Position numbers and translations under genes: made by a program | Shown here: positions 1 to 64,000 of the stretch, piece by piece | How positions within the stretch are numbered: the stretch's first letter is position 1 | How the letters are laid out: each line of letters starts with the position of its first letter | The notes under the pieces: model-generated | Seen by the model: only the letters and a program-made list of their open reading frames with translations | Told to the model about the DNA's origin: nothing | Database searches by the model: none | Source of the DNA: Callorhinchus milii | Taxonomy: Eukaryota | Direction of reading: 5' to 3' | Assembly (NCBI RefSeq): GCF_018977255.1 | Contig: NW_024704743.1 | Span: 1,674,001-1,738,000 of the forward strand | DNA: 64,000 nt

Positions 1-839
1 GATGTATATAGCGCCCTCCACGCTGGAAGGCGTCTCAGAGCGCTTTACAGTAACGGATCCCGGGGTCAACCCGGGAGGAGGGGGGGGGCGGAGGGGGAGA
101 AGATGACCAAAGGCGTGGTTGAAAAGAAAGGTCTTCAGCAGAGATCAGCAGGATCCTCTCTGGGACAGGAGCCGGTGCAGTCTGGCCAGGACTGGGGGGA
201 TCGGGGAGCGGGGTTTGGTGCGGGTGAGAATGCGGGCGGCAGAGTTCTAACTACACTGTATGGCCTCCTTCTGCGCTGTAATCCTCTGCCGTTTCACAAT
301 CCGGCACTGAACTCGAGTTGCAGCCTGCAACGTGACCTGAAATGTGCGGTGGTGGGTTTTAATCAGAGGAGGTACAAAAGGATTGTAATTGATTTGCTCG
401 CTCGGCCAGACTGCAGCATGAATCCACAAAAAGATAGTTAGCACAAGTTGCGGACCATCAAAATCTGATCAAAGGCACTGGTGCCAACCCAATTGATGTC
501 CGTTATTTCTCCATGTGGGTTAAGTCAATACCGTCAGTCGATGAGGTAATAAGTCAATGCCACACCACCATTGGAGCTGAGCACCTTCTGAATGTTAATC
601 AGCCAGGTTTGCCAGCCACCCTCAGCAGTTACCTGAATGGCTAGAAATTATAATAATACTGATGATGGTCCTCGCATTTGACGCAGCGCCTTATCACGTC
701 TTCGAGACGTCTGAAAGCGCTTCACAGGATACGGTGTCAAGTGAGTTGACTGTGACGTTTTGGGGGCTAATGTGTTGACAGTGCTGTCATCGCTCCGGAG
801 CAGGCAGGAAAATGGGGAGCGAAACCTGACTCTCAAATC

Positions 840-1130
840 GGATCCTCCAGCTCGTCCCTCGCGCCCTCTGTTCCACCATCGGTGGCCGGGCTTCCAGCCA
901 CTACGACCCGAAACTCAGGAACGCTCTCCTTCTATCCCTCTCCCACCGTACTTGCCCCCCGCTTCCTTCCCCATCTTCAGATCGTACCTGAAGACCTTCC
1001 TCTTTGACCGTGCGCCTACGGTCACCACCTCTTCCTCCCCCACCCCCACCCCCGGCTCTGTCAAGCGCTCTGGGATGCCACCCTGCGTGAGGGGAGCAGG
1101 GCTGTGTAAATTCGCTGTGTTAATGCAAGT
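840..1130 (+). mobile_element. L2-clade LINE 3' fragment
   Basis: Reads ...FPIFRSYLKTFLFDRA (L2 ORF2 C-terminus like), then C-rich 3'UTR and stem-loop tail. Confidence 0.7.
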
Positions 1131-1544
1131 TCTTGATACTTATCACCCCTTCTCGTTTCAAACAGCGCCGAGGGATCCTCAACAACCCGCACAAATTGGC
1201 AGTTGAACTTCACAGCGAAACCCTTTGAAGTGCTTTGAGAGGTTGTGATGACATGATCAGGCGCTCTATCGATTGTAAGCGTTAACGTTAGTAATAATTC
1301 TATGCCCGGTTTCGTGACAGAATCTGAAATGTGATAATTATGTGAGGCGTGAGGGGTAGGATGGGTGTTTATTAACACGCAGTATTTTTCTCAGGTAATA
1401 ATTATCCTTGCATTTGATACAACACCTTATCGAGCCCTCGCAACACTTCACTTCACGGGGAATCACTCACTCGTAAGGTGCAATATAAAGTGACTTTATA
1501 CACAGGCAAATTTGCAGATAGCAAAGTTCCACAAAACTAATTTT

Positions 1545-2242
1545 TATGCGGGGGATTTCTGGCAAGACTTCGGGAGAAACTCTCTTCTCGTTTCGAATAG
1601 CGCCAAAGGAACTTCACCGTCCACCTGCACAGGCAGATGGGAACTTAGTTAAACATCTCATAGAAAGGACAGCACCTTTGAAGATACAGCGCTCCACCAG
1701 CATTGCATTGCAGTGTCAGCCAAGAGACTGTCAGATCAAAGTCCTAACATGGGGCTTGAACCCACAACCCTTTAATAATAATAATAATAATAATAATCCT
1801 TGTATTTGATATGGTGCCTTATCAGTCCATCGAGATGTCTCAAAGCGCTTCACAGAATATACTGTAAAGTGAATCGACTGCATATTTTGTGCAAGAAAGG
1901 CGGCAGCCGATTGCGCACAGCAGCGTCTCCCCCCCACAAACAGCCGCGGGCTGAGAGACCGGGTTATTAGTTATTTATTTTTGAGGGATTATTACCCCAG
2001 GAAAGGCGATCCGCCAATCGACTAACAACCGGGTTCCTATCACTGCTGGGCGAACCGAGGCGCGCGCGTGCGTGCGCGTGTGTGTGTGTGTGGAGTAAGG
2101 AAACTTGGCTAAGGTCTCGCCCAGGCCGGGAATCGAACCCGAGTCCTCTCGCTTGCGAGGCGAGGGCTGTAACGAATACACGACAGGACCTCCCTCTTGC
2201 CTCTTTGACTCAAAGGCACGAGCGCTACCGACCGAGCCAGCC
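1545..2242 (-). mobile_element. Older DeuSINE/SacSINE1-like element interrupted by a young SINE
   Basis: Deu-like core at 1545-1772; tRNA-like head resumes at ~2203-2242 after the insertion. Confidence 0.65.
1774..2193 (-). mobile_element. tRNA-Ala-headed SINE (family A), near full length
   Basis: B box GGTTCGATTCC, internal (CA)n, L2-type tail ending in (ATT)n. Confidence 0.85.
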
Positions 2243-3239
2243 TTGGCTCTAATCCTGCAATGAAATGGAAAATTCTAATCTTTACTCTTATTTATCCGTC
2301 CACATAAACAGAGCCAAGTCCCAGGACTCCTGCTGCCGTTAGTTACCAGAGAACACAATGATTAAGAGACAATAAATCCAATCAAATTCAAACCCATTCG
2401 ACTTTGACAAATGATTCTCGCGTTAGATAAAAAAAAGGAACGGTCATGGTTTATTATTATTCTTTCATATCCCAAATCCAAATCTCTGACTGTCCAGCAT
2501 CTCGGGAAGACACGAAAGGCTCTATATACTTGCTATTATTATTCTTACAAACGTTATTAATAATAATAATGATAACAATCCTTGCATTTGACACAGCGCC
2601 TGCACTGTAAAATGAAGCGACTGCGTATTTCGTGGGCCAAACGTGCACAGCAGCGTCCCCCACACAAACAGCCGTGGGTCGAAGTGAGCGATTGTGAAAC
2701 AAAAAAAAATTATTTTGAAGGAATTATTACCCCCTTGTGTTTTTTTTAGAGAATGCTGCAGTAAGAAGGGTGGTGGGGGATGGAAATCATTCAGAAGGAA
2801 CAGTAAATAAGCTCTTGGTGGTCTGTTACAGTGCACATCGGTCCTCGAGACATTGATTGCTGGACAGAAGAACAATGCCATAAATAAGCAATCTTAAGCC
2901 ATTGACCGGGTGCAGTATCTCTCTCTCTCTCTTCAGCTCAGGAGATTGTGTGAATGAACCTCCGTTGGACTTGTCCAATGTATGTTTGTTCCCCCAGCGA
3001 TCGCTGAAGCCTGAGGTGTAACACAGGCGGTGGGGGGGTGGGGGGGGGATCTGACTTGAGGGGTTTCTTATAACAGGATTCATAAGCAGGCAGTGCAGTA
3101 CAGAAAAATAATAATAATAAGGCCCTTCACATTGTCCAGGCGTTTCACAAGGAGTTACTATAAAGTGTGCATTTTGAAACCCAACACTGCAGCTGAACAA
3201 ACACAATCCCGGATTACTATACAATACATTACACAATGA

Positions 3240-3540
3240 CATGTACGCAGACCCTTTCACGTCGGGAGGACCCCCCCCCCCTCCCCCAGGCGCTGGACAG
3301 TCAGGGATTTTGGACCCGAGCCGGGGGTTGGGATCGGGAGGTTGGGTGGAGGGCAGGGCAGGGAGGTTGGGGGGTAGGAGGGCGATCGAAGGAGGGGAAG
3401 GAGGGGTCTTGAGACGGGCCTTGAAGGAGGCAAGGGAGGGAGCGAGGCGAAGGGAATGTGGGATGGAGTTCCAAAGGGTGGGGGCAGAGAGGCTGCCGAT
3501 GGCGGGTTGGGACGGACAGGGGACGCTGAGCGGACGGAGT
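3240..3540 (-). mobile_element. L2 3' fragment
   Basis: Minus strand carries the APTLWNSIP...SLASFKARLK coding motif, C-rich UTR and tail. Confidence 0.75.
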
Positions 3541-4152
3541 AGACATTATTATTGTCACGAAAGCCCCAAATTTATATTCTGCTTTTGTAAGTAATAAAAA
3601 GGGGGGTGGGGGGGGGGTAAAAAGGGAGGTAATAGAAGGGAAAAAATGTTTTTTTTTGAGAGTTTTATCACCCACAAAATATACAGTCACTTCACTTTAC
3701 AGTATATTCTGTGAAGCGCTTTGAGACGTCTCCAAAATGGGATCAGGCGCTACATCAAATGCAAGGATTATTATTATTTTAAACATCCTTTCTGTCTTTC
3801 TCAAAGCCCAGTTTAGATGGTTGTTATATCAACGCAAAAGGGAATAAATGTGAAAGCGGAATAATGTAATTCGAGGCAGGGAAGGAGCAGGGAATTGGGA
3901 GTAGATAGACAGCTCCAGTGGAGGAATTAACGTCAACCAACCCTGGATTGACTACTGCAGTGTAATCATTAGTGCGTTTCAAGCACAAAACTGAAAAATG
4001 ATCCAAAGGAAAGCCTTTTATCCTCACTCACAAGTGAAATCACCTCAGGATGGAACATTATAGCAAATGTGTGTTATGTAACGTTTGTTTAGCCTGCACC
4101 TTGATATAACCCGCTCCCTTGTATATGCCTCATTTTATACAACTTGTGTTAT

Positions 4153-4532
4153 ACCACGTCTGCGAGACGTCTCAAAGCGCTTCACAGGATAACACTGTAA
4201 AGTGAATTGACTGTGTGTTTTGTGGGTGAAACGCGGCAGCCGATCGCGCGCAGCAGCGTCCCCGCAAACAGCCGCGGGTTGAAGTGACCAATTTATTAAT
4301 TATCTTTTTTTGAAGGGTTTATTATCCCCAGAAAAGTGATCCGCCAATCGACTGACAACCGGGTTCCTACTGACTGCCGGTAAACAGAGGCGCGTGTGTG
4401 TATGTGTGTGTGTGTGTGTGTGTGTGGGGAGCGAGGAAACTTGCCCAATGTCTTGCCCTGACCTGCCCGGGAATCGAACCCGGGTCCTCTCGCTCGCGAG
4501 GCGAGGGCTCTGACCACTGAACTAAGGATTCC
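4153..4532 (-). mobile_element. Family A SINE
   Basis: A/B boxes, (CA)n, conserved body and tail. Confidence 0.85.
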
Positions 4533-5764
4533 CCCTTGTATCAATCTAACATCCTTGTTCACTCACTCCCTTCTGAAATCGACACCCTTAAATCATTGTA
4601 ACAACAACAACAACAACAACTTGCATTTACACAGCGCCCCCTCACGCAGGGCAGAGTCCCAGAGCACTGGACAGACAGTGGTGGAGCACGACACCGAGCC
4701 TGGGGAGGGGGAGAGGGGAGGGTAGGCACTGGTCGAATAGGAAAGTCTTAATGGGGAAAGTCTTAATAGGAAAGAAAATGGGGAATCAAGGGGCAAGGCG
4801 GAGGGAGGGAGGGAGGGAGAGTTTTGGGGCGTGGTGGCTGAAACCGATGGTGGAACGGAGGGCATCAGGGTACAAGCAGGAGGCCGGAGCCAGTTGAGCA
4901 GAGGCAGTGGGTAGTGGGTTGGGTTGGGGGGAGCGAGCAGGTCAGGGAGAGGTAGGGAGATGCCGCGGCATGAAGGGATTTGAAGACGTGCGCGAGGGTC
5001 TTGAAATCATACGCTTGAAACTGGAGCCTCGTAAAACCTGTATCTCTTTAATGGCTGCACTTAAGTCCTCTTAGCATTCAGAACCCACGACTGTGCTGTC
5101 AGTCATTGACCAATGCCAAGTCTACAGAAGCCTGTGTGGAGTGCGGAAACCTGCCCAACGTCTCGCCCTGACCCGGGAATCGAACCCGGGTCCTCTCGCT
5201 CACCAGGCGAGGGCTGTAGACTCGGTATTGGGCAATGACTGACAGCAGCACAGCCTGAGAAATAAGTGCGGAAGCTCTCGCTCTCCGCCCCTGTCGGGTA
5301 TATCCTTTCTCCCGACCACAAACTCTCAGATCTGACTCTCTTTCCAGCTGCTGAGACACCGGGATAATTTACTGCAGACCGCGAGCCACATGTAAAGATC
5401 GAGCTGTGTGCCGTAGTGACTGTGCGTGGCTGGTGGCCGTGCGTGCCACCTGGCCTTCGCTTAGCTTCACGTTCATCTGATCAGAGCCTTGTTCTACACT
5501 GTTGCCTCACACAACCGTTGCCCGGTTCAACCCTCGCCTACTCCAAGACCCGTCTCAAGACCCTCCTCTTCGACCAAACGCGCCTTCGGTCACCCTCCTG
5601 CCCCCCCTACCCTCCCTGCCCTGCCCCACCCTCCCGATCCCAACCCACTGGCTCGAGTGCAGAGCCCCGCCTTGGGACGTCCGGCTGACGTGAGAGGCGC
5701 TGTGTGTAAATGTCATGTGTTGTTGTTGCGTGTTGTTTGGGCCACACGTCATTCGGGTCTATCT

Positions 5765-5825
5765 CGGATGAGGCGTTAAACCGAGTTGGTGCAGGTGGAC
5801 GTTAAAGATCCCGCGGAGCGAAGGG

Positions 5826-5856
<31 letters not shown>

Positions 5857-6070
5857 CCCCCCCCCCGGTGTTCTGGCTAACAATCCTCCCAGACACTATT
5901 GCTCATTCACTTCCCGGTTGTTTGCGGGACGTGGCCATTTGCGAACAGGAATTTCACCGCGTTTCACCGACAAATGCAGTCACCTCGCTTGACAGTAACT
6001 CCCGTGCAGCGCTTTGAGACATCTTCACGACGCGAAAGGCCCGATAGCAAACGCGGGGAATTAATATGAT
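5765..6070 (+). mobile_element. DeuSINE-like fragment
   Basis: GATGAGGCGTTAAACCGAG...CAGGTGGACGTTAAAGATCCC Deu-domain-like core plus tail. Confidence 0.65.
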
Positions 6071-6479
6071 TCGATATTATCGGTGCTATAAAAATGCACG
6101 TCCTTCAAGGTGAGCAGTGTTCACAATCTGTTTTCCCCACAAGGCCCTGGCTACGTTTCACACACACTCTCGTATCCCTGTCAGTTTTCTACGGAATATT
6201 TCCGATATTGCGTTAACTCCCTCACAGTGCGCTCAATACGTCATTTCTGTCGGCTTTTAATGGCGAGTTTAAGGGCCTGCAATTCCCTCTGGCCATCCTT
6301 CTCACCAGTTTACGGATGGGATATTCCCTTTGGAGATCCATTACTTCCTCTCCTGTTTCCTTCCTTGAAAAATAAATCAAAAAAAAATCTCTTTTGCCTT
6401 ACCCATTTGGGATTTCGCATTCCACCCACTCTCTCTCCAGCTTCTAGTTTTTAATCATCTTTATTCCTCCACCATCTGT

Positions 6480-6509
<30 letters not shown>

Positions 6510-6514
<5 letters not shown>

Positions 6515-6780
6515 TTCCCCCAAACCCTCATCCGCGCCTTTGCCAATTCCCAGCTGGACTATTCCAATGCCCTCGTCGCTGATCTCCCCAGCTCCGGCAC
6601 GCACAAAACTAATTGAAAACTCCGCCATCTGGACACTAACCCGCACGAAACTCCGTGCCCCCATCACACCAGTCCTCGCCAGGCTCCATGGGCTCCCGAT
6701 GACCCAACGGATTGATTTCAAGATCCTCTCGCTCGGGTTTCAAATCCCTTCATGCCCTCCCTCGCACCTCCCGAACTATT
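6510..6780 (+). mobile_element. L2 ORF2 C-terminal fragment (decayed)
   Basis: ENSAIWTLTRTKLRAPITPVLARLHGLPMTQRIDFKIL resembles the L2 motif QNxAARxLTxxxxxxHITPVLxxLHWLPVxxRIxFK. Confidence 0.8.
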
Positions 6781-7481
6781 GAGTTTGCTTACAGTCATGA
6801 CTGCTTTTCAAAGGCAACAATTATTATTATTATTTTTACTATTATTAGCTTTATATGTGCACAATCCCTGCGCCTGATAAAAAATTGCCTGTAAAGCGCT
6901 TTGAGAAAAAAAAATGGTCGCTCAATCCACGACAGTTTGCTGTGCGCAATTGGCTACCGTGTTTCACCCACAAGATATACAGTCACTACACTTTACAGTA
7001 TATTCTGTGAAGCTCTAGCGTCTCGAAGACGTGATAAGGTGCCATAGCAAATGCAAGTATTGTTATTATTATTAGATGTTCCAGTGTTATAGGCGCTGTA
7101 TCAAATGCAAAGATGATTAGATTATTATTTTCAGAGCGCGGCAAAGAGTTGCTTTGTTTTTCGCGTCAGCAAAAAGAAATGGAAATCAGTTGCGCTCAGC
7201 GCATCACCAATCATCAGAGTCTCGCACTTCTGCTGTCAGGTTCCTCTCGTGTCTGCTTGGCCTCTGACACTCGCATTAAATTGTGTGACTATCAGAACAG
7301 TCGTGAACATCACAGCACGCTGACCCCATTAACCAGCCTCTCACTTCAATGCAGCTCACCTCCAATTACTCCAGCCATCCCATTAATAATAATAATAATC
7401 CTCGCGTTTGATACAGCGCCTGATCACGTCTTCGAGACGTCTCAAAGCGCTTCACAGGATACGCTGTAAAGTGAATTGACT

Positions 7482-7727
7482 GTACAGGTTGAAGAGGAGG
7501 GGGACTAAGGACAGAGCCCTGAGGAACGGCGCATGAGACGGGGTGGGGGCTGGAGGAGAAGCCGTTTGTGGAGACAAAGTGCAGACGGTGTGAGAGGCAG
7601 GACCTGAAGCAGTCAGGGACAGAACCGTGAAGGATGGGGCGAGAGGAGAGGCGGCGGAGGAGGAGAGATCGAGTGGTGTCAAAGGCACAGGAGAGAGGTC
7701 AAGTAGGGCGAGGAGGCAGAGGGAGCC
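7482..7727 (-). mobile_element. L2 reverse-transcriptase fragment (frameshifted)
   Basis: GSLCLLALLDLS...AFDT and VPQGSVL...PLLFNLY motifs across frames. Confidence 0.8.
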
Positions 7728-8849
7728 ATAATTTGTTAATTTGACCAATATAGGACAGCCTTCGGATGCTCCGTGCTTAAGTTGCCGTCCTGAAATATCA
7801 GTGCCTTTATTAGTATGCAACAAACATCTTGACAAATTGTCAAACTGTACTGCACGTTATGGAGATACCTTGAAGTGTTTATTCCTTTTAGATGCCCTTT
7901 GGCGATGGCTGTTTTCTAAACCTTGTGTTTCTCATGTCCCTCTTTCTCCCTCTCCTTCTTCCATCCCACACCCGCTCCTCCCAACCCCTCCCCTTCCAGT
8001 TCTGTTCCCCCGGTTAATCTTATTCTCTGCCCTCCACCTTACCATCTTCCATATTTATCAAACGAAACAGAACAGAAGCCAAAATAAAGGAAACAGACAG
8101 GAGGTTCTACGGCCCTGAGGGAAGATGACTCATTCGGGATCTCATTAAAGGCTTACAGGAATGTCAACAGGAATGATAAAGCAAACCCACAACCACAAGA
8201 AAATTACATTTGTGTAGGAGCCTTTCACATCGGGACGACGTCCCAAGGCGCTGGACAATCAGTGTTTTGGAATAATACTTTAGGATAATGATGATAATCC
8301 TTGCATTTGATACAGCGCCTTATCACGACCTCGAGACGTCTCAAAGCGCTTCACAAACCCTCACTTGTCCAGCGCCTTTGGGACGTCCTCCCGACGTGAA
8401 AGTTGGCTCCTCTGACAATGCAGTGCTCCACCGAAACTTGACACTGCTCACAGTTCAGTGCCGGTACAAAGTAAGCGGAAACCAGCCAACCCCACTGTGT
8501 TTAAACATCCTTTGCCACAGTACAGCAGAGGAAGAGATTAACAGCTCAGCACTTCAAACAGACTACATTATCAAAGCAATCTGGGCTTGAAGTATTGATG
8601 AACGGTTTGCGGCTGAAGGCAAAGAGATGGCAATAAAACACCCAGCAAATGTTTTCTGACAAAAATACATCAAATAGCCTTATTAATAAGGCCATATTAA
8701 TAAAATCGACTGTCTAAAGTGCCTTGGAGTTCATTAAAAGGGATATGTGCTTTAATTAAAATCATTACATTTATGTTCAACGATTTGGTTTAACAACACT
8801 GTCAGACTAATCCATGCATATTTACTGCATCGCTTCAGTGTCAAGTTTC

Positions 8850-9240
8850 GGTGGAGCTCTGCATTGTCGGGAGGACGTCCCAAGGCACTGGACAATTCAG
8901 GGTGTGTACCCGAGCTGGGGGTTGGATTCGAGATGGATAGTGGGGTGTGGGGGAAGGGGGGGGTGCAAGAGGTGAAAGAGAGAGGTCTTGACCTTAAAGG
9001 AGGTGAGGGAAGGGGTAAGGCGAAGGGATTTAGGGATGGAGTTCGAGAGAATGGGGGCAAAAAAACCTAAAACCCGACCACTGATGGAGGTGATGAAAGC
9101 GTGGCCAAAGGTCTCAGTGACCCAGGGAGAGAGAGTAATGGCAGAAGGAGGCAGGCAATGTTTCGATGGTGGGGAGCAGTTGAATGGGTCAAGGCTCAGA
9201 TAAAGGGTATTAACAGAGCGGGACAAGGGAGCACAGGTTT
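8850..9240 (-). mobile_element. L2 3' fragment
   Basis: APILSNSIPKSLRLTPSLTSFK plus UTR and tail. Confidence 0.7.
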
Positions 9241-10705
9241 GGAGCGGTAAGGGGCAATTTCAGGACAGACCATTTCATGAAGTTTTTTCTTTCAACAGGT
9301 CGCCAGGAAAGCCCGGCACCTCGACTCAATTTCTCTCAGTTAATCCTCTCACCTGAAGGATGACACCTCCAAGAATGCAGTACGTCCCCAGCGCTGTATT
9401 GGAGCGTGAGCTTCGACGATACCGGTTCCAAATTCCAGCACCAGGCCTGAACCCACACCGAGGCGAGAGTGCTCCCTACCGCTACTGAGCATAAAACGTG
9501 TGGTGACTGTGGATCGTGTTATAATAATCCTCGCCTTTGAATACAGCGCCTTATCACGTCTTCGAGACGTCTCAAAGTGCTTCAACAGCAACAATAACAG
9601 CAAAATGACATTTGTTTAGCGCCTCTCGCGTCGGGAAGATGTCCCAATGCCCTGGACAGAGTTTCACAGGATATACTGTAAAGTGAATTGAGCGACAGGA
9701 CTCCACAAATGGATTGTTAGGTGAACACGTCGCCAACAATCCATTTGGGTCATGGGACAGTGTGATCCGCATTCACACAACCCTTCGTGCGAAGAAATGT
9801 TTTCGGATCTTTCGCTGAACTTCCAGCTGCAACAATCCTCAGGTTAATTGACCCTTCTCCTTGTGTCTGTTTGCGGACTTTGCCGGGGGGTGGGGGGGGG
9901 GGGAGAGGAGGCTGTTGTTTGCCTGTAGAGAAAAAGAAATCCGTACGATTGAAAATAATTGAAGTGCGAAGCCCTTTCAAATTAAGGTCCTGAAAAAATG
10001 CGAGTCATTTCTTTCCTTTTCTGCCCTCCCAATACTTTCAATGGCAAAGCTATGCATTTTTAGGCGGATAAACTCCAGTATTTAACCCCAATGCATATCC
10101 TCGCTGGTCCAGGTGGGTCTACAGTGTTGCATGACACTGCTGATGACATGACAGCCCAGCCTGGCTCATTTGGTAGCTCATGGGTTGGAGGGGCAGGAAT
10201 CCTTCACACTCAACTTGTGTTAGAGCCATAATTGGGAGAGTAGTCCCAGCTGGACGAGCAGTGGGCAAGCTCGCCAGACAGTGCCTTCGATGGCAGACCT
10301 TGATGTCAGCCGGTTAAATTCCAACACAGTTACCCCAACGCACACTCTGGGGTCCCCAAACCTTGGCTCTTGCCAACCTGTGCCTAATACTTCTGGGAGA
10401 AGGTAAGCAGGGTGTGTCTACGGTCACCTCCATCCCCCCACTCCCCTCGCAGCTCGGTGTCGTGCTCCACCACTGTCAAGCGCTCTGGGACACGACCCTA
10501 TGCAAATGCAAGTTGTTGTTGTTATAGTCCTTGAGTGTCTCTGTTTTTAAGTGCTCCGAGATATTGCCCAGTAGGAACAACGCTAAATAACACGTCGCTG
10601 TTGTTGACTCAAAACCCTTCTCGGTATTTTCCTGTAAAGATTGTGTACTTTGTTGGCAGCCAATTTGCGCATAAAGCAAAGTCTGTCCCACAAACAACCC
10701 ACTTT

Positions 10706-10943
10706 TATAATAATCCCGGCATTTGATACAACCACTCATCACGTCTTCGAGACGTCTCAAAGCGCTTCACAGGACACACTGCAAAGTGAATTGACTGTGT
10801 ATTTTGTGGGTGAATCACAGCAGCCAATCGCGCACAGCAGCGATTGAGTGACTAAATTATTATGATTGTTTTTGAAGGAATTATTATGCCTGGGAAAGCA
10901 ATCCACTAACAACCGGGTTCCTACTGACCGCTGGTAAACAGAG

Positions 10944-10974
<31 letters not shown>

Positions 10975-11079
10975 GAGTGAGGAAACTTGCCCAATGTCTC
11001 GCCCTGACCTGCCCGGGAATCAAACCCGGGTCCTCTCGTCTGCGAGGCGAGGGCTCTAACCCCTGAGCTCCAGGACTCC
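10706..11079 (-). mobile_element. Family A SINE
   Basis: Head GGAGTCCTGGAGCTCAGGGGTTAGAGC, (CA)n, tail. Confidence 0.85.
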
Positions 11080-11144
11080 AATCTAGATCATGACAGACTG
11101 CTTCAACTTGCCCAGAATAGTAAAACCAGAGGACAGACACGGTC

Positions 11145-11424
11145 TGCGAGTGATTGAAAGGGGTAGAATTCAGAACAAATCTCCGCAAACAGTATTCCAG
11201 TGAGCGATCAGTGAGCCTGTGGGACACGCTCCCTGGGGAGACGGTCGAAGCAGGAAACGTGGATTCTTTCCAATGCAGATTAGATGGTTTTCTTTTAGGG
11301 AATAACACGATGGGATACAGAACATAGGGAGTTCAGGACACGTGAGCAGGCGACCCCCAGGGAGGTGGGAGGCCAACGAGGTGGACTTTGGTCTTTTTCC
11401 GTTGTAGCATTTCTTATGTTCTTA
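11145..11424 (+). mobile_element. CR1 LINE 3' end
   Basis: KGVEFRTNLRKQYSSERSVSLWDTLPGETVEAGNVDSFQCRLDGFL-like ORF2 end; TTCTTATGTTCTTA terminal repeat. Confidence 0.75.
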
Positions 11425-11499
11425 ATGGAACATTTCACAGCAAACGTTCTCTATCTGCTCTAGCAACGTTGTGAGGCATAGACTTCCGCGAAAATCCCT

Positions 11500-11773
11500 G
11501 AATGTTTTTTTGTATAACCCAGAGAGTGGTTAGGATCTGGAATGCACTGCTTTGAAAGGGGTCGGGTGGGCGGGGGGTGGGGGGGGGGGGGTTAGCAGAT
11601 TCCACCGGAGCTTTCAAAAGGGAATCAGACATGGACTTGCAAAGGAAAAATGTGCAGAGCTATGGGGCAAAAGCAGGGGAATGGGGACTAGTCGGGAGCT
11701 CTTCCAAAGAGCTGGCACAGGCACAGTGGGCCGAATGGCCTCCTTTGGTGCTGTAATACTATGTGATTCTATC
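11500..11773 (+). mobile_element. CR1 LINE 3' end (second family)
   Basis: TQRVVRIWNAL motif; UTR GGGCCGAATGGCCTCCT...GATTCTAT. Confidence 0.75.
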
Positions 11774-12159
11774 AGGGTCACATTAGGGTAACTTTCTGAG
11801 GAGATGGACGGAGGGAGGGAGGGAGGGAGGGAGTGTTGACTTTACTGTCTCCAGAAACTTTATCGTCTGCTGTTGCACTTTAAAGGAATCCACTCAGACT
11901 GCGGTGGGTGAGAGAAGAGATTTATTTTTAGCCGGGCACTTTCGATGTTCTCGAAGGAGGTTTTTTTTTTTTAACCTCTGCCCGCCACCTTTAGTTTAGT
12001 GCAGTATTGATCTGGAGGTGGCTAATAACTTGGATAGTTTACATCTTTGTCATTGTTTTGTCTTACTCTAAATGAATGAGATCAGGGCCTGTGGCAGCAA
12101 ACAGCCCAGGAGACATCAGGAGAGTGTGACAGCGGAGGTTGGGTGGGGGCGACACGTTA

Positions 12160-12524
12160 CGCTGCCTTATCAAGTCGGCGAGACGTCTCAAAGCGCTCGA
12201 CAAGAGTATCCCGTAAAATGTAGTGACTGTGTATTTTTGTGGGCGAAACGCGGCAGCCAATTGCGCACAGCAGCGTCCCCGCAAACAGCCCGTGGATCGA
12301 GTGATCGATTTGTTTGTTTATCAAAAAAAAAAATTTGGAAGCAATTTTTACCCCCGAAAAGCGATTCGCCAAATCGATTAACAACCGGGTTCCTACTTAC
12401 TTGAGTTAAACAGAGGCGTGTGCGTGTTCGTGTGCGTGCGCGCGTGTGTGGAGTAAGGAAATTTGCCCAATGTTTCGCTCTGCCCAGGTCCTCTCGCTTC
12501 TGAGCCACTGAGCTACAGGACTCC
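12160..12524 (-). mobile_element. Family A SINE with head deletions
   Basis: Same body and tail as other copies. Confidence 0.8.
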
Positions 12525-12599
12525 GACAATCCACATGCGAATGAGCTTCAAAAGGTCATAAAATCGCTTCACCTGATCTCAGCCTTCCTACCGTCTTCA

Positions 12600-12885
12600 A
12601 GAAGCTTCGTAATGAGTTCCAGCGTTGTGGCCTCGATCGCTCTTTGCTGCTAACCTGTTCCAGTCATTGATTATCCTCTGAGTGAAGAAAAAAAAAAATA
12701 ATTCTAGTGTCTGTCCTGAAATTGCCCTTCGCAACCCTAAACCCACGTCCTCCTGTTCCACTGTCTCGGTGTGACCTAAAGTATTGATCGAGGTTGACTT
12801 TTTCAATCCCATTTAAAATGTTATACAGCTCTGAATTGTCTTCTCTCTCAGGATTGAAGAGCGCGTCTGATTGTTGCTCACAGCT
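12600..12885 (-). mobile_element. CR1 ORF2 C-terminal fragment
   Basis: LYNILNGIEKVNLDQYF...KGNFRTDTR / FFTQRIINDWNRL, frameshifted at a homopolymer run. Confidence 0.8.
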
Positions 12886-13104
12886 CATTTCTCTGACACT
12901 GAGGATTATTCTCATTGCTCTCGCTCCTGCGCTCTCTCTCTCTCTCTCTCTCTCGCTCTCTCTCTCTAGGGTCTTGTCAGCTCCCATGTGTAATGGGTTA
13001 TCTGTGTGGGATACCTACTACTATCATGACGGGCGTTTATATAAGTGCACGTTGGTGGTGTTGGAAGGAGTTGACCACAACCATGGTAGTGTGGAGATAT
13101 TCGT

Positions 13105-13466
13105 GGAGTCCTGTAGCTCAGTGGTTAGAGCACTCGCCTCGCGAGTGAGAGGACCCGGGTTCGATTCCTGGGTGGGGTGAAACCTTGGGCAAGTTTCCTT
13201 ACTCCACACGCACACACGCACACGCCTCTGTTTACCGGCAGTAAATAAGAACCCAGTTGTTCATTGTTTGGGGGGGAAATCGCTTCTCAAAAAAAAAAAT
13301 AATAATTTGGTCACTCAATCCACGACTGTTTGTGGGCAATTGGCTGTTACATTTCGCCCACAAAATATATACAGTCAATTCACCTTTACAGTATATTCCG
13401 TGAAGCGCTTTGAGACATCTTAAAGACGTGATTAAGGATCTATATCAAATGTAAAGATTATTATTA
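13105..13466 (+). mobile_element. Family A SINE
   Basis: GGAGTCCTGTAGCTCAGTGGTTAGAGC (A box) ... GGTTCGATTCC (B box), (CA)n, tail with (ATT)n. Confidence 0.9.
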
Positions 13467-13639
13467 CCCTACGCCGTGCCTGATACTTTCAATGGTCTTT
13501 GGCTCCCTTTTGAGATGGGTTTGGTGGTGGTGGGGGGAAAGGCAGGTAAATGGGACTGAGAGGAACCAACACAGTTTATGGTCTAAATTGCCGTACAACA
13601 GGAGAGAACCCAGAAGCTGCACAATGCAATACCGAAGTA

Positions 13640-13845
13640 CGTTTACACAGGATGTCCCAAGGCGCTGGACAGTCAGGGATTTGGACCCGAGTTGGGGATC
13701 GGGGCGGGCGGAGGACGGGGGATAGTCAAAGAGGAGGGTTTAAGAGACACGGCTTGAAGGAGGCAAGGGAGGGGGCGAGGCGGAGAGAATGTGGGATGGA
13801 GTTCCAAAGGGTGGGGGCAGAGAGGCTGAAGGCCGGAGCCCGCTG
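13640..13845 (-). mobile_element. L2 3' fragment
   Basis: Closely similar to 3290-3500. Confidence 0.75.
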
Positions 13846-15098
13846 AGCGGAGAGGGAGCGGACAGTTCGAGAGGAAGGAGCAAGGCCATGGAGGACCGCG
13901 ACACTTAATTAAAAGTGACTGTAGATAGAGACCCTGTGCCATTTACTGTCACAGAGACGTGACGAGCTGCGCTTTGAGGAGTTGTTGAGTTACCTACAGA
14001 CGGACACTAAACGCATCACCTCAGTCAGGCCGTGACACAAAGACTAACGTTATCGACCCCCACGGTTGTAATAAACTCTGTTTGTTTTGTTATATTAAAA
14101 AATAATACAGGCAACACCGAAGCCAACATTCACAGCTGTCTTGTTGGAGACGAACACGATTTCTTTCGTGTTTGTTTCGAATCAAAGCCGTGGACTTTTA
14201 ATTAAAAGTGACGCGGGTTTTAATATCCGCTCTTTCCAGTGACAGACGTGTAATTTGTGAAACCCGGACAGTTTTATATCACTGTTATTGCAGTCAATTA
14301 GCTGTCAGAACCAAGTCGAGGGACTATTCTCCAGTTCCAAAGACTTACCCAATCTGCGAGGCTATCAGTGCTGCAGTAATGCAGAGGTCCTGCTCTTAAT
14401 TTCAATGGATTGCTTTCCTTCGATTTTATGTTAACCAACGCCCTGCCCTGTCTGTTCCTGTTCAGGTGGACATCCAAGTTCCCACAGCACTATTTGAAAA
14501 GAGAAGGGAGTTTCTCTCTCTCTCCCAGTGTCCCGGCCCACTTTAAGGGGTAATAATCCCTTAAAAAATAATAACAATTATAAAAATAATTTGGCCACTT
14601 AATCCGCGGCTGTTTGCGGGGGACGCTGCTGTGCGCAATCGGCTGCCGCGTTTCGCCCGCAAAACCCACAGCCAATTCGCTTTACAGTGTGCCCCGTGAA
14701 GCGCTTTGAGACGTCTCGAAGACGCGATCGGGCGCTGTGTCGAAATGCCGGGATTATTATGGTGAATAAAATCTGGTCATTCACTTCCTTGGCTGTCCGT
14801 GGCCGTTTGCCGTTTGCAGACCAGCTGCCTGGTCGGCCCACGAAACACGGACGCTCACTCCTCCTCCGAAGCCCCATAACCCGCAAAGCGGCTTTGAGAT
14901 GCGAGGGAGCCGCGGTCCGACACCAGGACGATTGTTACTGCTATGATCCGGATTACGTGGAGGCTATCACGACAGTGCATTGCGTTCTGGTGGATCCTTT
15001 CAAACCACTTGCCCCGTTAGTTCGGAATAGCCTCGCCGTCCGTGCAATCAAATACAAACATACCTTTGTGACGCAGAGGCGTTTCCAGTCGAGAGGAC

Positions 15099-15153
15099 AT
15101 CCTGAGCCGATCCTGAGCCGATCCTGAGCCGATCCTGAGCCGATCCTGAGCCG
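15099..15153 (+). repeat. 11-bp tandem repeat (ATCCTGAGCCG)x5
   Basis: Perfect copies read directly. Confidence 0.9.
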
Positions 15154-16023
15154 GACAACAATGACGGTTACTTTACTTTACGCCCACAAAACGCACAGTC
15201 CATTCACTTTACAGAGTACTCTGTGAAGCGCTCTGAGACGTCTCGGAGACGTGATCGGGCGCCGTGTCAAATGCCGGGATTCTTGTCGTTGTTGTTGTTG
15301 TTGTTGTTATGGGTGTGGGAGCCAAGGGCGAGGATGGAGGGGAAAGAAGACCAAAAGTGCGGTCAATATAATCTCTCTTTGAAGCATCCCAGTTGAGTCT
15401 GCCTCTGATGGGCAGTCTGAATGCTTTCAGGCTCGCTCGGCTCTTTGGCGAGTCGAGCCACAACAAACTGCATGTGTGCAGGAGGACGGCCCAAACCACT
15501 GAGCAGTCATGGATCTGCTCCTGAGCTGGTGGTTGGGATCAGGAGGGGTTGGAGGGCACAGGGGGAGGGTCGGGGTAGGAGGGTGACCAAGTGCGCGGTT
15601 GGTTGCAGAGGAGGGTCTTGAGACGGGTCTTGAAGGAGGCGAGGGAGGGAGCGATAGAAAGCAAAGGCTTTGCTCACGTGACATGCTCCGGAGAAACGTG
15701 CACAAGCACTTGTCTGATCAACCGAGAGGTTGCCTTGCGCCACAGGTTACCTTACAGGATGTGTATCGATCCGCGAGTCAATGATCTCAATTCCCTAACG
15801 CTCACCACTTTCTGAAGCATAACCTGGACTCTGTGGGTAAGAAAAAATAATCAATGGGCTCCAGGATTGTGGAGAAGAAATTACATTTAAGGACTGAGGC
15901 GATGTGTTTGTTGCTCGGCATTTTTATTCCTTTAAAGGACTGAGGTGGAGTCCTGTCGCACCATTCTATTAGATCAACCATGACCGGCTGGAGGGGCTGA
16001 ATGGCCTCCTCCTGTTCCTATGT

Positions 16024-16340
16024 TATAATAATTATCCTTGCATTTGACATGACGCTTTTCACGTCTTCTCAACGTCTCAAAGCACTTCACAGGATACGCT
16101 GTAAAGTGAATTAACTGTATATTTGTGGGCGAAACGCGGCAGCCAATTGCGCACAGCAGCGTCCCCACAAACAGTCGTGGATTGCAAATGACCAATTTAT
16201 TATTGTTTTTGGTTTTGGAGGGATTATTATTAGGCTCTGTGTGGAGTAAGGAAACTTGCCCGAGGCTCACCCTCTGCCGGGAATAGAACCCAGGTCTCTC
16301 GCTTGCGAGACGAGTGCTCTAACCACTGAGCTACAGGACT
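16024..16340 (-). mobile_element. Family A SINE, short subfamily
   Basis: Lacks the (CA)n plus GCCTCTGTTTAC...GGCGGAT block; matches 47313-47634. Confidence 0.85.
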
Positions 16341-19300
16341 GCAAATGTTATCCAAATGTTGTTGTCGTTCCTTTGATTATAACCTCAAATTTCTAATGTG
16401 AGACTCATAACCTTGTGACTCTTCAGCAAGAGCAGTACCGACTGAGCCAGTCCCACATACATTAATTGCACTCTTGCACTGGGGTATGAACCGTTTTCTT
16501 TTGGCAAGTTATGAGGAACTCGGCCGAAACCCAACCGAGAATTCCATACCTCCCACCTACACATCCATGGATTGGAATGGGATACACACTCTCTCCTTGG
16601 AGGGATGTATCCTGCTTAGCTAATGCCAGAAAGTATTATTATTATAATACATTATAACAATAATAATCCTTGCATTTGATACGGCGCCTTATCACGTCTT
16701 TGAGACGTCTCAAAGCGCTTCACGGAATATACGGTAAAATGAAGTTTGTGGGCGAAACGCGGCAGCCAATCGACTAACAACTGAGTTTCCACTGACTGCT
16801 GGTAAACAGAGGCGCGTGTGGGTGTGGGTGGGTGGCCCTGACCTGGGAATCGAACCCCAGGTCCTCTCGCTTAAGTACCTTTCTCAGACACGGATATATG
16901 TTTTACAGCTTTAAATTCAATACATTCCGTTAGGGTTAATTTCACCCTCCACTGCAATTTGAATTGAGGTCACGCAGCTGTTATTGTTTGTAATCAGAGC
17001 ACTCGGCGCTATCTCCAAAAGATAGAAAAACCTATCTGCCTCAGAGTTTGAGACCCGTGTGTTGTCTGGATAAAATACACAGTCACTCCACTTTACGATA
17101 TATTCTATGAAGCGCTTTGGGACGTCTCAGCGCTATATTAAATGCAAGGATTATTAATATTTTTGTTACACTTAGCACTTTTCGCATCAGGAGAAATCTA
17201 GAGCGCTTTGCACAACTGACTTGACGTGGTGCCCGATCTCACTCCATAGCAGTTTGCGGGACATTGCTGTGAGCAACTTGGCTGCTGCGTTTCGCTCGCA
17301 AGATACACAGTCACTACACTTGACAGTACATCCTGTGAAGTAATTTGGAACGTCCTTCTGATGTGAAAGGTGCTATGCCAAATGCACTTAGGATGAAACT
17401 AATCTTCCTCACCGCGGTTTAAACCCGACTCGTGATCCCAGGTGGAAAACAATGTCTGAAACATAACCAGGAAACAAAGTCAGAATGTCTTGAAAAATCC
17501 AAATAACCTTTCCCTAAAGAAGGGACTTAACCCAAAACTTGACCCGACTGGAGAAAGGTGTCGATAATGCAGATACAGATCGATTAGCTCACTTAAAGAG
17601 TGTGCTTAGGCAAGCACAAAATTAGGAAATTGTTCAAATGATACCAGCGATCAAAAGGTGGAGAAGGGAATACGTGAAAAATACTGCACTTACATTTAAT
17701 TATTGTTATCTTGATAGCGTTCCCTTTGAATGACTGGAACACAATGAATAGTTAGTTGAGAATGGGATTAAAATCTTGTCGGAGCAGCATTAGACGGAGA
17801 TGATAGGTCCCTCTGTGGAACGTTGCACCAACTGTAGATGGCAAGTGTCAAATAATAATCCTGGCATTTGATGCGGCGCCTGATCACGTCTTTGAGACGT
17901 CTCAAAGCGCTTCACAGGATAGACGGTAAAGTGAATCGACTGCGTATTTTGTGGGTGAAATGACGCCTAACGTAAAAGGTCAGAGTTAGACTGGTCAGGA
18001 CCCGATGAGAATTGGCTAAAGTTGAAACAGCCTTTGGAGGGAAGATCAGAGCACTCTGCGCTATCTCCAAAATAACAGAATACCCATCTGGCTCAGAGTT
18101 TGAGACCTGTGTGTTGTCACTCCACTTTACAATATATTCTATGAAGCGCTTTGGGACGTCTCAGTGATGTGATCAGGCGCTGTGTTAAATGCAAGGATTA
18201 TTATTAATATTTTTGTTACACTTATACGGCACCTTTCACATCAGGGGCGAGAACAACTTGATAAGGAATGCGATGTTTGTGTCTGGACACAGACACCGGA
18301 ATGTGTTTGTTGTGCCAAATGTATAATTTATAAATAAATAAATATTTTTCCTTTTTTTTAAAAAAAACTTGGTAATTCTACCTTTCCGTGAGTACCGTCG
18401 AGACGCAAAGGTTTCTTTTTCATTAAAAGTGATCCCGGTGAGCTTGATCACCTCAGCGTGCAAAATCTTTAATTATAAATAGTCCAAACTTTGAGGAAGT
18501 AAAGATAATCTGAGATTGACCCATTTGCTCTCAACACTAACATAAACAAATCCGGTTTGCAAATATGGTTCTGCATTTTAGACACGCCACGTCTCACATA
18601 AATCAAACAGTGATGTTGTTTATTTTTGGCAAGTTTTTTTTCACAGCTCTCTGTCAACTGTGGCACACGGCATGTTATAAATAAAACAAACCCCGTGCTA
18701 AACACCGCCTCCAAGCGTTTTATTCGAAACGCCTAGAAACAATGCATTTATCCCAAGTTATTATTGCTTGAGAGCAGCGATGACTCACTAAACGTCTCGT
18801 AAAGCGCACAAGGACGAGAAGTTGAAAAATCCTTTTCAGCTCAAATTATAATAATCCTGGCATTCGATACAGCACCTTATCACGTCTTCGAGATGTCTCA
18901 GAGCGCATCACAGAATGTACTATAAAGTGAAATGACTGTATGTTTTTGTGGGCGAAACGTGTAGTGACTGTGTACCTTATAGGCCAATGTGATAATATAT
19001 GGGTGGGTGGGGGGTGAGTGAGTGAGCGAGTCAATGAATGAATCTGCCCTGAGGGGGGTTATTCTGTGAAGCGCTTTGAGACGTCTCGAAGATGTGATAA
19101 AGCGCTATATAGAATGCAAGGATTATTATAATTATTATGATTAGGGCGGGGCGAGACCATGGTGAGAACCAGGACCTTGAATTGATCTGCTGGGGGAACG
19201 GGAAGCCAGTGGAGCTGATAGACATATGGAGCCTGGCAGGGGAGAGGACACGGGCTGTAGACTTCTAGATAGATAGTGTGTGTTCTGGTCTGTTCAGGGA

Positions 19301-19877
19301 AGAGCTGTGGAATTCAGGGAGCAAAGCACTGGCATTATCGACCCTGGACATGACGATATCTAATCATTCCTTATAGCTCGTCGCTCCAACACTGGGGGTT
19401 ATCACAAAACATTAGAGCCATCTTACTTTTTTTATTGGGAGGGAAGGGGGTGGGAGCAATTGTGTGATTGACTAGGGCATTTTTTTTTGCTGAGTTGCAG
19501 CATTTTCCAATGAGAATTGAGAATAGATCAGCCTCCAAATCAATGGCTCTAAAAAATATGGATTTACATCCATGGGGTCACGGCAGAGCTGTTCAGAGGA
19601 TAGTTGAGATGGGATGTGTGAGTGCTGGCACTTTGCAGAGAAGGAAAGGCGATACTGGATTGTTTCTAAATACCGTCTGGTTAGATAGCCTGGACCTTGG
19701 GTCTACAGAACCACAAGACAAGACAACTTTACATTGATGTCATTGACTTTCACATGGGAGGGAGACGAGGAGACAACCAACATCGCCACCCCTCTCGCAA
19801 CTCCACGTCGAACACCAACACAGGACATGTTATGTTTATCTCAGGCCTTTCGTAAGGGGAGGACATCTCACACAGCA

Positions 19878-19908
19878 TTTCACACAGATTGTTGGAATGG
19901 AATGCGTA

Positions 19909-19958
<50 letters not shown>

Positions 19959-20230
19959 GGAGGGACTCACCCTGCTAACCCAATTCCAGAGAGTATCAGG
20001 ATCCAGGTTGGCAAGAGCCAAGACTTCGGGGGGGACCCCAGGATGTGCATTGGGTTAACTGCTGGAGTTAAACCAGCTAAAACCACATAGCTTTGGCTAT
20101 TGCGGGCGCTACCTGGCAAGCTTTCCCATTGCTTGTCCAGCTAGGACCACCCAACTACCCGTTAGGGCTTTGGCTTGCAGGGTTAACAGGAGATGAGTAG
20201 GAAAGTTACTGTCCTTAGTTCCAGGTCCTG
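19878..20230. repeat. Unclassified interspersed repeat (family C)
   Basis: Reverse-complement homologue of 25235-25688 and 29121-29470; internal (CT)n. Confidence 0.75.
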
Positions 20231-22541
20231 TCCTGTCGTAAGCGGTGCCCTGGAATATTGCAGACCTGACTGGCTCCGAAACTGGACTTCTGAGATTGCC
20301 ACAGAGAATGGGCTCAATTTGTCTTAAAAGAAAAAAGTAAATTGGTCATTCAGTCCACGACTGTTTGTGGGGACACTGCTGTGTGTAATTGGCTGCTGCA
20401 TTTTGCCCACAAAGTATACGGTCAATTCACTTTATAATATATCCTGTGAAGTGCTTTGCGACATCTCAACGACTTGATAAGGTGCTGTATCAAATGCATC
20501 TTATTATTATCATGTTGAAAATAAATGGACTATTAAATCTGTGACATTTGTGCTAAATTTAAAAAGAAAAGTTTTAAAAGGTGCCAAATTATGGACCCTA
20601 TTAAAAATCCATTTTGGATGTAATCTCTCATTAGATTACTTGAAAGCTTCAGCAATTAAACCCACTAAAACTGCAGCACTAAAGTACCGCCATCGCTGAT
20701 GGAACTTTGCCGTCACGTAATTAAAGTCTTTTTGGCGTCTTGAGCAAGTGCTTCCATAATCACATATGCCACGTTATATTCTTTATGGCTGTTAGAAGCG
20801 GCGGAGTATGAGGCTTTTTTTTTAAACTAACAAAACTCCACAGGTTTTGAATGTGTCCTGCTGCAAACCGTGGGACCCAGTTGCAAATACTAAACGCAAG
20901 TCTTTGGTGTACGGATATTTTCGTTTTATAAAGAGTCAACCACAGGGGTACGGGGTGAACGACAACAAATCGCATTCACGTCGCGAGAGAGAACTCCCAA
21001 GGGTGCTGGACTGTGATGGGTTTGCGCTCGAGCTGGGGCCTGGAGTCAGGAGGGGTGGAGGGCAAGGGGGGGGGTTGGCGATGGAAAGATGACTGAAGGC
21101 TCAACCTACTCGTTAGGGCTTTGGCTTGGATTCATGCGAGCCGGTGGGGGAGGATTTCCCTGCCCCCAGTGACTGGTCGGCCCTTCCGGATCCCGCCGAT
21201 GGATGAGCCGGGCCGGGCCGGGCTGCGCTGCCAGAGGGAGAGTTTCTCATGAGTTTCTCCTGGCTAACAATCTCCAGATAAGATTGGTCATCGCTTCATG
21301 GCTGTTTGTGGGGTGATGCTGTGCGCAAAGTGCCTGCCGCTCTCACCACCAAACAAACAGTGAATCCCCTGAAGATATTTGAGACGACCTCCCGATGTGA
21401 AAGGCGCCGTCTAAATTGTAAGCGTTATTATCGATGTGTTATTGACTGAAGGCATTGCTTGCTCGTGCAGAACCAGACGGACAGCTTCGCCAGATGCCCT
21501 TTGCGTCCGCAGCCTACAGAACCTAAGATGTAAGAACAGCGAATTTCATGAGACTTCAGGTACCCATGGATTTCTGAAGAGCTGAAACACAGAGGTAGGT
21601 AATTTGAGTTCACTGTCACTGAAATTGCTCTGCTGGGTCTGAAATTCAAGTCAGTGAAGTGTGCAAATACCAGGCAGTGGGCTGATATTGGGGGCTGAGC
21701 ATTGCAATCTGAGGAATGAGTTAGACTCAACCTGTGTAATTAGAATTCCCACGCCAATGTATGACTGGAATGCATTGCACTAGAATCGACAACGATACCT
21801 TATAATAATGCTTGCGTCCGATACAGCGCCTTATATCTTCGAGATGTCTCAGAGCGCTTCACAGAAAAGTCAAGCCAAGTGACTGTACATTTTGTGGGTG
21901 AAACGCGGCAGCCAATTGCGCACAGCAGCGTCCCCCACAAACAGCCCGTGGGTCGAGTCACCAAATTGTCGTTAGTCGATTGACGGATCGGCTTTCCGGG
22001 GGTAATAATTCCTTCCAGATTAATAAAAAAAATTAATGTGGTCACCCAATCCGTAGGCACGGCCAAATAGGAATAGGACATGATGAGGCGCTATATCAAA
22101 TGGAAGGATTATTATTATTTTCAGTCAATCTTGCAAAGCGCTTTAAGATGTCCTCCTGATGTGAAAGGCGCGATATCAAAGGCAAGGATTATTATGATTA
22201 CTCACAGTGAGAATGGACAGTTTGTAATAAGATAATGCTTGGTCAACTCGAGCAGATGTATTGGAGCCACCCTGGTGACCGTCGGGGTATCCTTTTACAC
22301 ACACGCAAATGACATCTTGACAGCTTTTCGTATTTACACCATCCATTCCTCATGCCAGTTCCCTCTGGAATCTGGTGTAACCTTCTGCAGGACGTAAAGC
22401 GGCCCAATTTGACCTCGATGGCAACTCTCAAATAACGTCATCGGAAGTAGATCAAGCCACCGCACGAGGGTCTACAGTCAACTCTAGGTGCCAGCCTGGC
22501 TCAGTTGGCAGCATTCTCTCTGCATTGAGTCAGAAGGCTGT

Positions 22542-22870
22542 GGAGTCCTGGAGCTCAGTGGTTAGAGCCCTCGCCTCGCAAGCGAGAGGACCCGGGTTCA
22601 AATCCCGCCCAGGGAGGGTGAAACATTGGGCAAGGATCCTTACTCCACAAACACACACACACACGCGCCTGTTTACCAACAGTAAGTAGGAACTAAGTAG
22701 TTAGTCGATTGGCGGATTGCTGTTCCAGAGTTAATAATTCCTACAAAAAAAAGATAATTTAGTCACTCAATCCACGGCTGTTTGTGGGGGACGCTGCTGT
22801 GTGTAATTGGCTGCTGCGTTTCGCCCACAAAACATACAGTCAATTCACCTCACAGTACACTCTGAAGCAC
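22542..22870 (+). mobile_element. Family A SINE following the head of an older DeuSINE (22491-22541)
   Basis: Directly follows CAGCCTGGCTCAGTTGG...GAGTCAGAAGGCTGT. Confidence 0.8.
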
Positions 22871-23882
22871 TTGACTGTAGCATTCAAGCGTCTGATTACC
22901 ATACCATTAGATGCTGGTGATTGGGGGGGTAACGGAGTTTAGTGTGTGTGAGTATGCGGGGGGGGATGGAGTTTAAATGGAGCTGGATCTTGTGGCTGGT
23001 GGAGCTGGGGAGACGGGCGAGGAGGGCATTCGAACAGTCGAGGCGGGAGCTGATGAACATCTTTCGACCTGCTCAAGGCTCAGGAGATCAGGCCCAAGTG
23101 ATTGCGTTCGATACAAGGCTTGTAACCCGCGGTCACTGGAAGCAACTCTGCGAGATTTGCTCCACTTGCCGTCTGTAGAGAGACCTGATGGTATGGTAAT
23201 CAGATGCTCGAGCGCTACAGTGTGGGGACATATTTTTAGCCTGGCCCGCGTTACATTTTGAGGGTGATGCTCACTGTGTTAATAAATAACGTATCGCGAT
23301 CTGGATTAATTATTAACGTAAAGCGTATCATTGCTTGCCATTTCAGCTGGATGCTGCGTTGGTGATTTATCTATCAGTCTCTCCTCCACAAGGTTGTCCG
23401 TTCCCGTCGACGGTTGGTTTGCAATTTCCCTTCATAAGCGGCACTTCACCAACAAATGCAAACTCGGCAATTTTACCTCGACTTACGCTTGATTAAATCC
23501 GGCCCCAAATGCAGACTCCTTTGCTCCTCATGTCCTTTAATGACTGAACTCTTTGTTTGCCTCCGTCTCTGTGAACACCAGACCGCGATATTGGGGATTG
23601 TCAATTAAATGTGTCGTTTTCCCTTATATCAGTTATATATTAAAAAAAAAGCATCTCATCCCTGAGCATCAGCCTGGCTCAGTGATAGTGGCACTCTCGC
23701 CTCTGAGTCAGCAGGCTGTGAGTTCACGGTCTAAACTCACGGTCGAGGCTGACGCTCCGGTGCAATGCTGCAGTGCATTGTCAGAGGTGCCATAAAAATA
23801 ATAATAATAATAATAAAATAATAATCCTGGCATTTGACCCGGCGCCTTTCACGTCTTCGCGACGTCTCAAAGCGCTTCACAG

Positions 23883-24219
23883 AATAATAATAATAATAAT
23901 AATAATCCTTGCATTTGATATAGCACTTTTCACGTCGGGAGGCCGTCCCAAAGCGCTTCACAGAACACACTGTAAAGTGAATTAATTGTATATTTGTGGG
24001 CGAAACGCGGCGGCCAATTGCGCACAGCAATGTCCCACAAACAGCCGTGGATTGAAGCGAGCAATTTATTATTGCTTTTTTTTTTCTCTCTCGAGGGATT
24101 ATTATCGGGCCGTGGAGTAAGGAAACTTGCCCAGCGTTACGCCCTGACCTGCCCGGGAATCGAACCCGGGTCCTCTCGCTTGCGAGGCGAGGGCTCTAAC
24201 CCCTGAGCTACATGACTCC
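23883..24219 (-). mobile_element. Family A SINE, short type, preceded by an extra tail copy (23797-23882)
   Basis: Head, body and tandem tails with (AAT)n. Confidence 0.8.
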
Positions 24220-25096
24220 ACAATCCTGTATCCATCCACTGGATGAGACGTTAAACTGAGGTTCCCGTCTGCTTGTTCAGGTGCTACTATTCAAAAAGGG
24301 CCAACAATGCCACCGACAAAATCAATCATTCACTTTGTGACTGTTTGTGGGATATTGATGTGCACAAACTGTCTACCTCGCTTACTACTACTACTAATAA
24401 TAATAATCCTTAGCCCCCTATCACATCGTTGAGACGTCTCAAAGCCCTTCAAAAGGTACACTGCAAAGTGAATTGGCTGTGTGGGGAAAAATACTGCCCC
24501 TGCACCTCACAGTGAAAGCCTATGAAGGGCTTTGAGGCATTTCGATGGCGTGGTAATTCTTACGATAGCCGTTATTTTTCTTTGATACGAATGCAGATGG
24601 ATTCATTTCGCACGTCAGTTTGACATGACGGTTACCTCCGTCACTCCCAACTCCGTCAGAAGGAGATGTTGGGGAATGCCAATGAAGTGCGTCATCTCCC
24701 CTTATTAATAAGAAATATCTGCGAACCAAAGGGCTTCTCAAAGCGCAGCCTGGTCCCTGACCATCTTCAATTACACTCTGCTGTCCCCAAACCTCAGACA
24801 CGACATGGTTGAAATCTCAATTATTGGTTCAGAGCGTATCATTTGATTGCAATCAAAAGCCCGGTGAGATTGCAATAGTAGTTGCGTTGACGGCTGGAGA
24901 TTTCTCCTGGAGTTTCGTCCGGAGAACAGTTGCCACTGAAGGTAATATTTTTTTTTTTTTTTAATTATTTTTTCTTTTAACTCTTCAGGAGATGTTGCTG
25001 CTTTGCTTGAGCTCCAGCTGCCCGGGGCGCTCACTCAGACAGGTGGGTTCCAGCCCCACGTCAGGTCCTTGAGTTTGTACTTCAAGCTGACATTAC

Positions 25097-25688
25097 GGAT
25101 GCCTCCCTCCAGGGAGAGAGAGAGAGAGAGAGAGAGTGCATCCCATTCCAACAAACACAGCGTCTCTGGGATTTCTACGTGTCGTTGGGCTGCATGGAAT
25201 TCTCAGTTTGGTTTGGAGACTCTTAAGCACGGTATCACAGCCCGGCCTGGCTCATCGGCAGGACCTGGAAGGGCCTTCCCCTCAGCTCCTGTTAACCCTG
25301 CAGCCAAAGCCCTAGTGGGTAGGGTGGTCCGAGCTGGACAAGTAACGAGAAAGCTGGCCAGACAGTGATATCAATGGCAAGCTATGCGGTTTTAGCTGGT
25401 TAGACTCCAGCAGTTACCCCAACGCACAATCTGGGCTCTCCCCCCACCCAAGCCTTGGCTCTTGCCAACCTGTGCCTAATACTTTCCGGAATTAGGTAAG
25501 CAGGGAGCCATCCTTGGCTCTCTAGGGAGGAGAGAGAGAGAGGGAGGGAGGGAGAGAGAGAGAGAGCGCATTCCATTCCAAAAAATTACCTCTGGGATTT
25601 CCAGGTATAGGTGGGAAGCCTGGAATTCTCAGCTTGGGTTTGGAGACTCTTAAGCAGTGGTGACGGGTTCCTGAGTGTGTCAGACACT
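25097..25688. repeat. Family C repeat: partial copy followed head-to-tail by a longer copy
   Basis: The (GA)n-CATTCC...GGAATTCTCAG...GGAGACTCTTAAGCA block occurs at ~25110-25230 and ~25525-25657. Confidence 0.75.
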
Positions 25689-25949
25689 AACAAATGTAGG
25701 GCAAGGTGTTGATCGATGAGAAAGAGACTCACAAGACCAGGTATAACTAACAATTGAGGAGAGCACCGAGGCATTAATTAGACCATCCGTGATGGATGAA
25801 TCGTCTTTTCACATTTTCCAAAGGATATTTTTTGCATTTCTATCTCTTCAATGTCCTGACTGATGGTCTGGTGCAGAGCTGGGGGTGGGGAGGGGGTGGG
25901 GGGTGTGCATTGTTTAAGGGGCCGTCCTTTCAATGAGTAAGATGTTAAA

Positions 25950-26210
25950 TCGAGTCAGGGATCAGCACCCGAGCTGGAGGTTGGGACCGGGCGGTGGTGG
26001 AGGGCGGGGAGGGCAGGGGGTAGGAGGTTGACCGAAGGCGCAGTTGAAGAGGAGGGTCTTGAGAGGTGCCTTGAAAGAGACGGCTGGGGGTGGGGGGCGA
26101 GGTGGAGGGACTGTGGGATGGAGTTCCAAAGGATGGGGGCAGAAAGGCTTAAGGCCCGACTGCCGATGGTGGGGTGGGCTGGGCGGGGGACGTGGAACTT
26201 GTGCCCACAA
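25950..26210 (-). mobile_element. L2 ORF2 end and 3'UTR
   Basis: HVPRPAHPTIGSRALSLSAPILWNSIPQSL / SFKAPLKTLLFNCAF. Confidence 0.8.
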
Positions 26211-26560
26211 TATTCTGACCCAGAAACAAGAGGTCTACCCACTGAGCCACGCTGACACTGCAATATATTACCATGACATTCTGCGAAATATTATGGGGAA
26301 TAAAGTTTACATTCTTTCCCACGTATTTTATTCTGCTCTGACCGGTGGCCTATTTACATTGTTTCTGGGTGTGCAGTCTTACACTCGGACATGTATTCTC
26401 AGCGAGGATCCATCCATCCAACATTTTGATTAATTGTTTTCCTGCTTTTTCAGGTTGAGAAAGCTGTAATTCTCAGCCAAGATAATCCCTCTCCCTGAAA
26501 CCCCAAAGCCTGATCCACTCTTCAAGTGGTTTGCTGCAAGATGTATGGGTTACAAATTGT

Positions 26561-26661
26561 GGAGTCCTGTAGCTCAGGGGTTAGAGCGCTTGCCTCGCAA
26601 GCGAGAGGACCCGGGTTCGATTCCTGGGTCAGGGCGAAATGTTGGGCAAGTCTCCTCACTC

Positions 26662-26692
<31 letters not shown>

Positions 26693-26963
26693 GCCTCTGT
26701 TTACCGGCAGTCAGTAGGAACCCGGTTGTTAAGTCGATTGGCGGATGGCTTTTCCGAGGGGTAATAATAATTTCTCCAAAAAAGAATAATAAATTGGTCA
26801 CTCAATCCACGACTGTTTGTAGCTCCACTGCTTGGAACTTGCAATTGGCTGCCGTGTTTCACCCAGTCGATTTACAGTATAGGCTGTGAAGCACTTTGAG
26901 ACGTCTCGAAGACGTGATGAGGCGCTATATCAAATGCAATGACTTTATTATTATTATTATTAT
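26561..26963 (+). mobile_element. Family A SINE, full length
   Basis: A/B boxes, (CA)n, tail (ATT)n. Confidence 0.9.
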
Positions 26964-28814
26964 CATAATTTGCACGCAGCAGTGTCCCACAAACAGCCTT
27001 GAAGTGAACGACCGGTTTTATCTGGGGAATTATCGAGGCAGGACACCAGGCGAAACTCTCTTCTCATTTTGAATAGTGCCACCTGAAGAGGCAGCAATCA
27101 CGGCCTCTGCAATCACGGCTGATCGACCTGTTTGGTCTGTTGTGAGTTCAAGCCCCACTCCAGGACTTTGAACTCGCCATCTCAGATGAGACCGCAAAGC
27201 AGCGTTGAAGGAGGCTGCGTTGTCAGAGGTGCCGTCATTGGGGTGAGATGTTTAACGGAAGATCTATCACCTGTTCAGGTGGAGGTTGAAGATCCTATGG
27301 CCCTACTTGCAAAGAGGAGGGAGCTCAGTTTAATGTCTCATCTGAAGAACGGCACCTCTGACCAAGGAGCAGTCTCCCCGTTGGAGATGTCAGGCCTTGA
27401 ACTCCCAAACGTCTGACTCAGAGGCGAGAGAGTACCAACAACTGAGCCAGGCTGACACACTTAGACGTCTCAAGTCAAAGAACCCCTTTGACATCTTGAG
27501 TTCTGTAGAGCTCTGTCTCTAACAGTGCGGGGGTGCGGGTGGGAGGGTGTGGTGGGGGGGGGCAGGCAAACACGATATTCCAATCAAATACATTTGAAAC
27601 GGGGGCTGGAGGCTGATCTGCTCTCTGGATAGGTTTTCAGGTACCGATTGGGCTGAATGGTGATTTGTTGTGTCGTCTGCTCCAAAATGCATTCCTTCAG
27701 AGGTGACTTTGTTCAAACGGACACCTTCGATGTCAAACCCGCTCGCGTGAAGAGAAATAATACCGTGCTCCATGTCCTCTGCCCAACCCGGCCCGCCCCA
27801 CCGTCGGCGGTCGGCCCTTCAGCCTTTCTGCCCTCACCTTTTGGCACTCCATCCCACATTCCCTTCCCCTCGCCCCACCCTCCCTTGCCTCCTTCAAGGC
27901 CTGTCTCAAGACCCTCCTCTTCGACAGTCTCTTCAGTGACTGGTCTGCCCTTCTAGGTCCTACTGATGAGCCAGACCGACTGTGCTGTTATCATCAGCAC
28001 TTGTAGGAAATGATCCTGTGTCCCATAGGAGGCCATCAACTGATATTGGCCGGTGTAAGATTTCATGAGGGCGACATCTTTCTTTTCTTCTTCTGTGTCT
28101 CAATATCTTCCTTGTGAAGGAAAAACAACAACAACACATTACATGTGTGTAGCGCCTTTCACGTCAGGCGGACGTCCCACAACAACAACAACAACTTGCA
28201 TTTGCATAGTGTGGGGTAAGGAAACGTACAATAAGCAGAACCAAAACCAAAACATTTTGAGATTTGGTATCAGCCACAGTTCCTCTGTTCAAGGAATTGG
28301 CTGTGAATGATCCTGAGATCTTGGAAGGAAAATGGATATGAGCGAAATGAAGTCTAAAACATTCACCTGCGATAGGAAACACAACTTTCAATGTAGCAAA
28401 GCCCTCCCATTATCCAATCTGTTTGACACGACATATACCTGACTTGAAAGACAAGTTCCTGATGGAAATAATTAGTTGCAGTTGCATTTCCGCCGGGAAA
28501 TAAAAGTTCCCTCAATCAAAGAAATCTCTGTGCTCTCTCTCTCTCTCTCTCTCGGGCTTCTTTAGTGCATTGTGATCACCTTAAAATTAATAACAATCCT
28601 TACATTTGATTTTGTTTTGTAGTCGACTGGGTGTCTGACACGTGCCGAAACTCATCATCATTCCTAAGAGTATCCGAACCTTCATCGGAATGAAGTCTTC
28701 GCACAAATACCCAAACCAGCTCACATTTTAATCCTCGTAAGTACAACCCGTCAACTCCCCACTTGCCCATTCGATTTTCTATCCTTCCGTCAAAGACTTT
28801 TATATTCTCACGTT

Positions 28815-29080
28815 GGGCCAGACTGGTTCAGTGGGTAGCACGCTCGCCTCAGTCAGAAGGTTGCGGGTTCAAGCCTCACGTCAGGACTTGGAACTCATAC
28901 AGTCTAAGATGACACTCCAATGTAGTGCTGGGATGCGTTGGAACAGCTTGAAATAAAACGTTAAGCCAAGGTCCTGTCTGGCTGTTCAGGAGAATGTTAA
29001 AGATCCCTCAGAACTTTTTTCAAAAGAGTTTCCCCTAGTCCTGGCCAACAGTCCCCCAGATTAAAGTGGTCATTCACTGT
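28815..29080 (+). mobile_element. DeuSINE/SacSINE1-like element (family B)
   Basis: tRNA-like head ...GTCAGAAGGTTGCGGGTTCAAG followed by Deu-like core. Confidence 0.7.
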
Positions 29081-29120
29081 GATTGCTTCTATCCACACAT
29101 TGAGACACATAGGCACAGAA

Positions 29121-29470
29121 CAAGCCAAAGCCCTGATGGGTAGGGTGGTCCTCGCTGGACAAGCAGTGGGAAAGCTTGCCAGTCAACGCTCTCAACGGCA
29201 AGTTATATGGGTTTTGCTGGTCGGACTCCAGCAGTTACCCCAACGCACACTCTGGGTCTTCCTAAACCTTGGCTCTTGCCAACCTGCGCATAGTACTCTC
29301 CAGAATCAGGTACGCAGGATGCATCCCTCCAGGGAGAGAGAGAGCGAGAGAGCGCATTCCATTCCAACAATCTATCTCTGGGATTTATGGGTGTAGGTGG
29401 GAGACGGGGAATTCTCAGTTGGGTTTGGAGACTCTTAAGAATGGTAAGGGTTTCCGTGTGTATCAGACAC
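29121..29470. repeat. Family C repeat
   Basis: Colinear with 25300-25688. Confidence 0.75.
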
Positions 29471-29974
29471 CCGGCTGACGGAAAACGAAATAGGCACCGA
29501 ACATGAAACAACCCTCAAACCAATGTCTGAGGCTCACAGACAAGACCACCACCCACCCCCTCCCCCCCACTTCAATATAATTTGGAGAAGCAGATGGGAA
29601 TATTTTTAATTACCCGTTGATTAAATAACTGCTCGTTGCGTGAGGGGAAATGATGTCTTGACATTAAAAGTAAAATGTCATCGTTGCTAATGCCACTTGT
29701 AATGGTTTTCAGACTTTTTGAGAAGAGATGGCGAACACATGAGGCCTTTATTGTAAGTGAGGTCTCCTCGGAGCTGCGCTGGGTCTACGTCGAGGTGCTT
29801 GACAATGGAATGTCAGAATCAAGTCAACCCTCATCCTTACTCAGAGGATACAGTAATTAATAAATCAAACAGAGTCTCGTTAGAAATGAGTGAAAGTGAA
29901 GAGGAATAAAGTGATCGCACGGATTCCGAGCGATAAATTATTCAACTTCATTCCAATTTATTCCAGGAAAACAG

Positions 29975-30330
29975 TCAGTTTGGCTCGGTTGGCAGCACCG
30001 CCCTCTCGTCTTCAAGTCGGAAGATTGCGGGGAGGGTTCAAATCCCACGAGTTGCGTTGCCAAAGGTGCCGACTGTGGGATGAGACGTTAAACCACAGAT
30101 GTGACCTGTTCAGGTGGACGTTAAAGATCCCGCGACAATAGTCAAAAAGAGAAGGGAGTTTCTCTCTCTCTCGCTCGCTCTCTCCTGGTGTCCTGGCCAA
30201 CAATACCCCCTCAAAATAAAACGGGAAATCAATTTCACGGCTGTTTGCGGGACGTCGCTGTGTGCAGTTGCGCTCCCGCGTTTGCCTGCAAAGACGCAGT
30301 CACTTCATTTCACGGTAAACCCCGTGAAGT
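29975..30330 (+). mobile_element. Family B DeuSINE-like element
   Basis: GATGAGACGTTAAACC...CAGGTGGACGTTAAAGATCCC...GGTGTCCTGGCCAACAAT. Confidence 0.7.
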
Positions 30331-30716
30331 GATGATAATAATCCTTACGTGATAATACATCGCCTTCTGGAGGAACCGTTCTTTCACCACGGATTCGATG
30401 ACCAGATTTTCACCCCCAATGGCATTCAGCGAGGCAAGCCACGAGTAGCAGCTCCCAGAGGGGGCCATGTGGATCTTATTGCAGCCGAAAGAAGGTCTTT
30501 AATGCCTTAATAGGGGCAGCCCTGAATGTCGGTGCTTATTTGCTGAAGAGTATTCCTCACTGAACTGCGCGGGCCTTATGCAATGTGACACAGCCTGAGG
30601 CAATTTGTTAGTGGCCCTTCATATGTGTCGGATCATTTGCTGTGCTTGACTGTCTCTGAGCTCAGCTGCGGCAAATAGTGCTCTCTCAGCCAAAACGCTC
30701 CATTTTCATACAAAGT

Positions 30717-31097
30717 GGTCCTGGAGCTCGCCTCGCAAGCGAGAGGACCCGGGTTCGATTCCCGGGCAGGTCAGGGCAAAAAGTTGGGCAAGTTTCCTCA
30801 CTCCACACACACACACACACACACGCGCCGCTGTTTACCGGCAGTCAGTAGGAACCCGGTTGTTAGTCGATGGGCGGATGGCTTTTCCGGGGGTAATAAT
30901 CCCTTCAAAAAAAAATTAATAATAAATTTGGTCACTCAACCCGCGGCTGTTTGAGGGGACGCTGCCGTCCGCAATCGGCTGCCGCGTTTCGCCCACAAAA
31001 TACACAGTCAATTCACTTTACGGCGTATCCTGTGAAGCGCTTTGAGACGTCTCGAAGCCGGGATCAGGCGCTGTGTCGAATGCCGGGATTGTTGTTA
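30717..31097 (+). mobile_element. Family A SINE
   Basis: CpG-rich, near-consensus body and tail; small head deletion. Confidence 0.9.
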
Positions 31098-31159
31098 TAT
31101 CATTAAGCAGACCAGGATACACATGTTACAGTCTACACTAAATAAAAACTACGTTTGGT

Positions 31160-31572
31160 GTAGCATCGGAAGGACGTCCCAAAGCACTTAACGGAAATAA
31201 ACTGTGATGTGCAGTGACTGTGTGTTTTGTGAAGCAGCCAATTTGCAAACAGCAATGTCTCTCGAACGGCCATAAAGCCAGTGACTGATTCTATTTGGGG
31301 GGAATGTTGGCCAGGACACAGAGAGAGAGAGAGAGAGAGAGAGAAAGAAAGAGAGAGAGAGAAAAACTCCCTTCTCTTTTCAAATGGAATTTGATCTCTA
31401 ACGTCCATCCGAAACAGGCGGAGACCATGGTTTAATGCCTCATCCAAAGGATGGCACCTCCAACAATTCAGCCCACGCCCAGTGACAACTTAGACGAGTC
31501 CCGATGTGGGGGTTTGAACCCACGACATTCTGACTCAGAAGTCGGAGAGTTACCAACTGAGCCAGGAGGGCT
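31160..31572 (-). mobile_element. Family B DeuSINE-like element
   Basis: Head at 31500-31572, Deu core with (CT)n expansion, tail near 31160. Confidence 0.7.
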
Positions 31573-32026
31573 GACACACGCATACATCAGCATCCGGGCA
31601 GGTGGCTTATTGGGAAGATTCCACGCATCGCGAAAGTCGTCATCGAACGAAACTCCGCATCAGCGTTGCCCCCAAACTCACCCCAAAAATATCCACGTCA
31701 TTTGCGTGGATCCAGTCAGGGTGTTTTGTCAGCAATTGGAAAGGGGCGCACCGTTAAATGCTGACTGTTACGTACAGCGCCTTGGGACGTCCTCCCGACG
31801 TGAGAGGCGCTTATACAAATGAGAGGGGTTCGTTCGTGGTTGGATGGGTTCCATTGCTCCGCGTGAACACTGCCGGGGATGTCGGTATCAAACCTGACCC
31901 CTCTGCTCCAACCATCCAGTCATCTTCGGCTGTAAATCTGTGTCGCGCGACTCTTGTTTCGATGCCTATTGCCATAGAATTTACATTTATATTGATCCCA
32001 ACGACAACACTCGAGAAGAGAAGAGA

Positions 32027-32061
<35 letters not shown>

Positions 32062-33400
32062 AGTTTCCTGGCCAACAATCCTCTCCACGGAAAAGCGGTC
32101 GTTCATTTCACAGCGGTTTTGTGAGCCGTTGCTGTGTGTAAATGGGCTGTGGCGTTCACCTACAAAATGCACAGTGTTCCTGCAAAAAGGATAATAATAC
32201 AACAATAATAATCCTTGCAATTGGTTTAGCGCCTCATCGTATCGCGTCGCTGAGACGTCTCAAGGCGCTTCACGGAATATATTGCAAAGTGGAGTGACTG
32301 TGTATTCTGTCGGCAGTGAATTGTGCAGCCCAATACGCTTCCCGTGGAGTGCCTTTGTGCGTTGTGGGCAAACACGTCAGGCAATTTGCGCACCGCAACA
32401 TCCCACAAGCCCACCGCGGGGTTGATGGCCAATTTTATTTGGGGGATTTTTTGGCCACAGGACACCGGGAGAAAGTCCGGAATTTAAGGTGCAAACTCAG
32501 CGATTTCATTAAGAAATTAAATGAAATGACGCTTTGAGACCCCCGTTCCCACCCCCCCCCACCCGACGTTTCGTCCTGCCCGGGGCACGGTATCCTGTGA
32601 AGCGCTTTGAGACGCATCAAATGCTCTTATTATTATTATTATTTTTATCATTATATTATTGAGTCTGAGCTCCGAAATGTGACACCTTCGCCAAGAGTCT
32701 CCCGATCTGGATTGTATCTTCGACCGCGTCTTCGGTCACCCTCCCCGCCCTCCGCCCTCCGCCCCCCCCCCGATCCCAACCCACCAGCTGCGCGGACGCA
32801 GGGCATATGATATAATTTGGGGGTTACAGCTGGATTAAACGCACGTGAAATGAGCGCGGCTGGGATAGCGCGGTCGTAAACCTCGGCACATCTGTGCGGA
32901 CAAAACCAAGTCACAGCTGGACAGGAGGTAAACTGGGCCACAGCTGGAGAGAGGATATCTCTCTCTCTCTCTCTATATATATATCTATTTTATATCTCCA
33001 CAAAATAGACAGTCACTTTACAGCATGTCCTGCGAAGCGCTTTTGGAGACGTCTCGAAGACGGGATGAGGCGCTGTGTCAAATGGAAGGGTTATTATCAT
33101 TATTGTTGCTGTCGGTTGTGATGTGTAAACCTGGACACGGATGGAATAACCACAGTGCGTAAGTCATAATAATGCTGATGATGATCCTGGGGTTTGATAC
33201 AGCGCCTTATCGGGGGCTTCCAGACGGTTCCCAAAGAGCCTCACGAGGGATACGGTGTCAAGCGTAGTGACTGTGTGCTTTGCGGGCGAACCGATTGCGC
33301 ACAGCGACGCCCCCACAAACACACAGCCGCGGGTCAAAAAAAATTATTATTAGATACTCTATAAACCAAAGCTCAGTCCTCAGGCACTGACATAACCTGT

Positions 33401-33629
33401 ACCAGAACTGACCCCCACCCCCCAGAACTAACCCCCAACCCCCCCAGAACTAACCCCCACCCCCCCCCAGAACTAACCCCCACCCCCCAGAACTAACCCC
33501 ACCCCCCCCAGAACTGACCCCCCCCCCCCAGAACTAACCCCCACCCCCCAGAACTGACCCCCACCCCCCCAGAACTAACCCCCACCCCCCCAGAACTGAC
33601 CCCCACCCCCCCCAGAACTGACCCCCCCC
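33401..33629 (+). repeat. C-rich ~20-22 bp minisatellite CAGAACT(A/G)ACCCCCACn, ~11 units
   Basis: Units read directly. Confidence 0.9.
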
Positions 33630-33715
33630 TCACTCAGCCACTGTGCAGCGACCGCACACACAGAGCCACTCTGTCCCCCATCCAACTGGATCCCAGGCCA
33701 AGCACTCCCCAGACA

Positions 33716-34693
33716 TCCCTCCCTCCTCCGTCCTCCTCCATCCCCTCCCTCCCTCCTCTCCTCCTCCCTCCCTCCTCCTCCATCCCCTCCCTCCTCTCCT
33801 CCTCCATCCCTCCCTCCTCCCCCTCCCTCCCCTCCTCCTCCATCCCCTCCCTCCTCCCTCCTCCTCCCTCCTCTCCTCCTCCATCCCCTCCCTCCTCTCC
33901 TCCTCCATCCCCTCCCTCCTCCCTCTCCCTCCTCCTCCATCCCCTCCCTCCCTCCCTCCTCCTCCATCCCTCCATCCTCCTCTCCTCCTCCCTCCCTCCC
34001 CTCCCTCCCCTCCCTCTCCTCCTCCTCCATCCCCTCCCTCCCTCCCTCCTCCTCCATCCCCTCCCTCCCTCCTCTCCTCCTCCTCCTCTCCTCCTCCCTC
34101 CCTCCCTCCTCCCTCGCTCCCTCCATCCTCTCCTCCTCGATCCCTCCCTCCCCCCTCCCCCTCTCCCTCCCCCTCCCTCCCTCCCTCCCCTCCTCCTCCA
34201 TCCCTCCCTCCCTCCTCCTCCATCCGCTCCCTCCTCTCCTCCTCCATCCCTCCCTCCCCTCCCCCCTCTCCCTCCTCCTCCATCCCTCCCTCCCTCCTCT
34301 CCTCCTCCTCCTCCTCCTCCTCCATCCCCTCCCTCCCTCCTCCTCCATCCCCTCCCTCCCTCCTCTCCTCCTCCTCCTCCATCCCCTCCCTCCCTCCTCT
34401 CCTCCTCCTCCATCCCCTCCCTCCCCTCCTCCTCCATCCCTCCGTCCCTCCCTCCTCCTCCTCCTCCTCCATCCCCTCCCTCCCCTCCTCCTCCTCCCCT
34501 CCCTCCCCTCCTCCTCCATCCCCTCCCTCCCCTCCTCCTCCATCCCCTCCCTCCCTCCTCTTCCATCCCCTCCCTCCCTCCTCTCCTCCTCCTTCTCCCT
34601 CCCCTCCCTCCTCTCCTCCTCCTCCATCCCCTCCCTCCCTCCTCCTCCTCCTCCTCCTCCATCCCCTCCCTCCCCTCCTCCTCCCTCCCCTCC
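33716..34693 (+). repeat. ~1 kb polypyrimidine tract (CCT/CCCT/CATCCCCTCC)
   Basis: Almost exclusively C/T with a periodic A. Confidence 0.95.
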
Positions 34694-34794
34694 CAGTTCC
34701 CGGGATCAGCTGTGCGAAATATTCCAGGCAGTGAGTGGCCGGGATTCCCGGGATCAGCCCCACCTCTCCCCCCTCTCCCCCCTCTCCCCATGTA

Positions 34795-36590
34795 ACTCAC
34801 TTACACAGAGAGAGACAGACACACACACTCTCACACTGACACACACAGAGACACTCTCACACACACACACACAGACACTGACACACACACTCACACTGAC
34901 ACACACACTCACACACATAGACACACACACACTCACACTGACACACACACTCACACACACTGACACACACACTCACACACACACTCACACACACACTCAC
35001 ACTGACACACACACTCTCACACTGACACACACAGAGACACTCTCACACACACATTCACACACACGCTCACACACACACTCACACTGACACACACACTCAC
35101 ACACACACACTCACACACACACACACACACTGACACACACACTCACACACACAGACACACTCACACTGACACACACACACTCACACACACACTCACACTG
35201 ACACACACACACAGTCACACACACTCACACACACACACTGACACACTCACACACACACACACACACACAGAGACTCACACACACACTCACACAGACACTC
35301 ACACTCACACACACACTCACACACACACTCACACAGACACACACATACTCACACTCACACACACATAAACACACACACACACATAGACACTCTCTCACAC
35401 ACACAAACTCACACACACACAGACAGACACACACAGACACACAGAGACAGACACACACACAGACAGATACACACACACACAGAGAGAGACAGACACACAC
35501 AGACGGAGAGAGACGCACACACAGACAGAGAGAGACACACACACACAGACAGAGAGAGACACAGAGACAGACAGAGACACACACACACAGACAGACACAG
35601 AGACACATACACAGAAATACAGAGAGATACAGACACACAGAGAGGGACACACACACAGACGGACACACACAGGGACACAGAGAGAGACACACACACACAG
35701 AGAGACACACACAGAGCTACATACAGACAGATACGGGCACAGAGAGAGACACACACAGGGACACACAGAGAGACACACACACACACAGAGACACACACAG
35801 AGAGAGAGACACACACAGAGCTACATACAGACAGATACGGGCACAGAGAGAGAGACACACACAGAGACAGAGAGAGAGAGATATACACACACACGGACAC
35901 ACATAGAGAGGGACACAGAGACAGAGTGATATACACACACAGAGACAGAGAGAGACACACAGAGAGACAGAGAGAGACACACAGAGAGACAGAGAGAGAC
36001 ACACAGAGAGACAGAGTGAGAGATACACACAGAGACACAGAGGCTTGTGGATGCTGTTGTGGTGAAAGGACCTCAAAAATATACAGAGACAGAGATAGAC
36101 TTGAGAGACACACACACAGACACTCACACAGATAGACTTGAGAGAGAGAAACACACAGATACTCACACACAGATAGACTTAAGAGAGAGAGAGACACACA
36201 CACAGATAGACTTGAGAGATACACACACACACACACACACAGATACACAGATAGACTTGAGAGACACACACACTGATAGACTTGAGAGAGAGAGACACAC
36301 ACACTGATAGACTTGAGAGATACACACACACACAGATACACAGATAGACTTGAGAGACACACACACTGATAGACTTGAGAGAGAGAGACACACACACTGA
36401 TAGACTTGAGAGAGAGAGACACACACACACACACACACACAGATAGACTTGAGAGACACACACACAGATACACAGATAGACTTGAGAGAGAGAGAGAGAC
36501 GTATATGCAGATAGAGACTTGAGAGACAAACAGACAGATAGAGAGACTTGAGATTTGAGAGAGCGAGAGAGCGAGAGAGGCAGAGAGAGC
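34795..36590 (+). repeat. Compound (CA)/(GA) simple-repeat field ending in a GATAGACTTGAGA-(CA)n composite repeat
   Basis: Read directly; GATAGACTTGAGAGA recurs more than 10 times at 36090-36560. Confidence 0.95.
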
Positions 36591-36719
36591 AGAGCAGGTC
36601 TAGTGACATTTGTGGGCAGACGCCGCCGCTGACAACAACAACAACAACAAATTAACATTTGCACAGCGCCCTTCACGTCAGGAGGACGTCCCAAGACCGA
36701 GGGGTTGGGGGGAAGGAGG
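36560..36719 (+). promoter_or_regulatory. Putative TSS/5'UTR region of the DPP6a-type exon
   Basis: GA-rich run then short unique GC-rich sequence directly upstream of the ATG; positional inference only. Confidence 0.5.
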
Positions 36720-36779
36720 ATGAATCAGACGGCGGGGGTCTCCAACAATGTCAAGTGCTCATCTGTTAAAGGCGTCAAG
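36720..36779 (+). CDS. DPP6: Alternative first coding exon of dipeptidyl peptidase-like protein 6, DPP6a/DPP6-E type (MNQTAGVSNNVKCSSVKGVK)
   Basis: ATG at 36720, 20 open codons, phase-0 donor AAG|GTAAGT at 36780. Matches my recollection of mammalian DPP6a [20 protein letters not shown] (14/20) better than DPP10a MNQTASVSHHIKCQPSKTIK. Confidence 0.9.
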
Positions 36780-37938
36780 GTAAGTCGGGGCGAAAGGGTC
36801 AGGAAGGGGGGTTTGGCGGGGGTAAAGCTTCGGTGTCAAGCACACGCCAGAGACGCACAAGGAGTTTCCATGTTCTTAATTCCTCGTCGTCGTGGGTTAA
36901 AGCAACTCCTACGTGTTAGGTCAGGGCATTAAGGGGTACGGGGCGAAGGCGGGTAAATTTGTCTTGAGGTACAGCTCAGCCGTGATCTTATAGGATGGCT
37001 GAACCGGCTCGAGGGGCTGAATGGCCTCCTCCTATTTCTGTGTGTGTTTCTTTCTCCCCCCCATCCCCTTAACTCCCCTTCGAGCATCACCAGCTGCTTT
37101 GCAAATGTTCTCATCCCCTTGTTTTTTTTTCTTTGCCAACGAAACTATTCGCTGCGCTTTCTGGCTTCCGTACTTCAGCCCACAGAGCCACCAAACCTCT
37201 CCCCACCCACGCAGAACCACCCCCCCCCCCCCACACACACACACACACTCCATCTCTGTTTCGCCTGGGATTTAAATGGTTAACGTGCTGTGTTTCGGTG
37301 GGAGAGAGAGAGAGAGAGCACGGCTCTCTGAACTCAGCAAGGGGAATACATTAATCTTGAGCTGGGAGGGAGGGTGTAACATTTTGTCTTAAAAATGGAC
37401 CAAAAAAAAATGTCAGGGAGTATACCTCGTATTAACGTTGATTCTTCCACTTGACTGAAATATCGAGTTACATTTGCCCGTCGCTCTGCTCTGCCAAACA
37501 AAAGTTGGGGTCGTTATATTCGAGCGTTAGATCTGGGATTGAGAGAGAGAGAGAGAGATGATCATAGACACTGGAATGACTCTTATTTCTTTTCTCTGCC
37601 GGACTGGCCCCCGCTTAACCCCCTCCGCCCCACACGCTCTTCCCTGCCTCCAGGAGGCCTCCTTTCGATGCCTGTGTTCAAATGTCTTATTATTGGTTGT
37701 CGGATGTTTTAGCCGAGGCCAGTTTGAGTCTCGAGGTGCTGTCTAGACTTTTGTTGCTGAAGTTTGGGTCTGTGGGTACCTCGATTTGTGGGAGATCTCG
37801 GTTTGTGGGCCACCTTATTTTTTTTATATATATCTGGTGTATTTTGTTTGTGGTATCCCTCGATTTGTGGGGTACCACAATTTGTGGTGTCTCCAGATTT
37901 ATTCTATATCTAGATCTTCTCTGGAACCTCAACTTGTG

Positions 37939-38176
37939 GTTGATCTAGATTGGCTATTGATCCAGATTGGCTGTTGATCCAGATCGGCTGTTGATCTAGA
38001 TCGGTTGTTGATCTAGATTGGCTGTTGATCCAGATCGGCTGTTGATCCAGATCGGCTGTTGATCTAGATCGGTTGTTGATCTAGATTGGCTGTTGATCTA
38101 GATTGGCTGTTGATCTAGATCGGCTGTTGATCCAGATCGGCTGTTGATCTAGATTGGCTGTTGATCCAGATCGGCT
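37939..38176 (+). repeat. 17-bp minisatellite GTTGATCYAGATYGGYT x14
   Basis: Units counted directly. Confidence 0.95.
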
Positions 38177-38820
38177 GTTCCTTGTATGCCCTCATGTTGC
38201 TGTACACTTAAATATTTGGCCTGTGGTATATGTTTAAGAGTTGGATGTTCTGGTAATATTTATTTGTAAGACACTGATGCTATTTGTGTGGGGTTTTTTT
38301 GGTATGTGGTGGGTCTGACTGCTGTGCCTTTTTGTGTGGGGGTCAGAAAGGAGGTGAGTGATTAACTGACAGATTGCATCCTGTGGAAACCAAAGAAAAT
38401 TGTCTTTTTTTTTTTCTCCCTCAACTCTTTTTTGCTGGACAATAAGTGGATCGAGCGCGTTTGAATCTTGAGGACATGTGTGAAAAAAAATTACACTGCA
38501 AAAGCGAGTACTGTCTTGATTTCCTTTTGAAACGGCTGATGAGCATTTTAGTGTCTGGAAAATGCCACCTATTTTTGTAAAGTGGGTGATTCAGAGAGAG
38601 AGAGCGCGCGCAAGAGAAAATTCTGCTTCAATGATAAGTAGATTGGATGTTGGTTCTTATTTGCAGGCCATCGCCTGTATATTATGTACATTTGTAAAGC
38701 AAATTGGGGGTGAGGGAGAGCAGAGAGGCAGGAGGGTGGTCGAAAAGGAGGGTCTTGAGTCGCGCCTTCAATAAATGTATCTATTTAATAATAGATAATT
38801 ATTTAAGGAGGACAAGTTTT

Positions 38821-39250
38821 CAGGGCTATGGGAAGAGAGCAGGGGAGTAGGGTTGATCAGGGCTATGGGGAGAGAGCGGGGGAGTGGGGTTGATCAGGGC
38901 TATGGGGAGAGAGCGGGGGAGTGGGGTTGATCAGGGCTATGGGGAGAGAGTGGGGGAGTGGGGTTGATCAGGGCTATGGGGAGAGTGCGGGGGAGTGGGG
39001 TTGATCGGGGCTATGGGGAGAGAGCGGGGGGAGTGGGGTTGATCGGGGCTATGGGGAGAGAGCGGGGGAGTGGGGTTGATCGGGGCTATGGGGAGAGAGC
39101 GGGGGGAGTGGGGTTGATCAGGGCTATGGGGAGAGCGCGGGGGAGTGGGGTTGATCAGGGCTATGGGGAGAGAGCGGGGGAGTGGGGTTGATCGGGGCTA
39201 TGGGGAGGGAGTGGGGTTGATCGGGGCTATGGGGAGGGAGTGGGGTTGAT
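38821..39250 (+). repeat. 37-38 bp G-rich minisatellite, 10 full and 2 short (29 bp) units
   Basis: Unit CRGGGCTATGGGGAGAGAGCGGGGGAGTGGGGTTGAT. Confidence 0.95.
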
Positions 39251-40089
39251 CATGAGGAACAGCACACGTGACAGTGCGGGGGGTGGGAGGAGAAGCTGTT
39301 CGAAGAGACAAAGTGCAGAAGGGATTATATAGTGTGTTGTATGTGGTTATGGCCTCTGACATTTAGAATTCGCTTAAGTGAGTTGGGGTTGTGCCGAATG
39401 CTTCACTCTCTGCCTTATCCCTTGTGGCGGGTGGTAATGTTTGCCCAACCGTCCAAACACCACCTCCATTCTCGATTCCTCTCGCGGATACGTATCGATT
39501 TGCCTTCTTGTCTTACTCTGATGGTCGTCTACCATTCGGAAGAATAGCTGTTAGATGAGTGTCATTGAGGAAAGCTTCACGCTAATGAAGTCGAGGCTCC
39601 CAATCTTCGTGTCCCTCGCTACGGGTTCGAAGACGAAGACCGCGTCGTGTTGCGGGATTCGGCAGTTCCCATTCCAGCGTCCTCGGGATTTTCCGGATCG
39701 ATTCTGTTCATTTGGCGAAGAATGACGCCAGTTTTTTTTCTGATGTCGTGAGAGGTTCAGCATCTCTGCCCCCGGACTCTGGAATTCGTATCCCGCGATC
39801 CCTCCGCCTCACCCCCTCTCTTTGCCTCCTTCAAGTCCCTTCTTAAGGACCTTCCTCTTCGACCGTGTGTTCGGGCCACCCTCCCGCGCCCCCTCCACCC
39901 AGCGCTCTCCACCCCTCCTGACCCCCAAACTCCCAGCTCGGCTCCAAATACCCCTGGACAACTGAGACCGCCACAGAGGGTTGACTTCATTTTACCGTTG
40001 CGTTGCCGAGTGCGTCACCTTGGAGCCAGTTCAGCTCGAAGGAGACCCGAGTTACCTCTCTCTGAAATTGTTCAAAAGGTTTCCGCATC

Positions 40090-40393
40090 ATCCACAAGTT
40101 TCCTTACTCCACACATACGCACTCTGTTAACCAACAGTAAATAGGAACCCGGTTGTTAGTCGATTGGCCGATCGCTTTTCCCGGGGGTTACAATCCCTTC
40201 AAACAAATAAAAAAATAATTTGGTCGCTTTAACCCGCGGCTGTTTGTGGGGGACGTTGCTGCGCGCAATTGGCTGCCGCGTTTCGCCCACGAAACACACA
40301 GTCAATTCACTTTACAGTATATTCTGTGAAGCGCTTTGAGTCGTCTTGAAGACGGGATAGGGGGCCGTGTCAATTGCCAGGAGTATTATTATT
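40090..40393 (+). mobile_element. Family A SINE, 5'-truncated
   Basis: Starts at CAAGTTTCCTTACTCCAC; full body and tail. Confidence 0.85.
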
Positions 40394-43261
40394 CTGTGTC
40401 ATCATTTTTTGTAATCTGATATGATTTCCTCTGTCTCCCTCAACCCCCTTCCTTCCCAATTACTTCCACCAACCTCCCTGCTTCGCAACATCCGAATTGA
40501 TTCCCAAGTTAATCATCCGAGGCTGCTGTGTCCACATTCGCACAGGCCTTCATGTGAGGAAATACTACCCGAATCTGCTTCTAATGAGCTTGGCTCCAAT
40601 ATAGAGATCATTTCCCAAGTGCTTGAGAGCGTGGTATCTGGTGAAGCTCCCACTTAAACACATATTGCTATAACAGTACCATGGGATAGCAACTATTCAC
40701 CTAATAATTTAATACTTTGCTTCAGCTCTTCACGGTGCAGGTGTATTTAACACCAGTGACATAAGGAAGTCTTGTGAAGGATATACAGATATACTTTATA
40801 TTGTTTCACCCACGAAATCTACAGTCCATTCCCTTTACAGCGTGTCCTGTGAAGCGCTTTGAGACGTCTCGAAGCCGTGATAAGGCACTGTATCAAATGC
40901 CAGGATTGTTATTATATAAGTCCTTAATACAGTATTGTAAAGGAAATTATCTAAAGGCGATGAAACATAACTAACACTTGTATTTGATATCGCGCCCTAT
41001 GTGAACATCTGGAAGTGTTTCATTCGCAAAGTTTAAGTGAAGTGTATTTTGTAGGTGAACTTGGCGGTTAGTTTGGTCTCAACAACATCCCTACAAACCG
41101 CCATGAAGGACACTGGTGGGGGTGGGTGGGGTGGGGTGGGGGAGAGAAATGCTCTTCTCTTTTAGACAGTGCCGTAGGATTTTTAACATCTACCGGAACA
41201 GAGAGTTGAGACCTTGGTTTAATGTTTCATCCGAAGGACAGCACCTCTGACGAGACAATAAACCACCCCCCCCCCCCACCCAGTACCGCCCTGCGCCTCA
41301 GCCTAGACTCAATTCAAAGCGTCTCAAAGTGCTTCCCAGGATACACAGTAAAGCGTAGTGACTGCGTGTTTCGTGGGCGAAACGCGGCCGCCGATTGCGC
41401 GCAAGATTGACAAAGCGGTCGGACTAGAATCAGACACGTCCCACGCCCAGATGATTTCCACCTGGGTACGTTAATAGAAGCCGGCGAATAAATTGTTGGT
41501 GCTTTAATGATATGGTTTTAATGATGGAGGAACGCAACGACTGCGAGACCGTTATTCAGGAACGCGAGGGGTGGCGGGGTGGGGGGGAAAGTAACTGCAG
41601 TGTAGGCTGTGGGCAAATTACCCGTATCGATCATTGGGGGACAGTGTCTGGGTAAACACAAACAAACATCACTTGAGAGACGCTCCATCAATTTGCAAGG
41701 ATTATTTCTTAGTATTATTACGGGGAAAACCATCCAGGCGTGCGTGGGACTTATCTATTTTTACCGCGAGCGGTTTATGAGTGTGTCATTTATTTGGTAG
41801 CTGTTTGGTGGAAGATTATGGGTTCAAGCCCCCCCCCCCCACACACACACACACACACTCGGACTTGAAACGTGACAAGTCCAGGATGATATTCCTTTGC
41901 AGTGTGGGGCTGAGCGCTGCATATTTTCGCCCCGAACGCCTTTTTCTTCTGCACGTCCCCATCTATCTCGAAGCCTCTCTTCAGATCTCGGGTTAAGGCA
42001 GAATTATTTCCGCTGCGCCAATGGCCAGGGGGCGAGAATTATTATTTCATTCGTTTCTTTCGAGGATTAAACGAACGTTTCTGTTCTTGCGGGTGAAGCG
42101 TCTTGCTTCTCCATTAGGTAAATTGAGCAAATTCCTCTCCCCGTGTTCTCTACAATAAATGTAATGCAGTTGTAAAAGCACAATTTAATTGTACATTCAT
42201 AACATCCTGTTACTTATCATTTAAACTTGCATTGGGTCTGTTTATAAGTGCGCGGGGACAATATACTCAAATTATTGATGGAGGCAGAATGAAAGGTTGA
42301 ATCTTGCTGCCTGGAGTGGATGAAGTAGAACACGGTATTTTACTGCTGAATTTTTATGATCCTTGTGTTTGATGTCGCTCCTCGTCATGTCGTCAAGATG
42401 TCTCAAAGCGCGTCACGTGGTTTGTTTTAAAGTGCATCGACTGTGTATTTTGTGGGCGAACGTGGCAACCGATTTGCACATAGTGATGGCCCACAAACAG
42501 CCATGAAGTGAATGATCAATTATATCAGGCGGGGGGTGGGGTGGGGGGTTGGGGGGTGTGCGGGGAATTATTGACCAGGACACTGGAAGAACCTCCCTTC
42601 TCATGCTGCATAGTCATACAGATTTTTTATAATAACAAACCCGGCGTTTGACACGGCGCCTCATCACGTCTTCGAGACGTCTCAAAGCGCTGCACGGGAC
42701 ACGCTGTAAAGTGCAGTGACTGTGCGTTTTGTGGGCCATGATCTTACAGAAAGGCGGAACAGGCTCGAGGGGCTGAATGACCTCCCCCTGTTCCTGCGCG
42801 TCTTGAAATCTTAACCTTAAACCTATTTAGACCGTGTCTCGGTTCACACCCCCCCCCCCACCCCCACACCCTCTTCGCTGGGAGTCAAACCCCGCAGCGT
42901 TCTGAGATGTTGTCCTGTGCGAAGGGCTGTGTAGAAAGATGAGTGGCGGAGCCGCTGAATCTGCACTACACTCACTCTGCGCTGTGTGTGTGTGTGTAAA
43001 AAAAAATCTTCTTCAGGCATCAGAAAAAAACTAGCGTCATTCTCGGCCAAATAATCATGTTTTTTTTTTTTTAACTCTGATTTCCAGTTTCCCTTGCATT
43101 TACTTCACATAAATAACCTTGATTAATTATTCAAGAATGCCAACTTAATATGGTTAAACGTTAAGAATCAACTGCAAGCTTTGCAGAGATGCCATCAGGG
43201 ATAAGAGGCTTTAAATCCAAATAAACTGTGGCAGCTTTTCTGTGGAACAGAGAAGACTTTG

Positions 43262-43400
43262 AGAGGCAAAGTACTGCAGAGGCTGCGAATCCGGTATCCG
43301 CACAGAAGTCGCTGGGAAACACGCAACAGGTCAGGCAGCATCTACGGAGAGAGAGGAAAACGAGTTCACCTTTCAGGCCCCGGACCCTTTTCGTCAGAAG
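43262..43400 (-). mobile_element. Penelope-like terminal repeat relic with a decayed minimal hammerhead motif
   Basis: Minus strand CTGACGA-AAA-GGGTC-CGG-GGCCT-GAAA; homologous to 44270-44390. Confidence 0.6.
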
Positions 43401-44269
43401 ACTGAGAGGGTCGAGGGGCTTCGAGCCGTCCTCTCGCCATGAAAGGGTTTCGCAAGGGCGTTAAACTTGAAAGCTTATTTGCGTGACGTAAACTGAGAGA
43501 ATTCATTGTTTGCAGTGGGTCGACGAGTCAGCAGAGAGAATTTAAAATAATTGCTTTAGATTTCAAGTAATTTTCCCAGCGAGAGAGAGGGAGAGAGTAG
43601 GGAGAGAGGTGAGGAGACATTATAATAGAGAGGCATCCGGAGGCATTGGATTGCTCTATAACTTGGGTTTCTGTGATTAAGGCGACTTCTCCAACCACTG
43701 AGCTACAGGACTCCGCGTTTTGTGGGCGAAACGCAAAGGATCCGGAAAGGAGTCACATAAAAATGGTTTTGGGGTGAGGGGGAATGGGGGAAGAAGAGAA
43801 AGGTGGGATTAAGTGGGATTAAACGGATAGCTCATTCGTGGAGAAGCACAGACGTGAAGGGCTGAATGGCCTCCTTCTGTGCTGGCCCTATAAATTTTCC
43901 GCAGTTCTAAGGATACACGATGGTCTGCGTGTGTTTACAGGGGAGGTAATTGTTGACCTCTGTGCCTTGCCTAATAATTAAAGTGTTGTGACTAGTAAAG
44001 TGCTATTAATTTATAGTCGGTCGCGAGCCTGAAATAAATCTGAAAGGGACAGTAATTAGTATTGATCCAGATCCAGATTGCCGGGTAAAGTGATGGTTGT
44101 GGTTTAAGTCCCATTTCAGAACACTTGTAGGCACTTTTTAAAAGAGAAAAAAATAAGTGCGTGTGTGTGTGTGTGTGTGGGACGGACACTGGGACGGACA
44201 CTGGGACGGACACTGGGAGAAACTGCCTTCCATCCTTTTGGAAAGGACTCCTAACGTCCAACTAAACAA

Positions 44270-44390
44270 AAGGCAAAACACTGCTGGAAATCTGGTATAA
44301 AGGCCGAAGTGGCCGAGAACAGGCAAGTAGGTCAGGCAGCATCCATGGAGAGAGGAAAATGGGTTAACGTTTCAGGTCTATGGCCTTTCG
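44270..44390 (-). mobile_element. Second Penelope-like repeat relic with the hammerhead 3' half
   Basis: Minus strand CGA-A-AGGCC-ATA-GACCT-GAAACGTTAAC; shares AGGTCAGGCAGCATC...GGAGAGAG with the first copy. Confidence 0.6.
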
Positions 44391-44392
44391 AG

Positions 44393-44502
44393 GTGGGCGG
44401 GCGGCCGGGCGGGCGGGCGGGTGGGCGGGCAGGCGGGCGGCAGGTGGGCGGGCAGGCGGGCGGCCGGGCAGGCGGGCGGGCAGGCGGGCGGCCGGGCAGG
44501 CG
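44393..44502 (+). repeat. (GGCG/GGCA)n GC-rich microsatellite
   Basis: Read directly. Confidence 0.9.
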
Positions 44503-45816
44503 GGATCTCAGTTCAATGTCTCATTCGAAGTACAGCAACTCCCAACCACACAGCACTGCCCCAGCATTGTGTTGGGATGTCAGTCTAGATTATAATAGTC
44601 ATATTAATAATACTAGTCATAATATTAGTAATGGCAAGTATATAATAATACTATCACGATAGTAATAATAGTAGTAGGATTATACATGCAAGGATTATTA
44701 TTAATTATAATTGTTATCGTAATTATTGTCGTAATTAATGCTATTACTACTGTCATTACTACTACTATTATTATACTCTTATAGTCCAGTTGCTGGGCTT
44801 GAACTTACAACCTCCTGTCTGCACAACCTCCTGTCTCCGAGGCTGTTGAAACGAACGGCAAATTCAGCTCCTGAAGGAAGGAGTGATGCTTCAACAACAA
44901 ACTAAGATAAGCCTCTCAGGCGTGAAGTGACACCAATAGCAGGTTTGCGCCTTGTCCGGCTTGTACAGTTTCCCCGCATGACCGACCCATACCTCAGGAC
45001 AGACACAGGTGAGCTCCGCTCCGAGGCAAACAGATGGTGATTTTGTCTCCCGACAAGAGAACGATAACTAACTGGAAACAACTCTGCCTTTAACCGCGAT
45101 GGAGCCAATTACCGGCTGTGTCTGTGTCTTTGAAGCGCTCCGAGTTATCCTTCAGTTCTCCTGGAGACCCACCATCAGCGGGCGGTGCTGCCTCTCTGCC
45201 CCCACCCTTTCGGAACTCCATCCCAAAGTCCCATCCCTTTGCCACCCTTCCCGAGGTGTGAAAAGCGGCGTTAAAAAAAAAACATACAGCCAATTCCCGT
45301 TACGGTCTATTCCGTGAAGCGCTTTGAGACGTCTTGAAGACGTGACGAGGCGCTGGATCGAATGCCAGGATTATTATTATTGTTGTTGTCGTATTCTTAT
45401 AGTTGTTGTCATTTATTGTTCTTGTTATTATAATAAGTGTAAATTTGTGGCTGCGAAACAAAGTGAAGCATTTGTTAGACTCCTCGAAAGGCTGGTTTTA
45501 CCTTTTTTTTTTTACCTCTTCGCCTCTCGGTTATAACTCCGGGGGTCGAACTTGGAAGCGAGGCGTCCCTGCGTGTGGATGACGGCAGTGTGTGTACTTC
45601 CTCGTCCAATTAAACCTCAAACTCCAACTCAAACTCGCCGGTTCCTTTCGAAGAGCCTTGAATTTTTCAGATGGTTAATGTCTCAGGCACTCGGGAGCCA
45701 TGGGAACGTTACAGGGCCAAAGCCATTAGAGGACGTTGTTTGTAAGGACAAGGTATTTATCCGCCCTCCTACGCCAAACCTTTTACCCATTACGCCTTTC
45801 AAAATATCTGCCTCCT

Positions 45817-45852
<36 letters not shown>

Positions 45853-46994
45853 GAGAGCTTAATCTAGATCCTGCCTCATTCGGCACGGCATTCCACCGCT
45901 CGCCAGCAACAACAAAATTCCTCTTAATCTACCCCTGTTTTTTTTTTTTTCGCTCCCTTCTTAAGCTGTTTGGGGGGGGAGGCCGCTGCGCGCAACTGGC
46001 TGCCGCCTTTCACCCACAAAACACACAGTCACTCCGCTTCGCAGTGGAGCGCCTTGAGAGGTCTCGAAGACGTGGAAAACTCGACATCAAACGCCAGGAT
46101 TATCATCGTCATTATTTGATCCGAGCGGATCTGTTAATCCCACTCCCCCCAGTCATCATTCATATCGCTGAACGCCTCCGTTCCCGAATAAACCAATTCT
46201 CTCGTGCGATCCAACTTCTGAGCTCGTCAGAAAGTCTCAACGGGGCTACACAGAGTAATTATTTTGCGGGCAAAACGCGGCAGGCAGTTTGCACTTAGCA
46301 GCGTCCCTGGAACAGCCAATTACCGGTTTCATTTTAAATCGGGGAGATTGGGCATTCTAACCCCATAATAATAATAATAATAACAATCCCGGCATTTGAC
46401 ACAGCGCCTTATCACGTCTTCGAGACGTCTCAAAGCGCTTCACGGGACACACTGTCGAGTGAATTGACTGTGTATTTTGTTGGGGAATCACGGCGGCCGA
46501 TTGCGCACAGCAGCGTCGCCGCAAACAGCCGCGGGTTGAGTCACCAAATTATTATTATTTTTTTTGCGTCATTATGTGACTGTAATAATAATTCTTGTAT
46601 TTGATGCAGCTCCTCTCGCGTCGAGAGTGACACCTGGACGCGCTTCGCGGGATATACTGTAAAGCGTAGTGACCGTCTCCTTTGATGGCCGACGCTGCAA
46701 TTGGCGCACAGCGAGGTCGAGAAAAACACAGCCGTGAAGTGAATGTCTGGGTTTTCATGCAGGGGATTGTCAGCCTGGCCAAGGAACAGCGAGGGAAGTC
46801 AAGTTTGATAGACTGCAATTCTATTTTGCCGCTGAGAAGGTTTGGGAGAGTGTAACCAATGAGACGTTTTATTATTTCTACATAGACCCTTTGATCCCAA
46901 TTTCAGAGGAACAGCTTCCATCTGAACTGGAGTTCTGTGCCACCGCCTGTGTTGGTTTCACACAGCGCTCTCAAACAGAAGCGGAGACTGAAGT

Positions 46995-47705
46995 GGAGTT
47001 CCCTGTGTCTCAGGGGTTAGAGCCCTGGCCTCGCGAGCGAGAGGTCCGGGCGACACATTGGGCGAGTTTCCTCACTCCACACACACGCCTCACTGATTAC
47101 TGATTACTACTCGCTGATTACCAGCAGTGAGTAGGAACGATTGGCGGATTGCTTTCCGGGGAGAATAATCCCTTCAAAAAAAAACTAACAATAATAATTT
47201 GGTGACTCAATCCACGACTGTTTGTGGGGACGCTGCTGCGTGCAATTGGCTGCCGCGTTTCGCCCACAAAATATAATTTACAATATATTCTGTGAAGCGC
47301 TTTGAGACATCTGGAGTCCTGTAGCTCAGTGGTTAGAGCACTCGCTTTGCGAGTGAGAGACCTGAGTTCAATCCCAGGCAGAGGGCGAAACCTTGGGCAA
47401 GTTTCCTTACTCCACACAGAGCCTAATAATAATCCCTCAAAACCAAAAACAGTAATAAATTGGTCATTTTCAATCCACGACTGTTTGTGGGACATTGCTG
47501 TGCGCCATCGGCCGACGCATTCGCCCACAAATATACAGTCAATTCACTTTACAGTGTGTTCTGTGAAGCGCTTCGGGACGACCTCTCCCGACGTGAAAAG
47601 CGCTATATCAAATGCAAGGATTATTATTATTATTATCTCGAAGACGTGATAAGCACCGTATGGAAATGCCAGGATTATTATTATTATTATTATTATTATT
47701 ATCAT
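46995..47705 (+). mobile_element. Family A SINE with a second family A SINE (47313-47634) nested in its tail
   Basis: Host tail split at GAGACATCT|...|CGAAGACGTGATAAG; ATCT on both sides of the insert. Confidence 0.85.
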
Positions 47706-48239
47706 TAAGTCTGTCTGTAACGAGTTGGATTGCAAACCCAGTTTCCGGAAGTGAAGACACAAATGTTTTACACAACGTCGTACCTCTCAGGTGCCGTTCA
47801 GGCGAACCTTCTGGCGTTTCCTGTGTCGGCTCTCTGCTGTGACCCTCTCTGTATTGTGTGCCGACTGATTGAACCCTGGTTCAGTCAGGTCAGAATCCTG
47901 CCGTGAGGGTAATTTAATAAGCGTCAATAGCTCCGAGACGCGAAGGGAAACCATTTAGTGCTTGACAGATGAGTCAGAATGTTTCTACCGCGGCTGATTT
48001 CGCACGCGAGGCTTTCTTTTTTTAAGACGCGATAAATGCAAGCTTTACGTTTGATTATAAAAAAAATCTACTTCAAGGTCCTCACGCTCATTGACAAACC
48101 CATTCATGCCCTGACACCCCCTACCTGCGGAATCCTGTGGCTCAGTGGTTACAGCCCTCGCCTCACGAGCGAGAGGACCTGGGTTTGATTCCCGGGAGGG
48201 TCAGGGCGAAAAGTTGGGGGTCTCAAAGCGTCTTCGAGA

Positions 48240-48591
48240 CCACGTCTCAAAGCGCTTCACAAATACACTGTAACGTGAAGTGACTGTATATTTTGTGGGC
48301 GAAACGCGGCTGCCGATTGCGCACAGCGGTGTCCGCGCAAACAGCCGTGGGTTGAAGTGACCAAACTATTATTTTTTGTTGAAGGGATTATTACCCCCAG
48401 AAAAGTGATCCACCAATCATCTAACAACCGGGTTCCTACTGACTGCCGGTAAACAGAGGCGCGTGTGTGTGTGTGTGTGTGTGTGGAGTGAGGAAACTTG
48501 CCCAATGTCTCGCCCTGACCCGCCCGGGGATCGAACCCGGGTCCTCTCGCTCGCGAGGCGAGGGCTCTAATCACTGAGCTCCAGGGACTCC
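48240..48591 (-). mobile_element. Family A SINE, facing a + strand head fragment at 48129-48220
   Basis: A/B boxes, (CA)n, tail. Confidence 0.85.
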
Positions 48592-48773
48592 GACGATGGT
48601 GACTAACTCACAATAACCACTGCAATTACGGAAACTCAACGCCTTTATGCGTTGGTGACAGGATCTGAAATTCGCCCACGCGGGGGGTCAGCTCCTATTA
48701 TCTCTCGAGTGCTTCCCCGACGAGTCTCTCTGGTGGGCACCGAAATAAATTCTAACGTATGCAAATTGATGCC

Positions 48774-49615
48774 AGTTCATAGCTCGGTGGTTAGAGCGCT
48801 CGCCTCGCATGCAAGCGAGGAGGACCGGGGTTCAACTCCCGGGTGGGTCAGGTCAGGGCGAAATGTTGGGCAAGTTTCCTTACTCTACACTCACTCACTC
48901 ACACACACTCTCTCACTCACTCACTCACTCACACACACACACTCTCACTCACACACACACACACACACACTCACTCACTCACTCACTCACTCACTCACTC
49001 ACTCACTCACACACTCACTCACTCACTCACTCACACACTCACTCACTCACTCACTCACTCACACACACACACTCTCACTCACTCACTCACTCACTCACTC
49101 ACTCACTCACACACACACACACTCTCACTCACTCACTCACTCTCACTCACACACACACTCTCTCTCACTCATTCACACACACACACACACACTCTCTCAC
49201 TCACTCACACATTCTCTCACACATTCTCTCACTCACTCACACACATACTCACTCACTCACCCACACGCACACACACGCCTCTGTTTACCAGCAGTGAGCA
49301 GTAACCCGGTTGTTAGTCGATCGGCGGGTCAGTTTTTCCGGGGTGGAAGGTCGGGGAGGGGGGGGGGGGGGGTACTAGTCCCTTCCAAATAAATAATAAT
49401 AATTCGGTCGCTTCAATCCACGGCTGTTTGCGGGGACGCTGCCGTGCGCGATCGGCCGGCCGCCGGCTTTCGCCCGGGATAAACGTACGCAGCCACTCCA
49501 CTTTGCGGCGTACGGCGCGAAGCGCTGTGAGACAGACGTCTCTGATTAAGGCGCTGTATGAGATGCCAGGATTATTATTACTGTTATTGTTATTATTATT
49601 ATTATTATTATTGTT
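48774..49615 (+). mobile_element. Family A SINE with internal microsatellite expanded to ~390 bp
   Basis: Head and body flank (ACTC)n/(AC)n at 48887-49277. Confidence 0.9.
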
Positions 49616-51039
49616 AAAACATCTGTGTGCAGGTGCACGAGAACTGGCCGCCCTCTGGTGGTCACTCAGCGCCTGCTCGGGTCTGAGTTTATTCTCGCCG
49701 GGACTCGAGAGGTCTCGTTCGATTTGGACGCTCCTCAGGCACTCCGTGTCCGTCCAAAGGTCCGGAGCGAGAGAGACCTGGCTGACCGAGACAGTCCATT
49801 TTTATTTTTTTTTGCTGCTGAGTTCTGTTCAGCTCGAGGGTCTGCAGCGGAGATCAGAATCCTCCGCTGCGCTGCAGCAGAGTGTGTATCCGCGATCCTG
49901 ACCCATCATTTTATGGCCGGTCACTACGGGTTTTGTTAGTAATCCTGGCATTCGACACGGCGCCTTATCACGTGTGTGCGTGTGTGTGTGTGGAGTTGAG
50001 GAAACTTGAGAGTGAGAGAAGGCGCGGTCGGTCGAAGAGGAGGGTCTTGAGATGGACCTTGAAGGAGGCGAGGGAGGGAGGGAGGGAGGGAGGGGACGAG
50101 GTGGAGGGACTGTGAGATGGAGTTCTAGGGGCGTGAGGTGGTGGCGGGGGGGGGGGGGGTTGGCAGAGAGGCTGAAGGACTGATCGCCATACGGTGAACG
50201 TACCCAATTTAATTTAATCTGGGGGTGGGGTGGGATTGCTAGCCAGGCCATTGGACTTCCCTCCCCTCTACCTCTCTCCTTTTCCCTGCTCGGCATCCCT
50301 GGACCCCCACCCCGTCGCGCGAAGCAGTGTCAGACAACTCGCTGCTTGCGAGGCGTTGTGTGAACGTGACCTGTTGTTCCGGACAGTCTTTCCACTTCGC
50401 TGCAAGGGGATGAACCGTAGAGAGTCTTTACGGCACAGAAGGAGGCCATTCGGCCCCACCCTGGAATAAAGCCAAGGAACGAATTGTGCCTGTGCTGGAA
50501 CACAAACTGCCCCACTCCCACTCCCCACTCCCCACTCTCCCACCAACGACTCTCGTCTCGGTTCCCCTCCTTTGTCAATGGGATCGTGGAATTATTTTCA
50601 GGGCATCAGGAGGAGGCCATTCAGTCCTTTGGGCTTTGCTCTGTCTGTGAGAGACTGTCTGTGAGAGTTTGTGTCTCGTCTCATTTCCGTCTCCCCCCAA
50701 ACCCCCCCCCCACCACCCCCACTCCAATTCTTTATTATACGTTTCCTTTTCGTGTGGGTCCAATTCCTCCGCTTTAAGAAACTTCTCTCCTATACCCCCA
50801 TCTCTCTCCCCCACACTCTACTCCCCCCCACTCTCCTCCCCCCCACCTCTCTCCCCCCCCACTCTCCTCCCCCCCACCTCTCTCCTCCCGCCCCCTCCCC
50901 CGCTCTCCCCAATCTAAATTTAATCTGTTTCGTCGAGGACCGAGATTAAAAAAAAAATCAGTCGTCCACTCTCTGTGATAAAGGAGGAAAGACATGAGCG
51001 AAGCCATCGCTGTGTCTAAGCCTGAAAGTTCCTTCTATG

Positions 51040-51405
51040 CCACCGTTCCATGGAAATGCTCTCTTCCTAGAGGGACACATCCCGTTCACCTAATCCCGGA
51101 GAAGAATATTAGGCTCACGTTGGCAAGAGCCAAGGCTTGGGGTGGTGGGTGGGTGGGTGGGTGGGTGGGGGGGAGCCCAGAGTGTGCATTGAGGTAACCA
51201 CCTAAACCCGTGGAGTTTGGCCATTGATATCACTGTCTGGGAAACTTCTCACGCACATCCAGCTACGACTCCCCTCCCGTTAGGGCTTTGCCTGACAGGG
51301 TTAACAGGATCTGAGTGGGAAGTGTCTCTGCCCCCAGTGACTGGTCAACCACTCCCAACTGGTCCTACTGACAAGCCGGGTCTGAGCTGTGCTGTCATCA
51401 GCAGC
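51040..51405. repeat. Family C repeat (opposite orientation to 25235-25688)
   Basis: TTGGCAAGAGCCAAGG...CGTTAGGGCTTTG...CAGGGTTAACAGGA. Confidence 0.7.
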
Positions 51406-52902
51406 GAGTGCCCTGGATTACTGTGGACCCACCTGGCACAGGTTAACTCAGTTTACCTGTGCGCAATTGGCTGCCGCGTTTCTCCCGCAAAATATATATG
51501 CAGTCAATTCACTTTACAGTGCATCAAATGCCATTATTATTATTATTATTATTACCCGCGTTGAAAATTGCAACGTAAAATCGAGTCCTCTCCTTTCCGT
51601 GGCACAATGGACTGAAACCTCTGCTCGTTTACAACACTTGAGTTTCCAACCGAGCGAAGGCAAAGACAGGATAAATATTTTTTTCGAATCTAAAGCTGTG
51701 ACGGTAAAAGCGGTATTGTAAAAGCTCAGCAGAGAGACGGCATCTGGCTTTTGGGGTCGTTCGAGTGAGTTGTTCCGTAAAAATTCTTCGACGTTTTAAT
51801 AAAAAAAAAACGTCGCTAAACTGCGCGTCTTGAGTGTTATTTTGATGTATGATTCCCTTTTAATTAAGGATAAACATGAGTGGAGTCTATTATGTTGAAA
51901 AACGATGGCTGTGCTGATATTCTGCAACGGAGGGTGAGGAGGGTGGGGGGGTGGGGGGGGAGTGTAATTTTTTATAAACTGTGTTCACAGAGCACGGACC
52001 GCGGTGTTGTTTATGTGTTGATATTGTCGTTGAAAAGCAATTTCAAACCAAACTGGCTGCTTTGCATTTCCAGTCTGACTTTCAGCGCAGGCACACGCGT
52101 GTTATCAGCGCAGGTTTGTTCGCGTGTAAAGGAGAGAGGGCAGCGGTGAAAAGTAAATCCGCTTCCGCAGAAAGGAAAACACAGCGGCGACACTTTGAGC
52201 TCGGTGCGTGACGGTTTCTCGTTGTTTTCTGTGTCTTTTTTGCTGTTGTGCCCCAATTACCGATGAAAAAAGCCGGTCAACCTCGACGGAAACGGGCAGA
52301 CCGTCGTGGCCGTTCGTCTGACGTTAGTTGATTGCTCTCGTTTTGGTTTCCCCCTCAGTGACCCTCTCTCACCCACCAGGACGCTGCACTCGTGTCTAGT
52401 TTGTCCCTGCACGAGATGAGCAGGACCACTGACGTGCGACGCGTGGCTGAGATAGCCTTACGAACGCGTGCGCTCTCGGAGCTACTCCAGGTGGCGGCTT
52501 TGACCCCAGGACACACGGTTTGCCCTAACAAACGGCTTTGATCTCGCGGGTCAGTCCTTTTAACCGCAGCTTTTTAAACCGTGTTAATAAACTGTGTAAC
52601 CCGTTAAATAATAATCCTTGCCTTTCACCTTGAGAAAGAGTATCTCCGTGTCAGCCCGGCTCAGTGGGTAGCGCTCTCTCTCTCTCTGTTTAGCACAGGG
52701 CCTTGGGACGGACTCGCGACGTGAAAGGCGCTATACAAATGTAATTTTGTTGTTGTTGTTGTTGATCTCTGTTGTCTGTGGGGGACGCCGCTGTGCGCAA
52801 TTGGCTGCCGCGCTTGGCCCACAAAGTACACAGCCACTACACTTTACAGTGTATCCTGTGAAGCGCTTTGAGACGTCTCGAAGACGCTGCATCAATGCAA
52901 GG

Positions 52903-52946
<44 letters not shown>

Positions 52947-53417
52947 GTCAGCTCTCTTTGACCATGATTTCAATCATCTTTCCCCATCTCCCAGGTGCCC
53001 AGCTGGCTTTGCCAAGTAATTTGGGACATCCTCCCGATGTGAAAGGTGCCCCCAGTATATAAATACATACATTGTGTGCCTGACATTTGCCCTGTGCCGG
53101 GTACATATATATTATTCCGGTAACTTTGCAGTGAGCCGTTTTGCGCTGCCAGTGAACAGTTGGACCGAATGAAGGGCTGCCGGGTTTCACCCACAAAACA
53201 CACAGTCAACTCACTTTGCCGTCTCGTTCTCGCGAAGCGCTTTGAGACACGTCCCGAGGACGTGATAAGCTGCTGCGTCCAGTGCAAGGATTGATTACTA
53301 TTACACGGTTGGGCTGTTGACAAGCAATTTGCAAACCGTCCTCAAACTACAAACCACATTGCGATAGCGTAGCTTTGAAAACCGTGTCTCCGACTACTAA
53401 ATCGGACGTAAATGGGT

Positions 53418-53830
53418 GTCAGCCCGGCTCAGTTGGTGGCGCATTCTCTCTCTCTCTCACCTCTGAGTCAGAAGGTTATGGGTTCAACCCCCACCCCACC
53501 CACCCCCCCCACACAACGTCAGGACTTGGAACTCGAATGGTCTTGAACCAGCTCTTTTAAGAAGATGTCTGGAAAGACAGTCAGGTCGCTGTGAGATATT
53601 TTGTTCTACAAGGGAACCAGGTTTCTCTCTCCCGGTCTCCCGGCTAAAAAATTCCCCCGAGTAAAATTTGGCCCACGGCTGTTTTGGGGGGGCGGGGGGG
53701 GAGGGTGTGGGGGTGTGGGGACACACTGCTGTGCTCAACTAGGCCTCCGCATTTCTACCGCAAGGTATACACCTTACAGGGGACGTCTCGATGACGTGAT
53801 ACGGCGCTCTATCAGGCGCAAGGCTTGTTA
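53418..53830 (+). mobile_element. Family B DeuSINE-like element
   Basis: Head GTCAGCCCGGCTCAGTTGG...GAGTCAGAAGGTTATGGGTTCAA and decayed tail. Confidence 0.65.
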
Positions 53831-54272
53831 TTTATTGATGATTATTTGCACGTAAGGGTTGTTAGCCGCACGTTGTTAAAACTTCACACCAACTTCACAG
53901 CGCGTCGGCTGCAGACTCTGTGCTAACCCGCGGCGTGGATTCTGCGTCGAATTGCTGTCCTTCCAGGATTCAGCCGGAGCAAATTCAGCCACTTTACTGC
54001 CAGTGCTCCGAACCTTCATATGAATGAACTCGAGTCCGCTGTTGATTACCAAAGCCGTCCCCCACGGCAACATCTGAAGTCTTCACAAATCCGGTCACGC
54101 CGTGCGCTAACCCGAACTTTCAGCAGCCAGATCCGTCATTAATTATGCCCTCGCTGCCAAATGACACAGAATAATATATCAGAGCGTATCATTTCCCCGT
54201 TGTAGATGTCTTCAGTCCCAACGATAGCTGAGTCTGGCTAACTCAGCTCCGTTCTTTTGCGTTCCCCACTGT

Positions 54273-54539
54273 GGAGTCCTGTAGCTCAGCGATTAGAGCA
54301 GTCAGTAGGTTGTTAGTCGATTGGCGGATCGCTTTGCTGGATAATAATAATAATAATAATAATAATAACCCGCGGCTGTTTGTGGGGACGCTGCTGTGCG
54401 CAATCGGCTGCCGCGTTTCGCCCACAAAATACACAGTCAATTCACTTGACAGCGTATCCTGTGAAGCGCTTTGAGACGTCTCGAAGACGTGATCAGGCGC
54501 TGTGTCAAATGCCGGGATTGTTATCATTATTATTATTAT
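54273..54539 (+). mobile_element. Family A SINE with internal deletion
   Basis: A box joined directly to the body; intact tail. Confidence 0.8.
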
Positions 54540-57494
54540 CTTCCAATTTGATTATCTTTGGAATAAGTGCACATTTGGCTCACTTGGGAAGTGGGTTCAA
54601 GCCCCATGTTCGAACCTGAGCTGATGGACACTCTGGCAATCCCCCTCTCCCCCTCCCCCCCCAAAAAACTGCACTGTTGTAAGAGTCGAGGGGGTGGGGG
54701 AGAGTGGGGGAAAGATGACTCCAAGTGCAGTTGGAGGTGGGTGAGGCGGGGAGGTGGGGGGGGTGAGGGGGCAGGGGATGGGGAGAGAGAGAGAGAGCAT
54801 CAGATAACCGGCGATCAAGGATATCCCGGCGATCAAGACCTCACAAAGAGATTTTTGGGGCTTCGTGAGTTATTTGCGGGTTCCTCGAGTCATCAAAAAA
54901 AAAAAGGGGGTCATTTGGCACGTTTCGCCCGAACCCACGAAAGAAGAACTAAACCACTTTGATTATTTTGAACCGGAGCCAAGGAAACCCGATGAAAGAA
55001 CGGGTTTAATTAGATGAAAATGAATCGGAGTACACCAAATACCAGGGCTGATCAATGTCCGGCAGCGCGCTGTATAATTGCACAGCGCCTTACGCGAACG
55101 CTTAAGATTTATGAGATGACATAAAGTCTTTCTTCCTTCCTGAAATAATTCACTTCCAACTTTCTAATCACACGGGAACCAGACACCTTTCGAAGGACGT
55201 TTTTTTCCTTCTGTTATCGAAAGGAAGTATTCGTAGGAGCCCTGGGGCTCGGCGGGTAGAGCCCTCGCCTCGCCTCGCCAGCGAGAGAGAGAGACCTGGG
55301 GTTCGATCCCCGGCAGGGGGCCAAACGTTGGGCAAGTTTCCTCGCTCCACGCGCCGGATAAGAATCCCTCAAGAAAACGAAGCAGTAATAATTTGGTTAC
55401 TTCGAATTCACGACTGTGCGTGGGACGCTGCTGTGCGCAATTGGCTGCCGCCAATATTCTGACATGTTCGACTCCCCCCCCCCCCCCCTCGTTTAAAACC
55501 TGCCTCAAGATGTAGTAATAATTTCTCTCGCCCCCCCCCCCCAAACCCCCCCCTCAGCTCCACCATCGGTGGCCGGGCTTTCAGCCACTACCCCCCCCCC
55601 CACCACCCAAAACTCTTTCCCTCAATCCCTCCGCCTTCCCCCCCCCCACCCTTCTCCTTCTCCATTTTCAGATCGTGTCTTAAGACCTTCGTCTCCGGCG
55701 GTGCTTCTGGTCACCTCCTCCCTCCCCTCCGCCACAGTTAAGCGCCAGCCTGAGTGAAAGGGGAAATAAATACAAGTTGTTGTTGTCTCATCCGGAGAAT
55801 AGCATCTCCAACAACACTACAGCTCCTCGGCCCCCCCCCCCACCACACACGCGCACACACAATACTGCGATGGAGCGCCAGCCTAAACCCTCAGGCTATC
55901 TTTGCCTGAGAAGGTTTGCATTTCAGGAGCAGGGAGATGGAGAGAGGGAGCGAGAGAGAGGAGAGAGAGAGAGAGAGAGAGAGAGAAGTGGAGAAATAAA
56001 CAAATGTTATACCTTCAGCTTATCTCCCGAGATTAACCCGCAGTTTACCAGTGTGTCGATGGCCTGAAAACCCAACAAAAATGCCACCAATATCCTAAAG
56101 GGGGCACTTTAGTTACACCACTTGGCAAGCAGGAATGGTGACCAAGTCATGGAGTCTGTAGAGAGTGGGTTTGGGGTTGGGGGGGGGGTGGGTAGGGAGG
56201 GGTGTCTTGCTCACAGACCAGAGAGTAACTCGATTCAAGATCTATTCATACATCAACACACGGGTTAGCTGGGAGGAGCCAGGCGTGGCCTTATTAACGA
56301 GCCAGTGTTTCCAAACAACAACAACTTGTATTTATACAGCGCTCTTCACGCAAGATAGCGTCCCGGAGCGCTTAAAACAGGGAGGCAAAGGGGCTGTGCT
56401 CTTCCGAGATCTACACAAGCATCGATGCATTGCATTTACTGCGCACACATACTATTGCACCTTTTTAAAATGTCATTTGGTTCCAACGTGCACGATGATA
56501 ATAATAATATTAATAATAATAATAGCGATAGCACAATGCAATCAGCCTCAGCGCGTCTGACAAACTATTGGATACCAATTTCTTTTTAAACTGTTTTACA
56601 TACAATGATAAGAATAACATTTGATATCTTTGCATTTGACGCAGCGCCTTATCACGTCTTCGAGACGTCTCAAAGCGCTTCACAGGATAGACTGTATAAG
56701 TAAAGTGGAGTGACTGTGTGTTTTGTGGGCGAAATGCGGCAGCCGATTGCTTTCAAACCACCGGGAACTGAAACTCTGGATCTCCCGGCCTTCCCCCCCC
56801 CCCCCCCCCCCCCCTCGCCTTCTCTCTCCCCCTCTCTCTCTCTCTCTCCCTAACTCGGTATCAAACTCCGCCACTGTTATGCGCTCCGAATCGCTACCCC
56901 ACTTGAAGGACGTAATATAAATTCGAGCTGATGTTGTTGTGGTTGTTATGGTGGCCGGGGGTAATTTGGAGCGGGGGCTGTGTGTGTGTGTGTGCGTGTG
57001 CGTGTGTGTGTGTGTGTGCGTGTGTGTGTGTGTGTGTGTGCGCGTGTGCGTATGATGTACTCAACAGCCAGTGGCGTGCTGCTGCACTGTGAGTTAATAA
57101 GGCAGAAACGAGAATATAATTGAAATCGTCTGTACCGTCCCTCATTAGTTTTATGTAATTACTGCCTCTGGTTCCTCCTCTGATCACTTCAGCATTTCTC
57201 TCTCTCTCTTTTTTTTATTTTGCACAGACCCCAGTTAATAAACTTATTTTCCAAACTTACTTCCTTTCAGTCTATGTGACGATTAACTTGTCAGCCAACT
57301 TTTAAGAGACAGCGAAATATTTGTATTGATCAGCGATTGAGGGAGAGATTGAGGGAGAGAGAGAGAGAGAAGAGAGGGAGAGAGATTGAGAACGAGAGAG
57401 ATTGGGATTGAGAGAGAGAGAGAGAGAGAGGGAGAGGATACAAAGCTTCGCCTCTTTATTCTCCTTCACTGATGTTGGAGAATTTCTATACATT

Positions 57495-57625
57495 TGGGGA
57501 GGACAAGTTTGCAGGGCTATAGGGAGAGAGTGGGACTAACTTTCCCCACTGCCTTTCAAAGAGCAGGCGTGGACAGGATGGGCCGAATGGCCTCCTTCCG
57601 CGCTGTGTAATTCTATGATTCTATT
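57495..57625 (+). mobile_element. CR1 3'UTR fragment
   Basis: GAGGACAAGTTTGCAGGGCTATAGGGAGAG...GGGCCGAATGGCCTCCTTC...ATTCTATGATTCTAT. Confidence 0.75.
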
Positions 57626-57811
57626 TCGCCGAGTGACGGATTGACCCATCGACTCCTTCTTAATGTGACCCGACAGCCTGAACAGGCACTCTGTGATCTC
57701 TTATTCCCTTTTTCTTTTTTCAATCCTTCATTTCTCCTCCTCCTTCCTTCCTTCCTCAAAGAGAGGATCTTGTCAATATGAATGGGGAGAGATTCCGTTT
57801 TAACGCCTTGC

Positions 57812-58200
57812 GGAGCCCCTGGAGCTCAGGGGGTTGGAGCACTCGCCTCGCGAGCGAGAGGACCCGGGTTCGGTTCCGTTGGGCAAGTTTCACGCTCACT
57901 CCACGCACACGCACACACACACACACACGCACACGCGCACACGCGCCTCTGTTTACCGGCAGTCAGTAGGACCCCGGTTGTTAGTCGACTGACGGGTCAC
58001 TTCTCCCGGGGGAATAATCCCGGCAAAACGAATAAAAAGTCACTCAACCCACGCGGCTGTTTGTGGGGAACGCTGCTGCGCGCAATCGGCTGCCGCGATC
58101 CCCCCCCCCACAAATTATCCGGTCAACTCACTTTACGGCGTACCCCCGTGAAGCGCTTTGAGACGTCTTCGGCGCCGTGCCAAATGCCGGGATTGTTATT
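57812..58200 (+). mobile_element. Family A SINE
   Basis: Head, (CA)n, body, tail. Confidence 0.85.
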
Positions 58201-58554
58201 GCCGCATTGGTGCTGTTGAGGCGGGATTCGGGAACGTCTGGGATTTCCTGTCCTACCTTGAAAGAAAGTGGAGAACAACAGCAACAACAGCAGCAGCTTG
58301 AAATTACATGAACACGATAGCGTTCTCAGGGGTAGCGTCGCAGAGCGCTTGACAGTGGAGGAGTCTGACATCAAGGCGGGGGCGGCGGGGGCTGGGGGGG
58401 GGGGTGTGGAGAGAAGGAGGGGGTTAAGAGGGACTGAAATGCTACACAAGTAATTAAAAAAAATAAAACTACTCCCCGGTGGAATTTTTATAATCCGCGC
58501 AGATCAGCGTCAATGTACCCGTGTTTATAAAGGGTGAAACTCGGCTGCACGCTG

Positions 58555-58701
58555 CGGGCTTTAGCTGTTAGACCCCAGCGGTCACCCCCAACGCACACGC
58601 CGGGCATCCACCACCTCCACCTCCACCTCAAGCCTCGGCTCTCTCCAACCTGCGCCTAATACTCTCCGGAATTAGGTAAGCAGAGCGCGTCCGCCCAGGG
58701 G

Positions 58702-58734
<33 letters not shown>

Positions 58735-58858
58735 TGTGTGTTCCATTCCGACAATCTATCTCTGCGATTCCCACGTGTCGTTGGGAGGTCTGGAATTCTC
58801 AATCGGGGTTCGGAGACTCTTAAGCGACGGTGACGGGTTTCCGTGTGTGTCAGACACT
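58555..58858. repeat. Family C repeat
   Basis: Colinear with 25385-25688, same GTGTGTCAGACAC end. Confidence 0.75.
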
Positions 58859-59211
58859 CTCGTGTGAAATTCCACTGTGTTGATCTGTGTTTAAATGCAG
58901 TGTGTGTGTTTATTTTTATTTTGTGTGCACCCACACTGTGAAATTCCACCTCTGAGTGTGTTTAAAATAGTTGTGTGTGTGTTTTGTGTGTTTGTGTACA
59001 GTGGGGGTGTATTTAAACGCGATGGGGTTTGGGGGGTTTGCGTATACGGGCGGGTGAGTGTGTGCGTACAGTACCACACGTTCACACACACATACATACA
59101 CACACACTCACATATATACACCTCTCGCATACACACACACACGCATACACTCACCCACACATACACTCACCCACACACACATATATATATATATACACAC
59201 ACATATACACT

Positions 59212-59244
<33 letters not shown>

Positions 59245-59804
59245 CCACACACACACACACACACACGCACACACTTATTACACAATCTAAGCACTTGCAA
59301 TGCCTCCTGTGGCGACGGTGTGGATCTCAAACTAAATTAATGCAACCATAGAAACGTAACGTGTGTCTCATAGTAACGGGCAGCGGGTTATTTATTACAC
59401 GCGCACACGCACACGCACACGCACACGCGCGCACACACTGGGCTCTGGTACTCGAGGCGTCTTTCATTCCCACCTGTCAAGGCTCTCTGTTAAAACAACA
59501 ACAAAAAAAAAAGCACCTGTCTCTCGCTCACCCTCCCTGCCGGCTCTTTACACACAGACACGCCAGCAGGAGAGGGACGGAGGGTTCAAATGGGTGATAA
59601 TGTATATTACACACACGCACTGTGTATTACACACACGCACTGTGTATTACACACACACACTGTGTGTTACACACTGTATTACACACACACACTGTGTGTT
59701 ACACACTGTATTACACCACTGTATATTACATAAGCTGTATATTACGCAAACACACAGTGGATCGCACGCAGTGGATCGCGCACACACACCACTGTACATC
59801 GCGC

Positions 59805-60210
59805 GCACGGTACATCACATACACCCACGCACAGTACATTACACGCACCCACACACACGGTACATTACATGCACCCACACACACGGTACATTACATGCAC
59901 CCACACACACGGTACATTACATGCACCCACACACACGGTACATTACACGCACTCACACACACGGTACATTACACGCATCCACACACAGTACATTACACGC
60001 ATCCGCACACGATACATTACACGCACCCACGCACACGCTACATTACACGCACCCACACACACGGTACATTACACGCACACACACACACGGTACATTACAC
60101 GCACACACACACACATCCACACACACGGGACATTACACTCCACCCCACACACACACACCCACACACACGTATATTACACACACGTACATACACACACAGT
60201 ACATTACACC
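59805..60210 (+). repeat. ~26-bp minisatellite ACACACACGGTACATTACAYGCACCC
   Basis: GGTACATTAC recurs at ~26 bp spacing. Confidence 0.9.
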
Positions 60211-60762
60211 CCCCCAAACACACACACACACGCACCACCCACACCCCACACACCCCTCCCCACACCCCCACACCCTTCCCACCCCACCCCTCGCCACACA
60301 CCCCACACCCTTCCCACACCCCACACCCTTCCCACCCCACCCACACACCCCACACCCCTCCCACACCCCTCCCCACACACCCCACACCTCTCCCCACACC
60401 CCTCCCACACACCCCACACCCCTCCCCACACACCCCACACCTCTCCCACACCCCTCCCCACACACCCCCACACCCCTCCCACACACCCACACCCTCCCAC
60501 ACCCCTCCCACACACCCCACACCTCTCCCCACACCCCCCCACACCCCCCCACACCCTCACCCACACCCCACACCCCCCCACACCCCTCCCACACACCCCA
60601 CACCTCTCCCCACACCCCCCACACCCCTCCCCACACACCCCACACCCTCCCCTCACACCACCCCTCCCACAACCCCCCCAACCCTCCCCACAACCCCCCA
60701 AATCCCTCCCCAACCCCTCCCCACAACCCCCCACCCCCCCCCTCCCCCCCACACACACACAG
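60211..60762 (+). repeat. C/A-rich low-complexity tract (CCCACA/CCCTC)
   Basis: Read directly. Confidence 0.9.
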
Positions 60763-60948
60763 ATCAATGTCAACCATCCGCTCAGATTGTGTAAAAGTCC
60801 ATTTACAGAGAGGGATTATATATATTTTCTCTCCGGAGGGGAATGAGGGACATCAGTCATTCACAACTCGACACGGATTACCCCACAGTGTGGCCGCTCT
60901 CCCGGGGGGGGGGGGGGGGGGGGTCCGGGCATTGGCGGAACCTGTTTG

Positions 60949-62472
60949 GAGAGAGGGGTAGAGAGAGAGAGAGGGGGTAGAGAGAGAGGGGGTTAGAGAG
61001 AGAGAGAGGGGGTTAGAGAGAGAGAGAGGGGGTTAGAGAGAGAGAGAGGGGGTTAGAGAGAGAGAGGGGGTTAGAGAGAGAGGGGGGGTTAGAGAGAGAG
61101 AGGGGGTTAGAGAGAGAGAGGGGGTAGAGAGAGAGAGGGGGGGTAGAGAGAGAGTGGGGTAGAGAGAGAGAGAGGGGCAGAGAGAGGGGGGAGTGGAGAG
61201 AGAGAGAGGGGTAGAGAGAGAGAGTGGGGGAGAGAGAGAGGGGGCGTAGAGAGAGGGGGGGGGTAGAGAGAGAGGGGGGGGTAGAGAGAGAGAGGGGGGT
61301 AGAGAGAGAGAGGGGTAGAGAGAGGGGGGGGGTAGAGAGAGAGGGGGGGGTAGAGAGAGAGGAGGGGGTAGAGAGAGAGAGGGGTAGAGAGAGAGAGGGG
61401 CGTAGAGAGAGGGGGGGGGGTAGAGAGAGAGAGGGGTAGAGAGAGAGAGAGAGAGAGAGGGGTAGAGAGAGAGAGGGGTAGAGAGAGAGAGAGAGACACA
61501 CACAGATACAGAGAGAGACACAGAGAGACTGAGACACAGAGACTGAGATACAGAGAGACTGAGATACAGAGAGAGACAGAGACAGAGACACACAGAGAGG
61601 TGCAGAGAGACTGAGATACAGAGAGAAACACAGAGAGAGACACAGAGAGAGAGAGACACACACATATACAGAGAGACACACACACAGATACAGAGAGAGA
61701 GACAGAGATACAGAGAGAGGTGCAGAGAGACTGAGATACAGAGAGACACACAGAGAGATACAGAGAGAGAGAGAGACACACACACACACAGCGACACAAG
61801 AGATTCTGAGGGAGATACAGAGAGATAGAGAGACAGACACATACACACAGAGACAGAGACAGAGAGAGACACAGAGAGGTGCAGAGAGACTGAGATACAG
61901 AGACACACACACACACACACACACAGAGATACAGAGAAGGAGACACACACACACACACAGAGATACAGAGAGAGAGACACACACAGATACAGAGAGAGAC
62001 ACACACACACACACAGAGATACAGAGAGAGAGACACACACAGAGATACACAGAGAGAGACACACACAGATACAGAGAGAGATACACACACACACACACAC
62101 ACACACAGAGATACAGAGAGAGAGACACACACAGAGATACACAGAGAGAGACACACACAGATACAGAGAGAGATACAGACACACACACAGCGACACGAGA
62201 GTCTGAGAGAGATACAGAGAGATAGAGAGACAGACACATACACTCACAAATAGATGGACTGAGAGAAACACAGAGAGAGAGATACACACAGAGAGAGACT
62301 GAGACAGAGAGAGACTGAGACAGAGAGAGACTGAGATAGAGAGAGAGACTGAGACAGAGAGAGACTGAGATAGAGAGAGAGACTGAGACAGAGAGAGACT
62401 GAGACAGAGAGAGAAAGATACAGAGAAAGAGAGAGACAGACAACACACACACTCACACACACATATATATAT
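60949..62472 (+). repeat. Compound (GA)nGGGGT(T)A then (GA)/(CA)/GATACA field
   Basis: Read directly. Confidence 0.95.
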
Positions 62473-62667
62473 AGAGGAAGGTACCACAGGCAACTCATCC
62501 GGCAACGAGGTTTGCTCTCTCTCTCCTCCTCCCTCCCTCCCTCTCTCCCTCTCCCTCCCTCCCTCCCTCTCTCCCTCTCCCTCCCTCCCTCCCTCCCTCT
62601 CTCCCTCTCCCTCCCTCTGACACCAGTGGATGTTTGTTGGCTCTGAGGCTCAGGAACCTGCCCCAGA
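62470..62667 (+). promoter_or_regulatory. Putative TSS/5'UTR region of the DPP6K-type exon
   Basis: Unique segment, CT-rich tract and ~50 unique bp directly upstream of the ATG; positional inference only. Confidence 0.5.
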
Positions 62668-62718
62668 ATGAAGAAGCAATCCATGATCAAAACGGCCACA
62701 ATGCAAGGCAACGTGATG
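62668..62718 (+). CDS. DPP6: Alternative first coding exon of DPP6, DPP6K type (MKKQSMIKTATMQGNVM)
   Basis: ATG at 62668, 17 open codons, phase-0 donor ATG|GTAAGT at 62719. Matches my recollection of mammalian DPP6K MKEKAMIKTAKMQGNVM (13/17). Confidence 0.9.
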
Positions 62719-63077
62719 GTAAGTGAGCAAACCAGTGTTCGGCAGAGAACCAGCCCTGAACCCCAGTCAGTCAGTCAGTCACTACACTCCAGTCCAGTCC
62801 AGTCCGGGGGTTTAAAGAGTGTTTGGGCTTTAACAGGGAGTCTGGTCAACCTGGACCAGGATACCTCAACAGGATCCCTCCCTCTCTTCCCTCCCCCCCC
62901 CCCCCCCCTCCCCCTCCCCTCCTCCTTACTGCTACTACTCCCCCCACCCCCCCCCCCCCACCACACCCCCACCACCCCCAAACTTAACTAAAATAAACTT
63001 CTGCGTAGAAATCCATAAGTTTTCTGTGCATTTCAATGCTTCCAAGAGTTTCAGGTTTCCATTTGCAATGGATGTGC

Positions 63078-63212
63078 TTGTCGTTGCTGTCGTCGTTGTC
63101 GTTGCTGTCGTTGTTGTTGTCGTCGTTGTCGTTGTTGTCGTCGTCGTCGTTATCGTTGTTGTCGTTGCTGTCGTCGTTGTCGTCGTTGTCGTTGTTGTGG
63201 TGGTGGTGGTGT
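63078..63212 (+). repeat. (GTT/GTC)n trinucleotide tract
   Basis: Read directly. Confidence 0.9.
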
Positions 63213-63837
63213 GTTTTGGGGGGAAGTGAAGGGGTTGAGGGAGGGAGGGGGGGAGGGAGGGAGGGGGGGGAACAGGGGGTTCGTTTTCAAGTGGTAACCC
63301 ATTTTTTTGTGGGAAGAGGGAGTCAAATGTGTGGCTTTTGAACTGCATTTGGGGCGACAGTTCAACCTCCATCCAATCCAATGCGAAGGGCAAACTTGGG
63401 TTGGTTTCTGGTTGTGTCAGATGCTGTTTCCTATTCCAAGGAGCTGTTTGAATTTATTCCTGAGTGAATCTCCTCCCCCCCCCCCTGTTATTTATTCCTG
63501 CTTTTATTTGCTGACCAGAGAGAGAAAGACAGAGACAGAGACATCTGGAAAAGGATTTGAAGAGTAATGATCAGATGCTTTTGTTGCTGTTCACATATGA
63601 TGGTTGATGTTGCCCTCTCATTTCTTTCTCAGCCGGAAAGACACTATGGGGGTGTGAGGGGGTGTGAGATTTGGAGATAAGATAGGTATGAGGCTTTCTT
63701 GCGAGGTGGGGGCGCGGTGTTGGGGGAGGGGTTGATTAAGGATTAAGGGGAGGATGGACTTGAATGGATGGTCTGACATTGCGGGGTTTTTTTTTGGGGG
63801 GTGGGGGGAAGAGGGGATCAGCCGGGGTGGGGGGGTG

Positions 63838-63981
63838 ACTGACACACGCGGAAATTCATCACCATTGCTTAAGAGTCTCCAAACCCAACTGAGAATTCCA
63901 GGCCTCCCAACGACACCTGGAAGTTCCCCGACACAGATTGTTGGAATGGAATACACACTCTCTCGCTCTCTCCCTCTGGAG
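63838..63981. repeat. Family C repeat, terminal part
   Basis: CTGACACACG...CTTAAGAGTCTCCAAACCCAACTGAGAATTCC. Confidence 0.75.
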
Positions 63982-64000
63982 TGACGCTCCCCCCCCCCCC

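Follow-up and report, generated by a model that had tools for sequence, protein, structure and literature searches.

A probable DPP6 exon 1a with MNQTA and Cys13 in Callorhinchus milii

Sixty bases within a 64,000-nucleotide stretch of the Callorhinchus milii genome (the window) very probably form exon 1a of DPP6, an alternative first exon that is likely spliced in phase 0 to exon 2 and whose DPP6a subunit would plug the Kv4 channel pore, a block that oxidation of Cys13 is predicted to slow. The cytoplasmic N-terminus of DPP6 is supplied by alternative first exons joined to 25 common exons (PMC9409431, PMC3973911, PMC3968176, PMC3366920; these papers are cited here and below for the accessible portions of their text). 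Exon 1a is an ordinary orthologous exon of a known module, and its mechanism and age are already in print. Its finding is useful annotation for this genome and carries little further weight.

Exon 1a and its splice donor

Translation from the ATG at 36720 over 60 coding bases gives MNQTAGVSNNVKCSSVKGVK, a 20-residue variable N-terminus of the DPP6a kind that opens with MNQTA, carries Cys13 and ends at a phase-0 donor (Table 1). The earlier note had described a 60-bp coding exon with a GTAAGT donor, lying inside a longer spurious ORF and keeping both MNQTA and Cys13. This description proved exact for exon, donor and ORF alike, and both the motif and the cysteine can be read in the translation. 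The donor is a consensus site, and no second [AC]AGGT[AG]AGT occurs in the 64 kb, whichever strand is read. The start codon has an A at -3, and no other ATG is found between 36508 and 36719. We also considered a 70-residue protein made from the read-through ORF and rejected it, as the ORF matches no Pfam family and the homology of its relatives ends at residue 20, that is, at the donor.

Table 1. Features of the window (positions are those of the 64,000-nucleotide stretch)
Feature	Position	Strand	Remarks
DPP6 exon 1a (alternative first exon), coding bases	36720..36779	+	20 codons; by sequence, 19/20 to horn shark DPP6 X2; TBLASTN E 2.6e-15
MNQTA motif of exon 1a	36720-36734	+	
Cys13 codon of exon 1a	36756-36758	+	
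Phase-0 splice donor GTAAGT of exon 1a	36780..36785	+	after AAG
Read-through ORF over the exon 1a donor	36720..36932	+	70 codons; considered spurious past codon 20
Fragment of high-copy interspersed repeat	36632..36695	.	ends ~25 nt upstream of the exon 1a ATG
Simple repeats (C/T-rich, AC, AG), ~3 kb	33402..36594	.	directly upstream of exon 1a
Simple repeats, ~3.5 kb	59083..62617	.	directly upstream of exon 1K
DPP6 exon 1K (alternative first exon), coding bases	62668..62718	+	17 codons; 15/17 to catshark; TBLASTN E 2.6e-13
Exon 1K splice donor, GTAAGT, phase 0	62719..62724	+	
tRNA-like calls	13108-13179, 16270-16339, 22545-22616, 24145-24216, 26564-26636, 47316-47386, 48131-48203, 48774-48850		

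We compared the window by TBLASTN (PAM30) with 177 distinct variable N-termini of DPP6 and DPP10, using the reversed window as control. Exon 1a was matched with an E of 2.6e-15, followed by a place at 62668 with an E of 2.6e-13. Five further places in the window reached E values of only 0.001-0.009. The reversed window gave 28 matches at E<=0.01, the best of them at 1.2e-5. The distance between 2.6e-15 and this control value, together with the uniqueness of the donor in 64 kb, argues that exon 1a is not a chance match. A blind search with ORF residues 1-40 against 5.8 billion proteins brought up one protein among four candidates, horn shark DPP6, at an E of 1.1 that is not significant alone; the PDB held nothing at E<=10 for the 20-mer.

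Assignment to DPP6 and a second first exon

The closest relative was isoform X2 of horn shark (Heterodontus francisci) DPP6 (XP_067871122.1, P0001), which is identical to the exon 1a peptide at 19 of 20 residues. This protein has DPPIV_N and Peptidase_S9 domains and clusters with other DPP6 proteins in a quick tree (SH-aLRT 100). Its shared exon-2 segment, with the transmembrane helix, begins at residue 21, and a junction between residues 20 and 21 fits the phase-0 donor of exon 1a. Identity to the DPP6a of other cartilaginous fish was 18/20 (Hemitrygon akajei), 17/20 (Scyliorhinus canicula) and 16/20 (Amblyraja radiata), and to that of capuchin and bat 14/20. The best of 29 distinct DPP10a N-termini reached 13/20.

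The residues in which the two paralogues differ point the same way. Relatives were gathered with the first 45 residues of horn shark DPP6 X2 (best 120 of 586, then cluster members, with 15 of the 36 members of the skate and ray DPP6 cluster taken in), and patterns were counted in 57 DPP6 and 41 DPP10 a-type proteins. The set is redundant (31 and 29 distinct N-termini, respectively), and five a-type proteins whose junction pattern did not match were left out. Among the matches listed, Gly6 was present in 57/57 DPP6 and 2/41 DPP10 proteins, whereas His9 was present in none of the 57 and in 39/41, respectively. Exon 1a has Gly6 and Asn9, not the Ser/Thr6 and His9 of DPP10 exon 1a.

A scan for short exons running from an ATG to a donor brought up a second candidate on the same strand, 26 kb downstream of exon 1a. 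It is intact, donor included, and encodes 17 residues that keep the Met12, Val16 and Met17 of exon 1K. The peptide is identical at 15/17 residues to catshark DPP6 isoforms (P0281 and P0288) and at 13/17 to those of human and sturgeon; like exon 1a, it matches sharks best. For exons 1L, 1S and other first exons, TBLASTN with the 177 distinct N-termini gave no convincing match in the window. The K variant has been described for DPP6 only, as far as the accessible text of PMC3366920 and PMC3973911 goes, and an exon 1K on the same strand therefore supports the DPP6 identity of exon 1a.

A further short first exon, which ends in lysine and often has a tryptophan before it, occurs in DPP6 models of skate, catshark, sturgeon and toad (P0122, P0282, P0165, P0166, P0103). 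We guess that it is possibly DPP6D; TBLASTN did not find it in the window.

No exon 2 or other exon of the DPP6 body was found in the 64-kb window by motif scans or by TBLASTN of 177 proteins. With the gene body thus outside the window, exon 1a could in principle work in the same way and yet bear another gene symbol, as the first exon either of DPP10 or of a third paralogue akin to DPP6/10. DPP10a also starts with MNQTA, has Cys13 in 37/41 of the proteins among the matches listed and reaches up to 13/20 identity to the window, and an unnamed protein, P0342, belongs to a third clade and starts much as exon 1a does. We consider that this alternative has next to no chance of being right. Gly6 and Asn9 are of the DPP6 type, the shark DPP6a peptide stands at 19/20 against the 12-13/20 of shark and ray DPP10a where these were scored in register, and exon 1K lies downstream. 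The same points (19/20 against 13/20 at most, Gly6 with Asn9, and the neighbouring exon 1K) uphold the choice of DPP6 over DPP10 in the earlier note, and the sequence comparisons support exon 1a as a DPP6a orthologue.

The clade itself (P0342, P0368, P0369, P0372) was placed as sister to DPP10 in a quick tree, with a weak support of 89. Its member P0342, an unnamed protein, has an exon-1a-like start that reads MNQSA and no Cys13.

Proposed working and genomic surroundings

In mammals, Kv4-KChIP-DPP6 channels undergo N-type pore block by MNQTA (PMC9409431, PMC3973911, PMC3968176). The tip of DPP6a or DPP10a acts by blocking the Kv4 pore in its open state, and deletion of its five residues abolishes the block (PMC3973911). 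Oxidants slow the block via S-glutathionylation of Cys13, and the mutation C13S abolishes the redox effect and spares the block, as found in oocytes with chemical oxidants (PMC3968176). The available portions of these three papers confirm what the earlier note states for mammals, namely fast N-type inactivation by MNQTA and redox sensitivity through Cys13.

Exon 1a of the window would have a promoter of its own, active in a subset of neurons, and be spliced in phase 0 to the shared exon 2 beyond position 64000. To judge from the horn shark and other models, the product would be a DPP6a subunit, a type II membrane protein of the DPP IV family. By analogy to mammals, its MNQTA tip would act as a plug in the inner pore of Kv4, and oxidation of Cys13 is predicted to slow the block; the outcome would be a fast, oxidation-sensitive A-type current in those neurons. 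Both the fast N-type block and its redox sensitivity are carried over here from the mammalian channels. An expressed peptide that in this lineage gives no fast or redox-sensitive inactivation of Kv4 is extremely unlikely: in mammals the block is lost when the identical MNQTA motif is deleted, and the cysteine stands at position 13 as it does there, even if some fish have lost the cysteine or altered the motif and we found no recording from a cartilaginous-fish DPP6a in the literature.

The region upstream of exon 1a is rich in repeats. The interspersed repeat fragment closest to the ATG has 18 more matches in the window and very high contig depth in each of the four sequencing runs compared out of 12, and from its position the 5′ UTR must be very short or include the repeat. 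Tandem repeats cover 91% of the 3 kb before the ATG of exon 1a and 88% of that before exon 1K, compared with 5% elsewhere in the window. We found no CpG-island signal upstream of exon 1a, where the CpG observed/expected ratio of 0.86 is equalled by one third of the 400-nt stretches of the window. An exon 1a that is a true DPP6 exon by descent, but silent or nearly so here, would be expected if its promoter had been broken by repeats, namely the fragment that ends some 25 nt short of the ATG and the 3 kb of simple repeats before it. This is very unlikely, as its frame, start context and donor are all intact, 1 of its 20 residues differs from the horn shark, at the variable position 16, and exon 1K stays intact behind a similar block.

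The only two 3-kb simple-repeat blocks of the window each adjoin one first exon, an observation made post hoc and with n = 2. Such blocks may be a feature of the exon 1a and 1K promoters and, as a guess, may explain why exon 1K was missing from early assemblies. Of the eight tRNA-like calls, seven are Ala; they sit within dispersed repeats and probably represent the heads of a tRNA-derived SINE family and not tRNA genes.

Three runs that we guess to be RNA (X5, X6, X8), present as contigs only, left 36710-36909 uncovered, and none showed a loose end at 36779 among the matches listed; neither result has a bearing on splicing. One contig of run X1 spans 36666-37030 with zero substitutions and two small intronic insertions. 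X1 is possibly the source of the window itself, and its contig is therefore not independent support.

Age of the exons and comparison with known forms

The inference that the exon 1a module predates the split of cartilaginous and bony fish holds, and it is not new. A 2014 review states that exon 1a is likely older than the duplication that gave DPP6 and DPP10 (PMC3973911, accessible portion), and NCBI models already include a-type DPP6 for four species of sharks and rays, and for DPP10 they include the a-type in Chiloscyllium, Stegostoma, Hemitrygon and Rhinoraja. The further claim that such exons are easily missed by annotation was right in part. Exon 1a opens only 4 of the 29 cartilaginous-fish DPP6 proteins inspected, and exon 1K opens 2 of them, but the 4 models with exon 1a show that it does get annotated; annotation of these first exons in cartilaginous fish is patchy, not blind. 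No Callorhinchus DPP6 record was among the matches listed. Our literature search found no work on DPP6 in Callorhinchus, with the proviso that subscription papers (such as Jerng 2009 and Maffie 2009), figures and supplements may include a shark exon 1a.

Among jawless and invertebrate outgroup candidates, an MNQTA start was found in 0/149 proteins scanned of 150 listed 50%-identity representatives, which are unnamed, one per cluster, and have no bearing on lampreys. By eye, three look-alike starts (P0342, P0450 and P0407) were seen among the 44 representatives with a recognisable exon-2 motif; P0407, unnamed and at 31% identity, starts with MNQ.

For exon 1K, the minimum age in print is given by teleosts and coelacanth, and in 2012 the exon was found neither in the incomplete elephant shark genome nor in lamprey (both from the accessible text of PMC3366920). 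Outside subscription papers, figures and supplements, we found no later paper on exon 1K in cartilaginous fish or lamprey. The exon described here would fill the elephant shark gap with a chimaera sequence and moves the minimum age of DPP6K back to the jawed-vertebrate ancestor, which automatic catshark models already imply.

The cerebellum appears in the lineage of jawed vertebrates. In rat cerebellar granule cells, exons 1a and 1K jointly shape the A-type current, and the pair may have been fixed by the time of the last ancestor that all jawed vertebrates share and have tuned granule-cell Kv4 ever since, a proposal that we put forward tentatively and think somewhat less probable than its opposite. 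Should exon 1K be absent in lampreys and both exons be used in the granule cells of cartilaginous fish, tuning of Kv4 by promoter choice would be as old as the cerebellum.

DPP6a varies among fish (records P0016, P0164, P0052, P0043, P0060 and P0088-P0095). A cysteine at positions 12-15 is absent in 10/57 DPP6 a-type proteins among the matches listed, that of sturgeon included, which indicates that some fish can do without the redox role. Cysteine-less forms were seen in sturgeon, electric eel and a catfish; several teleost models, mostly named dpp6b, start with MNSSA and have no cysteine, and many other teleost DPP6a have it at position 14. With the cysteine-less and MNSSA forms, nature provides variants on which the redox and block motifs can be tested. 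The 20-residue form with Cys13 is present in cartilaginous fish and mammals and in both paralogues, a distribution in the sequences that suggests it to be ancestral and the Cys14 form of many teleosts to be derived.

The nearest known forms are the DPP6a of horn shark (X2), Hemitrygon akajei, Scyliorhinus canicula and Amblyraja radiata, all automatic gene models, which share with exon 1a the length of 20 residues, MNQTA, Cys13 and a junction after residue 20. Position 16 is Val here and Ser in the horn shark. Mammalian DPP6a (DPP6-E) has the same length, motif and cysteine, and mammalian DPP6 has several alternative first exons, 1K among them, as here (PMC3366920, PMC3968176, PMC3973911, accessible portions). 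The residues past Cys13 differ, with no Pro-Pro in exon 1a, and function has been measured for the mammalian forms only. Exon 1a of DPP10, found in sharks and rays too, has MNQTA and Cys13 but Ser/Thr6 and His9 in place of Gly6 and Asn9.

Exon 1K agrees with all 34 bony-vertebrate DPP6K rows at positions 1, 2, 9, 10 and 12-15. It differs in having Lys3-Gln4 for Glu3-Lys4 and Thr11 for Lys11. The Lys3-Gln4 start is common to catsharks and absent from all 34 of those rows. Lys2 and Lys8 are present, and Gln4 and Thr11 replace the mammalian Lys4 and Lys11; the named K isoforms of catshark and sturgeon likewise have no Lys11. In DPP6K, it is the stretch around Met12, Val16 and Met17 that is functional, whereas lysines 2, 4, 8 and 11, the feature that gave the variant its name, are dispensable (PMC3973911, accessible portion).

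Follow-up and report, generated by a model that had tools for sequence, protein, structure and literature searches.

A known relative of the exon analysed here is rat DPP6K, whose N-terminus slows recovery from inactivation and shifts inactivation to more negative potentials in Kv4.2+KChIP3a channels, with both effects lost when 16 N-terminal residues are deleted (PMC3366920). According to the review PMC3973911, the active stretch comprises Met12-Met17, Met12 and Val16 are critical, the lysines are dispensable by alanine scan, and a contact between the K N-terminus and a cytoplasmic Kv4 domain has been proposed. The nearest citation in that paper for the claim about Met12 and Val16 is a 2011 meeting abstract, and the available main text of PMC3366920 makes no mention of these residues under four spellings. 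Exon 1a is a second alternative first exon, with MNQTA and Cys13 as its hallmarks (PMC3366920, PMC3968176). As to the age of the K form, the 2012 study reported exon 1K from teleosts and coelacanth through to humans, whereas its preliminary screen of elephant shark and lamprey, both with incomplete sequence, gave no exon 1K (PMC3366920). The open-licence literature on DPP6 in shark, lamprey, and elephant shark gave only that paper, plus a pharmacology guide.

We compare with these systems a stretch of Callorhinchus milii DNA (the window, 64,000 nucleotides in all), in which a candidate exon of 51 open bases and 17 codons at 62668-62718 on the + strand encodes the peptide MKKQSMIKTATMQGNVM, carrying Met12, Val16, and Met17. 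Its ATG (62668-62670) has an A at position -3, an in-frame stop lies upstream at 62644-62646 with no in-frame ATG between that stop and 62668, and the exon ends in phase 0 at the GTAAGT donor. An earlier note on this DNA had described a 51-bp coding exon with a GTAAGT donor that keeps Met12 and Val16, and this description holds at 62668-62724; both residues are present, and residues 12-17 are all identical to those of the DPP6 chain 7ukg_I. There are, however, 70 ATG...GTRAGT pairs in the window, so that the exon layout is by itself weak proof. The exon lies in a small island of unique sequence, with a 3-kb low-complexity block on one side and more repeats on the other, which may explain why the draft assembly missed it. 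The features of the locus are collected in Table 1.

Table 1. Features of the 5' part of the DPP6 locus in the window.
Feature	Position	Strand	Remarks
DPP6 exon 1a coding part (MNQTA motif, Cys13)	36720..36779	+	donor GTAAGT 36780-36785, phase 0; fixes locus identity
Low-complexity block, ~3 kb, directly 5' of exon 1K	59601..62650	.	C-rich array followed by GA/CA array and CT tract
Pyrimidine (CCCT/CT) tract, ~100 bases, ending in CAG	62515..62626	+	simple repeat in leader or promoter, or possible splice acceptor
Probable exon 1K 5' untranslated part	62620..62667	+	predicted; in-frame stop 62644-62646
Upstream ORF, 13 codons	62630..62671	+	weak start context; TGA overlaps main ATG (ATGA)
DPP6 exon 1K coding part	62668..62718	+	17 codons; 13/17 identical to 7ukg_I, 15/17 to four shark models
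5' splice donor GTAAGT, phase 0	62719..62724	+	17-mer directly before ELVGSNP in 7ukg_I and 27 K-type proteins

The identity of the exon is carried by comparisons with proteins from outside the window. A PDB search among 177,635 distinct sequences gave a sole match to the peptide, residues 1-17 of 7ukg_I (an 801-residue DPP6 chain; 13/17 identical, E 0.081). This chain has lysines at positions 2, 4, 8, and 11, Met12, Val16, and Met17, followed by ELVGSNPP, and thus agrees with DPP6K as described in PMC3973911. Of the name-giving lysines, the window keeps Lys2 and Lys8, adds Lys3, and has changes at 4 and 11; orthologues from teleosts, sturgeon, and sharks vary at these positions as well. With a frog K-type N-terminus as the query, the score is 64 at 62668 and 23 at the next-best site in the window, and it reaches at most 35 against 60 block-shuffled windows (mean 25.5, sd 2.3), which places the match above chance. 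Two shark K-type proteins also align to the exon by tblastn (15/17 identical, E 1e-9 to 2e-9), and by this method DPP6 similarity in the window is limited to exon 1K and exon 1a. The peptide is 15/17 identical to the K-type models of four sharks and 10-15/17 identical to the 11 distinct K-type 17-mers that we retrieved. A protein search with exon 1K plus 23 intron read-through codons gave no candidate, the match being too short for this to be informative. Metagenome contigs gave 0 matches to a degenerate pattern for the exon end; the one match of this pattern within the window is there by construction and is left uncounted. Similarity to DPP6K, on which the naming of the exon depended, was found on search, both to 7ukg_I and to the shark models; 62668-62718 is correctly named, as the orthologue of DPP6 exon 1K in the chimaera.

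The neighbouring exon 1a, situated 26 kb upstream on the same strand, identifies the gene. All 20 of its residues (20/20) agree with the beginning of C. milii DPP6 isoform X2 (XP_042188255.1), whereas none of the 19 other distinct MNQTA-type starts that we retrieved is identical to it; a PDB search with exon 1a was without a match. Because DPP10a likewise starts with MNQTA, we considered whether the locus could be DPP10 and the candidate a DPP10 first exon, but the window exon 1a is identical at only 11/20 positions to herring DPP10a, the C. milii X2 protein groups with bony-vertebrate DPP6 with 100/100 support, and a K-like stretch occurs in no DPP10 among 163 further proteins scanned (best score 23; few of these were DPP10). 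We regard a DPP10 identity as having a negligible chance of being correct. The earlier note's preference for DPP6 over DPP10 is thus borne out, and by its sequence the window is the 5' part of DPP6. The L, S, and common exons were not found within the 64 kb and would lie downstream of the window, an arrangement that fits the description in PMC3973911 of S as the first exon nearest to exon 2. Among the DPP10 proteins, Clupea DPP10 X2 begins S-like and X1 a-like, with no K-like DPP10 start among the proteins scanned; it thus seems that two or more of the first exons predate the divergence of DPP6 and DPP10. As a separate observation, made post hoc, the window has only two large low-complexity blocks, 33401-36550 (3.15 kb) and 59601-62650 (3.05 kb), the next largest being 350 bases; both run from a C-rich array into a CA/GA array, and each stops just 5' of one DPP6 first exon.

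The K start is readily recognized elsewhere. We retrieved 207 proteins; in 199 of them the shared sequence ELVGSNP occurs close to the N-terminus, and in 27 of the 199 a K-type 17-mer, in 11 distinct versions, directly precedes it. The class is clear-cut, with scores of 63-86 as against 3 or less for the rest, and score alone selects the same 11 sequences as the motif filter, which is circular for positions 9-15. K-type proteins span amphibians, sturgeon, teleosts, and sharks. K-type models are present in at least 4 of 19 chondrichthyan species, among the cluster members listed (15 of 36 and 15 of 25), and are joined to exon 2 in two catsharks, S. canicula (XP_038654336.1) and S. torazame (XP_072364293.1), in the zebra shark Stegostoma (XP_059495731.1), and in Chiloscyllium plagiosum (XP_043546663.1). 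None was seen in eight batoid species among the members listed (15 of 36 of the cluster). All five members of the C. milii DPP6 cluster are accounted for: four start with L, a, or S, one is a fragment, and none starts with exon 1K. Automatic gene models usually require RNA support for such isoforms.

Conservation within the K-type 17-mers is uneven. Met1, Ile7, Thr9, Ala10, Met12, Gln13, Gly14, and Asn15 are invariant in the 11 sequences and the window; Met12 is kept in 11/11 of the distinct sequences, Val16 in 9/11, and Met17 in 8/11. The K-type starts of two catostomid fishes (Xyrauchen and Myxocyprinus) have Met in place of Val16, so that one of the two residues described as critical varies in nature. 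Among the DPP6 models of sharks and bony fish, two further types of first exon recur in addition to a, K, L, and S: one ends in an FWK/LWK-like motif, and the other, in sharks, starts MIATHQK. Neither of them is in the window.

Evidence on RNA comes from four runs out of 24, three of them probable RNA and one of unrecorded type. The three probable RNA runs, of unrecorded tissue and with contigs that drop rare forms, gave no contig over 62620-62759 and no splice joint; they match only simple-repeat pieces at 62600-62617 and 62764-62798. Loose contig ends at these repeats were considered as evidence of splicing and rejected, as they belong to other repeat loci. The run of unrecorded type contains a 282-base contig that covers 62600-62875 with two differing letters, gapless and unspliced, and exon 1K and its intron are thus contiguous in that run. 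A silent relic, no longer spliced into DPP6 mRNA in the chimaera lineage, would account for the missing coverage in the probable RNA runs and for the presence of the exon in 0/5 retrieved C. milii records. Such decay is nonetheless hard to reconcile with an intact ATG, frame, and donor, with a peptide that matches sharks at 15/17 positions and 7ukg_I at 13/17, and with the finding that nothing else in the window apart from exon 1a keeps DPP6 similarity by tblastn; conservation across the holocephalan branch would point to selection, and we consider a relic very improbable.

The sequence just 5' of the ATG permits a different arrangement, in which the exon is the K orthologue but not a first exon, and is joined to a non-coding leader further upstream, with the CAG at 62624-62626 as the acceptor. 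This would leave the protein unchanged and place the promoter elsewhere. The roughly 100-base pyrimidine tract does end in this CAG, and pyrimidines make up 88% of the 25 bases ahead of the AG, but the tract is a simple CCCT repeat within a 3-kb low-complexity block, a similar block precedes exon 1a, and the literature on mammals treats exon 1K as an alternative first exon (PMC3366920, PMC3973911). An upstream leader therefore appears improbable, although less so than loss of the exon.

The reading that we favor, with a probability of about 0.85, is that of an orthologue likely to have its own transcription start, with a phase-0 splice to a common exon 2 that would lie past the window, and acting on Kv4 in the manner of DPP6K. 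The resulting DPP6 subunit would carry, immediately ahead of the membrane anchor, a cytoplasmic tail of 17 residues, in which Met12-Met17 may contact the cytoplasmic part of the Kv4-KChIP channel, by analogy with rat DPP6K. Such a tail would be expected to counteract the effect of KChIP, to make recovery from inactivation slower, and to move steady-state inactivation in the negative direction. Identity with 7ukg_I throughout residues 12-17 makes the same action the best guess for the chimaera.

The exon could alternatively be used while its conserved tail serves another role, in trafficking, in contact with an adaptor, or on a different channel, with the slowing of Kv4 being a later or partner-dependent effect. 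Several reports are consistent with this, in that slowing depends strongly on the KChIP variant (PMC3973911), the effect is modest in binary channels (PMC3366920), DPP6 also acts in adhesion and in filopodia (PMC9409431), and the Kv4.2-DPP6S structure has a disordered DPP6 N-terminus, so that no contact is known from it (PMC8566240). The best-conserved block, Met12-Asn15, nevertheless falls within the stretch mapped in the rat, and we think a different role unlikely.

The K start is carried by a holocephalan, sharks, sturgeon, teleosts, amphibians, and the PDB chain, and its presence in a holocephalan, in sharks, and in bony vertebrates gives a minimum age, that of the last common ancestor of living jawed vertebrates. 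The sequences thus support a DPP6K isoform at least as old as that ancestor, in which, by analogy with the rat protein, it likely already slowed channel recovery. The a, L, and S first exons are likewise common to cartilaginous and bony fish. The suggestion in the earlier note that the isoform may be as old as the jawed-vertebrate cerebellum accordingly stands as a minimum age, but K is not singled out by it, since a, L, and S are equally shared.

Whether the K exon has any particular connection with the cerebellum turns on the cyclostomes and on expression. In five hagfish models, which appear to represent two genes, no K-like stretch was seen (the scores reach 21 at most), an absence that is limited by annotation because annotation misses K even in C. 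milii; among the proteins looked up by name, none was from a lamprey. In the tree these models form an open fork relative to DPP6 and DPP10, with compositional bias. A DPP6/10-like protein of the hagfish Myxine glutinosa starts with a clear L-type N-terminus, so that at least one first exon predates the jawless/jawed split; with K unseen in the hagfish models, this keeps the cerebellum link alive. Cyclostomes are generally held to be without a proper cerebellum, but to have cerebellum-like circuits (bioRxiv 10.64898/2025.12.03.692081). DPP6K makes up 41% of DPP6 transcripts in rat granule cells (PMC3366920) and has also been reported from pyramidal neurons of the hippocampus and from the superior colliculus (PMC9409431, PMC3973911). 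This expression outside the cerebellum, together with a, L, and S being at least as old, weakens any special link, and the connection of exon 1K with the origin of the cerebellum is a weak one. The fuller proposal, that exon 1K was a jawed-vertebrate addition to older first exons, arose with the true cerebellum, and has since set the slow recovery of the granule-cell A-current, is conceivable but doubtful.

What emerges is a modest dating result: the chimaera exon is a real orthologue of a known isoform, one that is already present, unlabelled, in predicted shark proteins and is missing from the five retrieved C. milii records. It closes a small gap in print, as the 2012 study dated exon 1K to bony fish only; the holocephalan and four sharks show that the K start shares with a, L, and S an origin before the cartilaginous/bony fish split. 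The finding would gain greater weight if lamprey and hagfish genomes lack exon 1K and chimaera granule cells express it. K-type orthologues also offer natural variants for mapping the modulatory motif, and Ile7, Thr9, and Ala10, which are invariant but fall outside the region mapped so far (12-17), would be worth mutating.

Among known systems, mammalian DPP6K is matched by the chimaera exon, which belongs to the same gene, has exon 1a upstream, ends in phase 0, and encodes a 17-residue N-terminus with 13/17 identities and residues 12-17 identical; the two differ at positions 3-5 and 11, where the chimaera is without Lys4 and Lys11. The shark K-type isoforms (S. canicula X4, S. torazame X3, Stegostoma X5, and Chiloscyllium plagiosum X4) are closer, at 15/17 and with QS at positions 4-5 in common; they are automatic models without a K label, joined to exon 2, and the retrieved C. 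milii records are without the isoform. Exon 1a of DPP6a and DPP10a resembles exon 1K as a short exon that provides an alternative start within the same gene and modulates Kv4 gating, but it is unrelated in sequence and encodes an N-type inactivation ball that blocks the pore and has a redox site at Cys13, whereas the K form is reported to oppose KChIP and to slow recovery.
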